Part shown: piece by piece, positions 1 through 63,747 of the stretch | Layout: every line of letters starts with the position of its first letter | How positions within the stretch are numbered: position 1 is the first letter of the stretch | Assembly: GCF_001194135.2 (NCBI RefSeq) | Contig: NC_068989.1 | Location: 37,576,186 to 37,639,932 of the forward strand | DNA length: 63,747 bases | Source of the DNA: Octopus bimaculoides | Lineage: Eukaryota | Reading direction: 5' to 3' | Program-made: the position numbers and the translations under genes | The notes under the pieces: generated by a model | The model's database searches: none | Told to the model about the DNA's origin: nothing | What the model saw: only the letters and a program-made list of their open reading frames with translations

Positions 1-141
1 TCCTTTTCGGTGATTTTAAACGTCTTGCCCGCTTACGTTTTGGTATCACGCTATATTTCATGTTGAGAACGAGTTAGGTCTTGTTAGACACAAGATGTGA
101 TCTATTTCTAGCACATTGAATGTCCACGTTAGTGGTCAACG

Positions 142-179
<38 letters not shown>

Positions 180-182
<3 letters not shown>

Positions 183-365
183 TGTGTTTGTCATCCAACC
201 AACGCTTGACAACCGATGTTGGTGTTTTTATCTACCCGTAACTTAGAGGTTCGGCATAAGAGACCGATAGAATAAGTACTAGGCTTACAAAGAATAAGTC
301 CATGGGTCGATTTGTTCGATTAAAGGCAGTGCTCCAGAATGGCCGCATTCAAATGCCTGAAAGAA
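180..365 (+). mobile_element. 3' half of composite tRNA-derived SINE (family B tail)
   Basis: Contains 'cgtaacttagaggttcggc...gtgctccagaatggccgcattcaaatgcctgaaa', a motif recurring at ~1625-1770, 44515-44705, 45385-45560, 50415-50470 and 63380-63570, in most cases next to a dinucleotide microsatellite. Confidence 0.75.
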
Positions 366-431
366 AAAAAACAAAGAATATATACGTAGATATGCGTGTA
401 TGAATGTATGCTTACTTGTATATGCATGTTG

Positions 432-463
<32 letters not shown>

Positions 464-915
464 GTGTGTGTGTATGCATGTATGGATATATATATACATA
501 TATATATATATAAATATAAATATATATTCTAAACAAACTTATAAGCTCTGCGTGAGTCGGTAATCTCTCTCTCTCTCTCTCTCTCTTTGTATATAATTAC
601 TCAGCAGCCATTAAATTATAATCGCCATCTACATATCATACTCCGTATATATATTCTATTGTTCATTTCAGTTTGAGAGAAGAATCTCTTTATGAACATA
701 TAGTTTTAAAAATACAATATTATTATGAGGATCGAGGCCAACGCCATCTGATTCGCTGTGATATAACTGTGTTTTTAATCACAGCATATCTGTAAATAGA
801 TTTTCTCTGACAAAGCGCACAACATAATGCCTTTCGGAGGTGTGCGTGTCTGTATATATACTCAGCATGATACACAGATGATGACGAAATATGTGTGTGT
901 GTGTGCGTGCGTGTG

Positions 916-961
<46 letters not shown>

Positions 962-1394
962 TATGCATGTTATATATACATGTATGTATTGTAAGATACA
1001 AATAAGATAATTTATTTTCGAACACAGAAACGTCGTTAAGCTAAACTTCCCACTGACAAATTAATCTACAATTTTAGACGCTATAAATCTAAACGCACAA
1101 CTCCGTGTATATAAATATGAACAAACTAGCATTTTTATTATTTTCCTCAAGCGTTTAAATGGTAAAGCACTTGGCCAGAGTCTTCAATTTGTGTGGGTTC
1201 GAGTTCTATGACTAATTTTTCCACTCTTTAAGGGTAATTTACCCAATTTTTCTGATGTTCTAACAGTGTTTCTGCACCCGAAAATAGATTATCATCTTGT
1301 ATCTTTCAATACACATGTCGACGCTAAAAAAAAAAAAAAACAAATCTTAGTTTGTTTGTATTTATATACATATATATGTATGTATATTATGCGC

Positions 1395-1546
1395 AAACGA
1401 AAGCATTTCGCCTTCCAGCCATATGGTTTTGAGTTCAGTCCCACAGCGTGGCACCTTGGGCAAGTGTCTTGTATTAAAGCTTCGAGCCAACCAAAACCTT
1501 TTGAGTGGATCTGGTAAGAAGGAAATTGAATGAAAATCCTAGTGTG

Positions 1547-1577
<31 letters not shown>

Positions 1578-1770
1578 CATATATATGTTTGTTTGTGTGT
1601 GTGAGCGTGTGCGCGCATGTGTTTGTGACTGCACTGCAACCGGTGTTGAAGATTTTGGATCACTGTAACTTAGAGGTTCGGTAAAAGTAACTGACTGAAT
1701 AAGTAATAAAACTTTTTCAAGGTTGTGCTCCAGCATGGCTGCTGCCTAATGACTAAAACAAGTAAAAGAT
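1395..1770 (+). mobile_element. Composite SINE family B: tRNA-like head + internal (TA)/(TG) microsatellite + tail
   Basis: Head 'ggttttgagttcagtcccacagcgtggcaccttgggcaagtgtct' (B-box-like) at ~1395-1535, microsatellite at 1540-1625, tail at 1625-1770. The same layout occurs on the - strand at 44515-45045. Confidence 0.75.
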
Positions 1771-1807
1771 TATATATACGTACATACACACACACACACA
1801 CACACAT

Positions 1808-1853
<46 letters not shown>

Positions 1854-1975
1854 GCATAAATACATATATATNNNNNNNNNNNNNNNNNNNNNNNNNNNNN
1901 NNNNNNNNNNNNNNNNNNNNNNNNNNNNNNNNNNNNNNNNNNNNNNNNNNNNNNNNNNNNNNNNNNNNNNNNNNN

Positions 1976-2017
<42 letters not shown>

Positions 2018-2744
2018 CATATATGTATGAAAGGAGAAGAGACTCTAATGGAAATAAAGTTGTGTAATGTATTTCATTATCTGAAATTTAACAAACTATT
2101 ACTCTGAAGTTTACCCTTCAAATCTCCAGGCGATTCTGTAAAAGGGAACATGAAAAGTGGATATAATAAAAGTACATTAAAGATATCCGAATATTATTCT
2201 CAGGTTTTATTGGATAAAATGGAATATTAGGATCTTATTGACAATGCAACCATTAAATGAAAAATAAATTGGGAAGATGGTGAAATTTCCCATTTAGAGA
2301 AAGAAATATAAATTGTGTATAGGCATACGGCATAATATATAAAACACATATTTAAAAAAAAACTTATATATAATCATCAGTAGACAAACATATTTATAAC
2401 TGTGGATATGTATGACAATGTAAACTACGCAAGGAAAATTCCTTGAAACGTTGAAACTGGAAAAGAACAATACATTCCAAAACGAAGTCCAAGACAGAAA
2501 GTAAGATATTGTTCGAAAATTAATTATTTCAAGGTATATTTTTCTTTTTTCTGCATGACTAAATCGTCTTTTACAGCGACTGAACTCGGTAGCTTATTTA
2601 ATAAAAATGTAAATACTTTCTTACTTTATTCCATGATGTTCTGAAAGCAATTTTTATTTAATATAAATTTGCCTGTGTAAAGTCTTTTAACCATTTCAAA
2701 ATCATATTATTATTTTCATTATTGTTATCAGAACGTAGCAGCAG

Positions 2745-4850
2745 ACGAAATACTCATTAGATTCGGACCATTTAAGTACTTACAACCGTTACTAGATTCA
2801 AACCATTTAACTTGGATTTCATTAGCTTCCTTACCCTTCTGATGTGCTCCTTCTGAATTTTCGTTTTCATTTCTATAGTTCGTACTCTGTCAGATTCTGA
2901 TACTCCTAGATGTTAATAACTCTCTCCTTTCAATGATTTTAATGTCTGACCATCTGGTAATTGGATGCCTTCACTGTTGACTACATGTCCCCTTCCCATG
3001 ACTAATATTGCACACTTATCTATGCTAAATTCTATGCCTACATCTAAGGGGAATCAAACATAAGAAAATATTAAAGTGGATAACGAGTCTTCTTGGAAAA
3101 TTCCTCTTTTGATATCAACCTTCCCTAAGACTGTGTCACCTGAGTAGAGATCTACTTTCCATTTCTTCCAGGCTAAAGGGAATTAATTCTCTTTAATACT
3201 GAATATACTCAGACATTCACTTATCCATGAGTGTGAGATTATGTCATAGGCTTAACTGCTTTGTCTATGTATAATAGATAATGCATTCCTCTAACTTTCT
3301 TTCTACAACCTTTCTGTTCTTCTGGCAATAAATTCTGATTGTCAAGGTGTTCATAAATGCCTTTTGAAAGCATTCCTGTTAACAACTTCTGCACTAATGG
3401 TAAGCGAATGATTGGTCTATAATTGCTAGCTGTATTACCCTTGGTTTTACCTTTCATAATGAATATCTTCTCCCTCTAGTCATCCATTCTAGTATTATTC
3501 CTCCATTAAGGTAATCCTAAAGTTGTTTCCTAAGCCTCCCATGTAAACTGCTAAATATCTTTAGCCAGTACCCGTGATCTAAATCTCGTCCTGGGCCTTT
3601 CAATTCGGCATTTTCTTCAACACTTTACTCATTAAAGCACTAGTTAATCTTAGATCAGGCTGCTTCTCACTCACTATTTCTTCCCTCACTTTCTTTAACC
3701 TTACTGCATCTCCTTTATGATTGACTGGGTTATCCCAAATATTACTCCAGAACTTTCTAGCTTCTTCTGCATTAGGTTTCTCATCTCCAGTACTTTCTTC
3801 TTCACTATTTATTTGGTTATAAAATCTCTTCTGATCTGCCTCAAATCTATTCTGTTGATACTTATCAATTTTTTTCTGATATCTGGAAAGCTTACCTTCT
3901 GCTGCTTTGATACGCTGTTTCAGCTCTTGTATGGCTGTCCCAAATCCTTTCCCTTTGACTAAGTATCTCAAGAGAGGATTTAGTTCTTGTGTTCCCTAAC
4001 TTGTTCAGTTTCTAGACTTCTATTCTACTCAGATCTTAAACACTTCACTTTATTTTGTAATCTCATTTTCCACATTTGCTCTTTTGCAATGTTTCCTTGT
4101 GGAATATCTAATCTTCTTGTAACTACCACCCCTCCTGCAAAGATCAATAAATTAGTGTCTCCTATGTTTTTAATATCTTTCTTACTGATTACAGAATCTA
4201 CTTTCCTAGTCATATCTGGCAGCTTTCTTCTGTTGGTACCTTTTAATGCTGGAAATCTCATTACATCCTGCAGCTCAACTGAAATCTTCTGATCTTCCTC
4301 ACTTAAATCTCTTAAATCACTGGTGCTACTTGTCCGTCGTTATTGGTAGTGTTATTATTATATTTTTTTGGTCTTAGCTGTATCACTTATGTTGTTGTTT
4401 CTCTTTCCTACTGCCTGGTCTTTCTTTTCAAGTTCTCTTATGATCTCCTCCACCTCCAATTCTGTCATCCACTTTCTTCTAATAGTATTAGCTTGATCTA
4501 CTAGTCTCTACTCAGTCACTTTAAACATACCCTTCTCTACCCAAAGTGTTAATAAACGTTTTCTATAGCCCCTTCTTTTAGGTTCACCTTCTAAGTAGCA
4601 TTGCATCACTATCCCATTTTCTTCGCTGATCTACTTCCTCCTCCTTACTTTATTATCTGCTGAGGTCATGACAGCCGTGGTCAGTCTGCATCTTTACTAA
4701 ACCACTGCTGAGCGAGAGACCTTCCCTGAAAAATCCAACCTCATTTTCGCTGTTACACCAGAGTTTCGACGTAAACTCCTGTCTATCATAAACTGAAGTA
4801 AGGTAACGTTCGTCACCATCGTCATCACCACTATCATTTTTCGACATCTG
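2745..4850 (-). mobile_element. R4/Dong-clade (REL-type) non-LTR retrotransposon, N-terminal domain + RT, decayed, 3' truncated
   Basis: Minus-strand peptides: Myb-like 'VMQCYL..EPKRRGYRKRL..LW.EKGMFKVTE.RL.DQANTIRK'; 'FEADQKRFY...KFWSNIW...KKMPN'; 'SNYRPI..LPLVQKLLTG...LLPEEQKGCRK'; 'IKRGIFQEDSLS'. Many stops and frameshifts. Confidence 0.85.
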
Positions 4851-5189
4851 ATAGTTTCAAGTGACTTTCTATTGCATCACTTGCTGCACTTTGTGCTGGT
4901 GAGGTGTATGTCTCATATTTGCCCCCTTGGGGAATATTGTATGGCGTCAGTATGTTTTGTTATGGGATTTGTTTTGAGTCTTCTGTTGTATTAGTTTTTG
5001 TATTGTATGTTGAGTGCAGTGCAGGTTGTGTTCTTCTGTTGGGTACCGGACTTCTATGGCACATGTTGTGGGCTTTGTTAATTTTATTGGGTATTTACTG
5101 TATGAGTTTATTCTATATGTTTTTGGAGGAGTGTTGCATAAAAATGTGTGTAAATCATACATTAAACATTGCATAGTATTCACGGTTAT

Positions 5190-5362
5190 CTGTCCATCGT
5201 TGGAGTCGCACATGTTTGTATGTTTGTTTGTGTCTTTGCAAAATTACTGGTAAACGGCCGAACGGATTTTCACCAAGAAATATTCATTGGGAGAGTGGCT
5301 CGAACTCACTACATTTTGGCGGACGGGTTAATCAAAATGCATCGCTTCTCCGATGTCTTCTT

Positions 5363-5370
<8 letters not shown>
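5190..5370 (+). mobile_element. Possible Helentron/HINE-like non-autonomous fragment
   Basis: Short (GTTT/GTAT) repeat followed by 'taaacggccgaacggattttcaccaag', resembling the core of DINE-1/HINE-type elements (recalled from memory, not searched). Confidence 0.35.

Positions 5371-5422
<52 letters not shown>
5365..5422. repeat. (TTA)n microsatellite
   Basis: Direct reading of the sequence. Confidence 0.98.
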
Positions 5423-5425
<3 letters not shown>

Positions 5426-6360
5426 GGTTGTCAAGAAAGTTCTTGCGGAATTTTTAATTTTGGTTTTAAATAATGTAATTTCAAATTAATTTTTGTTAAA
5501 TTACTTTGACTTGATATATCATTTTAAAGCCTGATTTTCGCTCTATCTAATCTTGTTACTTGTTTTCTTTTTCAATAATTAGGCCATTTTTTGCGGAACG
5601 TTGAATACAACATGGACAAAAAGCAAATTCACACAATCTTCTTATTCCAGTTCAAGCTAGGCCGAAACGCTGCTGAAACAACTCGCAATATCAACGATAT
5701 TTTTGGCCCAGGAACCACTAATGAACGTACAGCACAATGGCGGTTCAAGAAATTTCGTATCGGTGACGAGAGTCTTGAAGAGGATAAGTGTAGTGGTCGG
5801 CCATCGGATGTTGACAACTAAGAGACTTAGAGGAAGCCAATCCATGCACAGCTGTTCGAGAGCATGCTTCTGAATTAGACATAACGTATACGACAATTTC
5901 CAACCATTTGAAAGAAATTGGAAAAACAAAAATACTTGAGAAATGGGTATCGCAGGAATTGAACGATAACCAAAAAAAAAAACAAAAAAAACGCCATTTT
6001 GAAGTATCGTCTTCCCTTCTTTTACGCAACAAGAACGACTCGTTTCTCGACCGGATTGTGACTTGCGATGAAAAGTGGATTCTTTACGACAACCGGCGAC
6101 GCTCAACCCAGTGGTTGGACGCCGACGAAGCTCCACGGCACTTCCTGAAGCCAAAGTTGCACCAAAAGAAGGTCATGGTGACTGTTATCCTCACTCGTGA
6201 ATTTCTCGCCAAAAACAACATGGTGCCATTTCCACACCAGTCGCATTCACCGGATTTAGCACCTGCAGACTTTCATCTCTTCCTCAAGATAAAACTGCAG
6301 CTGAAAGGTCACCGTTTTAACGCCATTGTCGAGATCCAGAGCAAACCGTAGAAGGTCCCC
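5423..6360 (+). mobile_element. mariner transposase remnant with 5' TIR; frameshifted, internally deleted or chimeric
   Basis: TA followed by 'ttaggttgtcaagaaagttcttgcgg' (Hsmar1-like TIR). ATG at 5612 gives MDKKQIHTIFLFQFKLGRNAAETTRNIN (HTH). Motifs WVSQEL (WVPHEL), TCDEKW and HSPDLAPAD (YSPDLAPSD) are present. Confidence 0.92.
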
Positions 6361-6399
6361 GTATTCAACTTACAATTGTTTCGCTGCTTTTCTTTAATC

Positions 6400-7690
6400 C
6401 TCAGGAAAAGAAATATGTTTTAGCTAACTGGTCATGTATATTCTATGTGTAAGGGTTGGTTTTTCCTCTCCTACAGCCTTTCTGTCCATAAATGTGATAT
6501 TCCTTCTCGCCCCCAGCATTTATATGCATACATTTATACATAGGCCCTTCAAAAATCCCTCCCTTACTCCTCTGCCATGTCTCTGTTTCTCTTTTTTCTC
6601 TATTCCTCTTGCATCCTTAGCCTTCTTTATTCCACTCTTATATATAGATAAAATTAGAATGGACAGTTGTCACTTGAATGCTAACATGAAGGTCAATGAC
6701 CAAAAGTGACCGACCATGATACTTAACTCTGATAGGACTGAGAAATACCATTGTCCTGATTTCTTTGACACCGGTCTTTCATCAATGAGTTTCGATCGGT
6801 TTATTTATTCCACCCGCTAATCTCCCAGACTCTAAACTGGATGTGGCAATCTCAAGTCTTTGGTACCAAGGAGTTTAGGATATAAGTTTCCATTCACCCA
6901 TGTTCGATGGTCGTTAATTTGTCTCTCCACTTTTCGAAGGCTTTTCAGACTGGTCCGAATTCGTGTATGTGTAATAAAGTTATTTCGTTACTTTAATTAT
7001 TGTCGACCAGTCTGGTTGATTCTGCACAGAAACTGTCAATACATCACTTGGGGTCTTAATTTTATACTGAGTTTAAATGCATTTGGGCATGCCTCCTTTC
7101 TGTAGTTGAGAACAACAAATCGTACACCTCCCTCGATCTATCTAACGAATTCCATTCTACATGTCTACCTACCCATGCTCTTCTACGTATGTATGTATGT
7201 ATGTATGTATGTATGTATGCATGCATGTATGTATGTATGTATGTATGTATGTATGTATGTATGTTCTCTTTCTCTTTTTTATTTAGAGTATTTTTTGTCC
7301 AGCCATCTACTTGGTAGCAAGATTGTGAAGGAGAATATCTTGTTCTAACAGTCATTCTTTAAATCTTAGGAAAGCCTTGCAAATTTTTACAGTCCCAGAT
7401 ATAGTGATCGTTTGTAGCTTATGAATTAATGATTTTACATTATCTCCCCAAGATCTCAAGTTCAGCCATACTTTACTCCAGACGAGTTGGTATGTCTGAA
7501 CATTCATGCATAGGTGTCATACCAAGCTTCACGTGGGCGCTAAACTCTCCGATGGAGTAATATGGTGTCCTCATGACATACAGTGTCGCGCGTATTTTTA
7601 GACCAGGGGGAGTCCATTCCACTCTCTGCCTGAGTATAGGTTCTTTCTTCCAGAAAGCGAGAAAAAGACTAACTGGCTGACAGACTTAGA
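6400..7690 (-). mobile_element. Possible very decayed L1/Tx1-like LINE 3' region interrupted by (TATG)n
   Basis: Minus-strand fragment 'TNDHYIWDC' resembles the C-terminal zinc-knuckle 'ET.DH..W.C'; otherwise fragmentary. Confidence 0.25.
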
Positions 7691-7812
7691 GTTAGAGAAA
7701 GACAAGAATCGGTACCAGTACATGACTGGTACTTTGTCCATCGATCTCAAAAAGATGAACAGCAAAGTTGACCTGGTCTGAATTTGAACTCAGAATTCTG
7801 CTTACTCGCCGC
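7690..7812 (-). mobile_element. SINE family A fragment
   Basis: Shares the core 'gtcgactttgcctttcatcctttcggggtcgataaa..agtaccag' (reverse complement) with ~20 other copies in the window. Confidence 0.7.
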
Positions 7813-7857
7813 CTATACGTATGTATGTATGCATGTATGTATGTATGTATGTATGTA

Positions 7858-7890
<33 letters not shown>

Positions 7891-7944
7891 CTGTCTGTCT
7901 GTATGTATGTATGTGTGTATGCATGCATGCATGCATACATACAT

Positions 7945-8065
7945 ACAAGGCTTTCGCTGGCCCGAGGCTATAGTAGAAGGCATTTCCCCAAGGTGCCACG
8001 CAGTGGGACTGAACCCAAAACCATGTGGTTGGTAAACAAGCTACCTACCACACAGCCACTCCTGG
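7945..8065 (-). mobile_element. SINE family B head
   Basis: Reverse complement of 'ggctgtgtggtag..gcttg..accaaccacatggttttgggttcagtcccactgcgtggcaccttggg'. Confidence 0.8.
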
Positions 8066-8117
8066 ATGGGTGGATGGATGGATGGAAGGATGTATAGATG
8101 ACTGAATTAATGGATGC

Positions 8118-8171
<54 letters not shown>

Positions 8172-9095
8172 TACTTATCTGTTTAGAGAAGCGAGTTAAA
8201 TAGCTGTAAAGATTAATAATTAATGCTAATTCTCATATCAACAATAATGGTTCCTTTAATTTAATAATCTTTGTCTTATTGCCAGAACGTCATATATCCA
8301 GAATAACTCACAGCATTCTTGCAAATATTCTACAAAGAGACTTTCTCATATTCCTTTAGGCATTGATTCGAGCAATATGGAATTAAACTCGATTTGGCAT
8401 CATTGCCCTCTCTAGAACAGGATGCAGGTTTCTACACGCTGTTTTATTTTGTGTTGTTGGTGCTTATATTATCCATGCTTTTGTTGCTGTTGTTATTGTG
8501 GTGGTGATGGTTTTGCTCCAGTCAGCTGTAATCGAGGTAACATGTAATTGAGGGCATTCAAGCCATGATCATCTCGTCCGTTTTCAGGCATTACGTTACT
8601 CAAACTGTGTTATCTGTGTATCCTTTTTTAAGATTAGGGTACGGCTTTAGTGAGAGCTATAAGATAGGCAGCTGCGTTTGATGTATCTGTAATCGGCGGG
8701 CAATAATTGCCACTGATATACAAGAAAAGAGAATTGTTTGAGTCCCCGAGGAAATGTCAACATGGTGGTCTGATATGCTGAAAATAACAATCCTTTAGGC
8801 CTCATATTACGGCTTATCATATTAAAAAAAATAGAGCAAGGGACATTTAAAAATGCTGTTATATAGATATACACTGTACTTTTATAAAATGTCGGATAGC
8901 GAAGACGAGAATGCCTTTAATGTTACGGCTATAATCAAGGCCTAAACTGAGGCATAACAACAACAAAGTTATGACAATATTTTCAACTCTGGTCGTTCAT
9001 AACTTCATTGATTAAGATTAATTAAAGCTATGTAACATTTATATTGAGGTTTCGATCGTCGGATAATTATTTACAGGGCGAATACGAAAGAAAGA

Positions 9096-9107
<12 letters not shown>

Positions 9108-9187
<80 letters not shown>
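9108..9187. repeat. (CA)n microsatellite
   Basis: Direct reading of the sequence. Confidence 0.98.
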
Positions 9188-9189
<2 letters not shown>

Positions 9190-9425
9190 CAAATTTGGTG
9201 TACGCAACTGAAACATAATTAAATTAAAATCGCCATCAGTGTATCATACTAAATATATACGCACTGTCATAAGTCATGCTGGGAAATTGTCAAAAATGAA
9301 ATTGCTTCGTAGATTTGTAGTCTCAAATACACAATATATATCGAAGCGAAATTTCTTGATGCTTGTCAATGCCGAGCACACATTTGTCACGTACTTAAAA
9401 CGAAATATCTTGGTTTGATATATAG

Positions 9426-9567
9426 GACATATTTAATAAAACATTCACTGGTATTGCGGAAGCGTGCCGTGCTGTAGAAAAATTCGGTGTGGCAAATGGA
9501 ATAGCATTCGGTAAACATCCGGAATACAAGCGAATATCCATGCACTGCTTCCTGTATACTGGAGCAA
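9426..9567 (+). other. Candidate host-gene exon (unverified)
   Basis: Bounded by tatatag| and |gtatgt. One open frame reads DIFNKTFTGIAEACRAVEKFGVANGIAFGKHPEYKRISMHCFLYTGA. GC-richer than its flanks; no family recognised. Confidence 0.2.
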
Positions 9568-10808
9568 GTATGTTGTGCTTTATAACACAACAAAGCAATC
9601 AAGCAATTTTAGCTCACATAATTCCATATCAACATGCCTTCTGATGTTGTGTATATATTTAGCATGATTCACAGATGGCGACAAAAAAAATAAATAAATA
9701 AATAAACAAATTTAGATGGACTATTCTCTAATTTCTACATTTGTCTCATTAATGACAGAAGCTTAGATTTTCAGCTGAAGAAATCCTACACAGCGGTCAT
9801 TTGTGTCATTAATCGTGCAATTCTCTCGCAACGGTTAATTTCATGCATTCTGTTTCAAACATGTCAAACATGTTTCTTGTTAAATCGCATTAATTCCTTT
9901 TCTCCCGATAATCTCTATAAATCTTCGTTGCTCGTTAAATTTATTACTTACTTGACCACACCACACAATACTTGAATAAAACAACTCACAATTGATTTAG
10001 ATATAACGATTTGTCACATATGCATCAAATCCGATATTTCTCTAATGACGTAGTAATAGCTTCGGGTGGGAATTGAAACTGCTTCCTCTATTAAGTTCTC
10101 CGAGTGCTTCTTTACCTAAAGCTTGAAAGCACCCTCCTTCAATTTACGACTGATTTCAATACCGCGATACAATGTGTACAAAAAATCCACCAAGGATTGA
10201 TTTACATTCAAAACGTCAAGGGACGTAACTAAGTAACGCAGTTGATTCTATCATCCACCGCTCTTTTTCCCAATATATTTGTGGCCAATGTTTCACAGTA
10301 GATCGGTATATGATTATTTTCACCGCCATCTCAGAAGTTTATAACAAGGAATAAGGCTTCAGGCCATGTTTTTCATTTACAGTTTGGATCACCTGTGTTC
10401 CTGCTTGCTGAATGACAATACAGTATTATCATTCAAGAGGTATTATTAATGCTTCTTGATTTTCGCTCTGAGGTATGAGATTTTTGCCTTGAATACTTAT
10501 TAGAATATCAGCAAAATTGATTGAGACTGACAGAATTAATATTGAATATAGTTGAGATAGCTGATTTGCTCCCAACTAAAATACAACGCTGCAATGTTAT
10601 TCTCATCCTATACCACTTCACTCTATTTACCTTAATAATATCTTTAGGAAGAGCAAAATACTACAAGTATCATTTCATATTTTAGAATTGAAACTCTATG
10701 GATGGGCAAGATATAATATTCTTCACATGACATGTTATTAGAGATTCCATTACATANNNNNNNNNNNNNNNNNNNNNNNNTATATATACATACATACATA
10801 TATACACA

Positions 10809-11598
10809 CAGGTTGTCCTAAAAAGTGTATACACACTTTAACAACTAATAACTCAGTGTTCATTTCTTTTTAGATTAAACCCATTAGAAAGAATAAAGGG
10901 AGCCAAGGTAAGCTTTAAACAAAGGAAATTTACCCTAAAATACTACCGGAAGTTTAAAAATGCAGTCGAATTCTAAAGACAGTTTAAGAGGAAGTTTGAA
11001 ACTTACAACCACTTGAATTAGAGATAAATTTGAAGCAGATGGAACTAAGAGCGACCGCAAGAGAGGTTCCAGAGGGCCTCAGATGTCGATGAACCGTACA
11101 AATCAAGCAAGTGTATTAAAAACGCTTTGCCAGAGATTGGGAATATCTGTGCAGCAAACGAGACGTGAGATAGAAATTTCAAAACCAAGCGTCCATGGCA
11201 TTTCGAAGTTGTCAGAAAAGTTATTTTCTAAGAATAGGTTATGCTCTCAATGAAGATAATCAGGACTGTGAAGTGTGAAGCTTTGTCAGTAGTACTTGAT
11301 AAAATGTGTAGAAGGTGCCGACTTTCCACGAAAGATTGTGTGGAGTGATGTAGCTACTTCTATATGAAATAGCTCAATTAACCACTACAGTTGCTCCTTA
11401 CTGGGGAGCTGGGGATCCATATATTACAGGTGAACGCCATGTTAACAAGAGTTACAGTACACTGCATCTTAACACCAAAACGATTAATTGGACTAGTCTT
11501 TTATGGCGGTACTGTGAGTGGTCCCATGTATTTGATGCAGCAATCTGTCATGCCAAGCATTCAAGATGGCTTCCAAGATTTGGAATTTATTTCCAGCC
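10809..11598 (+). mobile_element. Tc1/mariner maT/rosa-type (DD37D/DD41D-like) transposase remnant
   Basis: TIR-like 'caggttgtcctaaaaagtgtatacac'. Decayed peptides 'KFEADG', 'KIVWSDVATS' (WSDEA.F) and 'LIGLVFYGGTVSGPMYL..VMPSI' (LIGP.FF.GTV.G..YL). Confidence 0.75.
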
Positions 11599-13150
11599 AC
11601 GTCGACACCTTTCTTTCCGGAAATGATGCCACGTGATCTATTTTTGGCGCTTCTTCGACATCTACATTTCAACTCAAGTGAGATTCATGATGACAGGCTG
11701 CACAAAATACATCCTATCGTTGACGAAGTGGCTGAATATTTCAGAACAGTGTATGTCCCCACACAGGACATTTGTATGGACGAGAGTTTGTGGAAATTCA
11801 AGGGAAGGCTCCGATTCAAACAATACTACCCGACCGAACATGCCTGCTTTGGAATGAAGGTTTATAAAGTATGCCAGTCAACTAACAGAGCCTGTGGGTG
11901 CACGTGGAATTACAAAATCTACACTGGTCAGGACAGATTGGATCTTCCAGCGTCTACTCAAGCATCAACTGATGTGTTGTCGCTGAATGAAAACTTGTTT
12001 GACAAAGGCTACAATATTTATATGGACAACTAGTTTTCTAATCCAGACCTCTTCCTTCAGCTGCAGACAAGGAGAGCTTAATGCCTGTGGAACTGCGAGG
12101 ACGCACAGGAAAAACATGCTGCCTAATCTTCACAAGATAAAACTTCGAAAGGTGGAAACAGCATACCAATGCATTGATAGTGGCATTCTTGCTCTAGTGT
12201 GGAGTGACCTGAAAAACGTCTGCATGTTATCCACAATGCATTCTGCAAGCATGAAGGACGCTAGGAAGCAAGATGCAGACAGTAATGCCATAATGAAACC
12301 GAATGTAGTTGTTTCGTATGATTAAAGGATGAGCGGAGTCGATCGCTCAGATTAGCTGGCGACGACACAAATCGGTGAGAAAATTTGTGAAATGGTACAA
12401 AACAATTTTCTTGTATATAGCTGACATGTGTGTCGTGAACTCACATTTGATTTGGTAGGTGCTTGGCGTTGTGGGGGATGGATTGATATTCAGAAATCTA
12501 TTGTTCCATAAGATGATAGATGCATCAGACCTGCCAAAGTACAGAACGCTGGGACGTCTCCACGCCGGACTCTCTTCTCATCTCATGGTGAAGGGAGCGA
12601 ACATCTTCCTCGACTCATTCCTCGACTCATTCCCCCACCCGCCAAGAAGACAAATGCTTCAAAGAGATGCATAGTATGTAAAACAAAAGGGAAACGTAAG
12701 GAAACTAGATACCATTGTTCACAATGTGATATGTCACTATGTGTGGTACCCTGTTTTGAACTCCACCACACTAAAGTCAGTTTTTGAATTCATGTGATAG
12801 TAAATACATGAAGTTAATCTGAGTTGTGCTGTCGAGTAATCTTTTTCAGGAATAATGCCGTATGAGCGTCCTGCACAGAGATATAGTTTAGGTAAATAAA
12901 CAGTACTTGCACTAAAGCGGTTGATGTAAATGTACGCCGAACATTATCTCGCCCTGAGTGCTGATCTCAATCGGCGCGATTACCGTTGCCTCACGTAGGC
13001 AACCGAATGAATCACCGCCGTAAACTGGTTAAAGCGGTTGATGTAAATATATGCCGAATCACTGTCGTGGGCTAATTGCTGATCTTAGCCGAGATGATTA
13101 CCGTTAATGCAACTGAGTTGCTTGATAAAAAAAAAACCGTTGTCATGGGG
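11599..13150 (+). mobile_element. piggyBac transposase remnant, 5' truncated, with 3' end at GGGG|TTAA
   Basis: MPRDLF...DESLWKFKGRLRFKQY.P, YMDN(stop)FS, CGTAR..RK, KP.VV.SY..MSGVDRSD and the C-terminal Cys-rich 'CIVC..KGKRKETRYHCSQC..LCVVPCFELHH'. Ends 'catgggg' with TTAA at 13151-13154. Confidence 0.92.
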
Positions 13151-14223
13151 TTAAACAATGAATGTTTATCGTTTAGAACGAAGAAAATACAGTTCTGGGT
13201 TCAAATATTTCCGAAGTCGATTTTGTATTTTAGGCATCTAGGTCTGATAAAATAATGTACCAGTTAAGTACTAGGCTCTTATTATCAGCTCTTTCTTTCT
13301 AATCCCACATCTCCAGTCTTTAACTATGTACAAAATTATTATTCGTTTCATTAAAGACTGGTGTGTGGTACAAATGGTAATGCCACGCTTATACTTTCTG
13401 AGTTTACTTCCGCTACTGCGGTTGACTTCCCCGCCAACATTTTCGTGTCGATAAATTAAATATGAGTTAGAATCTATGGTCGGGAACTATCAGATCTGTG
13501 GTTGTTAGAAATCAGTTTGATTTTCCTCTGATTAAGGCTAAGATTGATTTAATCGCTTATATTTTTGCCCTACAAATTTGAGATCATGTGCCAAAGTTAG
13601 ACATCTATTTTCCTCATTACCATTATTTCTCTTCCTTCTGCTCGATATATATATAACTACAATGAAATTTGACAATATCGCTTCTCTATACATGCATGGC
13701 CTAGTGCTGATATAGCAAACCATTATTATTCTCTCCGCTATCGATGAAAGAATTAGCATTACACTAACTCAATTTCCTTCACAGAATTCTTTCATTACAG
13801 GAAAGAATTTTGAGTTTATTGAAAAGGAAATACAATTCTGTTTACCTCTACAGCGTCAACATCCTGAGACATGGAACTAAAGACAAAATAATGTATGACT
13901 AATATGTTTCAGACGATACGAATATCAAAACACATCGCATACGTATACATAGAAGACAAAAATCGATACATGTATGATCAATACTCAATGTAGATCAGAA
14001 TAAATAAATACATAGGACAGGTGTGTGTTTAACCATAGTTTTTGATCTTATAGCCAGGAGGGGAGATAGTTGCCATGATTTTTAGAGCGCTTTCAAGACC
14101 GTCGAGAGTTACCCATTTATCCACTCGGGGTCGATAAAATAGAATACTGGTCAAATTCTAAGGGCGGTGGTATCCACAAACCACGTCCCTTCAAAATTGC
14201 TGGTCATGTGTCTAAATTAGAAG

Positions 14224-14224
<1 letters not shown>

Positions 14225-14281
<57 letters not shown>

Positions 14282-14282
14282 G

Positions 14283-14358
<76 letters not shown>

Positions 14359-14359
14359 C

Positions 14360-14391
<32 letters not shown>

Positions 14392-14395
14392 TATT
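14225..14395. repeat. Long (TTA)n/(TCA)n microsatellite
   Basis: Direct reading; source of the poly-L and poly-I ORFs. Confidence 0.98.
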
Positions 14396-14834
14396 CCAAA
14401 GAAGTAGCGGATCAGTGGAATCATTTGCCCGTTGGCCAAAATGTGCTGGTATTTAGTTGTGGTCTTTTTAATTTCTTCGCTCAATCTCGCTCGAGTTGAC
14501 GTTGTTTTTGACTCAAATACATAGAAGAGACTGACCTCCGGTAAAATCACTTTGGTTTCCAGCTAGCGGCGTTAACCAACTTATCCAATTTACTTTTACT
14601 AGGTATCTCAACAGTTTCTCTCTGCTATTCCCTATTTGTTAATAAGAACACTAATTGCTGACGGGATTACGCTTATTTTGAACTGTTATATTTTAAACAA
14701 TGTGTCAGGGCTATATTACTGGGTAATTTTATAAATTCATTAATTTCATTTTCTTCAGTCATTGGCTGTTGTGGATACTGTAACATTTATGTACTTTTTT
14801 ATATTATAATGGCCATGTCGTTGTGTTAGAAATA

Positions 14835-15260
14835 ATGATTTCAAAATTTGGCACAAGGCCATCAATTAGGGAGGAGTCGATTGATTACTCCAGTACTTCA
14901 CTGGTGTCTTATTTTATCGATCCCGAAAGAATGAAAGAGAAAGTCGACCTCAGTGGAATTTGAACTCAGAATATAAAGGGTAAGATGAAATGCGGCTAAG
15001 CTTTCTATCTGACTAATAATTCTGACTGCTCGTCACCTTAATAATAATGGTTTCAAATTTTGTCAGAAGGGCAGCCATGTTGGGGGAGGGGATGAGTCGA
15101 TTACATCGACCCCAGTGTTTCACTGGTATCTAATTTATTGATCCCGAAATGATGAAAGGCAAAGTCGACCTTGGCGGAATTTGAATTCAGAACCCGAAGA
15201 TAGACGAAATGCCGCTAAGCATTTCGCCCGGCGTGCTAACGATTCTTTTCTATTGTAGAC
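14835..15260 (-). mobile_element. Two tandem SINE family A copies
   Basis: Two head-to-tail copies of the reverse complement of 'gctggcagaatcgttagcacgccgggcgaaatgcttagc...gtcgactttgcctttcatc' separated by taataataat. Confidence 0.85.
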
Positions 15261-15315
15261 ACAAGGCCTGAAATTTGGGGGAGGGGGTTAGTCAATTACA
15301 TCGACCCCAGTGTTT

Positions 15316-16331
15316 GGATCTTTTCCCTTTGAACGGCACATCGAGAAATTAATTTTTTGTAACTAAACACTTTCAAACTTTGGACACTGGTAGAATGTGT
15401 CATATAAAACATCTTTTACTCTTAGTGTTGTTGAGAAAAGTTTATATTTTGAAAGTTATTTCGTGTTAAAGTTGTTGTATTTCTGTAATTTCAACCAATC
15501 AATGACGTGTATTCAGCTGAATAAAATCACTGCCCTTGTTTGTCAACAATAACTATCGGTGGTGTATATTTCGTTTGTTACTGTTATTTACGACATCACT
15601 CGTGTGTTTGTACTGGTTTTAGCTTTAGGGTTTTAGGGTTTGGGTTAGGGTTAGGGTTCGGGTTTTAGGCTCAGGGTCAGGGTTTTAGGGTTAGGGATAG
15701 AGTTTTAGGGTTAGGGTTAGGGATAGGGTTAGGTTAGGGTTAGGGTTAGGGTTAGGGTTTTAGGATTAGGGTTAAGGTTTTAGAGTTAGGATTAGGGTTT
15801 TAGAGTTAGGGTTGGGGGTTTAGGGTTAGGGTTAGGATTAGGGTTGGGATTTTAGGGTTAGAGTTACGGAAAAATGTAGAAAATGAACATATTGGAGGGG
15901 GAGGGGAAAAATGTCTTTCCGAAAGTAGTAGCTGAAAAACAGAAAAAAACAACAAAAGCAGTAGAAATGCACGAACGATTGTGGTGGTGCCATGAAATAA
16001 ACATGCTTCAGATACACTCATTTATTCATACAAACGTAACTATGATGAAATATGTCATAAATAACAGTGACAAACGAAATATACACCGCCGGAAGTTGTT
16101 GTTGACAAACAACAGCAGTAATTATGTTCACCTCAATAGACGTCATTGATTGGTTGAAATTACCGAAATACGACAACTTTAACACGAAATAGCTTCGAAA
16201 ATACAGAATTTTTCAAAAACGCCAAAAGTAAATGATGTTTTATGTGACACATTCTACCTGTACACAAATTTTGAAAGTGTTTAGTTGCAAAAAATTATTT
16301 TCTAAATGTGCCGGTCAAAGGGAAAAGATCC
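15316..16331. mobile_element. Non-autonomous TIR DNA transposon (~280-bp TIRs, 8-bp TSD CAGTGTTT) carrying telomeric repeats
   Basis: Left end GGATCTTTTCCCTTTGAACGGCACAT, right end ATGTGCCGGTCAAAGGGAAAAGATCC. Inverted similarity spans ~15316-15598 vs ~16050-16331. CAGTGTTT occurs at 15308-15315 and 16332-16339. Confidence 0.9.
15615..15868 (+). repeat. Degenerate interstitial telomeric array (TTAGGG with TTTTAGGG/TTAGAG/ATAGGG variants)
   Basis: Direct reading of ~250 bp of TTAGGG-type units. Confidence 0.97.
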
Positions 16332-16564
16332 CAGTGTTTCACTGGTACTTAATTTATCGACCCCGAAAGGATGAAAGGCAAAGTCGACCTCGACGGTATT
16401 TGAACTCAGAACATGAAGACAGACGAAATACCCTTAAACATTTCGTTCGGCGTGCCAACGATTCTGCCAGCTCAACGCTTTCGTCACCATAATAATAATA
16501 ATGATCCTTTCTACTAAAGGCACGATGCAGTTTTGGTCGGAAAGAGCTGAGAGAAAGGAAAAGA

Positions 16565-17221
16565 GTGGGATGGACAAGAAACAATAAATCATATTATCTC
16601 TGGCTGCCCAGTCCTGGCTAAGAAGGAATATATTCACAGACACGACAGAGCTGGGACCTATATACACTGGAAGCTATGCCAACACTATGGAATAACAACA
16701 GAAAAAAGATGGTATAAGCACACGCCGGAAAAGGTCACAGAAAAGGAGAAAGCAACCATACTCTGGGATATGCCAATACACACAGATAGAGAAATTAAGG
16801 CAAATAGACCAGATATAGTTGTCAAAGATCATGAAAGGAAAAATGCTTTCTAATTGATGTATCAATACCAGCAGATGACAACGTTTCCCTAAAAGAAATG
16901 GAGAAACTTTCAAAATACAAAAACCTGAAAATAGAGGTAACTCGAATGTGAAATCTAAAAACAGAAACAATTCCTATCATAGTAGGTGCCTTAGGTATAA
17001 TAAAAAAATATTAAGACAAATACATAACAAAAACACCAAGACTTACAAATATATATAACATACAGAAAATTGCACTACTGGGCACTGCACACATCCTACG
17101 CAAAACACTTTCTATACAGTAACCATAAGAGCATCACAGCAAACCACAGCACATACCCAAGGCACACAGAGCTGCGCTCGGTAGTGAAGTAACAGCACGT
17201 TATAAAAATAAAACTACTGAA
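16565..17221 (+). mobile_element. R4/Dong 3' fragment (CCHC + REL endonuclease + 3' UTR)
   Basis: ETINHIISGCPVLAKKEY..RHD...ILWDMPIHTDREIKANRPDIVV...LIDVSIP...IPIIVGALG...QKIALLGTAHILRKTL, followed by aataatgataataat. Confidence 0.92.
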
Positions 17222-17239
17222 CAATAATGATAATAATAT

Positions 17240-18530
17240 CAGAATGCTGATATCAGAAAGGAGTTCGGACTGAAAAAGTGTGGTGTGTTAGTCTTGAAGA
17301 GAGAGAAAATCAAATGTATGGACAGGCTAGCGATACCGTCGGGGGAGGTTATGAAGCAGATAGATGGGACAGTCTATAGGTACTTGCGGATATTGGAAAT
17401 GGATAAATTGATTGAGAAAGAAATTACACAAAAATTTAAGGTGGAGTATTGCGCAGACTGAGACTGATCCTTAAGTCGAAATTAAACGGATGAAACAAGA
17501 TTGAAGCTATCAACATTAGGGCGGTTTCACTACTAAGATATGGAGCAGGGGTAATCTCATAGTAAGGAGACGAACTAAACATCTTAGACAGAAAGACAAG
17601 GAGGTGCTTTATCTTTGCGGAAGATTGCAAAGATAAAGCACTTTACACGCATTTGAGAATGAATGAAACTAAAGATAGGTGGATAAAGAAAATGACAATT
17701 TCATAGGGATGTTGAAGATAAGATATACAGAGAGAAAATATTGCTATGGATGACTAAAAATGACTTAAAACCGGAAACGGAGGCTCTAATCTGTGCTGCC
17801 CAAGAGGAAGCATTAAGAACTAATTACATCAAATACAGAATAAACAACACATCAGAAAGTGATAAGTGCAGAATTTGTTGACAAAATGGTGACACCGTGT
17901 GACCTATTATCAATCAATGTACTCCACTAGCCCAGAAAGAATATAAAAGACGTCATGACAATATAGCAAGGATAGTCCATTGGGCACTTTGCAACATGTA
18001 TGGACTTGATAGAGTAAACAAGTATGGACTTGATAGTGGTGCGAACATAAACCCGAAGGCATCATTGAAAGTGATAATGCAAAAATCCTATGGGATTTTA
18101 TGATTCAGTGAGACCATGAGATAGAGAATAGGAAACCAGACATAGTGTTAATTGAGAAACAAAGCAAACGATGCTGGATCATAGACATAGTATGCCCATC
18201 TGACAACAAGGTATGCGATATGAAAGAAATAAAAGTCGATAGGTATAACAGGTTAGCTTGGGAGGTTCAGCAATTGTGGTCGATGAAAAAGGTGGGAGTA
18301 GTGCCAATAATTGTCGGAACCCTGAGAACAAGTGAGTAAAAATCTTGAGAAGTACACATTACGAATAGGGACTGCAATAATGGTAGAACACTTACAGAAA
18401 ACAGCACTGCCTGGAACCGCTCGAATACTCCGGATGGTGCTCGAAAAATAAGAGGTGTTACCTTAGTTCACTGGTAGTGAACAGCTGACACCGTTGTACA
18501 TCTCCAGTGTTAGAAGCTATGCAAAGATAA
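17240..18530 (+). mobile_element. Second R4/Dong family, RT C-terminus to REL endonuclease, decayed
   Basis: EFGLKKCG, YRYL.ILE, ETEALICAAQE.ALRTNY, CRIC, RRHDNIAR, KILWDF..Q..HEI.NRKPDIV, VVPIIVGTL, QKTAL.GTARILR. Ends at 'gataatgaaataataat'. Confidence 0.92.
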
Positions 18531-19119
18531 TGAAATAATAATGCTTTTTCTGAAGTGTTTGATTTTTCAGATGGAGTAAATTCCACAAAGATAGTGCACA
18601 AGGTGCAGTGATAGGCGAAAACATTTTTCAAAACTAAATTCTTTATTATACGCATGTCATTAGTTTTAACTTAAAAGATACTATCTATTCTTTTTTATTT
18701 TTGCGTCAAAAAGTAAAAAGTTGTTGGTAGGGAAAGAATTTGAAGACATTAATCTATAGTTTTATTCTGTTATAGATAATTATAGTTTATTTTGCAACTC
18801 TTCTGTGGTAACGCTTTAGCAAATCTTAATACATTGTACTACAGCTTTATTTTCATATCAACTGAAAAATGCCAATGGCGAGCTTGAAGTACTGTGCTGG
18901 TGAAAGAAGTACAGTACCTGCTTTACTGAGCTGTGGATTTTGAAAAAAAATATATACCAGTAATACATATAAATATCATGCTTAATGTAGATTCTCATTT
19001 ACCTTACTAATAATATAAGTTATATATTTCTATAATAAATTTTGTCTTAGATTCCGTTTCATAGTTAAAGCATTACGTACGTATACAGCAACAATGATAT
19101 AAACTATTATTATTACTAG

Positions 19120-19270
19120 TAGGACGTCGAGCTGGCGGGAGCGCTAGCGCATCGGACAAAATGCTTAGTGGCACTTCTGTTTTCTAAGTTCAAGTACTAG
19201 TTGAGCACTGAGGTCGATGAAATCGACCTATCCTGAAATTGCTGGCCTTGCGCCAAAATTTGAAATTACT
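19120..19270 (+). mobile_element. SINE family A, internally deleted
   Basis: Head 'cgagctggcgggagcgctagcgc' and tail 'ctgaaattgctggccttgcgccaaaatttgaaa'. Confidence 0.7.
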
Positions 19271-20699
19271 ATTATTACAGAATTAGAAAAAAATATTCTT
19301 TCAATTTTTTTGTTTGTTTAAGTTTCTCCGATGTGGATTCTGTTATCTTTCCGTAATCGATAAATAAAGTCCGAATAATAAACTGTTGTCAGTTGAATCG
19401 ACTTCGCTATTTTCCGAAATTGTTAATAATATGTGTGTATACTATAAACCATCATTATCATTAATTAATATTATTAATTGCACGGGGCACAATCTTAATA
19501 ATTTCCGTAAATTTGGTAAATTAAAGATGTACAAACTTCTTGCAGTTCTGATTTGAAAGATTTTCTGCTTCACTTTATCCGAAAATTCGTGTGTGTATGT
19601 GTGTCTGCATGTGTGTGCAGGCGCGTAGTATATATAATATGTATATAATATGCTGATTAGCATTAGAATATACGCGCTGGAGTTTTGAATAACACTCTTG
19701 GCAAATCGTGTCTGCAATACAATTTCTATTCACGTTTGAAGCTATTTCAACTCTGTACGCCGCGGGTTTCTCTTATTTTTTGAAAAGATTATTTAATTTA
19801 GTTTTATTTAGCTTTGTTTTAATATATTGAATATGCATTTTTGATCATGGCCATAATATTACGTGATAAAGTTTTAAGTTTTTATAATTAACACTTCGGG
19901 AAAGAAATAATAGATAAAGGATGACCGAGTAAACAATGAAGTCATATATCACAATCTCTCACACAAAATATGAAAGAGTTGAATACGTTGAATACGTGAA
20001 GAGAGCTTCTTAGTAAGGGTTATATCCGTCAACCAATTCTTTTATCATGATGGCATAACTTTGATTACTCCTTTCCAGGTAAATACAACTTTAACAATGA
20101 CAGCCATGAAACGAAATGGCAGAATTATTAAAATGCTGGATGAAATTGCCTTACGGTAATTATTCTGCCCCACTGCGTTGTGAGTTCATATTTCACAGAA
20201 GTCAACTTTATTTTTCATCTGTGATAAATATTGTACCAACCTCGTTGTAGCAATGGAATAAAGGAATTATTAGGTTGTCAAAACGAAAATCGTTGGAGAA
20301 TTTATTCTGTTTCTATTCTACTCTAATCCCTTTTATGCTGATTTTGGTCTTCATCCTTATAAGGTAAATAGATATAGTAATAGTGTAGTGCGATATTGGG
20401 GAAACGTTATGGTGTCGAACGAAAATCCGTGCAGCATTTATTCTGGTTCCTTGCATTCTATTTTGAATCTCTTCGTAGCATATTTGGGTAGTAGATTTTA
20501 TGCTTCGTTTGCACCATTACCTGGTTTTCGGGAGCATTTAGTAGAGTTCACTCTGGTGTAAGTGGGCCTCCAGTCTGAGAATACATTTTTACTATTCTCC
20601 CTCCCCTAGTATTCGAGACCCAGCAAGTGGTGACGGCTTTGCCCTTCCTTCTTCGCTAAGCGAGAGAAACATATCCGAAAAGGAGGTTATTCAAAGGAA

Positions 20700-21150
20700 C
20701 TCATATAAGATGTTTGTTGCATTCATTCAATGGTTATTTTTCAGAGCGAGGCCTGATGCAATATTAGAGACAATGGAAACAAGGTAACCAGATGGAAGTA
20801 AAACTTTCGTAACAGAATTACTGAGAAATAGAGATGATAGTCGGAAATCGATCTAGCAACTAACCTTATGATACTTCTCGTAATGGTTCCAGATAAGACA
20901 GGTGTAATATTTTCAATCATTAAATAATATGCTGTCCCTGTCCCAATTATTTATTTTGATACTTAACCATGTATACCTCCATATAATCGTCAGAGACGGA
21001 ATGTTTGCAGAAAAATTGCGGCAGTAGACATGAAAGTCTGGAAAACGTTCACTATTCCGTGTTTCCTGGTCATATACAGGAATTTATCTGGCAGGAAAAT
21101 CTTTGGTCAATCATCTGGCGAAGGATTCGCAATATTTCACCCATATCAAG
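20700..21150 (+). mobile_element. Possible Merlin/IS1595-like DDE transposase remnant
   Basis: Frameshifted 'VPDKTG..FSIIK.YAVP..IIYFD' (cf. VPDR..TL.PII...V.PG..I.SD) and 'FPGHIQEFIW-RKIFG' (cf. YL.EF.WR). Confidence 0.45.
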
Positions 21151-21360
21151 TCAGCGCGCTGGCAGAATCGTTAGCACACCAGGCAAAATGCTTAGCAGCA
21201 TTTCGTCCATCTTTACATTTTGTGTTCAGATTACGTCGAGGTCAGCTTCGCCTTTCATCTTTTCGGGGTCGATTAGAATAAGTACCAGTTGAGCACTGGC
21301 ACCGATGCAACCAACTTATCTTCTCCACTGAAACAGTTGGCCTTGTACCAACATTTGAAC
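21150..21360 (+). mobile_element. SINE family A
   Basis: 'gcgctggcagaatcgttagcacaccaggcaaaatgcttagc...ttcggggtcgattagaataagtaccagtt'. Confidence 0.88.
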
Positions 21361-24042
21361 TGAATAGTTTACCCATATTTCCCAGTGATGTTCAACTCCA
21401 TGAGTTTTTAGTTTCATTCTCAGTAAATTTATATATAACACTAAGTAATTTTAAAAGACTAAATAATATCAGTTGTGCTATTTATTATTTTAAATATTGG
21501 CACCCACTATTTCAGTTTACGTATATGGACATGATGTAGACATTAACACTGAAACCGGAATGAATGTCTGACAATCAATTTTTCTGTATCGCATAAATAC
21601 AAAGCGGTAATCTTGCACTTCAAGTTTTTTTAACTGAGTAGTGAACAAACGCTTTAAAAGTTGACTGTTTTCTATTGACAAAAACGTCTTCTTTTTTCAC
21701 AAACATAAAATCGCATTCCTAATTTACTGGCTGACTGTTATTTAGAAGTGAGCAATGGAACTGCTCAGACAGATATTTCAGCATTCATGTTGAGCAGACA
21801 GAATTTGTAAATAATATGACTTGCACGAAGGAACTGTCCCCTATCTTTTGTTGGCCTTTCCACAAAGACAAAGTCAAAGGCGTTGATGTTCAACTTAAAC
21901 TTCTCAATTTGATGTATGAACGAAGAACATGAATTGAGGAAGAATTGTTGAGAGATGTATGAAATATCTTGAGAAAATGACTGGGTGACGGGTTTACCGT
22001 AGAAGCTGAATGTTGAGATAAAGTAGTAATGATGACAGCATTAGAACCTGGATGTAGGTGGTATGCAGCTAGCTACTTCAGAGAAGCAGGGAGCGTTGTA
22101 CAGAAGGCAAAGACAAAAAGCATGCCAGGTTGTAGTGCAACTACAATTTACTAATCAGCTGGAAACAAAAAGTTGTGGCATTTATGCCTTTCATAATAGT
22201 AAATATTACAAAAGGGAAATGCCACCGATTTTGGCTTTGCCAAGGACCCGCGAACATAACTGCTTTATCGTCTACTTTGTTCATGCTAGTCAGTTTATTG
22301 AAATTTTGAGGTGGAAATAAATTTTCAAAGATATGTGTTAAATCGATATAAACTTATCCCAAATTGCTTCATCTAAAATTTCCTGCTCTCTTTGGATGAA
22401 TACCTTTCTTATTTGTACTCTACTCTCAACGTTTCGCAACATTTTGGCATTAGTTTGTGTTTGTTTCCATTCCAAAATAGTTTCACAGTTTGTTTGAACA
22501 ATAAGCTTCTTGCTGTTTTCACGTTATAATATGTTTTTGTCTTGAATCATACTCAAGTGCGCTATTATTTGAATACTGGCCTTGCAGATTGAGTTTGACA
22601 GTGTTAACAGAAAATAAAAATCAAGATAGCGGACTGGCTTTTAGCTAAACAAAAGTGTTGCACTCGTTAATGTTCTCCTTCTTCCTACCATCTCCTTTCG
22701 TTTACGCTCTTAATTCTTTGAGGAATAGCAAAAACGTCAAAAAAATTTACAGAGACATCTCGAATAGGAGCGCGGCATTATGGCTATGTAAGAAATAATA
22801 TTCTTCAAGTGTTGATTAAAATATGTAACTGTAATATATTGGTTCAATTTAATCAATTATAACTTTTCTCGCACAAAAGTTGGGCTTATATCTTCTCAAG
22901 AGAATTCATATTTCTTATTGTTCTAGTAGTTTTTGTAGTTGTTATTATATAATTATTCTTTCTAAGAATGATGTTCTCATAATATGATGGGTATGTATAT
23001 CGTCAGAATACAAGTGAAATTGATTAAGTGTGACAGTATCAACGGAACATTGTAAAAATAACGGTTTAACTTATAGTTAAACTAAAATGGCGTTCTTATC
23101 TCTGAGCTAACTGAGAGAAGTATGAACATTTCAACGTCTGTTTCTCTCGTATATTTAAATCACAAGAATTGATAATCCCCTTCACAGTTTATAAAATATG
23201 TACCATAATATATTGGCTCTTCCTCCTACAAATTTCTGAAATCTATAATTTTATAGTTGAGCAGAATAAGATTTCATGAGTTGCATGATTTTTATGAAAA
23301 CTATGGGAATTATTGTTGTTGTTTATCCGTAAGTCTTCCCTAATCAAACATTCTTTTGTAAAAGATCTTCCGCACGGCACCATCTATTTTCTTGTTTTCT
23401 TTTTAGGTATATCATTGGCCTATGTAATCTTTATTTAAGATGGTAATGTAACACTTAATAAAGAATTATTTGTTATTTCTAGTAGTTGAAACATCTACGT
23501 TCTTCATGCAGGGACAGTAAATCAAATACCAGTAATGTTTATAAATAAATGTAGCTTCAACTGGGGAAAGTTTATTGTAGCCCTACGGTAACTAAAGGTA
23601 TTCAAGCTCTGACCAACACATAATTTTTTCTAGTATAGGGAGTACCTGAGTGGGCTGGCATGAACATAACCAGCTTCGAAGGGAAGAATGGATTAAAGTG
23701 GCGGCAGAAGAGGCAGTAAAAAAGGACAGCGTATCTGTAGGCCAGAGAATCGAGCATGTAGAATGACTTAATACCAATCAAGTTGATAGCCATTTTCTGG
23801 TTGTGGTTCTGCAATGTCTGTTTGTGCAGCAGCTTCACCGTCCTAGAAGAGAGAGCAATACGTCATTGTGGAATTAGAATGAATGATGTGATTTAAGGGA
23901 ATTCTTATGTTTGACAGGTCGAGCGAACACATAGAGGTTTCCTCGTTGGAATATGTATCTCTAGGTCACTCAGTACGATATCAGGAATATATTGCATTCT
24001 TTAGAATAAAAATTCGGGAAATCATTCGAGTAAAACTTTAGG

Positions 24043-25884
24043 TGAGTTCTGATCAATTTTGATAAATCTAAAGCACTCGATAAGATCGACCATCGTTACT
24101 TGGATATAATCCTGAAATTGGCCGTGTTCGGACCCATTTTCAGAGGTTTGTTCGCTGCAATACATAGCGGTAACTGCTCAGTGGTCAAAGAAGACGGTTA
24201 CCTATCGGAACAGTTCGCATCGCACGCTCTGTCCATCAGAGCTGACCACTGTCACGTCTTCTGTACGTACTGGCTTTCGAGCCACTGCTGCTGAAACTGG
24301 AACAGCTGAGGAGCATTCCTTTCGAACTGAGAGACAGAAGAGCAGTGTCGACGTACGCGGACGATATCACCGTCATGGTATCAGATGCCTCTGAAACGAA
24401 GACGGTCGGCACCATTCTAAAGGAATCGAATCGGTGACAGGGGCTAAAATCAACACCGACAAGTCGGTAGGTTTGAGGGTGGGCATCTGGAGAGGCAGGT
24501 ACATGTTATCGGACAGCATCGTTAAACGTTGGACTGGTCCAGCCCTTATCCACCTCCAGATGTATAAGAACCGGGTCACCTCTGAGGTGACGAATAAAGC
24601 GGCCATTCTTACTCAGAAATAGGCAGAGAGGAAGTTGTTTCTGAAATGTCGGGCAGAAGTGGCGAATGCCTACACCGCCTCCATTATTATTCATCACCAG
24701 GCCATTGTGTCTTGTCCCGGCAATTGCTTGATCAGGCTGGAACGCCTTGAGAAAATGTCACGCTGTAATGGTCAGGCAGTCAGTCTACTGCCAGCACCCT
24801 CTGAGTGGTGCTTAGGCATGCCGTGGTTGCTGATGCCCAGATATGCGCTGAGATGGCGCCACCCACAACGATTCCTGGACAGCGAACATGTGTGAGCTCT
24901 GTTCGTGAGATTGGTCTTTTCGTTCCTCGTGTCCTTGACGGAACTGCAGTCTTGGGTGAAGGAAAAACTGATACTTGGAACCTGATACCCTGAGTGTCAT
25001 TAGGCGCTCACAGCCCTCTACCAGATGGGCAACGGCGTCGGTGGATGTTACACTCTAGCAATATATAGTGGAAAGGAAGTATGACGACGTTCTCGAGATG
25101 ACTCTGGGCGTTGAAGAAAACGTCTACAGGCTTCGTAGTAAAGTCATCCGCACCTGCCCGAAAAGAACGCGGAAGTTTCTTTCAACACGCATTCATACAA
25201 TGCTCGAACAGTGTTGACTTGTAAAGTTAAGTGGAACACCTGCTGTAGCGTGATGGAGGGATCTGGCTATCCGTCGTCTCCATCGTGAAGATCACCCCGC
25301 TTCCTTCCTTTAGCCAGGAAAAGCTGACAGTTTTTCTCAGTCTGGTGGCTATAGAAAAAGACGTTGTGTATTGGATGCAACTTAAAGGCTTGAAGGCAGA
25401 TACTTTCCTCTCCAGCAAAGCCCTCATCAACTTTTATTTTCAGGCTCAGTTTGGAGTAGGAAGTGAAGTTGGGGAGAGAGGTACGGTCTCCTAGTAAATT
25501 TGTTGAATGGTGAATGTAGCGAGAAAGACCCAAGCAAATGAACTTACTCAAAGCATGAACCTGTCGGCTGGAATTTATGGAGAAGAGAGGAGCAATTTCC
25601 ATGGTGCTCAATGAGTTGATAGGAAGAAGCAGCCGGAACACAAAGCAGCCACATTTAGTGATTACTGTTTATTTTTGAAAAATTTTCATCGCAAATTCGG
25701 GGCCTGTGGGTCTCCTTAGTTGCTCGTGGGTGACGCTACTCCTATTGGGGAATTTTATTGTTTGTAATTTTTATAAATTCTGATAGTTTTATTGTTTACA
25801 TGTTTTATGCAACCCTCACCGCTATCCTTTGTCTTGTATCGTCCTTTTGCTTGATGTGCAGATCTTGTGACCTATAAAGAAAGA

Positions 25885-25885
<1 letters not shown>
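24043..25885 (+). mobile_element. Tx1/L1-clade non-LTR retrotransposon, 5' truncated, decayed
   Basis: 'LINFDKSKALDKIDHRYL' (D..KAFD.V.H.YL), 'YADDITV' at ~24353 and 'ESVTGAKINTDKS'. The 3' UTR is followed by a (TAT)n/(TGT)n tract. Confidence 0.88.
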
Positions 25886-26094
<209 letters not shown>

Positions 26095-26530
26095 AAGGCG
26101 GCGAGCTGGCAGAATCGTTAGCACGTCGGGCGAAATGCTTAGCCGTATTTCGACCGTCGCTACGTTCTGAATTCAAATTCCGCCGAAGTCGACTTTGCAT
26201 TTCATCATTTCGGGGTCGATAAATTAAGTACCAGTTGCGTACTGAGGTCCATGTAATCGACTACCCTCTCTCCGAAATTTCAAGCCTTGTGCCTATAATA
26301 GAAAGGATTATTGTTATTAAGTTGGCAAGGTGGCGCAATCATTAGGAAGACAAAATGCTTAGCGACATTTCGTCTTCTTTACGCTGTGAATTCAAATTCC
26401 GCCGAAGTCGACTTTGCTTTTCAATCTTTCGGGGCCGATTTGAATAAGTACCAACTGAGTACTGCGGTCGATGCAATCGACTTACTCACACCGCTCAAAA
26501 TTACCGATCTTGTATCAAAAATTTGAAAGC
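26095..26530 (+). mobile_element. Two tandem SINE family A copies
   Basis: The well-preserved copy at 26095-26308 has A-box-like TGGCAGAATCG, B-box-like TTCAAATTCC and tail gaaaggattatt. A more diverged copy follows. Confidence 0.92.
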
Positions 26531-27119
26531 ATTGCAATTATTCTCTTCAGATCGATAAAGTAACTATCAGTGATAATACTTATTTAATTGAATAAATATA
26601 TGTATTTATCATTAGTCTAAGGCGAAGTCAAGATGTCAACATAACATTTGATTTAATAAAATATCATAAAATTCTATAGTTAATTCAACTATTCATAAAC
26701 CTATTATAAATTCCATTCGTATTTATGACCTCTTCCATGCTTCTCGAAATTTTTCTTTTATTCTCTCCAACACCGCTATCTTCTTCAGCTTTTCTCTTTT
26801 CCTTTACATGATTTTCTCCATTTCTTCTTCAATCGATTTTCTCTTTTATATTCGTTCCTTTCTTCTCGCCATGCTAACTACCTGTTGACAAAATCCATAT
26901 CGTTGACCGCTTAGCCTTCAGCATTTGTTCCTTTTCTCTTTAATTCCAAATTTCTTTTATTTCTCTGGTTTAACTTCAACACATGTTGACACCCTACTTC
27001 TTTGTACGTTGCCATACTGTGATGATGTGCCTCACTCCACTCTTTCCTTCGCCTTGTCTTCTCCTTTGTATCTTTCTTTCTCCCTTTTTCTCTCTCAAAA
27101 CCGCGCACGTGCGCTTACA

Positions 27120-27166
<47 letters not shown>

Positions 27167-27535
27167 AATCGTCAGAAAAAGAAAAAAATTCGTCAGAATT
27201 CCAATATCAAACACCCTACTTTCCCCTTAAAATCAATTAATATATATTAAATTTAAGTAGAAATGTTTCATGAAAATACAAAGAAAATGTCTGTGAAATA
27301 TAGTAAGAACGGTTAGTATGGAACTTCTCGTCAAAGCTAAACACTGAATATGGAGCAAAAATGCAAATAGAATATTTTACAACTCGTCATAGTTAAACGT
27401 TTATAATTCTGTAATTTAAAAAGATGGTGACTAAACGGAGGAACGAGTGTTGAGTGCGCGATCTGAGAGCGAAGTGAGAGAAGATCGAAGAAAAGAGGAA
27501 ATTGTTTTGTCAGATAGATCTGGGAGATGATGGTA

Positions 27536-27757
27536 CGCAACTAGCTATTTCAAAGTTAGCTAGTTCGCAGTTAATTAGTTCGCAGCTAACTAGTTCACAC
27601 CTAGCTAGTTCACAGTTAGCTAATTCACAATTACCTACATCATAGCTAGGTAGCTCAAAACTAGCTAGTTTGCAGCTAGCTTATTCACAACTAGCTAGTT
27701 CGTAGTTAGCTACTGCCCAGTTAGTTATTTCATAGCTTGCTGCTTGCTAGTTCGCAG
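27536..27757. repeat. 15-bp minisatellite (~14 units, consensus GYTAGCTAGTTCRCA)
   Basis: gttagctagttcgca gttaattagttcgca gctaactagttcaca cctagctagttcaca ... Confidence 0.9.
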
Positions 27758-27779
27758 AGATGAAACATATTCACAGCGT

Positions 27780-28570
27780 TCATCGAATGGGAGAGAATGG
27801 TGAATCCATCAAAGCCACCCCAATAACAAATGAATATGCATATCGGTCTCTGTGCGAAGAACAGACGGTAGGCCTGAGTGTCCGTGGAATGAAATTCTCT
27901 GATTGCGACATGAAAAAAAAAAAGAAGCTATATGAAGACTTTGATGGGTGAGCAGTAACACGTTGTACTAACAGATAAGACGTCGGAAAAACAAATGCCA
28001 AGGTCATCTGCATACTACTATTTAAATGAGGATTTTGCATAGGCTCTTGTACCAAATGCCAGAATTTCAGCTTGCCACCCAGAAATGCGAAAGAGGAACT
28101 GGAGAGACTAGATATTATCATAGTCGAAAAGCTAAATGAGCTGATATGAACGAGTATGGTAGAACACAAATTAGCCACATTTGATGATATTGTTTATGCA
28201 ACCTGTAGGGACACTTGTTCGGGAAAACTGCCAAGAGAAAAACACTACCTCATTAATCCCGGGGCTAACCAGAGATGAATAACATGCAATGGAAGAAAAG
28301 GGATTTCAAAAACCAGTTGAATATTAAATCGGACTTTGAGATCTAGGGGCAAAGTTAATATTTGAATTCTAGCTAAATTATGCTAGGTATTTTGTCAGAC
28401 GCAGTATATATCGTTGCATCTAATCCCAACTTTGCTTGCCAACTCACAATCCCTTCTATAGCGGTTTTCGAGATACCAGAGTGGATGCTTACCCTACCAG
28501 CAAACTAGATGATAACAGATTCATGTATATACCAGAGAGGCAAATGATAGGGAAACGATAGATTTCCTGA
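27780..28570 (+). mobile_element. Very decayed R4/Dong N-terminal region
   Basis: Fragments resembling the N-terminal regions of the 2745-4850 and 38290-40275 elements; many stops. Confidence 0.4.
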
Positions 28571-28739
28571 ACGGTGCTTATTTTTCTGAGGCAGTTTATG
28601 CAATATATGTTTTGTGTGGTTTAACCGTTAATAATTTTAATTAATTTTGTATTGCAACGCAACTTAAAGGAACCGAAACATAGGAATCATATTATCTTAA
28701 TGTCTGATTATTGTTTCCGCCCATTCCAATGATTGCTTA

Positions 28740-29700
28740 TCCAATACACTTTTTATGTCTTTTATAAATTGGCCATGCATTAATTATCCATTCCCTTTAT
28801 CTTTCTTCTACTGTTCCAATAATCATTTCAATACATCCATCACTCAGACTTCACCACTGTTCTTTCTGTAGCAACTACGATGGTCTCGCTCATTCTTATA
28901 CAGTTTTAGCAGCTTTTCAACCGTCTTCTAGCTCTGCTTCTTTGAAGATAACTTCTATAGTCATAACTTTTTGGGTGATATAGTGCGCCATTTATAGCCA
29001 TTGTCTTTCGTGCTTTAACATCAAGCCTTCTAATCTCTTTTGATAATCCCAGCTCCATACTTCATCATCGAAAGCTAAATGTATATTGTCATAATCATGT
29101 TTTTTTTCTTTTTTTATGCAAATTAAATTTGCTTTTTAAGACCAACTACCTTCTAAAATATTCATTTTCAAATGCTCTTTTCGTTTTAAATTTCTTTCAT
29201 CTTATCTGTTTTGATTAAATGTTTATATTGACTGTTCTCTGTGTTTACGTATTTGTATCTACTGTCCTCTATATCTACCTTCATCTTCCCTATCCTGTCA
29301 GATAATACCATTTTCTTCTCTAATCCCGAAATCCATCCCTATGAGATGAATATATAAACTCGCACATCCATTTGATCTTTGCTCTTTCTACACTTCTTAA
29401 GATCATCGCTTTATTGTTAAAAGCTTATTTTGGAGATTGTTTTACCCATTTTCTTAAAACCAATGTTAAAGGTATCATGCATACCACAAACAGTAGTACT
29501 ATCTTAATTTGAACATTCCTTCCAGTTTTTGATGCTTCAAAGTCACATTTTCTGCGTGGATAGTTACATACATCTATCATCCGCAAGTAGATAATAGCTG
29601 CATGACGATTCTTTGTGTATTTTAATGTATTTTTCGGGGACATTGTAGGGGCGATCAATGAGAAAATGCATGTAATCGAAAGGGGCTAGTATAGACTTAC
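28740..29700 (-). mobile_element. R4/Dong RT fragment, decayed
   Basis: 'LLFVVCMIPLTLVLRK', 'MMKYGAGII', 'RKTMAINGALYHPKS' on the minus strand. Confidence 0.75.
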
Positions 29701-30057
29701 AAGTTCTTATGACCCCCATAAAAGCACAACGCTTTGCCAAAATTATGTCTATTCGTGGACGCAGAAATACGATTAGTCAGATAGGCAGTGCAGCACTGAA
29801 GACTTTGTTATACATGTTCAGTAAAAGTCACGTGAAGGTTTCCTCTTGAAGACTTTTACAAATCAAATGAACAACAACTATAACAGCAGGATCCGAAACA
29901 CTGTCTCAAGAACTCACCAGAAACCTGAGAGTCCCATTCCTCTAGCCATTTTGCGAGTGAGGGAGACAGATGAAAATGTGGCCATAGTAACATCAGTAAG
30001 TCTTAGTCCCCAAATAATAACCACCAACAGCATTACTCCATTTTCTTGTGACGTGAG

Positions 30058-30107
<50 letters not shown>

Positions 30108-30665
30108 GATGATGATGATGATAATGATTGTGGAGAAAAGTTCCCAAACTGTCAAAAGGACCATCAAGCGTAAAAAAGAGAGAAAAGGTCCCCAAAGAAA
30201 ATAGGGGTGCACATCAATTGAAAAATGTAAAATCAGACGAGAAGGAACTCAATCATCAAATCAGCAATGTTTCCCTTCCTCAAACGATAATAGGACAATG
30301 AATTGAAATTCGTCTTCCTTCAATGATAAACAAACATCTTATAGACATATCTGTAATGCATTGAAAGCTAAGAGATATTGGAAGAACCGGAGGATGGTAA
30401 AAATATAACAATATCTTGAAGACATGGGTTGTTATATATACCATCTCACTTAAAAAGTGCTATGGATCCCTTTAGGGTTCGAGACTACAGGATGTACAAT
30501 GGCGAACGAGTAGAGGTGCAAGGCACTCTAATCCGACCTATCCAGTGGCTTCTCACCAGCGTGTGATTAAATAAGTACGAGTTGAACATTAGGGTCGACT
30601 TAATTGATTTATCCCATACTCCTAACTGGCTGGCCGTGAATCAGTATTAAGGTACTATTATATAT

Positions 30666-30960
30666 ACTAGCTGGCCCCTGCTGTCAAACATGTCGGCTAA
30701 TTTTATACATCAGGTAAAAAACCAGGTTTTTAGTTTAATAATTATTTTGTTACCAAATTCTTAATATAACTTTCAACTGCAGTCTTTTCTTGATACACTC
30801 AGGCAATAATTATTTTCAGCTGTTTTCGTTACGCTAGTGCCTGCCATACGAGCACCAACGATTTGACCTCTTTGAAAGTTCGATAGATCTGTCATTTTAA
30901 TGAATTTTAGTTATCTTTTTCTCGCGATATCTGAAAAGAAACAGCAATTTTAGCAAAACA
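30666..30960 (-). mobile_element. Possible Helitron 3' terminal fragment
   Basis: Ends in ...CTAG|T on the minus strand ('tatactagctggcccctg') with a GC-richer subterminal segment. Confidence 0.3.
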
Positions 30961-30966
30961 TATTAA

Positions 30967-32290
30967 CCCTTGGTTTACCAGAGAAAATGTATGTCACTAA
31001 TTACCAACAGGGTCCAATGGACCCAATATTTTTCTCTTAATTAAATTTTATTCAAGCCACCACTATTTCTTAGCTACCTTATATATGCCTTCAGGTGAAT
31101 GAAGAATTAGTTTCTCACAAATTTTAATAAAAGAAAATACAGCTCACAGGATATATTATAAATTTTTAAAATTACAAAAGTACAGAATTACAGCTCTTCA
31201 TGGCAGTGAATGCAGAGAACATTGGAACGTTCTTGGCAAACATGGATTTACAATTCTTACTTGTTGTATGAGTTCTGCTGTCTTTTTCAGGGCCACACAA
31301 AGGACATCTTTCCTTTTTTCTTTGGCTGAGGAATCTCAAATGAGGTTGAAGTACGTCTTCTTTTCTTGTTAGAACTAGAAGATTGTTTGTTGTAGTCTTG
31401 TTTAGCATTAACTCCAGCAAGTTCCTTTCGTAACTAAATTAAACACTGTCTTCTTTTATCCTTGAAACTTTGCAAGTGAAGCTGTTTAGCAACAATGAAA
31501 GCATTCACTGCGCTTATATCAATCATGTAGAATAAAACGATAGGCCATCTTCGAGTCATTGTTTTGCAAATGTATGTCCTTACCATCTTATCTAGGGTAT
31601 CCACTCCTACTTTTGTTTTGTTGTAACATGTAATAACTTCAGGTTTCTTTTCAGCACTTTTCGAATCAATTGAAGGCTGGGAGTGTATTGTACTCATAAG
31701 TGTGACAACATAATTTTTCTTGGGACAATAAGATAGGATCATAGAATCCTTTTTAAATCCAAATATTGTGCTGTTGATTTTTCTTTCTTTTCCATTTGTG
31801 AAAGCACTTGGAAGTTCAACTCTATTCTTTCTAATTGTATCAACTAAAGTAGTTTTCTTGCTAAGCAGCTTTCGAGCCAATCTTAGACTTGAAAAATATT
31901 ATCGCAAGTTATATTGCGACCAGTATTTTCAAGTTCTTTTACTAGGTTTTCAACAAATCTTGAACTTTGACTTGTCTTTTTCCCTTTTACTGGGGTTTTT
32001 CCAGTATAGATTTGCATTTTCCAGGCATAAGATGTTTCACTGTCGCATATTGCCCAAATTTTAACTCCATATTTCCCTGGTTTTGAAGGAATATATACCC
32101 GGAATGGGTATGTTTATCAGCTGTCATGTATGAACTTGGAACATATCCATCTTGCAAATTCTGAATCCACATTTCAAATACTTCTCTTATGGGCTCCATT
32201 TTATCATCACTTTTCTTTTTTCGTTTTTCACTAGCATCATCAAAACGCAATACTTGTAAAATCTGACCAAATAGTTTTCAAAATTTTGGA
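30967..32290 (-). mobile_element. piggyBac (PGBD4-like clade) transposase remnant with 3' TIR at TTAA|CCCTT
   Basis: LRFDD...EPIREVFE, TIRKNRVELP, KKPEVITCYNKTKVGVDTLDKM, TRRWP..LFY.MIDISAVNAFIV and a C-terminal Cys-rich remnant. TTAA at 30963-30966. Confidence 0.92.
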
Positions 32291-33394
32291 AACCAAAACC
32301 AACATTTTAAAATCTTAACTTAGCCGGATAATTTGATAAATCGTGATAAAATAAATTGTAAAAGCATAAAATCAGGAAGTATGAATATATATTTATTTAA
32401 CCACGTATGACTATATATTTATTTAACCACATAACTTTCATAGGATTACAGCCGTTTTGCAAACTTTTTCGTGTAGTAAGAATTTCAGTATGGAAGAAAA
32501 TGTGGGTACATGTTTACGTTAATATGTATGTGTACTCAGCATTTTACAGTACAACTATTCATTCACAAATTAATGCAAATAAAGAATTCTAACTCATCAA
32601 ATCACCAGAATATCATGGTTACACCAGTAATAATAATTCTTCGATTTTTTGTCCCAGTAGGTTCTGAGATACTAAAAGGACATTCAAACAACTAAACATA
32701 CAGGATAGCAACAAAGGTACCCATATGTTTGATGGTTGGATATGCCAGATAAGCGAATGATGTTAAAAGCACAATTGGTCTTTTGTATGTAGTTGGTTTT
32801 CAGTTAGCTTCTATGAAACTATAGATATTCTGAGAAAGACGAGCATCGGCAGTAATATAAATAGATAAATAAAAAAAACGATCTATTGCTAAGATTTTGC
32901 CTCACATAACATTGAACAATGGTATTATATAAAATATACATCAGCGGTGCTCAGTCATATTTTCCAAAGATATCATTAACTCAATTATTATCTCGGCTAG
33001 AATAATTAAATTGATAATGACAGAATTAATAATATAGGCGATTGCAGGCCCCAAAAAGCCATTAAATAGCTGAAGGATTAAAATTTATATTAACCAAAGG
33101 ACCTTCTGAGTATGTCTGCCTTCTGGAAATAACAGTTTAAACCGCCGAAAATAACAGACAATAACTACAGAAATCAACCGTCTGCGAGCATACGGGTTAA
33201 GAAAATCATTCAACATACCAATATAGCATCCAGCTATATGTATATTTTCTAGTATTTGGACTCACGTGGACCGGTTTTGGACTGGTATTGTAGCCTCACC
33301 CCTCTCAGCATGTGTTACCACGATGAAAAAATCCCCCAGCCCGTCACGTTATTGTCAGTGTTACTTTTCGGAGGCGTTAGAGTTGCAAGAGTTG

Positions 33395-33543
33395 TAGGAC
33401 TGCTTCGAACAGTGGAAAATGCGTCTGGACCGATGCATTGCTTCAAATGGAGAATACTTTGAAGGCGATAAAAATGTACACATGTAAAACTAAGTGAATA
33501 AAATAATATTGCAGAATTCAATTTCCTTTGGGTGCCCTCTCGT
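33395..33543 (+). mobile_element. mariner 3' end fragment with TIR
   Basis: 'CFEQWKMRLDRCIASNGEYFEGDK' followed by TIR-like 'ttcctttgggtgccctctcg' + TA. Confidence 0.8.
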
Positions 33544-34326
33544 ATATATACGCTTGTCTTCCTCATAGTTTCCATTAACCAAATTTCTTTCAGAAGATAT
33601 TAGTCAATCTTAGGTTGTGATACAAGACACTTCTTCAAAGTGCTTCACCACAATTGTTGGAGATACGACTCCAGAGTACCGTGGTTACGGTACAACCTTC
33701 TTAAGCACTGTATCTGAACTTTTCCTTCATTTTCCATAGCTTTTTAACAATTTCTTTCCAGTAGGGACGCGATTTCCACGTGAAACGTCGACAACAATAT
33801 GTAACATGAATAGATTTATTGTAAGATTTATTGCATTTATTTTATAAAATATATCTAGTTCTCTTTCTGTTTCTGATTCTACCAGCTCGCCATCCTAAAA
33901 TTAAAAAAATATTAGTTGAAATAAAAGTTAAGTACGACATCCAACTAACCGAGAGAATCCTAGTCGTTCCACTGACGACTTAGGTGCCATAGGTCGGTTT
34001 GCTCAATCAAGATTGATTTAGGTCTACATAACCGCCATCACCACCACCGTCACCACCATCGACACCACCACTACCATCGCAACAACAACAATTAAGTTTA
34101 TCGTCCGTATCATATCCATTTTTTTTTTATTAGATTATTTATCTGTTTGGTTTTTCAAGCAAAATGCATACAGGAAATAAGACAAACCTGTAGAATAAAG
34201 GATTTTTTTTTGTCTTCCTTCGTATCTTACTCTCTGTCCCTTCCGTACCCGCTTTCCCCTTCTCCCTCATTTTCTTTGTCTGTTTGCGTGTCTGTTTCTC
34301 TCTCTCTCTCTATCTCTCTCTCTCTT

Positions 34327-34374
<48 letters not shown>

Positions 34375-34899
34375 ACTCCTACTCTCTTTCTCATTTGGAT
34401 ATCTTTCTGCATATCTCTCCTCCTCCTAAATTGCACAAACAACGTAATAGATAGTACAATTTCCAATAATGTTACCGAGTTAATGATCTGTAGAGTATAG
34501 AATTTTAAACGAAATGTGTTTGTTTATGTATTAAAAATTGAATCTTTAAATACCAAATAAAAAGAAAAACGAAAAGCTAGATGTCTATCAGCAACGAAAC
34601 TTATACATAAATATGCATAGCTTTTATTTATAAAACGGCTACAAAGCCTGTAACGTGATAGATGAACCTGCTAGAAATAGCTGCTAAAACCTTCCCAAAT
34701 TACATTCTAGAAGGAAAAATACATTATGATACAATATGCATCATAATAAACAGGATGGTCATAGATTGAACACCTTTTATCATTACAAATTTGAGCGAAA
34801 TCCGTTGAAATTGGTAAACGGTTGACTGAAAATGGGTTGCAGGCAATTTGGTTGGGAAATCCCATAAGGAATCGGTTTATCAATTTTTATCCTGATTGA

Positions 34900-36400
34900 A
34901 TGGAAAACCCCAAATACATGCCTGCCGCCAATAGTGTTTGGCTTTGGGATTTGTTGATGGAAATGGCGAAGCATGTTCTCACCGGGAGCTGCGATCTGCG
35001 GAGGTTAAACGGCATTTCTGACCCCGAGGGATAAAGCTGCATCCTTGAAATGAAAATATATTCACCCCTCCCGCACCCTATAACAATGGTGGCCTCAATC
35101 AAGTGGGGCGTCAGGGACTTGATTACTAAGCGGGTCCCGTTGCACTATTTTGACGGAAGGAAGTTTCTGATTAGCATAATTGGGCATCCAACCCTTAGCC
35201 TAAGAATGTGAGGTGGAAGCCCTGCTGGCTTCAATGAGTTGAGAAACTCGATAGGGTAATTGACAATGTTTTGGGGATCAGAGATCCGGTCAATCGATTT
35301 GTAGAATTCGACTTATGACCCGGAATTCGACTTATGAAATGGTCGTTGATAGCACTGACAGCTACGTTTATGGGGGGCCAGGATGGTTCTTTCACTGAGC
35401 CAATTGATGTCTGCATAGTTACTTTCCAGGTTGGGGAACTGTTTCCAAAAGATCGGAAGGGTTGTCCACGGTGTTGCACAGTTCAGAGATGGATATGGCG
35501 CCCCTATCATTCCTAGGGACCTTGCCTTCTCCAAGGGCTAAAATGTCTTCAGTAAATGCTGCTGACGTGCTATCACTAAGCAAGTGCACACGCATGTTTG
35601 TGCTTAAGCTTAAGGTCTTAACCTGGGGCCACAACGTAGATGACTTAAGGCATGCACGCATTTAATCAGCCCGGCTCCCTTTAGGGATGACAGGAAGGGT
35701 TTGCTGAAAATCTCCTGAAAGCAATACAGTTATACTACCCATAGAAGCTGTAGAATCCCTGATACATTTCAGTGACCGGTCCAGTGCCTCAAGGGCACCC
35801 TTATTAGTCATTGTGCATACGTCCCATACAATGAGACAGCACTGTCTAAGAACTTCAGCTTCCTCTGAATTTTTTCCAATGTTGCAAGTAGGAACCTCGG
35901 CCCTCACCAAGTCTAAAAGCAGCTTGAATGCTAAGTGCGCCGTCCTACCTCACGGCAATAACATAGCAGCGATTCCCGAGGAAGCAACGGCTAGAGCAAT
36001 TTGTTTCTCGCGACGAATCTTAGCAAGTATTAATTGTGTTACAAAAGATTTGCCGGTACCTCCAGGAGCATCGAGGAAAAAAATGCCGCCCGCCAGTTTT
36101 TCAACGGCACTGGCGACGGTTTCGTACACCAGCCTCTGAACAGGGAGCAATTTCGATTCATTTACTCTCAGGTACTCCGCAAGGCCATCAGCGTCATACG
36201 ACAACTCCAGAAGTAACTTTGGTGGGAGTGTGTTAACATCCTGTCGCAATGAGGATGGCAAAACGAATGTGTTCAACATCGCCCCACCTATTTTGAGCAG
36301 GGAATCCTCGATTTCTATCAGCGCATTATTGTAGGTCAGGTCATTGTATCCAATGTCATCATTAGGGCACTGTTTCTTTGCCAGTCATCATTTGCCTCAA
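34900..36400 (-). pseudogene. Helitron PIF1-family helicase region (Rep absent), disrupted
   Basis: FFLDAPGGTGKSF (Walker A), AVASSGIAAMLL.GGRTAH, LIVWD.CTM, GDFQQTLPVIP, LSTNMRV, CNGTRL, FAISINKSQ.QT. One in-frame stop at ~35664 plus frameshifts. Confidence 0.95.
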
Positions 36401-36997
36401 CCACCGAGAAAGCAAAATTACGTACAGAGAATTTCATAAACAGGAATGAATGGAAAAATGGTTGGTAAATTTTTAGATTTACACTCGCACGATTTTCACT
36501 AAGAAACAAATATCGGATTTTTTGCGTGGAATCAACTACCCTGGCCTCCTAATATGCTACAAAACCCTTTTTGCGGTCCGAAAAACGGGGTGGGGTGTGG
36601 TGGAGCCTCGGAAATTTTACCCGTTTATATTGTGTAATTCACTGACAAATTGTTACCTACGCCTTTGTTTGTTTGTTGTTAAATAAATGTATTCTCAACA
36701 AAACACTTTTTTCCTCGGCGTAAAATAAAAACAAAACTCTTTCGCGCCTAAAGTAATGTGTGTGTGAGAGAGAGGGGAAGAGAAAGATGAACGATTTAAA
36801 ATAAATAAATGATTCAAAATATATTTTAATTGTTGTGTGAGAAAGTATATATAATCTGATTACAAAATATAGTATCTTTCAAAAATATCCTAAATTTGAA
36901 GACTATATCACGTGTTTAAGAAAAAAAAATTTACATTTTTATTTTTGGTGAACACAGTCACTTACTCTCTCTGCCCCCACACATACATCAACGCACA

Positions 36998-37010
36998 ATC
37001 TCTCTCTCTT

Positions 37011-37044
<34 letters not shown>

Positions 37045-37050
37045 TCTCTT

Positions 37051-37121
<71 letters not shown>
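36998..37121. repeat. (CT)n microsatellite next to an assembly gap
   Basis: Direct reading; N-run at 37122-37613. Confidence 0.97.
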
Positions 37122-37884
37122 NNNNNNNNNNNNNNNNNNNNNNNNNNNNNNNNNNNNNNNNNNNNNNNNNNNNNNNNNNNNNNNNNNNNNNNNNNNNNNN
37201 NNNNNNNNNNNNNNNNNNNNNNNNNNNNNNNNNNNNNNNNNNNNNNNNNNNNNNNNNNNNNNNNNNNNNNNNNNNNNNNNNNNNNNNNNNNNNNNNNNNN
37301 NNNNNNNNNNNNNNNNNNNNNNNNNNNNNNNNNNNNNNNNNNNNNNNNNNNNNNNNNNNNNNNNNNNNNNNNNNNNNNNNNNNNNNNNNNNNNNNNNNNN
37401 NNNNNNNNNNNNNNNNNNNNNNNNNNNNNNNNNNNNNNNNNNNNNNNNNNNNNNNNNNNNNNNNNNNNNNNNNNNNNNNNNNNNNNNNNNNNNNNNNNNN
37501 NNNNNNNNNNNNNNNNNNNNNNNNNNNNNNNNNNNNNNNNNNNNNNNNNNNNNNNNNNNNNNNNNNNNNNNNNNNNNNNNNNNNNNNNNNNNNNNNNNNN
37601 NNNNNNNNNNNNNACCGGTTGAATACTGGGGCGATGTAATCGACTTAACCTCCGTTCCCAAAATTGCTACCCTTGTGGCAAAACTTGAAGCCATTATCAT
37701 TATTATTATTATTATCATCATCATCATCATCATCATCATCATCGTCATTATTATTATCATTATTATTGTTGTTGTTTTACTTCTCATGGCGCTCGGTCTC
37801 GTTTGCTCTGCTTGACTTTGAGAGAGCGGACAGCAGCCTGTTGTCAGAGGTCTCACACTTTACGCACATCATAAGGTTTGATGT

Positions 37885-38270
37885 GGAAGCGCAATGGACC
37901 AGTGGTTAGAGCAGCGGACTCGCGGTCATAGGATCGCAGTTTCGATTCCCAGACCGGGCGTTGTGAGTGTTTATTGAGCGAAAACACCTAAAGCTCCACG
38001 AGGCTTCGGCAGGGGATGGTGGTGAACCCTGCTGTACTCTTTCAGCACAACTGTCTCTCACTCGTACTTCCTGTTTCTGTTGTGCCTGTAATTCAAAGGG
38101 TCAGCCTTGTTACACTCTGTCAAGCTGAATATCCCCGAGAACTACGTTAAGGGTACACGTGTGTGTGGAGTGCTGAGCCACTTGCACGTTAATTTCACGA
38201 GCAGGCTGTTCCGTTAATCGATCAACTGGAACCCTCAACGTCGTAAGCGACGGAGTGCCAACAACAACAA
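37885..38270 (+). mobile_element. Full-length tRNA(Arg)-like-headed SINE (family C) with (CAA)n tail
   Basis: Head 'tggaccagtggttagagcagcggactcgcggtcataggatcgcagtttcgattccc' (A/B boxes, TCG anticodon-like loop), ~300-bp body, caacaacaacaa tail. A related decayed copy lies at ~48170-48380 (-). Confidence 0.85.
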
Positions 38271-38289
38271 GCTTTGATATTTAGTTGTT

Positions 38290-40275
38290 AATTATCGCGG
38301 AAGACATTCAACATCCAAGTACCAATCTCAAAATTCTAACTATCCCCAACAGAGCAGTTTTGAGGGTTTGCTCTGCTCCCACGTCAATTCCAATGGCTCT
38401 GGCATATATCTCGAATTTGGTTGTTAGTGCACCGAGTGCCCCTGGGATGACAGACACTCTCCTCATAGTCCACATTCTTGCAATTTCGTCTTTTACTAGT
38501 CTGTACTTTTCATTCTTTTTTAGTTCTCTGTCACTTATGCGTGCATTGCCAGGTATTGCAATATCTATAATCTTTACCTACCACAACAATATCTGGTCTC
38601 TGATCATCGATTAGGGAGTCACATTGTATTGTAAAATCCCACAATATCTTATATTCCTTGTTCTCGGTGACTCCTTCTGGTTCATGTTCATATCATTTCC
38701 GTGCTCTGTTTAAGTCGTACTTTCTCCATGGACAAACTCAACCACGTAGCCGTGCTCTTTTTGTAGTGATTTTGGGTCAGCTTGCTACACTCACAGTATG
38801 TGAAATTGTTTCGTTTTTGCTGCCACACATCCTACAAAGAGGCGATTCGCTGCTCTTATCTATTTGGAACTTGGTGTGATTAGTTCTCACAACTTGTTTA
38901 TGGGCGATGCTTATCAATGCCTCCGTGCATCGTTTCAGATCACTTTTTCTTAATCATCTCCAAGTGTTGGTCTTGTGTTTTCCTTCGATTTCTCTGAGGT
39001 ATTGGGATTTCCGTCACGATGTTGATCATTTTATCCATTTGCGTAACTATTCTTTTGTGTAGTAATGGGGAAAATTTCACCCAATACTCTTCCGGACCTG
39101 GGTATTTCCAGTTTGGAATCTTTGTTGTCTGCTCGGTCATCATTTTAGTTGTTATTCTCATATTTCTCTGTTTCACTTCATCTTTCTCCGATCTTAATAA
39201 TCATCAACAATTCAGCATCTTCATTATACTTTCTTCCATTATCCCTCAGGTTACTCCAAAATCTTTTGCTTTCTTCAGCGTCTGGTCTCTTACTGCTGTT
39301 AACCTTTACATTCAGCTGCTGATAAACCCTTTTCTGATGTTGGTGGAACAATCTGTTGATTTTATATTGTTCAATTCCTTGGTCATATCTCTTCGTCTTT
39401 GTCGCTTTAGCCTACAATCTTTGCTTCAGCTCTTCAAGGAATACATTTAGCTCCTTTATCCTGTATCTACAATCTTGTTTCTGATATCTCTCCTTCTTTC
39501 TGATTTCACTTTTCTCTTTTTTCCAAAGTATCGATATGTTTTCATAGTTCGTTCATTGATTGCTTTATTCTTTTTTTTCCACCATGGCTCTTTTTCTTCA
39601 TTTCCTCTTTTACGAGTTGGTTCGAGGCCCACTTTCTTTCCGTATAGACGATACAAGTTTTAACCAGTCGATTCGTTACGGTTTTATTATCTGTCTTGTT
39701 TTCTTACAGTATTTTATTCACCTTCTGGGTTCACCCTTTGAGAAAATTTATATTTTTCTGAATCCATTTATTTCCATACCCAAGTTTCCTCAATGATATT
39801 AGTGATGTCTTCGATCATGTCCTCATCCTTCAATCCTTTTATACTCCTAAGGCTTAAGTCGTCATAATTCTCCCGGGCACCCTCATTAAATATGATCGCG
39901 ACAACTTTCTCTGCAGCCACATCTGCACTCCCTGTGTTTTTTATCATTACCCGCTCCTTAGCTCTACTATTGTAAGCCATCTTTTCCTCCTTATTCCCCT
40001 TACCTGGTCACAGAGTCTCTGTTCTGTAATATCTAAGCCCCGTTTTTCCATCCACATCTCATGCATCATTCTTCTATATCCTCCTGTTGGGTTTTCTCTT
40101 CATCCTCAATGGATCTACTCAAAAAATAACATTCCATGACAGCTGTATTCATCGTCTTAATCTATTTTGTTCTGACAGCCGTATAATGACGACCATGCAT
40201 GTGCTGCTCACCCACAGGGCACCTACCGTGCAAAAGTCCGTTACCTGTAGTTCCGTCCTCATTTACGCCATTGTT
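38290..40275 (-). mobile_element. R4/Dong element with intact ends but RT core deleted
   Basis: Myb-like 'MNTAVMECYFLSR...GYRRMMHEMW.E..GLDITEQRLCDQ'; 'KIPNWKYPGPE'; then a jump at ~39005 to 'SDLKRCTEALI.IA..QV.RTN..K..IDK..ESPLCRMCG', 'KILWDFTIQCD.LI..QRPDIVV'. Confidence 0.88.
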
Positions 40276-40277
40276 TG

Positions 40278-40316
<39 letters not shown>

Positions 40317-40363
40317 TATCATAGTCGTCGTCGTCGTCGTCGCTGTTGCTGTTGTTGTTGTTA

Positions 40364-40408
<45 letters not shown>
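40278..40408. repeat. Compound (CAT)(CGT)(TGT)(TAT) microsatellite
   Basis: Direct reading of the sequence. Confidence 0.95.
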
Positions 40409-40485
40409 TTTTAAAAGAAGGATTGACGTAACTCTTCACGAAGGTAAATAGTCAAGACGAAGAGTGCGATTTTAGATGTTTTATT

Positions 40486-40530
40486 TTTTGAACAACATTT
40501 CGACAGAACGTCTGTCTTTCTCAAGTTCAA
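40486..40530 (-). ncRNA. Putative minimal type I hammerhead ribozyme (copy in inverted pLTR)
   Basis: Reverse complement is identical to the 42057-42101 motif. Confidence 0.6.
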
Positions 40531-42056
40531 ACCAAAAGGTGATTAAAATTCAAAATTTCAGAAACCAAACGTAAACTATGAACGTGAGTAACCAGCGTCC
40601 ATACGTTGATAGAATAACATCATCAGCTTTTGTCAGTTGTTTAATAAGCAGAAAGAAAGAAAAAGGAAGACGACAGAAAAGGAAAAGAAAAAGAGAGAAA
40701 GAAGAATATTCAATCAACCAGTTTTGTATAAATTTGATGATATTCTCCTGTCATCTTATTCATTCCTCCAGGGCGTGATGTCAATAACCCGCAAACATAT
40801 TTCTCCTCATACATTCTGAGAAGTGAAAGTGGGGTACATTCAGGATATTTTTTGAGAATGTGCACTTTCAAATCTTCTTCAATATAAAATTTACGTCTAG
40901 TTTTTCAAAAACTAGCGTTGAATTTTTGGACACGAAAGTCAAGTTTTCTGGAGGCAGAATAATGACAGAGTTATTTTGCAAGCCAACGTCATCCCACATA
41001 TATCTCCACCACCGCTCCGATTANNNNNNNNNNNNNNNNNNNNNNNNNNNNNNNNNNNNNNNNNNNNNNNNNNNNNNNNNNNNNNNNNNNNNNNNNNNNN
41101 NNNNNNNNNNNNNNNNNNNNNNNNNNNNNNNNNNNNNNNNNNNNNNNNNNNNNNNNNNNNNNNNNNNNNNNNNNNNNNNNNNNNNNNNNNNNNNNNNNNN
41201 NNNNNNNNNNNNNNNNNNNNNNNNNNNNNNNNNNNNNNNNNNNNNNNNNNNNNNNNNNNNNNNNNNNNNNNNNNNNNNNNNNNNNNNNNNNNNNNNNNNN
41301 NNNNNNNNNNNNNNNNNNNNNNNNNNNNNNNNNNNNNNNNNNNNNNNNNNNNNNNNNNNNNNNNNNNNNNNNNNNNNNNNNNNNNNNNNNNNNNNNNNNN
41401 NNNNNNNNNNNNNNNNNNNNNNNNNNNNNNNNNNNNNNNNNNNNNNNNNNNNNNNNNNNNNNNNNNNNNNNNNNNNNNNNNNNNNNNNNNNNNNNNNNNN
41501 NNNNNNNNNNNNNNNNNNNNNNNNNNNNNNNNNNNNNNNNNNNNNNNNNNNNNNNNNNNNNNNNNNNNNNNNNNNNNNNNNNNNNNNNNNNNNNNNNNNN
41601 NNNNNNNNNNNNNNNNNNNNNNNNNNNNNNNNNNNNNNNNNNNNNNNNNNNNNNNNNNNNNNNNNNNNNNNNNNNNNNNNNNNNNNNNNNNNNNNNNNNN
41701 NNNNNNNNNNNNNNNNNNNNNNNNNNNNNNNNNNNNNNNNNNNNNNNNNNNNNNNNNNNNNNNNNNNNNNNNNNNNNNNNNNNNNNNNNNNNNNNNNNNN
41801 NNNNNNNNNNNNNNNNNNNNNNNNNNNNNNNNNNNNNNNNNNNNNNNNNNNNNNNNNNNNNNNNNNNNNNNNNNNNNNNNNNNNNNNNNNNNNNNNNNNN
41901 NNNNNNNNNNNNNNNNNNNNNNNNNNNNNNNNNNNCTGCTTATTAAAAAACTGACAAAAGCTGATGATGTCATTCTATCAACGTATGGACGCTGGTTACT
42001 CACGTTCATAGTTTACGTTTGGTTTCTGAAATTTTGAATTTTCAATCACCTTTTGG

Positions 42057-42101
42057 TTTGAACTTGAGAAAGACAGACGTTCTGTCGAAATGTTGTTCAA
42101 A
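42057..42101 (+). ncRNA. Putative minimal type I hammerhead ribozyme (U3-A8 variant)
   Basis: Stem I TTTGAAC/GTTCAAA; core TTGAGAA(A); stem II GACAGA-cgt-TCTGTC; GAA; quasi-palindromic stem III ATGT; cleavage triplet GUU. Confidence 0.62.
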
Positions 42102-42137
42102 AAATAAAACATCTAAAATCGCACTCTTCGTCTTGAC

Positions 42138-42206
<69 letters not shown>

Positions 42207-42250
42207 CATTATTATTATCATTATTATTATCATCATCGATTTTATTATCA
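42138..42250. repeat. (TTA)n microsatellite
   Basis: Direct reading of the sequence. Confidence 0.97.
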
Positions 42251-42359
42251 TTAAGACGGCGAGCTGGCAAAATCGTTAGCCCGCCGGGCGAATTGCTCAG
42301 CGGCGTTTCGTCCGTCAATTTCAGGTCTTGTGTCTAAAGTAGAAAGGATTATTATTAGT

Positions 42360-42680
42360 ATTTGATGAAACCTCTCAGCTTATTCTGCTGGGTATGATGG
42401 AAAGTGTCAGCTGTCCACAGCCAGCAGACTAAGGTGACACTTATTTACTGGTCATGCTTCAAGAACCCTGCAAAGAATTCCTGCAGTTCTAAGCAATGCT
42501 GATTTTTGTACATGTTCTATTTTTACATTTGTACTAATCTTTTAAAGCCATGCTAGTAGTTGAGTGCTGTTACTTTCAAGTGCGCCAACTACTATTGGTA
42601 TCTCGTCTACTCTCCTCATTGACCACGACCTTCGTATTTCCCAATTCAAATCGTCGTAGTTATTCAGGTTTTCTTCTTCA

Positions 42681-42683
<3 letters not shown>
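42360..42683 (-). mobile_element. R4/Dong 3' terminal fragment embedded in TAA repeats
   Basis: 'YDDLNWEIRRSWSMRRVDEIPIVVGALES' plus 3' UTR; TAA tracts on both sides. Confidence 0.8.
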
Positions 42684-42748
<65 letters not shown>

Positions 42749-42794
42749 CATCATCATCATCATCATCATCATCATTATCATTATTATTAGTATT

Positions 42795-43350
42795 CAGCTA
42801 GAAAGCAGTGCATGCCATCAAAGTAACACTAGGGTACAAGTATACGAAGCCCAGTATACCCATCATTAACTACTCGTCTGATAATGGTATACCAGGCACG
42901 TGCATCACAACCATATGTGCGTGACATGGTGATCTCATATCAATGTAAATAGCGCATGACCTTGCAGGTGGGGTCCAGTTAGAATTTTCTTCAGGTCGAG
43001 TAGCCCATCCCACTCAAAAAGCCCCTGAATTAGGGTTGCTTAAGAAGGTTGAACGAAACACCAATGTTTCCAGAGGTAAATTATTCAAACACCAAAGAAT
43101 TACTCTCAGCACGTTGCTATGATGCTTCCCCACTACTTCTGCTCGTGATCAGAGATTCACATATCATCAGCCACCAAGGGTCAAACTCAACTGGTTAAGG
43201 TCAAACAACTGACAAGCAAATCTTTGGTTTTGAGTACAATATTTGCTGTAATCCATCTTTTATGCCAAGACAAAACAATGTACATGATAACACTTCCAAT
43301 CAGTTAAGATCAGAAGCCATGAGAGCCACTGCCTGGTACTACATCAGAGC

Positions 43351-43352
<2 letters not shown>
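42795..43352. mobile_element. Unclassified ~555-bp interspersed element (copy 1)
   Basis: Aligns end to end with 50890-51446; flanked by TAA/TTA repeats; no ORF or Pol III box recognised. Confidence 0.85.
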
Positions 43353-43414
<62 letters not shown>

Positions 43415-44349
43415 GTTTATAGGGAGATCGATTCTCAAAATCGGTAGAGTGGTAGAGACAAAGTCTAACAGTATTCAGTTGTGTTTGATTATATTACTTC
43501 CTCAGCTGATATTCCATCGAGGTGAAATTTACTTTTCAGTCTTACGAGAGTGGGTTGGGGGTGGGTATTCAAATCCTGGGGAATTTATAATCGACACTCT
43601 TAATCTCTTAAATCTGAGGTCTCGTACTTTTGTTAGAAATTATTACTATTACCCAAGGCTAAATCAAAACGACTGCCAATCATTTTCGCTCGATTGCGTA
43701 GACTCGGTAATTGAAATTTTATGCATTTAACCGTGATGTAAATATATTTAAGGTCCTGTGATTTTCTTATGCCATTTATTGATGATACGACAATTTACAG
43801 TTAGTTTCGTGTACCCACATGATTTATGTTCACCCAAGTCCAAGCTAGTTTTATTGCTTCATACCAGCATGATAATCCTTCGATTTATCGCCGATGTCTT
43901 TTTCACTTTTCCTTTTGATATTATTAATATTACCCAATGTTTAGACCAGATGTCGGCAAAGTGGTCAATATTGATCACCGGTGGGTCTATGTGGCTATCC
44001 AAGTGGTCGATAAACACCTGAAACGATTTCGAGCCATAAGGGTGCTGAATTATTAGCGAACTGAATCTGAAAGAGTTTGGTAATTTAAGGCTAAGACTCA
44101 CTAATTTCCAGCCAAATATCGATGCAATAACTAATATTCACAAAACACATATTTCACATTCAATATCCCGACTTTATTAATAAAATAAGACGGAATTTTT
44201 AGTGTTCTTTATTAATTTTGTTAATTATTTTCATTAACGAACGAAGAAATTATTGTTTTTAAACCAGGAAATTTTTTATCAGTTATTCTCTTTAATTTCA
44301 TTTTAGAAATTTACTTGATGTGGGTCGATAAGTTATCGACGATTCTGTG

Positions 44350-44395
44350 AAGGGGTCAATGATACAAGTAAAACTTCTTGTATCATTGACCCCTT
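44350..44395. repeat. Perfect 19-bp inverted repeat with 8-nt loop
   Basis: AAGGGGTCAATGATACAAG-taaaactt-CTTGTATCATTGACCCCTT. Confidence 0.97.
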
Positions 44396-44514
44396 GGGTG
44401 AGACAGATTAGTACGTCTTCATAATAATCTTCACACACTTTGACTTATTAAACAAAAACTAGTGTGAAGCAGAATTTGAACAATTTTAGTCTAAATCGAT
44501 CTTTTACCATTTGG

Positions 44515-44834
44515 CGTTTACTTGTTTCAGTCATTAGACTGCGGCCATTCTGGGGCAACTACTTGAAGAATTGTAGTTGAACTAATCGGCCCCAGTGATT
44601 ATTTTTTTTAAAGACTTGTACTTATCCTATCGGTTCCTAGGCCGAACTGCTAAGTTACGGGGATGTAAACATTCTAACACAAGTTGTCTAGCGGTGGTGG
44701 GGGACAAACACAAACACACACACACACACACACACAGAGACACACACAGACACACACACACAGACACACACAGACACACACAGACACACACACACACACC
44801 GACACACACAGACACACACACAGACACAGACACA

Positions 44835-44909
<75 letters not shown>

Positions 44910-45045
44910 CGATCTTCTTTCAGTTTCCATCTACCAGATATCCACTCACAAGGCTTTGGTCGGCTCGAGCCTATAATAGGATACACTTGCCCAACTGAAC
45001 CCAGAACGATGGGATTGGGAAGCGAGCTTCTCACCACAAAGCCAT
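44515..45045 (-). mobile_element. Full composite SINE family B with ~200-bp internal (CA)/(CAGA) microsatellite
   Basis: Head 44907-45045, microsatellite 44706-44906, tail 44515-44705. Confidence 0.85.
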
Positions 45046-45564
45046 GAAGAAAACAACAAAAAGTGTCTAATCACCGCCTGATTAAAAAAAAATGTATTTT
45101 TTACAAATTTTTCCTATAATGAAAATATATTCATTCATGTATTATATTACAGAATTAGAACTAAATGTAAATTGGAATTGTAACTTCATTAGTTTTTAAT
45201 TCACTCAAATCAGAAGAATAACTAGAATAAACCTGACTTTTGACATTGTTTGTTTATACATATCAAATACTAGCTACTGTTTATTACACATCAAATACTG
45301 GCTAATGTAATTTTAGTCTGTCATGAAAGTGGAAGCTTCTACAATCACTTGATTCATATTAAATCAAAAGATGCTTTCTTTTTTCTTATTTTTAGCTGTT
45401 CCAGTCATTGGAATCCGGGTGTGTTGGGACACCGCCTTGGAAGGTTTGGTTTAACAAATAATCGAACCAGTCTAGTACTTATTCTATTGGCTTAAGCGCA
45501 AGTTTACTGGGGCGTAAAGAAACCGGCACTGATTGTCAAGTGGTGGGAAGGACAAAACAATGAC

Positions 45565-45636
<72 letters not shown>

Positions 45637-45898
45637 NNNNNNNNNNNNNNNNNNNNNNNNNNNNNNNNNNNNNNNNNNNNNNNNNNNNNNNNNNNNNNNN
45701 NNNNNNNNNNNNNNNNNNNNNNNNNNNNNNNNNNNNNNNNNNNNNNNNNNNNNNNNNNNNNNNNNNNNNNNNNNNNNNNNNNNNNNNNNNNNNNNNNNNN
45801 NNNNNNNNNNNNNNNNNNNNNNNNNNNNNNNNNNNNNNNNNNNNNNNNNNNCATATACATATAGTAGAATAAGCAACAGAATGTCCTTGGTATAGTAA

Positions 45899-46150
45899 AA
45901 TATATTTGAAAAAATGAATAGAAATGGCTTTTTTCCACTTTAATAATTAGATGTTTATGAATTATTAGCTGTTTATAAATAATGACTCTGTCGTGAGTTT
46001 CTCGCTTAAAAGCGGTTTTCAAACAGTCTGAAAACCGCTTTTAAGCGAGAAACTCACAACTGAGTCATCTAATAATTTATAAACATCTAATTATTAAAGT
46101 GGAAAAATTATCAGAAAAGCCATTTCTATTCATTTTTTCAAATATATATA
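45899..46150. repeat. Fold-back (MITE-like) inverted repeat with 29-bp perfect central stem
   Basis: 45993-46021 pairs perfectly with 46029-46057. Imperfect pairing extends outward to 'aatatatttgaaaaaatgaatagaaatggc' / 'gccatttctattcattttttcaaatatat'. Confidence 0.92.
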
Positions 46151-46345
46151 CACAGAATTGTTTTATTTTCCTTTCAATGTTTTCTATTTTTTTACCACTA
46201 AACTGCCCAAGACTATTTTTACTTCCATTTGTAAAGAGACTATGTGATTCGGCCAACAGGTCTAACAAGTCATCTACATTGCCGTAAAAACCTTCGGTAA
46301 CTTTCTGACTATCCATAACCTAGGATATACTACTCGACTACATAA

Positions 46346-46347
<2 letters not shown>

Positions 46348-46428
<81 letters not shown>
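46348..46428. repeat. (TATC)n microsatellite
   Basis: Direct reading of the sequence. Confidence 0.97.
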
Positions 46429-48515
46429 ATGTGCGTGTGTGTACAAAAGTAGAAAGACACGTAAACGATAACGCCTGTATCTATACGAAAAATTGTGTTA
46501 AACTGTATACGCAACTTCTCATGTAAATACTTTCTTGACGCCTGTTTTCGTTTGTCTGTCTTTTTACTTCTATACCCGTTCGATTTCAATTGTTCTCTAG
46601 GCTGACTTTTTTTTATCTCTCGACTACTTCACTCCGATGCAGATGGAATTTAAGATTCTGATCTCTCTGAGTACTACTTGGTGACTATTTACACCACACT
46701 TAAACTAGCGTGTTATCACCATTTGTTTATTTGTATATACATATATGCATGCAAAAAAAAAAGGGGCTTCCATTGAGTTCCCGTCTACCAACTTCCCTCA
46801 CAAGTTATTGGTTGGCTTGGGGATATACTAAAAGGGTGTCGTGAAATGAAACAAACCAGAAATCACGTAGTTTGTGGTTGCGAACCATGCGGTTCTCCAG
46901 AATATTTGTAGGTGCAATGGTTAAAGCAAATTAACGATCAATAAGCCATGTATATTTGTATGTATGTGCGTATATGCCTGCTTGCATGTGTATGTTCGTG
47001 ATGGCGGTAGTGGCGATGGTGGTGTCGGTGGTGGTGGCGGTGGTGGTGCGTGTGTGTGTGTGCGTGTGTTTGTGCGTATACACTTATTCACGATTCACCT
47101 TCCTGTCGGATATGTCGCTTATTTGATCGGACATTTCACTAGTAACGAGTAAAAGAGAAAAGATAAAAAGTCTTATTTTATTTTATCAAAACTGGCTGTT
47201 ATCTTCTTCCGACTGTTCATTCTTCCATTAAGTCAGAGATATTTTGCAGACATTTCTATTCCTTACTTCGGGTCTTATTTGGAATGTGTGTGCTATGAAA
47301 TTGCTCACATTTTCTAGAACCCCAAGGTCAGCCATAATCGATTCCAATTAGATCGGTTCACATTTCTCAGAACAATCCTGATCTACTTAAATGCATATCT
47401 CTCTTCACCGCTTACATTTAATATTTTCATGACTAAGCAAAACTGGCTATTTATTTCCGATTGTTGTTTTCTTATTAAAAAAAAAAATATACTAATTTTT
47501 TGTACCGACCCGATATTCTACTTCTACTTGGTGGGTCTCCCATGGATACGTTAGCATTCACAGCAAAATCTTAACGTTCACTGAGGAGATCGAATAAAAT
47601 CGGAACATGTCCGGAATTGTTTCTACAACCCGCAAAAAATAATTAAAAGGATATAAACCATAAACTTCATTAGTATTTCTTATTTGGGTTTTAATGTCTA
47701 CAGCATTCAATTAGCCTACAATGACGTGACTATTCTAGAACTGTGGCGTGGCTAAATGATCGAAATTCTAGGTCTATAGAACGCTCTAGCATTTACTACT
47801 GTAAGAAATGACGCTTGCATATGGCAACAAACATCATTTTGAATAGGATGTTAAAAATATGGAATAACATCCATTAGAAAAATATATAATTGATTTTTAG
47901 ATTTGGCACGTTATTATACATTATCTGTTGGGGCACAAACAGTCGAATAGTTAGACTCCGTCAGTGATAATTAATTTATCAAATAAGATATGATTATTTT
48001 ATCATCTCTGAGATTTGGACAGGTGGGTGTTGAACTCACAACTTAAAGAGATGTGACTAAACATCACAAAAACCTTTTAGTCTGATACTGCAATCTATCT
48101 AGACTCAAGGCTACAAATTTATGGAAGAGTTTAGGCCTGTCATGAGCATATAATGACTACTTAGGCCATAATTTATCTGGGTTCCATGACGTACAAGTTA
48201 CTGAAAGCACAATAGTTTTCTTTGAATGGGACCCCATTCTGTTAAGGAGTTAACCCCAGAAGTTACTGGTATTCTCAAGAGAGTAGAGTGGAGCAACGTG
48301 AAACGAAGTGCTTTGCTCATGAAAACAACATGCCTCCTCGGATGAGAATCGAAATTACGACCCTACGGTCAAGAGTCCGGGATGAAATACATGTAAAAGA
48401 GATCTGATTCCTGATTTCTGTGTTGTTGCTTAGCTCCTGTTTGATCGTTATTGATGAGGCATTTGACCAAAGTGTCCCATCTGTGATCATGCGTTTAATA
48501 TCTAAGACTACATTT

Positions 48516-48951
48516 AAGGCGGCGAGCTGGCAGAATTGTTAGCACTCTCGCGAAATGCTTAGTAGCATTTTACGCTCTGAGTTCAAATTTCCACCGAGGT
48601 CGACTTTACTTTTCATCCTTTTGGGGTCGATAAAATAAGTACCATTTGAGTTCTGGGATCAATGTAATCGACTTACACTCTCCACTAAAATTGCTGGTTT
48701 TCTGCTAAAATTTGAAATCCTTATTTAAGAGTACATTTAAAGTGCTGTGTTGGCAGAGTAGTTAGTACACAAGGCAAAATGCATAGCGGCGTTTCGTCCA
48801 ACTTTACGTTCTGAGCTCAAATTTTACTAGGCTCGACTTTCATCCCTTCATGATCAATAAAATGAGTACCAGTTAAACGCTAGGGTCAATGGATGTAATC
48901 GACTTACCCCCTCCCACAAAATTGCTGGCCTAATGCCAAAATTTTAAACTG
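48516..48951 (+). mobile_element. Two tandem SINE family A copies framed by an 18-bp direct repeat
   Basis: ATATCTAAGACTACATTT at 48498-48515 and 48952-48969; a 2-mismatch copy lies between the SINEs (~48722-48738). Confidence 0.9.
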
Positions 48952-50889
48952 ATATCTAAGACTACATTTTACAATTTGTCCTAATTTTAAAAAAGGTGTG
49001 TGTACTGTAAGAAACATTTGACTGCTATTTCTATTTTTTGTAGGCTGAAAGACTGTGTAGTGGGCTCCCTCATTTGCTCGTTAAGGTTGAGTAACTAATA
49101 TGAGGCGCTAATTTATCGGTACGATCACATTATCTTGCACGAGAAAATCTTAAATGGAGGGAAGCGATATGCTAAGGTGAACAGTAGACAAAACTGAAAA
49201 AAAAAAAAAGCAGTACAGTTCTCGTTGCTAAATTTCTCTTAACACCAGTTGACTCATCAGGTTATATTCAAGTGTTCTCACTTCGCTGTTTGTCAAAATA
49301 CTGTTATCATTTCTATCTCACTTTCTTAGATGGTGGTAATGGAAGATATATATGTTTTGTTTTAAATATTTGCGATGTCCTAGTGTATCCTTTATCTTCT
49401 ACATACTGACGTTATTTCCTTCAGATCTAGATACTTTAGATACATTAGTGTCTTACATGTGTGTCTTTATGCGTATGCATCCGTAGGTGTCTGTGTTGTG
49501 TGTGTGGGGTGGGTGGGAATGCGGAGACAGAAAGATATATAGAGGAAAAAAAGCTTTGATACCTTCGTTTGATATCCCCACGATATCTGTTGATCGTCAT
49601 AGCAATAGAATGTAAACAAGATTTCACATCAGAGTATGTCAGTTTGTAAATATTCCCTTCCTACGTTTTCAATCAATGTCAATGTTATCTCGGTAAGAAT
49701 CTAATCAATTCCTTCTTAAGAGTTCTCTTACAAAACAAGGATTAAGTTGGAACAATTATTACAAAGAAGAAAGTATTTTCAGTGAAGTTTACTTAAAAAC
49801 ATTTTTAAAGTGGATTTTTCTCATTGCTTCCACTTCTCTTTTGTGTTCAGTTATTACTTGGTGTTGTGTATTGTCTTGTTGTTGTTGCTGTTGGTCGTGT
49901 GAATTGCTATTAGTAAGTAGTATATATTTTATGTACGACACGAGCTGAAACAATTTTAAGTGTTTCATATATATATATATATATANNNNNNNNNNNNNNN
50001 NNNNNNNNNNNNNNNNNNNNNNNNNNNNNNNNNNNNNNNNNNNNNNNNNNNNNNNNNNNNNNNNNNNNNNNNNNNNNNNNNNNNNNNNNNNNNNNNNNNN
50101 NNNNNNNNNNNNNNNNNNNNNNNNNNNNNNNNNNNNNNNNNNNNNNNNNNNNNNNNNNNNNNNNNNNNNNNNNNNNNNNNNNNNNNNNNNNNNNNNNNNN
50201 NNNNNNNNNNNNNNNNNNNNNNNNNNNNNNNNNNNNNNNNNNNNNNNNNNNNNNNNNNNNNNNNNNNNNNNNNNNNNNNNNNNNNNNNNNNNNNATATAT
50301 ATATATATGCATGTGTGTATGTATGTATGTATGTATGTATGTATGTATGTATGTATGCATGCATGTGTGTATGTATGTATGTATGTATGTATGTATGTAT
50401 GTATGTATGCATGTATGAAGATGTGCTCCAGCATGGCCGCAGTCAAATGACTGAAACAAGTAAAAGAGTATGTCGTCAGGATGACTGACAATAGAAGTCC
50501 AAAAGTTCTTATGTAACAACTCCATAATGGCAGGAGAAGCATAGAAACGGCTACGGATGTGGTTATGAGGACAAACTCAAAATTTAGCTGAAAGTGAGAA
50601 AGATTTCTCCAAAAAAATGTGAAAATACTGCATTGCATTGCAGTGACAGGAGGTTAAAAATAAGTTATGAATTAAGCCGTCTGGATCATCTTAAAGAACT
50701 AAAAGCGAAGGCAATGTCTTGAACTAACAAGCCAGCCGATTTGTATAACAATCCTTTTCTCCAGTCTGTAGACTTGTCTGTAAATCGTTGGCGGGATTAA
50801 TGTTTCATAAGATATAAAAACAAAAGAATAAAATGTTAGAGCCTCATACGTCGAAATCAACGGGAAAATCCCTTATTACTATCATTATT

Positions 50890-51446
50890 GAGTGAGAGAG
50901 TAGTACGTGCCATCAAAGTGACACGGGGATACAAATATACGAAGCCCAAAATACCCAACATCACTACTCATATGATTAGAGTACACCAGACACATGCATC
51001 TCAATCATATGTGCGCTGCATGATGATCTCATATCAAGAAAAACAGCGCATGACATTGCAGGTGGGACCCAGTTAGAATTTTTTTCAGGTTGAGTAGCGC
51101 ATCCCACTCAAAAGGCCCCTGGATAAGGGTTGCTTAAGAAGGTTGAACGAAACATTCATGTTTCCAAAGGTGAATTATTCAAACACCAAAGAATTCCTCT
51201 CAGTACATGGCTGTGATGCTCCCCCACTACTTCTGCTCGTGATCAGAAATGCAAATATTGTCAGCCACTAAGGGACAAGCTCAACTGGTTATGGTCAAAC
51301 AACTGACAAGCAAATCTGTGGTATTGAGCAGAATATTTGCTGTAGCCCATCATCTATATCAAGACAAAACACTGTACATGATAACACTTCCAATCAGTTA
51401 AGATCAGAAACCATTAGAGTCACTGCTTGGTACTGCATCAGGGCAT
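50890..51446. mobile_element. Unclassified ~555-bp interspersed element (copy 2)
   Basis: Collinear with 42795-43352. Confidence 0.85.
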
Positions 51447-51449
51447 ATT

Positions 51450-51815
51450 ATTAGTGGAGGGAAAGTGCAACAACATTCTCGGGGAAACTCTTGGCGTCGA
51501 TGAAGATCAACTAACCGGTCTGTTTCGGAGAACTTTCGGGCCTGGGCCTATGGATAACTTCCAGAAATCCCTTGCCTAGCAGTGCTACCGAGGGGCGCTG
51601 CCTGTTCGAGATAAACTTTACAGGCACGGAAGTGCTGTCAGCCGAGCCTGCCCGAGGTACGCCCAGAACGATGAAACCGTTCTGCAAACCCTAGTCCAAT
51701 CCTGAATATTGCTGACTTGTGGGTTTATGTCGAACACCTACTGTCGCATGTAGGACGGATCCGGCTCTCAGCTAAATCCATTATAAAGATTGCTCAGCCG
51801 CCCTCTTTTATGCTC
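51450..51815 (+). mobile_element. Tx1/L1-like fragment (zinc-knuckle region), same family as 24043-25885
   Basis: 'CYRGALPVRDKLYRHGSAVSRACPRYAQNDETVLQTLVQ'; the DNA start resembles ~25065-25125. Confidence 0.8.
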
Positions 51816-52739
51816 ACTGTTCCCAGGGCTCCGACAATTATTGGTACTACTACCACCTTTTTCATCGACCACAACTGCTTCACCCCCCCCCCCAAGCTAA
51901 CCTGTCATATCTATCGACTTTTATTTCTTCCTTATCGCATACCTTGTTGTTAGCTATATCTATGATCCAACATCGTTTCATTTATTTCTCAATTAACACT
52001 ATCACGATTTGTATATTTCCCACTTCAGTTCATCATAGTTGTTAACTTTTTCTTTCTCTTCAATCCTGTTGTCATCAGGACATGTTATGTCAATTATCAG
52101 GCATGTTTTTCTTTTTCGTTTCTGTTCATCAGAACGTTGTCAGTTTCCGATGTTTCATCTCATGGTCACACTGAATCATTGCAATCTTAATTTTCGGTAA
52201 CTCTTTCTGCGATTTGGTCATACAACGTCTTTGATCTTTCTAGACCATAACCTCCACAGAGCTCCCAATGGATCATTATTGTCACATGCTTATGTTACCT
52301 TTTGTATTCGCGTTGTACCAATTTCGCGCATTCACTAACAATGTGCCACACTGTTTTCCCATTCTCTCCACGCATTCTGCATTTGTCACTCTCCGTTGTT
52401 TTATCAACTCTCCACTTCACATTGTTTGTCCTCTGCTACTGCTGCTGCTGCTGCTGCTGTCGCCGCAAACGCCGGCGCCGCCACCACCACCACCACCACT
52501 ACCATCACCACCACCATCACCACCACNNNNNNNNNNNNNNNNNNNNNNNNNNNNNNNNNNNNNNNNNNNNNNNNNNNNNNNNNNNNNNNNNNNNNNNNNN
52601 NNNNNNNNNNNNNNNNNNNNNNNNNNNNNNNNNNNNNNNNNNNTACTACTACTACTATGTTTTTGACTCGATCGGTTAATGTATCGACCTTTAAAATTGT
52701 CCTTCGTTTTCTAAAGAGAAAGAATAGAGAGACTGACTC

Positions 52740-53800
52740 CAGAGGGATTTCAATACCTTAGAAACATTGAAAATGAGAACAGTCTGACGATAGTTGTTTG
52801 GGACAGTGGGTTCACCTTTCGTTGGAATGGGACAAACTGGAGCTTACTTCCAAATATTAGGGTATATCCTTGTAGAAAATGAAAAATTAAAGAGTTTGTT
52901 GAGTAAAGAGACAAGCTGTGAGGCACAATGAATGAAATAACAAAAATGATCGTCTGAGAGCTAAGTATCACAGAGTGTACCTTAATGAATCGATGATTAC
53001 AAATATGAGTGAAAACCTTAATCAAGGCAGTTTGATAGACAATAATCTACTGTAGTAACTGTACAAAAAAGGTAAAGGTGAAACACAGTCCATTGCTGTA
53101 ATAACCAGAACGAGAGCGTATTGATTTTGGAGAAATTTTACCGATTAAAAAAATGAGCAGTTGTATTGATTGAATATACCTTGGTGTGTTACAAGTACTC
53201 GGTATGTTTACCATAACGGAGTTTAAATTCAAGACAGCGAGACATTATACTAGAGAGATACTGTGTATTATTCTAGAGAGACAAGTGAAGGGAAATTATT
53301 ACCATAAATTATTTAGGTTGTCTTATTTCTGCAAAACGTACAACCACACAAATACGAAAGAGCTGCCTGAGAGAGATGACGTAGCAAAGACAGTATCAAG
53401 ATATATGAACAGATGCATCGAACATGTTGCAGTAAGCATTGACGATTCAATGTGTTTGAAATAAACGGTTGAAGTTGGTTGGATTTTTTAAAAGATTAAG
53501 CTTATTGGCGGATCATGAAATTTGCAGACAATTTAAATAAAGTCTTAAAGAAAATACAGATAAGAAAATACATGTCTGTATTCTACGAGAGAGACAGGAA
53601 AATTAAAAATGCAGTTTAGTGAATACATCAAAGAAAAAAGAAAAAGGAATATTTTAAACAAGCACGTGATAATGTTGAAGTTCAAAGAAGTTTGGGAACC
53701 TTGAAAGATGGTGTTGGAGATTCAATTCATGCTGATGATTGCACAAATTATAAGGCAATAAATTGTCATTTGTATCAGCCAGAGAAATCTATACCTTGAG
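52740..53800 (+). mobile_element. Possible very decayed LINE remnant
   Basis: Purine-rich, stop-riddled region with fragments such as 'KEYFKQ' reminiscent of APE-RT linker regions. Confidence 0.25.
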
Positions 53801-54582
53801 CTGCGTATCACATTGAGACATCATCTGAGAGATTGATGGTCGTGGCTAACACTAACAGCTAACTCTTATAAAATGTAAGTTACATTCTATATATATACAT
53901 ATATCTTCATATAGAATATCTGTTACATTCCATATTCTAGATTTATGAATAAAGACATTCCAGCGATGGCCATTCCAGTTTTTGATGCATTCTGTACCCC
54001 GGCTACACACTATCAAATATTCCTTATTTAGACAGTGGATTGTGATTTGGATAGTTATGTTATCAGTAAATCAGCAAACATTGTATGTTTCTTCTTGTGA
54101 AGGGTGGAATTCGAAGCTGAATTACTAAGTTCAATCGTAATAATAATTTTTGATATTGATACAAAGTCATCAAGTTGGGGCTTTTAATTTAATGTCTCTG
54201 TTAAACTATAGCCCCACGTTTTTTCCATGTTCACAAAGCTAGACATTGTGCTTGGCTCTGATTTTTGTTTTTATTCTCTAACAAAAGTTTACTACTGAAA
54301 TACCACAAAACATTCATCTGATTATATAAATAGAAGTGTTAAACTCTACAGAACACCCATCTGACGAATCTTCCTTGTATTGTAAAAGGTTCGTAGTCTT
54401 GTCTTGTAACTTAGGGTTTTCGATAAAAACGAATGCGCGCAGTATTTGGTCACACAGACATCACTGCTCAATACATGTACAGCACTTGTATTCTGTTAAT
54501 CACACAGGTGTATCAATTACTAAAGAAGGCAACAAATTGCATTAAACTGCTAGAAGTAGCTGCCAATGTACCTTCAGGAAAG

Positions 54583-54623
<41 letters not shown>

Positions 54624-54929
54624 ACCACGACACGTTATACTTTGAACAAACACATATTGATCGCTACTGGAAAGTTTTCGGTTATAGATTTACCCGAATT
54701 TACCCAATCGAGTCTAACTAGGGGGTTAAACAAAAAACAAAACAAAACAACAAAAACAATAAAAGCAGGGTTAGTATCGATGATGCCATAAGGAAGAAGT
54801 TAGAAGTTCCAGCATAATTCACGTGGTGGGGAATAGGGTGAGGAGTAAGGTGTTGTCGACAGGAGCAGCAACAATGATATTGTTGAGGCGAGAAATAATA
54901 CCTTGAATATCGTTGCTGTTGATGACGAC

Positions 54930-55080
54930 GACGAGGAGGATGATGATGATGGTGGTGGTGGTGGTGGTTGTTATATCAGTGGTGGCAAGTGGCAATGATG
55001 ATGATGATGGTGTTGGTGGTAGTGATGATGATGATGATGATGATGAGGAGGAGGAGGAGGAGGAGGAGGAGGAGGAATGA
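54930..55080. repeat. Compound GAT/GGT/GAG trinucleotide tract
   Basis: Direct reading of the sequence. Confidence 0.95.
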
Positions 55081-57111
55081 ATATTATTGCTTAAACTGAT
55101 TCTTGATACTGATAAATGCAATTGTTTAAGAATCAAGAACAACAGCTCGCGCCCGCATACACACACACAATGCACACACGCACACACACACACGCACACA
55201 TACATACACACACACTCACATACACACACACGCACACACAAAGCACACGCGTATATAAACAATGCACCAAAATTCGATACATATTGATTTGTCTTGTTGC
55301 AATATCAGTGAAGATTAGAATCGATACGAGGAATTAGCTAAAGATGTGTTTTAGTTTTCTTTGAAAATGCAATTCTGTAACGTTTTGGTAAGTTAATGCT
55401 GAAGTTGTTTCTATGACAACATAACCCTTATCCTCAGTTATATTTCGATTCAAGGTTAAACCATGTCTATTTCTAACGTAAATAGTCTCCCTTCTCCATG
55501 TTCTTGGTGTTATTTAAACATCATTATTTATATGATACATATTTTGTTGGCAAGTCAGCTCTGATCGAGCAGACTTAATCAAAGCCATTCCGGCCATAAC
55601 TTTATCATAATTTTTGTTTAAATCTATCACTACATTGCCCAGTGTATCCTTCGTTTTCCCTCTTTTCTTTTTCATGTCTTTAAGGCAAGTAGCATGTGAT
55701 TTAAGGGAAATTTGGTTGCAATTTCTTACCAAGGTGACTACCACACGGACATTCTCTTCGATTCTACATTACCCGATTGTTTCTAATTTGTATAAACACA
55801 AATGTATTTGAAGTGAAACAGCTCAAGCCTTCACTTGATAATACTCTAAACCACGCGGGCGTCTTAATATAGACAATATGATTTCCAGTTCCTGTGTTGT
55901 TGTTGGTCATTTCTAAGCGGGACCTGATTAAGTAGGCCAATACTCAAAGGTAATCGAGCAATGCCCATGCATTCTGCTTTTCTTCATCTAGAATACTGTA
56001 CTCCTCACTGCAATATTCACTACGTCCTTACGTTTTTATTACAGCAGGATGTAGTCTGAGGGAGATTTGATTGTTATTTCTAACAAGTCAAGAGTAGTAG
56101 ATTGGCAGAATCGTTAGAGAGTTGGACGTTTACATTTTGTCAGTTTACATTTTATCCGTTCGCAGGTGATAATAAAAGACCAGTCAAATACGGAGGTGCA
56201 ACTTAATCGGCTAACCTTCACTTCTCAAATTCCTCCCGTTAGGCTGATGTTAAGGACAGCTATTTTTAGAGGGTCGAGTGACCATATAGAGAATTGCCAT
56301 TGACTCGTTTGGAACTTGATATTTTTTTTTAGACAGTGTTCGATTTATTATCTTAATTATCTCACCACAAATCCCCGAATAGTAAAAATTACTTTTCATC
56401 ACTCTATATTCTACAATATTAATTTCTAATAAAGGCACACAATACATTCAGTGGGAGAGGCGAATATAATCAATTTGATTATATTGATACTTATTCTACT
56501 GACTTCAGGAAGAAAGACAAAACGAATCCTGGCGATTTTGAATTCGGGACAGAAATAAATACCACGAGGTATTATTCTGTCCGACGCTTTACCGATTTTG
56601 CCTTCAATGCTATCTGGGATTCAATGATATCGATTTCCATCATTGGCTCAAGGCCACACATTTTAGAAACGAGTGTAGTCGATAAAATGTACTTGACTGG
56701 TACCATAAAGGGCCGTAACTAAGTATCAAATGGCGTTTTTCCTCGATATTCTAACTACTCTGTCAGTCCACCGGCCTAAGGCGTCGATAACATTAGCGTC
56801 AGTTATATACTAAAAGCTAATTTAAATGCATAAAAAATAAATCGATATCTCAAAATATGGTTTAGGCAGCGAGGCGATAAGATAATAGTAAGTCGATTCC
56901 ACAAACATTGTTATTGTTTTTCGGCCCTTGGTCGTTTCTGATTAAGTGGAACCATGATCAAAAGCGTTCCGCAATAACAATCGCATCATTTCTGTTTTTT
57001 CGTTTCTTCGGGTGTCGTATATCTAATATTGTTTGTAAAACAGGCACAACGCCAGGAATATTAATAGGAGGGATTAGTAGATTACATCGGCTCCAATACT
57101 TGACTAGTATA

Positions 57112-57320
57112 AAGTGGCAACCTGGCAGGATCGGCAGCACACCGAGCAAAATGCCTAGAGGCACTTCATCCGTCTTCACGTCCTGAGTTTAAGTTCCGCC
57201 GAGGTCGACTTTGCCTTTTACCGTTCAGAGTCGATAAAATAAGTACCAACCGAATACAGGGTCGGTATAACCGACTAATTCCCACCTCCAAAATTGCTGG
57301 TCTTGTGCCAGTGTTTGAAA
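57112..57320 (+). mobile_element. SINE family A nested in an opposite-strand SINE A, with 19-bp TSD
   Basis: ccaatacttgactagtata (57093-57111) vs ccaatatttgactggtata (57321-57339). Confidence 0.82.
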
Positions 57321-57419
57321 CCAATATTTGACTGGTATATTATTTTATCGACTTCAAAGGATGGAAGGTAAGGTATTTTGCCCGTCGTGTTTCATTTATT
57401 TGATATTGCATTACACATA

Positions 57420-57625
57420 AGGTGACGAACTAGCAGGTGCATTAGCATGCCGGGCAAAATGCTTAGCGGATTTTCATCCGTCTTTATGTTCTGAGTTCAA
57501 ATTCCATCCAGGTCGACTTTGCCGTTCATTCTCTCGGAGTCGATAAAATAAGTACCAGTTGAGCATTTAGGTCAGTGTCATCGACTTACCGCTTCCCCCT
57601 AAAGTTGCTGATCTTTTGGCAAAAT
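57420..57625 (+). mobile_element. SINE family A
   Basis: 'gccgggcaaaatgcttagcgg...gtcgactttgccgttcattctctcggagtcgataaaataagtaccagtt'. Confidence 0.88.
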
Positions 57626-58699
57626 CAATATTATGTTATGAAATATAATCTTATAATATGTTATTTTAAGACCTTTGAGTATGACATATGAGTAATGTGG
57701 CTTACGCTTTTTTGGCAAGTGACGCTACGGCACAGAGCTTCCCTTGACGACTTTGTTGCTGTGAGTGATAGTTGTGACCAAAAGTATTTCAGCAGTGTAC
57801 TTCCTGTCATTTTCCGAAGCACAGTGTACCTAAGGTTACATAATTTAGTGTTTACTTCTTTTCAAAAGCATCAGAGTGTATTCTGAAGGAGATTGGACTA
57901 GTATTTTTAGCAGGAGTCCAAGTGATTCTCTGAAGGCTCTTCTGATTTCGATTTTTCGTTACAATCATTTTTCCTTAAGTTTTTAGAAAGTCCTTAATCA
58001 GAAGTCCTATACTGTGTAATCTGTCTTTTCATATATTTTAATTGCTGGAACATTTCCAAACTTTTATATTCTGATAGAATAAATGACTTATATATTTAAA
58101 CGTGTTTATCAAAAGTAAGCTTAAAGCGGTAGGGGCGAGTCTGAGACAGAGTCTTCTTCCTACCATTTCACTTCATGAAGAAGTTTATGTTCATAAGCAA
58201 AGCATGAATACATCAACGTACCGCTCCAGCACAGCTAAAATTATATTGTTTCTCAATCTCTATGCAGTCAAATCTCTCTCAAAACGCACCCTACAATCTC
58301 AGAAATTGATACATTGGATTATGTAGTACAAAATCACTGGGGCTGGGGAAAAGAAAGCATGGTCACTGATAGAGCATCTTTGATTATAGGTTTGTCCATT
58401 CTGTACTGAAATGAAGTTAAGTAACAACATTATAGGTACTAGCCCCTCTAAACTGTGCATGCGTGCGTGCGTGCGCATACATTTGGCAACGTGTTCAGCA
58501 AAGCGATTAATGTAAGCACAAAAAATTAACGCATACACTAGAGTTCAACCAATGTTATAACTATCAACTTAGAATTATTATACATTTAGTTTCACGCACT
58601 TTCGTCACAGATAAAACTGTACTACATTAGATTTCAACGTAAGCTAACTTCTAAAATTTCAGAGTAGTACTTGTTTTGCAGGTGGCTCGATCTGGAACT

Positions 58700-59500
58700 G
58701 CAGCAATTAGATTGTGTAAGAACCATTTAATAACACCTAAAACTGTTAGATTCAAACTGAATTTAAATTCAATAAGAAGCAAGCGAAATAAAATATGTAC
58801 GGTTGTGCTAACAGAAAAAAAAAAGGCCAAGTCAAAATATTGCGTCACGTTGCATAGACTGTTGATTTCCTTTATTATATTTCAGGAAATCTTCCTTTAT
58901 CCAAGATAGATTATTTAAAGGGAATATTTTACCGGATATAATAGAAATATTAGATAGTCAACGTTCGTAGTACAATATCACGTCCTGTCTTATTTATGTT
59001 GCCTAACTTCTCACTTGCGTTGCTTAAAAGTCTTTTTATAAGTAATCCATCTACGTACCGCTTCAAGCAAAGTACAATACTCTTAAATCTAATAAGCAAA
59101 AAGCCAAAATTTTCTTCACTCAACAATAATTTGGTCATTGACACTATTCCATTGAAACTGAAAACAGTTGCAGTGAAATGTCAATGACACCTCAATAAAG
59201 AAATTTAGAGTGAGTTTAAAAGCCATTCTAGCTGTTTAACAGCATGTTATTAAATAGTCTGAATAGTTCTTCCACAATATCATTGCTACTCATAAAAATT
59301 ATAGAGAATTTATGGAGCTTCTATTTTCATAGTTTAAAGAAACCTCCATTGAGATTAAGTAAATTCAGATGTGTATCCTGTGTTGTTTACTTTCAGAAAA
59401 TTTCAGTTAATGTTTTATTTTTAAAACTCATTTTTATATTTTTTATATTTCATATATTTCTTTAGGCTGACGAGGTTAAAGACTTAAACTTTATTCCAGC
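58700..59500 (-). mobile_element. Possible decayed CR1/L2-type RT C-terminal fragment
   Basis: 'LSNASEKLGNINKT..DIVLRTL' resembles 'SKA..MLG.I.R.....L.TLY'. Confidence 0.3.
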
Positions 59501-59879
59501 ATCTATAGCATTGAGACCTTAAGTAACAATGATGATGATCGTTGATGTTTACCCTTAATTCAGCGTTTATTAACTAGATTCGTTGTTTTGCTTCGGTAGA
59601 AGTAGCAGTGTGGTATTGGTAAATGATTCGTTATTGCGTTGTGCCAATGACGATTCTTTTTCCTATTTTTTGGTGAACATTACTGACAGTAAAGATATGT
59701 CGTCCGATTGGCAGGATGTTGGGCTGATGATCATGGAATAATGGATTTCATTCCTAGACAGAGAGGCGGCGCATTGTGTCCTTGAGCAAGATACATCATT
59801 TCGTGTTTCTTCAGTTTACTCATGTGTACCAACCTAGTTTTGGTGCAGCCTTCACATCTTCGAAACCTCCAACTTTCAC

Positions 59880-62250
59880 ATTTTCGATGTTTCACTGAGT
59901 CAAAGATGAGAGAGTATCTCTATCTGTTCGTGACTATAAACTCATCTAACACAATTAGCAAAAGTATGGTACAAGCTACCAAGTCATAGTCGCTTGCGAG
60001 GGATGGCAAGGCTATCTTCTTAAAGTACGCCAGCAATCTGTCTCCTATGACTGTATGTAGAGGATGTATGTTCTGTCTTCTTAATGGTAGGGAAGCGGAA
60101 AATAAAGCTTCCAAGTCCATGAATCTTCGTCATTGCGAAAAGGAGTCGTTAACCTAAGCAAATTTCATTTACATCATAATCCGCTCTATTTCTGCTAGTA
60201 AAATCGATCTCTTCACAACATTGACTAGTTTTAGCTACTAACCTGTTTATACATTCTGCAATAAAATTCAAAGCTCAATTTCCCTGCAACCTTTCTGTCT
60301 TTTTACTTCATATCTAAGTATACTGCGTATAAGAGGGGAGTAGTATCCATCGGTGTTTCAGAGTATAAAGAAAGTTTGTGTCGGAGGAAGACGACGAAAA
60401 GCACCTTTTTACTATGAAGTCATTTTCAGACTTGCAGCATTGGTGCTTCCTGTGTGAATGTGGTTTGTGAATTTTCTATAAAAAGACAACTTCCTTTTCC
60501 TAGCTTTGTTCATCAGCGTTCTAAGATAGTCTTCCGCTCTTTAACCCATGTGGTACTTGCTATTTTCCAAGAAGTTCTGTTGTCTACAATTACTTCCCAA
60601 TCAGAAAGTTTAATGTTGAGTCATTTCTATGTCACGCTTATCTACATCCTTTGCCTCTCAGTCTGGATGCTAGTTCACCATGTATTAATCTTTTAAAATA
60701 CAGTCGTCATCTGGTGCAGGAGAGTGAACATTGAAAGGGTAGTTGTCTTTATAAATATGTTAATGATTTAGATCCTGTCCTACTATTTTATATCAAGCGT
60801 TTATTACCGACAACTCACATGGGACATGTAAGGTGTTTTATGAAAAAATTATGCCATCTACCACTCGCAGTTAAGTGAAACTTTGCTGTAAAAACGAACC
60901 TTGTACTCCACGACCTTGATAAATTTCCTGAAATGCTTATCCTTCCGTACTTTCTCAGTGAGCCATGAAAGAGAAATAGCTGCTTTGACGATGTGCTCAT
61001 GAGTTCTGCGCTCAGGGTGAAGTGGCAGTAGCTGATCAACCAAGGTATTGGGACTCATGTACAACCAGATCTTTACTTCTGGTTTTAATTTTTTTTTTAA
61101 TGGCTGCAGTTCTTTGTTCCATCACAAGAATCTTTTTGAGGTTGATTGTAATGTAAAATAGATTGCAAAATATTGATAGTCCAAAGGGCTTTGTAATTCA
61201 TCTGGAAGAAGCTGCACTATCAACAAATAATGTATCTCTCATAGTAACATAACTTAGATTTTATCTTTAGTCTGGCTACACTAAGGATCTGGCCAACTGA
61301 TCCTGAGTGGAGTTAGACACCATTGGTTGAGGATTCCATGCGCATTTCTGAAGCAACACAAAGAATATTAAAAAATGTTTGCGCAAGTATACAGTCTGGC
61401 TTGGCTCTATTCTTCACACCAAAATTCCTGGAAATAAGTCCGTCTTACCACACATTGCTCATCATCATTTTGGATAGATATTATGATGCTTAGTTGTGTA
61501 ATTGGACAACCACGGAGTTGTGATATATTAAACACGGTGATTTTGCTGATAAGATGAAGTGTCCTCACGAGATACAAAGGCCAACAGTATCATTAAATAG
61601 GCTTCTAGACTTTGCCAAATTGGTCTGGTAAAGAGCAGCAATGTCTCCTTGTAAGCGAGAGACCTTGCTATTTATGATGACTGCTTTGCAAGTATCATTT
61701 ATGCTCTGAAGATAGTTTGAAAAGATATGTATCTGCTTATGAACATTTCAGTACATGATCCTCAATTTGGGGCTCAGTTCTTTCTGTTGATACTGTTGTT
61801 GATGTTGTTATTGATGTTGTTGCATAGTGCATTTGTAACTGTTCACCTGTTAGGAAGTACCTATGTCCTACCCTATGCCCCAACATACCCACTAGGCAGA
61901 TGAACAGTGACTAGACTGCACCTTACTAGTTGAATAGTTTTCAGTTTGATGCGGCCATTAGCTGTCCATAGCAGTTAAAATAAGCTTTCCCAACATCGAG
62001 CGTATCCCTTGGCAACTAGCGCTATACAGTAGACTACCTATGGGACGACTTCGCATATTCACTTTCAGAATTTACTCCCTTAACTTTATCTAGAAGAAAG
62101 GGATTCAAAAGGAAATAGCACAACCTAACTCACGATTGGGAAACTATTGTTGGATACTTGGGATATTTTCACTGGCCTATATGTCATATTTCCGGGAAAA
62201 GACCACCTTGAGTTCTGATGAATTTACCTAAGGGCCACATAAAACCCAGT
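59880..62250 (-). mobile_element. Decayed RTE-clade LINE (5' UTR, APE, start of RT)
   Basis: 'KAVIINSKVSRLQGDIAALYQTNLAKSRSL' matches the RTE APE start (..IID.EL.RL.VDIAALQETRL..SGSL); 'SLIFDSVKHRK' near 59895 resembles KAFDSV.H. Confidence 0.55.
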
Positions 62251-62309
62251 CACTTTGCATCACCATGTTCACGTCCAGCTAAATGAGGACATTACGTCAC
62301 GCTATAACT

Positions 62310-62361
<52 letters not shown>

Positions 62362-62392
62362 ATGCAGCAGCAGCAGCAGCAGTAGTAGTAGC

Positions 62393-62433
<41 letters not shown>

Positions 62434-62540
62434 CGGTGGTGGTGGTGGTAGTAGTAGTAGTGGTAGTAGTAGTAGTGGTGGTGGTGGTGGTGGTGGTGGT
62501 GGTGGTTTTGGTGATGGTGGTAGTAGTAGTAGTAGTAGTT
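62310..62540. repeat. Compound GTA/GCA/GGT trinucleotide tract
   Basis: Direct reading of the sequence. Confidence 0.97.
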
Positions 62541-62904
62541 TAGTTGCTGTCATTGTGTTGTATATCCCAGTTGCAATGCTGCAATTTGTTTTCGTCACTA
62601 AAGCCTTTGGGAAATTTATGAACATCTCAAATATCCAACTGTTCAAGAATGCTACAAACCAGTGATCATGCAAACCAACAAGAGATCTTCGTGGTTGCTC
62701 AATCTGCTAGAAATAACAGCCAAATCCCTACCCACTACAACCGTCATAAGAAGGGAATAGTGTAGTGCTAAATAAACTGTCTCTCAGAAAAAATAGCAAA
62801 AAAAAAAAAAAAAAGACACGAACTGTATAGACAATTTCATGACTTAAAGGGAGAACAAAAGTACGAATAGATTTCACAGGACCTTAAGACAGCGCATACT
62901 CTCA

Positions 62905-62955
<51 letters not shown>

Positions 62956-63294
62956 AAGACATGTGCGAGGTGGTGGTGGCAGAGAGTGGAAGGAGTCCTG
63001 GTTATTGAAGTATCCTGAACACTGAAGACTGGTTTGAATGCTTGCCGCTAACAGCATTCAAGATCGAGGTAGCGGTGTTTGATTTTACTATATGTTTACT
63101 CGATCAGAACTAACTTAGGGTTCAACAAAAAACAATGAATCGCCTCTAGTTGTTTCTAGGGATTTAACAGTTTAGCACCAATCTGCTGAGCCAGTTTCGA
63201 TTACCAGTCAGACTCCCTGAATATTATTTAAGTCTCTCAATTATGCTCTCAAAATTCTGGACATCAAAAGTTCACGTGTCCTTTCTCCACTTTG

Positions 63295-63316
63295 TGTCTA
63301 TCTATCTATCTATCTT

Positions 63317-63364
<48 letters not shown>

Positions 63365-63367
63365 CCT
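63295..63367. repeat. (TCTA)n microsatellite
   Basis: Direct reading of the sequence. Confidence 0.97.
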
Positions 63368-63379
63368 ATTTTTACGATT

Positions 63380-63570
63380 TTCAGTCATTAGGCTGTGGCC
63401 ATACTGGGGCACCACCTTGAAGAATTTTAGTCAAACTAATCGACCGCCAAAACTTATGATTATTTTGTTAAGCCTGGTACTTATTCTCTCGGGTTTCTAA
63501 GCCAAACTGCTAATTTACGGGGACGTAAACACACTAGCGCCAGCTGTGACGTAGTGGTGAAACAAATACA
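63380..63570 (-). mobile_element. SINE family B tail
   Basis: Reverse complement of the tail motif ('ttttcagtcattaggctgtggccatactggggcaccacc...ttacggggacgtaaac'). Confidence 0.75.
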
Positions 63571-63581
63571 CACACATATAT

Positions 63582-63742
63582 GAGTGGCTGTGTGGTAAGA
63601 AGCTTGCTTCTCAACCACATGGTTCCGGGTTCAGTCCCACTGGTGTGGCACTTTGGGCAAGTGTCTTCTACTATAGCCTCAGGCCGACCAAAACTTTGTG
63701 AGTGGATTTGGTTGACAGAAACTAAAAGAAGACCGTCGTATA
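63582..63742 (+). mobile_element. SINE family B head
   Basis: 'gagtggctgtgtggtaagaagcttgcttctcaaccacatggttccgggttcagtcccactgg...gaaactaaaagaagaccgtcgtatatat'. Confidence 0.88.
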
Positions 63743-63747
63743 TATAT

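What the first reader, a model, noticed from the sequence alone, without database searches (positions are those of the whole stretch)
15316..16331. Telomere-repeat-bearing DNA transposon (long TIRs, exact 8-bp TSD)
Seen: a 1016-bp unit with ~280-bp imperfect TIRs starting GGATCTTTTCCC, an exact CAGTGTTT duplication on both sides, insertion into the middle of a SINE whose halves rejoin cleanly, and an internal ~250-bp TTAGGG-type array. The array therefore arrived as transposon cargo, not as a chromosome-fusion scar. Established: TTAGGG is the ancestral metazoan telomere repeat, such arrays can form G-quadruplexes and bind telomere proteins, and GG-starting long TIRs with 8-9-bp TSDs are typical of Merlin (hAT, P and Mutator are alternatives). 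Inference: this family could spread interstitial telomeric sites, recruit shelterin-like factors, or prime telomerase healing at excision breaks, loosely analogous to ciliate telomere-bearing elements. TTAGGG-like tracts are known inside some other transposons, so novelty needs checking.
Basis: partly seen in the sequence, partly recalled or inferred. Interest (0 to 1): 0.8.

Follow-up and report, generated by a model that had tools for sequence, protein, structure and literature searches.

The report
Octopus transposon carrying telomere-like repeats
This is a real but old and non-coding "cut-and-paste" DNA transposon copy in the Octopus bimaculoides genome that holds a decayed telomere-like repeat array; it explains one internal telomere-like site, but nothing here shows that it has any telomere function.

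Summary
Window 15316-16331 is a 1016-bp element with 281-bp terminal inverted repeats (86.4% identical, 17 bp perfect at the tips, starting GG). It has an exact 8-bp duplication, CAGTGTTT, on both sides. It sits inside a SINE that realigns without a gap to nine other SINE copies once the element and one duplicate are removed. The element has no coding capacity and folds as a long hairpin. The window is Octopus bimaculoides chromosome CM046609.1.

The internal 248-bp array is telomere-like but not telomerase-like. It is 83% identical to perfect (TTAGGG)n, and its longest perfect run is four units. A TTTTAGGG variant recurs mostly every 20 nt, so the array grew by copying a 20-nt unit. All units point the same way, so a chromosome-fusion scar is excluded.

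Structure fits the Merlin superfamily (GG termini, 8-bp duplication, TIR length in range), and Merlin is abundant in this species. No transposase partner could be tested, and other superfamilies with 8-bp duplications remain possible.

The key claim, that the family carries the array as cargo, could not be tested because no second copy was reachable with these tools. A telomere function is pure speculation. I file it as an ordinary tandem-repeat-bearing non-autonomous transposon with an uncommon repeat motif.

The parts
15308..15315 (.). Left copy of the 8-bp target site duplication, CAGTGTTT
   Evidence: Identical to 16332-16339. The uninterrupted neighbouring SINE copy has this octamer once.
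15316..15596 (+). Left terminal inverted repeat (281 bp), starting GGATCTTTTCCCTTTGA
   Evidence: It is 86.4% identical to the reverse complement of 16052-16331, K2P 0.151, with the 17 terminal bp perfect.
15597..15618 (+). Short unique spacer between the left TIR and the array
   Evidence: TIR homology ends at 15596; the array starts at about 15619.
15619..15866 (+). Telomere-like array of 248 bp, with the G-rich strand on +. It mixes TTAGGG with a recurrent TTTTAGGG variant, giving a 20-nt higher-order unit TTTTAGGG-TTAGGG-TTAGGG.
   Evidence: It is 83% identical to perfect (TTAGGG)n, with 24 gap columns. There are 20 exact TTAGGG and 0 CCCTAA. The longest perfect run is 4 units. TTTTAG occurs 8 times, at spacings of 32, 20, 20, 55, 20, 20 and 52. 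There are 5 canonical G4 motifs.
15867..16051 (+). Unique internal segment (185 bp, A-rich), non-coding
   Evidence: It has no similarity elsewhere in the window, and its ORFs have no Pfam family above threshold.
16052..16331 (-). Right terminal inverted repeat (280 bp), ending ...TCAAAGGGAAAAGATCC
16332..16339 (.). Right copy of the target site duplication, CAGTGTTT
15251..15315 (-). Left part of the interrupted host SINE. This is probably the SINE's 3' part, if its B-box-like GAGTTCAAATTCC on the - strand marks its orientation (inference).
   Evidence: it rejoins with 16340-16510 into a full SINE colinear with 9 other copies. The copy is 12.8% from the local consensus.
16340..16510 (-). Right part of the interrupted host SINE

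Best explanation
Window 15316-16331 is one old, immobile copy of a non-autonomous cut-and-paste (TIR) DNA transposon in Octopus bimaculoides.

Shown: a transposase supplied in trans must have cut the target with an 8-bp stagger inside a SINE, since repair duplicated CAGTGTTT.

Inferred: by its structure (GG termini, 8-bp TSD, 281-bp TIRs) the element most likely belongs to the Merlin superfamily, which is abundant in this species.

Its interior holds a telomere-like minisatellite that I take to be a passive passenger. The array was built by duplication (slippage or unequal exchange) of a 20-nt unit, TTTTAGGG-TTAGGG-TTAGGG. It was not built by telomerase adding hexamers, and it has since decayed about as much as the TIRs. 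The array is therefore old. It was probably already present when, or soon after, this copy inserted. Tandem arrays of this kind are common inside mollusc non-autonomous elements. Its only demonstrated effect is to create one degenerate interstitial telomere-like, G4-prone site that has nothing to do with chromosome fusion.
For: - Transposon insertion: TIRs, TSD and a clean empty site reconstructed from nine SINE paralogues.
- Non-autonomous: the longest ORF is 88 aa and no Pfam family passes threshold. The element folds as a hairpin with the array in the loop.
- Old: TIR K2P is 0.151, about 7.5% per arm. This is below the 12.8% divergence of the host SINE copy from its consensus, so the order of events is consistent.
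- Merlin-like: terminal 5'-GG, 8-9-bp TSD and TIRs of 24-462 bp are the defining structural traits (PMC8101967), and all three are met. O. bimaculoides has 191 Merlin transposase hits, and Merlin is nearly cephalopod-restricted among molluscs.
- Array made by unit duplication, not telomerase: TTTTAG occurs 8 times, with four of seven spacings exactly 20 nt. In 5000 simulations of a decayed perfect (TTAGGG)41 array, the mean was at most 0.06 occurrences and the maximum was 2. The TRF score is best for period 20.
- Array not recent: the 20-nt units are 85-90% identical to their consensus, similar to or worse than the per-arm decay of the TIRs.
- Tandem-repeat-containing MITEs are documented in molluscs (PMC3879986).
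Against: - Only one copy was seen. Repetitiveness, the family consensus and whether the family carries the array are all unknown.
- No transposase or autonomous partner links the termini to Merlin. Zisupton and Novosib (both present in cephalopods), MULE, P and hAT can also give duplications of about 8 bp (from my own knowledge, not tested here).
- The TIRs of a master copy need not have been identical, so the age estimate is soft.
- The comparison of unit decay rests on only four clean 20-nt units.
- At 1016 bp the element is larger than a typical MITE.
Confidence: 0.7

Rival explanations
1. Local expansion only. The family does not carry the array. A short T/A/G-rich seed in the interior of this copy expanded in place after insertion, by slippage or unequal exchange.
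For: The 20-nt higher-order structure shows the array grew by duplication of local units. The array starts with imperfect motifs (TTTTAG-CTTTAGGG) that could be a seed. The window is extremely rich in microsatellites, so the genome is prone to expansion.
Against: The units are as decayed as the TIRs, so any expansion must have happened early. Arrays inside mollusc MITEs are usually a family feature (PMC3879986). With no second copy this could not be tested.
Confidence: 0.3
2. Telomerase-mediated repair. A double-strand break inside the already inserted element was repaired with insertion of telomeric repeats, giving a 'short ITS' as described in vertebrates.
For: Such one-step insertions exist, and some interrupt repetitive elements (PMC8537989). 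The array has a single orientation.
Against: Short ITSs are 'exact or almost exact' repeats. This array is 83% identical to (TTAGGG)n, and its recurrent, mostly 20-nt-spaced TTTTAGGG variant cannot arise by decay of a perfect array. The mechanism has not been shown in molluscs.
Confidence: 0.07
3. Functional telomere-repeat vector. The family spreads interstitial telomeric sites that recruit telomere proteins or prime telomerase at excision breaks.
For: TTAGGG is the only experimentally determined cephalopod telomere motif (PMC13218726). The array contains 5 canonical G4 motifs and 20 exact TTAGGG.
Against: There is no evidence of conservation or selection. The array is decayed and the longest perfect run is 24 bp. 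It is internal, not terminal as in ciliate telomere-bearing elements. The copy is old and immobile. No other interstitial telomeric site occurs in the 63.7-kb window.
Confidence: 0.04
4. Same kind of element but another superfamily: a non-autonomous derivative of Zisupton, Novosib, MULE/Mutator (where long TIRs are typical), P or hAT rather than Merlin.
For: Zisupton and Novosib are present in cephalopods and MULE and hAT in all molluscs analysed. An 8-bp TSD is not unique to Merlin, and long TIRs are typical of MULEs (from my own knowledge).
Against: The conserved GG terminus, the 8-bp TSD and the TIR length together match the Merlin definition. The termini lack the hAT-type YARNG start (from my own knowledge).
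Confidence: 0.35
5. Chromosome-fusion scar or relic telomere.
For: None beyond the presence of telomere-like repeats.
Against: The array is enclosed by the TIRs of an element whose flanks rejoin into one SINE. It has a single orientation with no head-to-head CCCTAA/TTAGGG junction. It is only 248 bp long.
Confidence: 0.01

Closest known systems
Merlin superfamily DNA transposons and their non-autonomous derivatives (Feschotte 2004; survey in PMC8101967)
   Same: Terminal 5'-GG on both TIRs, an 8-bp TSD, and a TIR length (281 bp) inside the reported 24-462-bp range. The host species has the largest Merlin transposase count among the protostomes listed (191).
   Different: No transposase, and no partner sharing the termini, was found or could be searched for. 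I found no report of telomere-like arrays inside Merlin elements, although internal tandem repeats of 12 bp and 163 bp are reported in some Merlin copies (PMC8101967).
Tandem-repeat-containing MITEs of molluscs (DTC84 of Donax trunculus, pearl elements of Crassostrea; PMC3879986)
   Same: A non-autonomous element in a mollusc whose centre is a short tandem array flanked by arms with inverted repeats. The transposon acts as a 'cassette' for repeats.
   Different: DTC84/pearl have short inverted repeats, a putative AA target duplication, core repeats of satellite size and a separate microsatellite. Here the TIRs are 281 bp, the TSD is 8 bp, and the repeat is a hexamer-based 20-nt unit. It is a different family and probably a different transposition mechanism.
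Foldback-type elements with long TIRs and internal or terminal tandem repeats (e.g. Tetris of Drosophila virilis, PMC4079207)
   Same: Long inverted arms, hairpin-forming structure, association with tandem repeats.
   Different: In foldback elements the repeats are usually part of the arms. Here the arms are unique sequence and the array sits in the loop.
Short interstitial telomeric sequences inserted at double-strand breaks (PMC8537989), and degenerate ITS tracts of metazoan chromosome arms (1,229 in C. elegans, PMC9071541)
   Same: A short array in a single orientation, at an internal euchromatic site, unrelated to fusion.
   Different: The array is embedded in a transposon and has higher-order 20-nt structure. 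It is not near-exact.
Telomere-repeat-bearing mobile elements: ciliate Tel-1/TBE-type elements (Cherry and Blackburn 1985, cited in PMC2831315) and telomere-associated Penelope-like elements (PMC4522978)
   Same: A mobile element that contains the host's telomere motif.
   Different: In those elements the repeats are terminal and part of the integration or end-maintenance mechanism. Here the array is internal, 303 bp from the nearest end, and plays no visible role in transposition.

Membership tests
Merlin superfamily (non-autonomous member) | TIRs with conserved terminal 5'-GG-3' | tested here: met
   Both ends read GGATCTTTTCCCTTTGA. Criterion from PMC8101967.
Merlin superfamily (non-autonomous member) | 8- or 9-bp target site duplication | tested here: met
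   CAGTGTTT on both sides, present once in the uninterrupted SINE paralogue.
Merlin superfamily (non-autonomous member) | TIR length 24-462 bp | tested here: met
   281 bp.
Merlin superfamily (non-autonomous member) | Mobilised by a DDE_Tnp_IS1595-type transposase from an autonomous element sharing the termini | not testable with these tools
   There is no DNA search of the octopus genome. The element has no transposase ORF, and the window holds only mariner and piggyBac remnants.
MITE / non-autonomous TIR element (structural class) | TIRs, TSD and no coding capacity | tested here: met
MITE / non-autonomous TIR element (structural class) | Multiple dispersed copies in the genome | not testable with these tools
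   One copy in the 63.7-kb window and none in about 115 kb of other loci, of which only about 48 kb is octopus (L063 and L064). This places essentially no limit on copy number.
MITE / non-autonomous TIR element (structural class) | Small size (usually under about 800 bp) | tested here: inconclusive
   The element is 1016 bp, of which 248 bp is array. 'Non-autonomous TIR element' is the safer label.
pearl / DTC84-type tandem-repeat MITEs | Modular build: core satellite-like repeats plus a microsatellite, short inverted repeats, AA target duplication | tested here: not met
   8-bp TSD, 281-bp TIRs and a hexamer-based array, against the description in PMC3879986. Analogous, not a member.
Fusion-type interstitial telomeric sequence | Head-to-head (TTAGGG)n/(CCCTAA)n arrays at a junction of two chromosome segments | tested here: not met
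   0 CCCTAA in the array, and the flanks rejoin into one SINE.
Short ITS inserted by telomerase at a break | Exact or almost exact telomeric hexamers inserted in one step | tested here: not met
   83% identity with 24 gap columns, and a TTTTAGGG variant recurring mostly at 20-nt spacing that simulated decay cannot explain. The one-step test needs an empty element copy, which is not available.
Telomere-bearing elements of ciliates (Tel-1/TBE type) | Telomeric repeats at the element termini | tested here: not met
   The termini are unique sequence, and the array lies at 15619-15866, 303 bp inside the left end.

The most novel reading that the evidence does not exclude
A Merlin-type non-autonomous transposon family in octopus (possibly in cephalopods generally) carries the telomere-like 20-nt array in all or most copies. 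It would then be a major source of the interstitial TTAGGG-like, G4-prone sites on octopus chromosome arms. That would be a cut-and-paste route for dispersing telomere-like DNA, for which I found no report in the held paper library.
Probability: 0.25. Interest if true: 0.55.

Novelty: new member of a known kind. Interest (0 to 1): 0.3.

Why it matters
If the array is a family feature, many interstitial telomere-like sites in octopus assemblies would be transposon-borne. They should then not be read as relics of chromosome fusion when reconstructing cephalopod karyotype evolution. They would also be false positives for telomere-motif-based scaffolding, which uses TTAGGG (PMC13218726). Such sites could be dispersed G-quadruplex-prone or fragile sites. 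As it stands, one decayed copy shows only that at least one such site has a transposon origin. That is useful for annotation but is not a new mechanism.

Tried and rejected
**1. Second copies in the window.** blastn of the element against the window and the 17-nt terminus with up to 3 mismatches found only the element itself.

**2. Public DNA scans with TIR k-mers.** Two patterns against metagenome contigs and one against viral contigs gave 0 hits. The 17-mer against GTDB genomes gave 61 hits. About 69 are expected by chance for a 17-mer in 596 Gb on both strands (my arithmetic). blastn showed no real extension beyond the seed: the longest was 36 nt at 86%. None of these collections holds cephalopod genomes.

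**3. Protein route to other copies.** A 79-aa reading frame through the TIR found no candidate. A full HMMER search with the 55-aa TIR ORF found two unrelated repetitive proteins whose scores are inflated by 4-9 weak repeats. These were rejected.

**4. Orthologous locus in another octopus.** I tried the only called gene nearby, the piggyBac-like ORF at 11566-12033. Its best non-self hit is 70% identical, a paralogue, so no orthologue was retrievable.

**5. Random sampling of octopus DNA.** Using mariner homologues I fetched L063-L069, about 115 kb. Only L063 and L064 are octopus. There was no TIR, internal-region or array hit. I abandoned this because every protein maps to one contig, so the yield is far too small to be informative.

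**6. Rfam and tRNA scans of 14000-17500.** Nothing was found.

**7. Literature.** Nine searches found no description of this octopus family, and no TIR transposon with an internal TTAGGG array. This covers only the open-access library held here and not Repbase or Dfam.

**8. Palindromic assembly artefact.** I considered and rejected this, because the arms differ at 38 positions and by one indel.

Full report
**Source.** The only called gene near the finding, a piggyBac-like ORF at window 11566-12033, is on record in NCBI assembly GCA_001194135.2, chromosome record CM046609.1, at about 37.59 Mb. From my own knowledge this accession is Octopus bimaculoides. Consistent with that, the closest named relatives of window ORFs are from Octopus sinensis and O. 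bimaculoides. The window is 36% G+C, contains 2173 Ns and is full of microsatellites and SINE copies. By coordinate conversion the element lies at about CM046609.1:37,591,501-37,592,516.

**Check of the observation.**
- The unit 15316-16331 is 1016 bp.
- Its ends are inverted repeats, 15316-15596 and 16052-16331. They span 281 aligned columns, with 242 of 280 compared positions identical (86.4%). There are 21 transitions, 17 transversions and one gap, K2P distance is 0.151, and blastn E is 1.4e-91.
- The outermost 17 bp, GGATCTTTTCCCTTTGA, are identical at both ends. Allowing up to three mismatches, they occur nowhere else in the window except one 3-mismatch chance site.
- Immediately outside both ends lies CAGTGTTT, at 15308-15315 and 16332-16339.
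- After removing the element and one octamer, the flanks form a 236-bp sequence. It aligns without a gap at the junction to nine other copies of an abundant SINE in the window. The adjacent copy reads CCCCAGTGTTTCACTGGTA, with the octamer once.

This is a textbook reconstructed empty site. The insertion, the TIRs and the 8-bp target site duplication are real.

**Coding capacity and shape.** The longest ORFs in the element are 88, 86 (running out into the SINE), 71 and 59 aa. None matches a Pfam family above threshold. As single-stranded DNA the element folds into one long hairpin with the array in the loop. It is a non-autonomous element.

**The array.**
- TRF reports 15633-15866 as period 6 with only 72% matches and 13% indels. 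The best score is for period 20, consensus TTAGGGTTAGGGTTTTAGGG, with 82% matches and 4% indels.
- A global alignment of 15619-15866 to perfect (TTAGGG)n gives 211 matches in 253 columns (83%), with 24 gap columns.
- There are 20 exact TTAGGG and no CCCTAA, and the longest perfect run is four units.
- The variant TTTTAG(GG) occurs eight times, at spacings of 32, 20, 20, 55, 20, 20 and 52 nt.
- In 5000 simulations of a perfect 41-unit array decayed with 7-14% substitutions and 0.5-4% indels, TTTTAG appeared on average at most 0.06 times and never more than twice.

The recurrent variant is therefore not decay noise. The array grew by copying a 20-nt unit (TTTTAGGG-TTAGGG-TTAGGG), which is minisatellite behaviour (slippage or unequal exchange), not hexamer-by-hexamer synthesis by telomerase. 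The clean 20-nt units are 85-90% identical to their consensus. That is as decayed as, or more decayed than, each TIR arm (about 7.5%), so the array is not a recent expansion. The array contains 27 GGG runs and five non-overlapping canonical G-quadruplex motifs. Outside the array, TTAGGG and CCCTAA occur 12 and 6 times in the window. That is about what the base composition predicts (my arithmetic), so there is no second interstitial telomeric site.

**Order of events.** The host SINE copy is 12.8% from the consensus of ten local copies. This is more than the roughly 7.5% per-arm TIR divergence, and so consistent with SINE insertion first and transposon insertion later. The age is soft, because a master element's TIRs need not be identical.

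**Which superfamily.** Merlin elements are defined structurally by TIRs of 24-462 bp with a conserved terminal 5'-GG-3' and by 8- or 9-bp TSDs (PMC8101967). This element meets all three criteria. The same survey found 191 Merlin transposase sequences in O. bimaculoides, the highest count named among protostomes. A mollusc-wide survey found Merlin, Zisupton and Novosib almost restricted to cephalopods (PMC10294476). So a Merlin partner is plausible. The decisive feature, an autonomous element with the same termini encoding an IS1595-type DDE transposase, could not be tested. The window contains only mariner and piggyBac remnants. Other superfamilies that make duplications of about 8 bp remain possible: Zisupton, Novosib, MULE, P and hAT (from my own knowledge). 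I put Merlin at roughly one half.

**Cargo or local growth.** No tool here searches cephalopod genomes by DNA. I tried:
- the window itself;
- k-mer scans of metagenome, viral and prokaryote collections, which gave nothing, or chance-level hits without extension;
- two protein-space searches with TIR reading frames, which gave nothing or spurious repeat proteins;
- the orthologous locus through the neighbouring piggyBac ORF, where only a 70% paralogue exists;
- about 115 kb of other loci fetched through mariner homologues, of which only about 48 kb is octopus, with no hit.

What one copy does say is limited. The array is enclosed by the TIRs, points one way, and is about as old as the copy. 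A fusion scar is therefore excluded, and a recent local expansion is unlikely. Carriage by the family and an early local expansion remain open. Insertion by telomerase at a break, as described for vertebrate short ITSs, which are 'exact or almost exact' (PMC8537989), fits poorly with the 20-nt unit structure.

**Comparison with what is known.**
- Non-autonomous elements whose centre is a short tandem array are well documented in molluscs (DTC84 and pearl, PMC3879986). They are also known in other animals (Tetris, PMC4079207; oyster Helentron derivatives, PMC7492417; titles and abstracts). This element works like those, as a mobile cassette around a repeat. It is not a member of them, because the TSD, TIR length and repeat type all differ.
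- Mobile elements that contain telomere repeats are known, but the repeats are at their ends and serve integration or end maintenance. Examples are the ciliate Tel-1 type (Cherry and Blackburn 1985, cited in PMC2831315) and telomere-associated Penelope-like elements (PMC4522978). Here the array is internal.
- TTAGGG is the only experimentally determined cephalopod telomere motif (PMC13218726).
- I found no paper describing this family, or a TIR transposon with an internal TTAGGG array. Repbase and Dfam could not be consulted.

**Verdict.** The cargo claim is untested, and the telomere-function ideas are unsupported. I file it as a new member of a known kind, a tandem-repeat-bearing non-autonomous TIR transposon, with moderate-to-low interest (0.3). 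A simple genome-wide BLAST of the TIR would settle the one reading that could raise its interest.

Noticed in passing
window 14845-15050, 15056-15250, 15251-15315+16340-16510, 21158-21355, 26095-26300, 26350-26540, 48516-48712, 48739-48945, 57122-57315, 57442-57625 and others: An abundant SINE of about 200 bp (at least 12 copies in 63.7 kb, 13-21% from the local consensus). Three copies lie head-to-tail just left of and around the element. It has a B-box-like GAGTTCAAATTCC on the - strand, but ARAGORN and Rfam do not recognise a tRNA in 14000-17500. One copy each was also present in the fetched O. bimaculoides and O. sinensis loci L063 and L064.
   Followed up: partly
window 11566-12325 (+) and 31434-31880 (-): Two piggyBac-type transposase remnants (PF13843). 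The first is split into overlapping 155-aa and 112-aa ORFs. The closest relatives are 70% and 54% identical O. sinensis proteins.
   Followed up: partly
window 5908-6351 (+): A mariner transposase remnant (PF01359) that looks internally deleted. Relatives annotated 'SETMAR-like' occur in O. sinensis and O. bimaculoides.
   Followed up: partly
window 16620-16802 (+), and 3600-3971 (-): Fragments that look like non-LTR retrotransposon ORF2 pieces. One example is ...YIHRHDRAGTYIHWKLCQHYGITTEKRWYKHTPEKVTEKEKATILWDMPIHTDREIK directly right of the host SINE. The identification is from memory only; Pfam gave no significant family for 3600-3971.
   Followed up: no
TIR positions 170-193: window 15485-15508 and its mirror near 16139-16162: The best conserved block of the TIRs is a 24-nt stretch, GTAATTTCAACCAATCAATGACGT, identical in both arms. 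It contains CCAAT and TGACGT motifs. It could be a transposase-binding site or chance conservation.
   Followed up: no
window 27538-27732: A 15/30-nt tandem repeat (TAGCTAGTTCACAGT, about 12.7 copies, 71% matches) of unknown origin.
   Followed up: no
whole window: Very high microsatellite density (49 TRF rows at score 60 or above, many ATT/TAT, AC and GTAT arrays) and 2173 Ns in several gaps, often next to microsatellites. Array lengths in this assembly, including the telomere-like one, may therefore not be exact.
   Followed up: no
L065 (ENA ERZ21867824 ctg122155l): A 359-kb contig in an ENA assembly encodes a mariner 76% identical to the window's copy but lacks the octopus SINE. It probably comes from another animal, which was not identified.
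   Followed up: no
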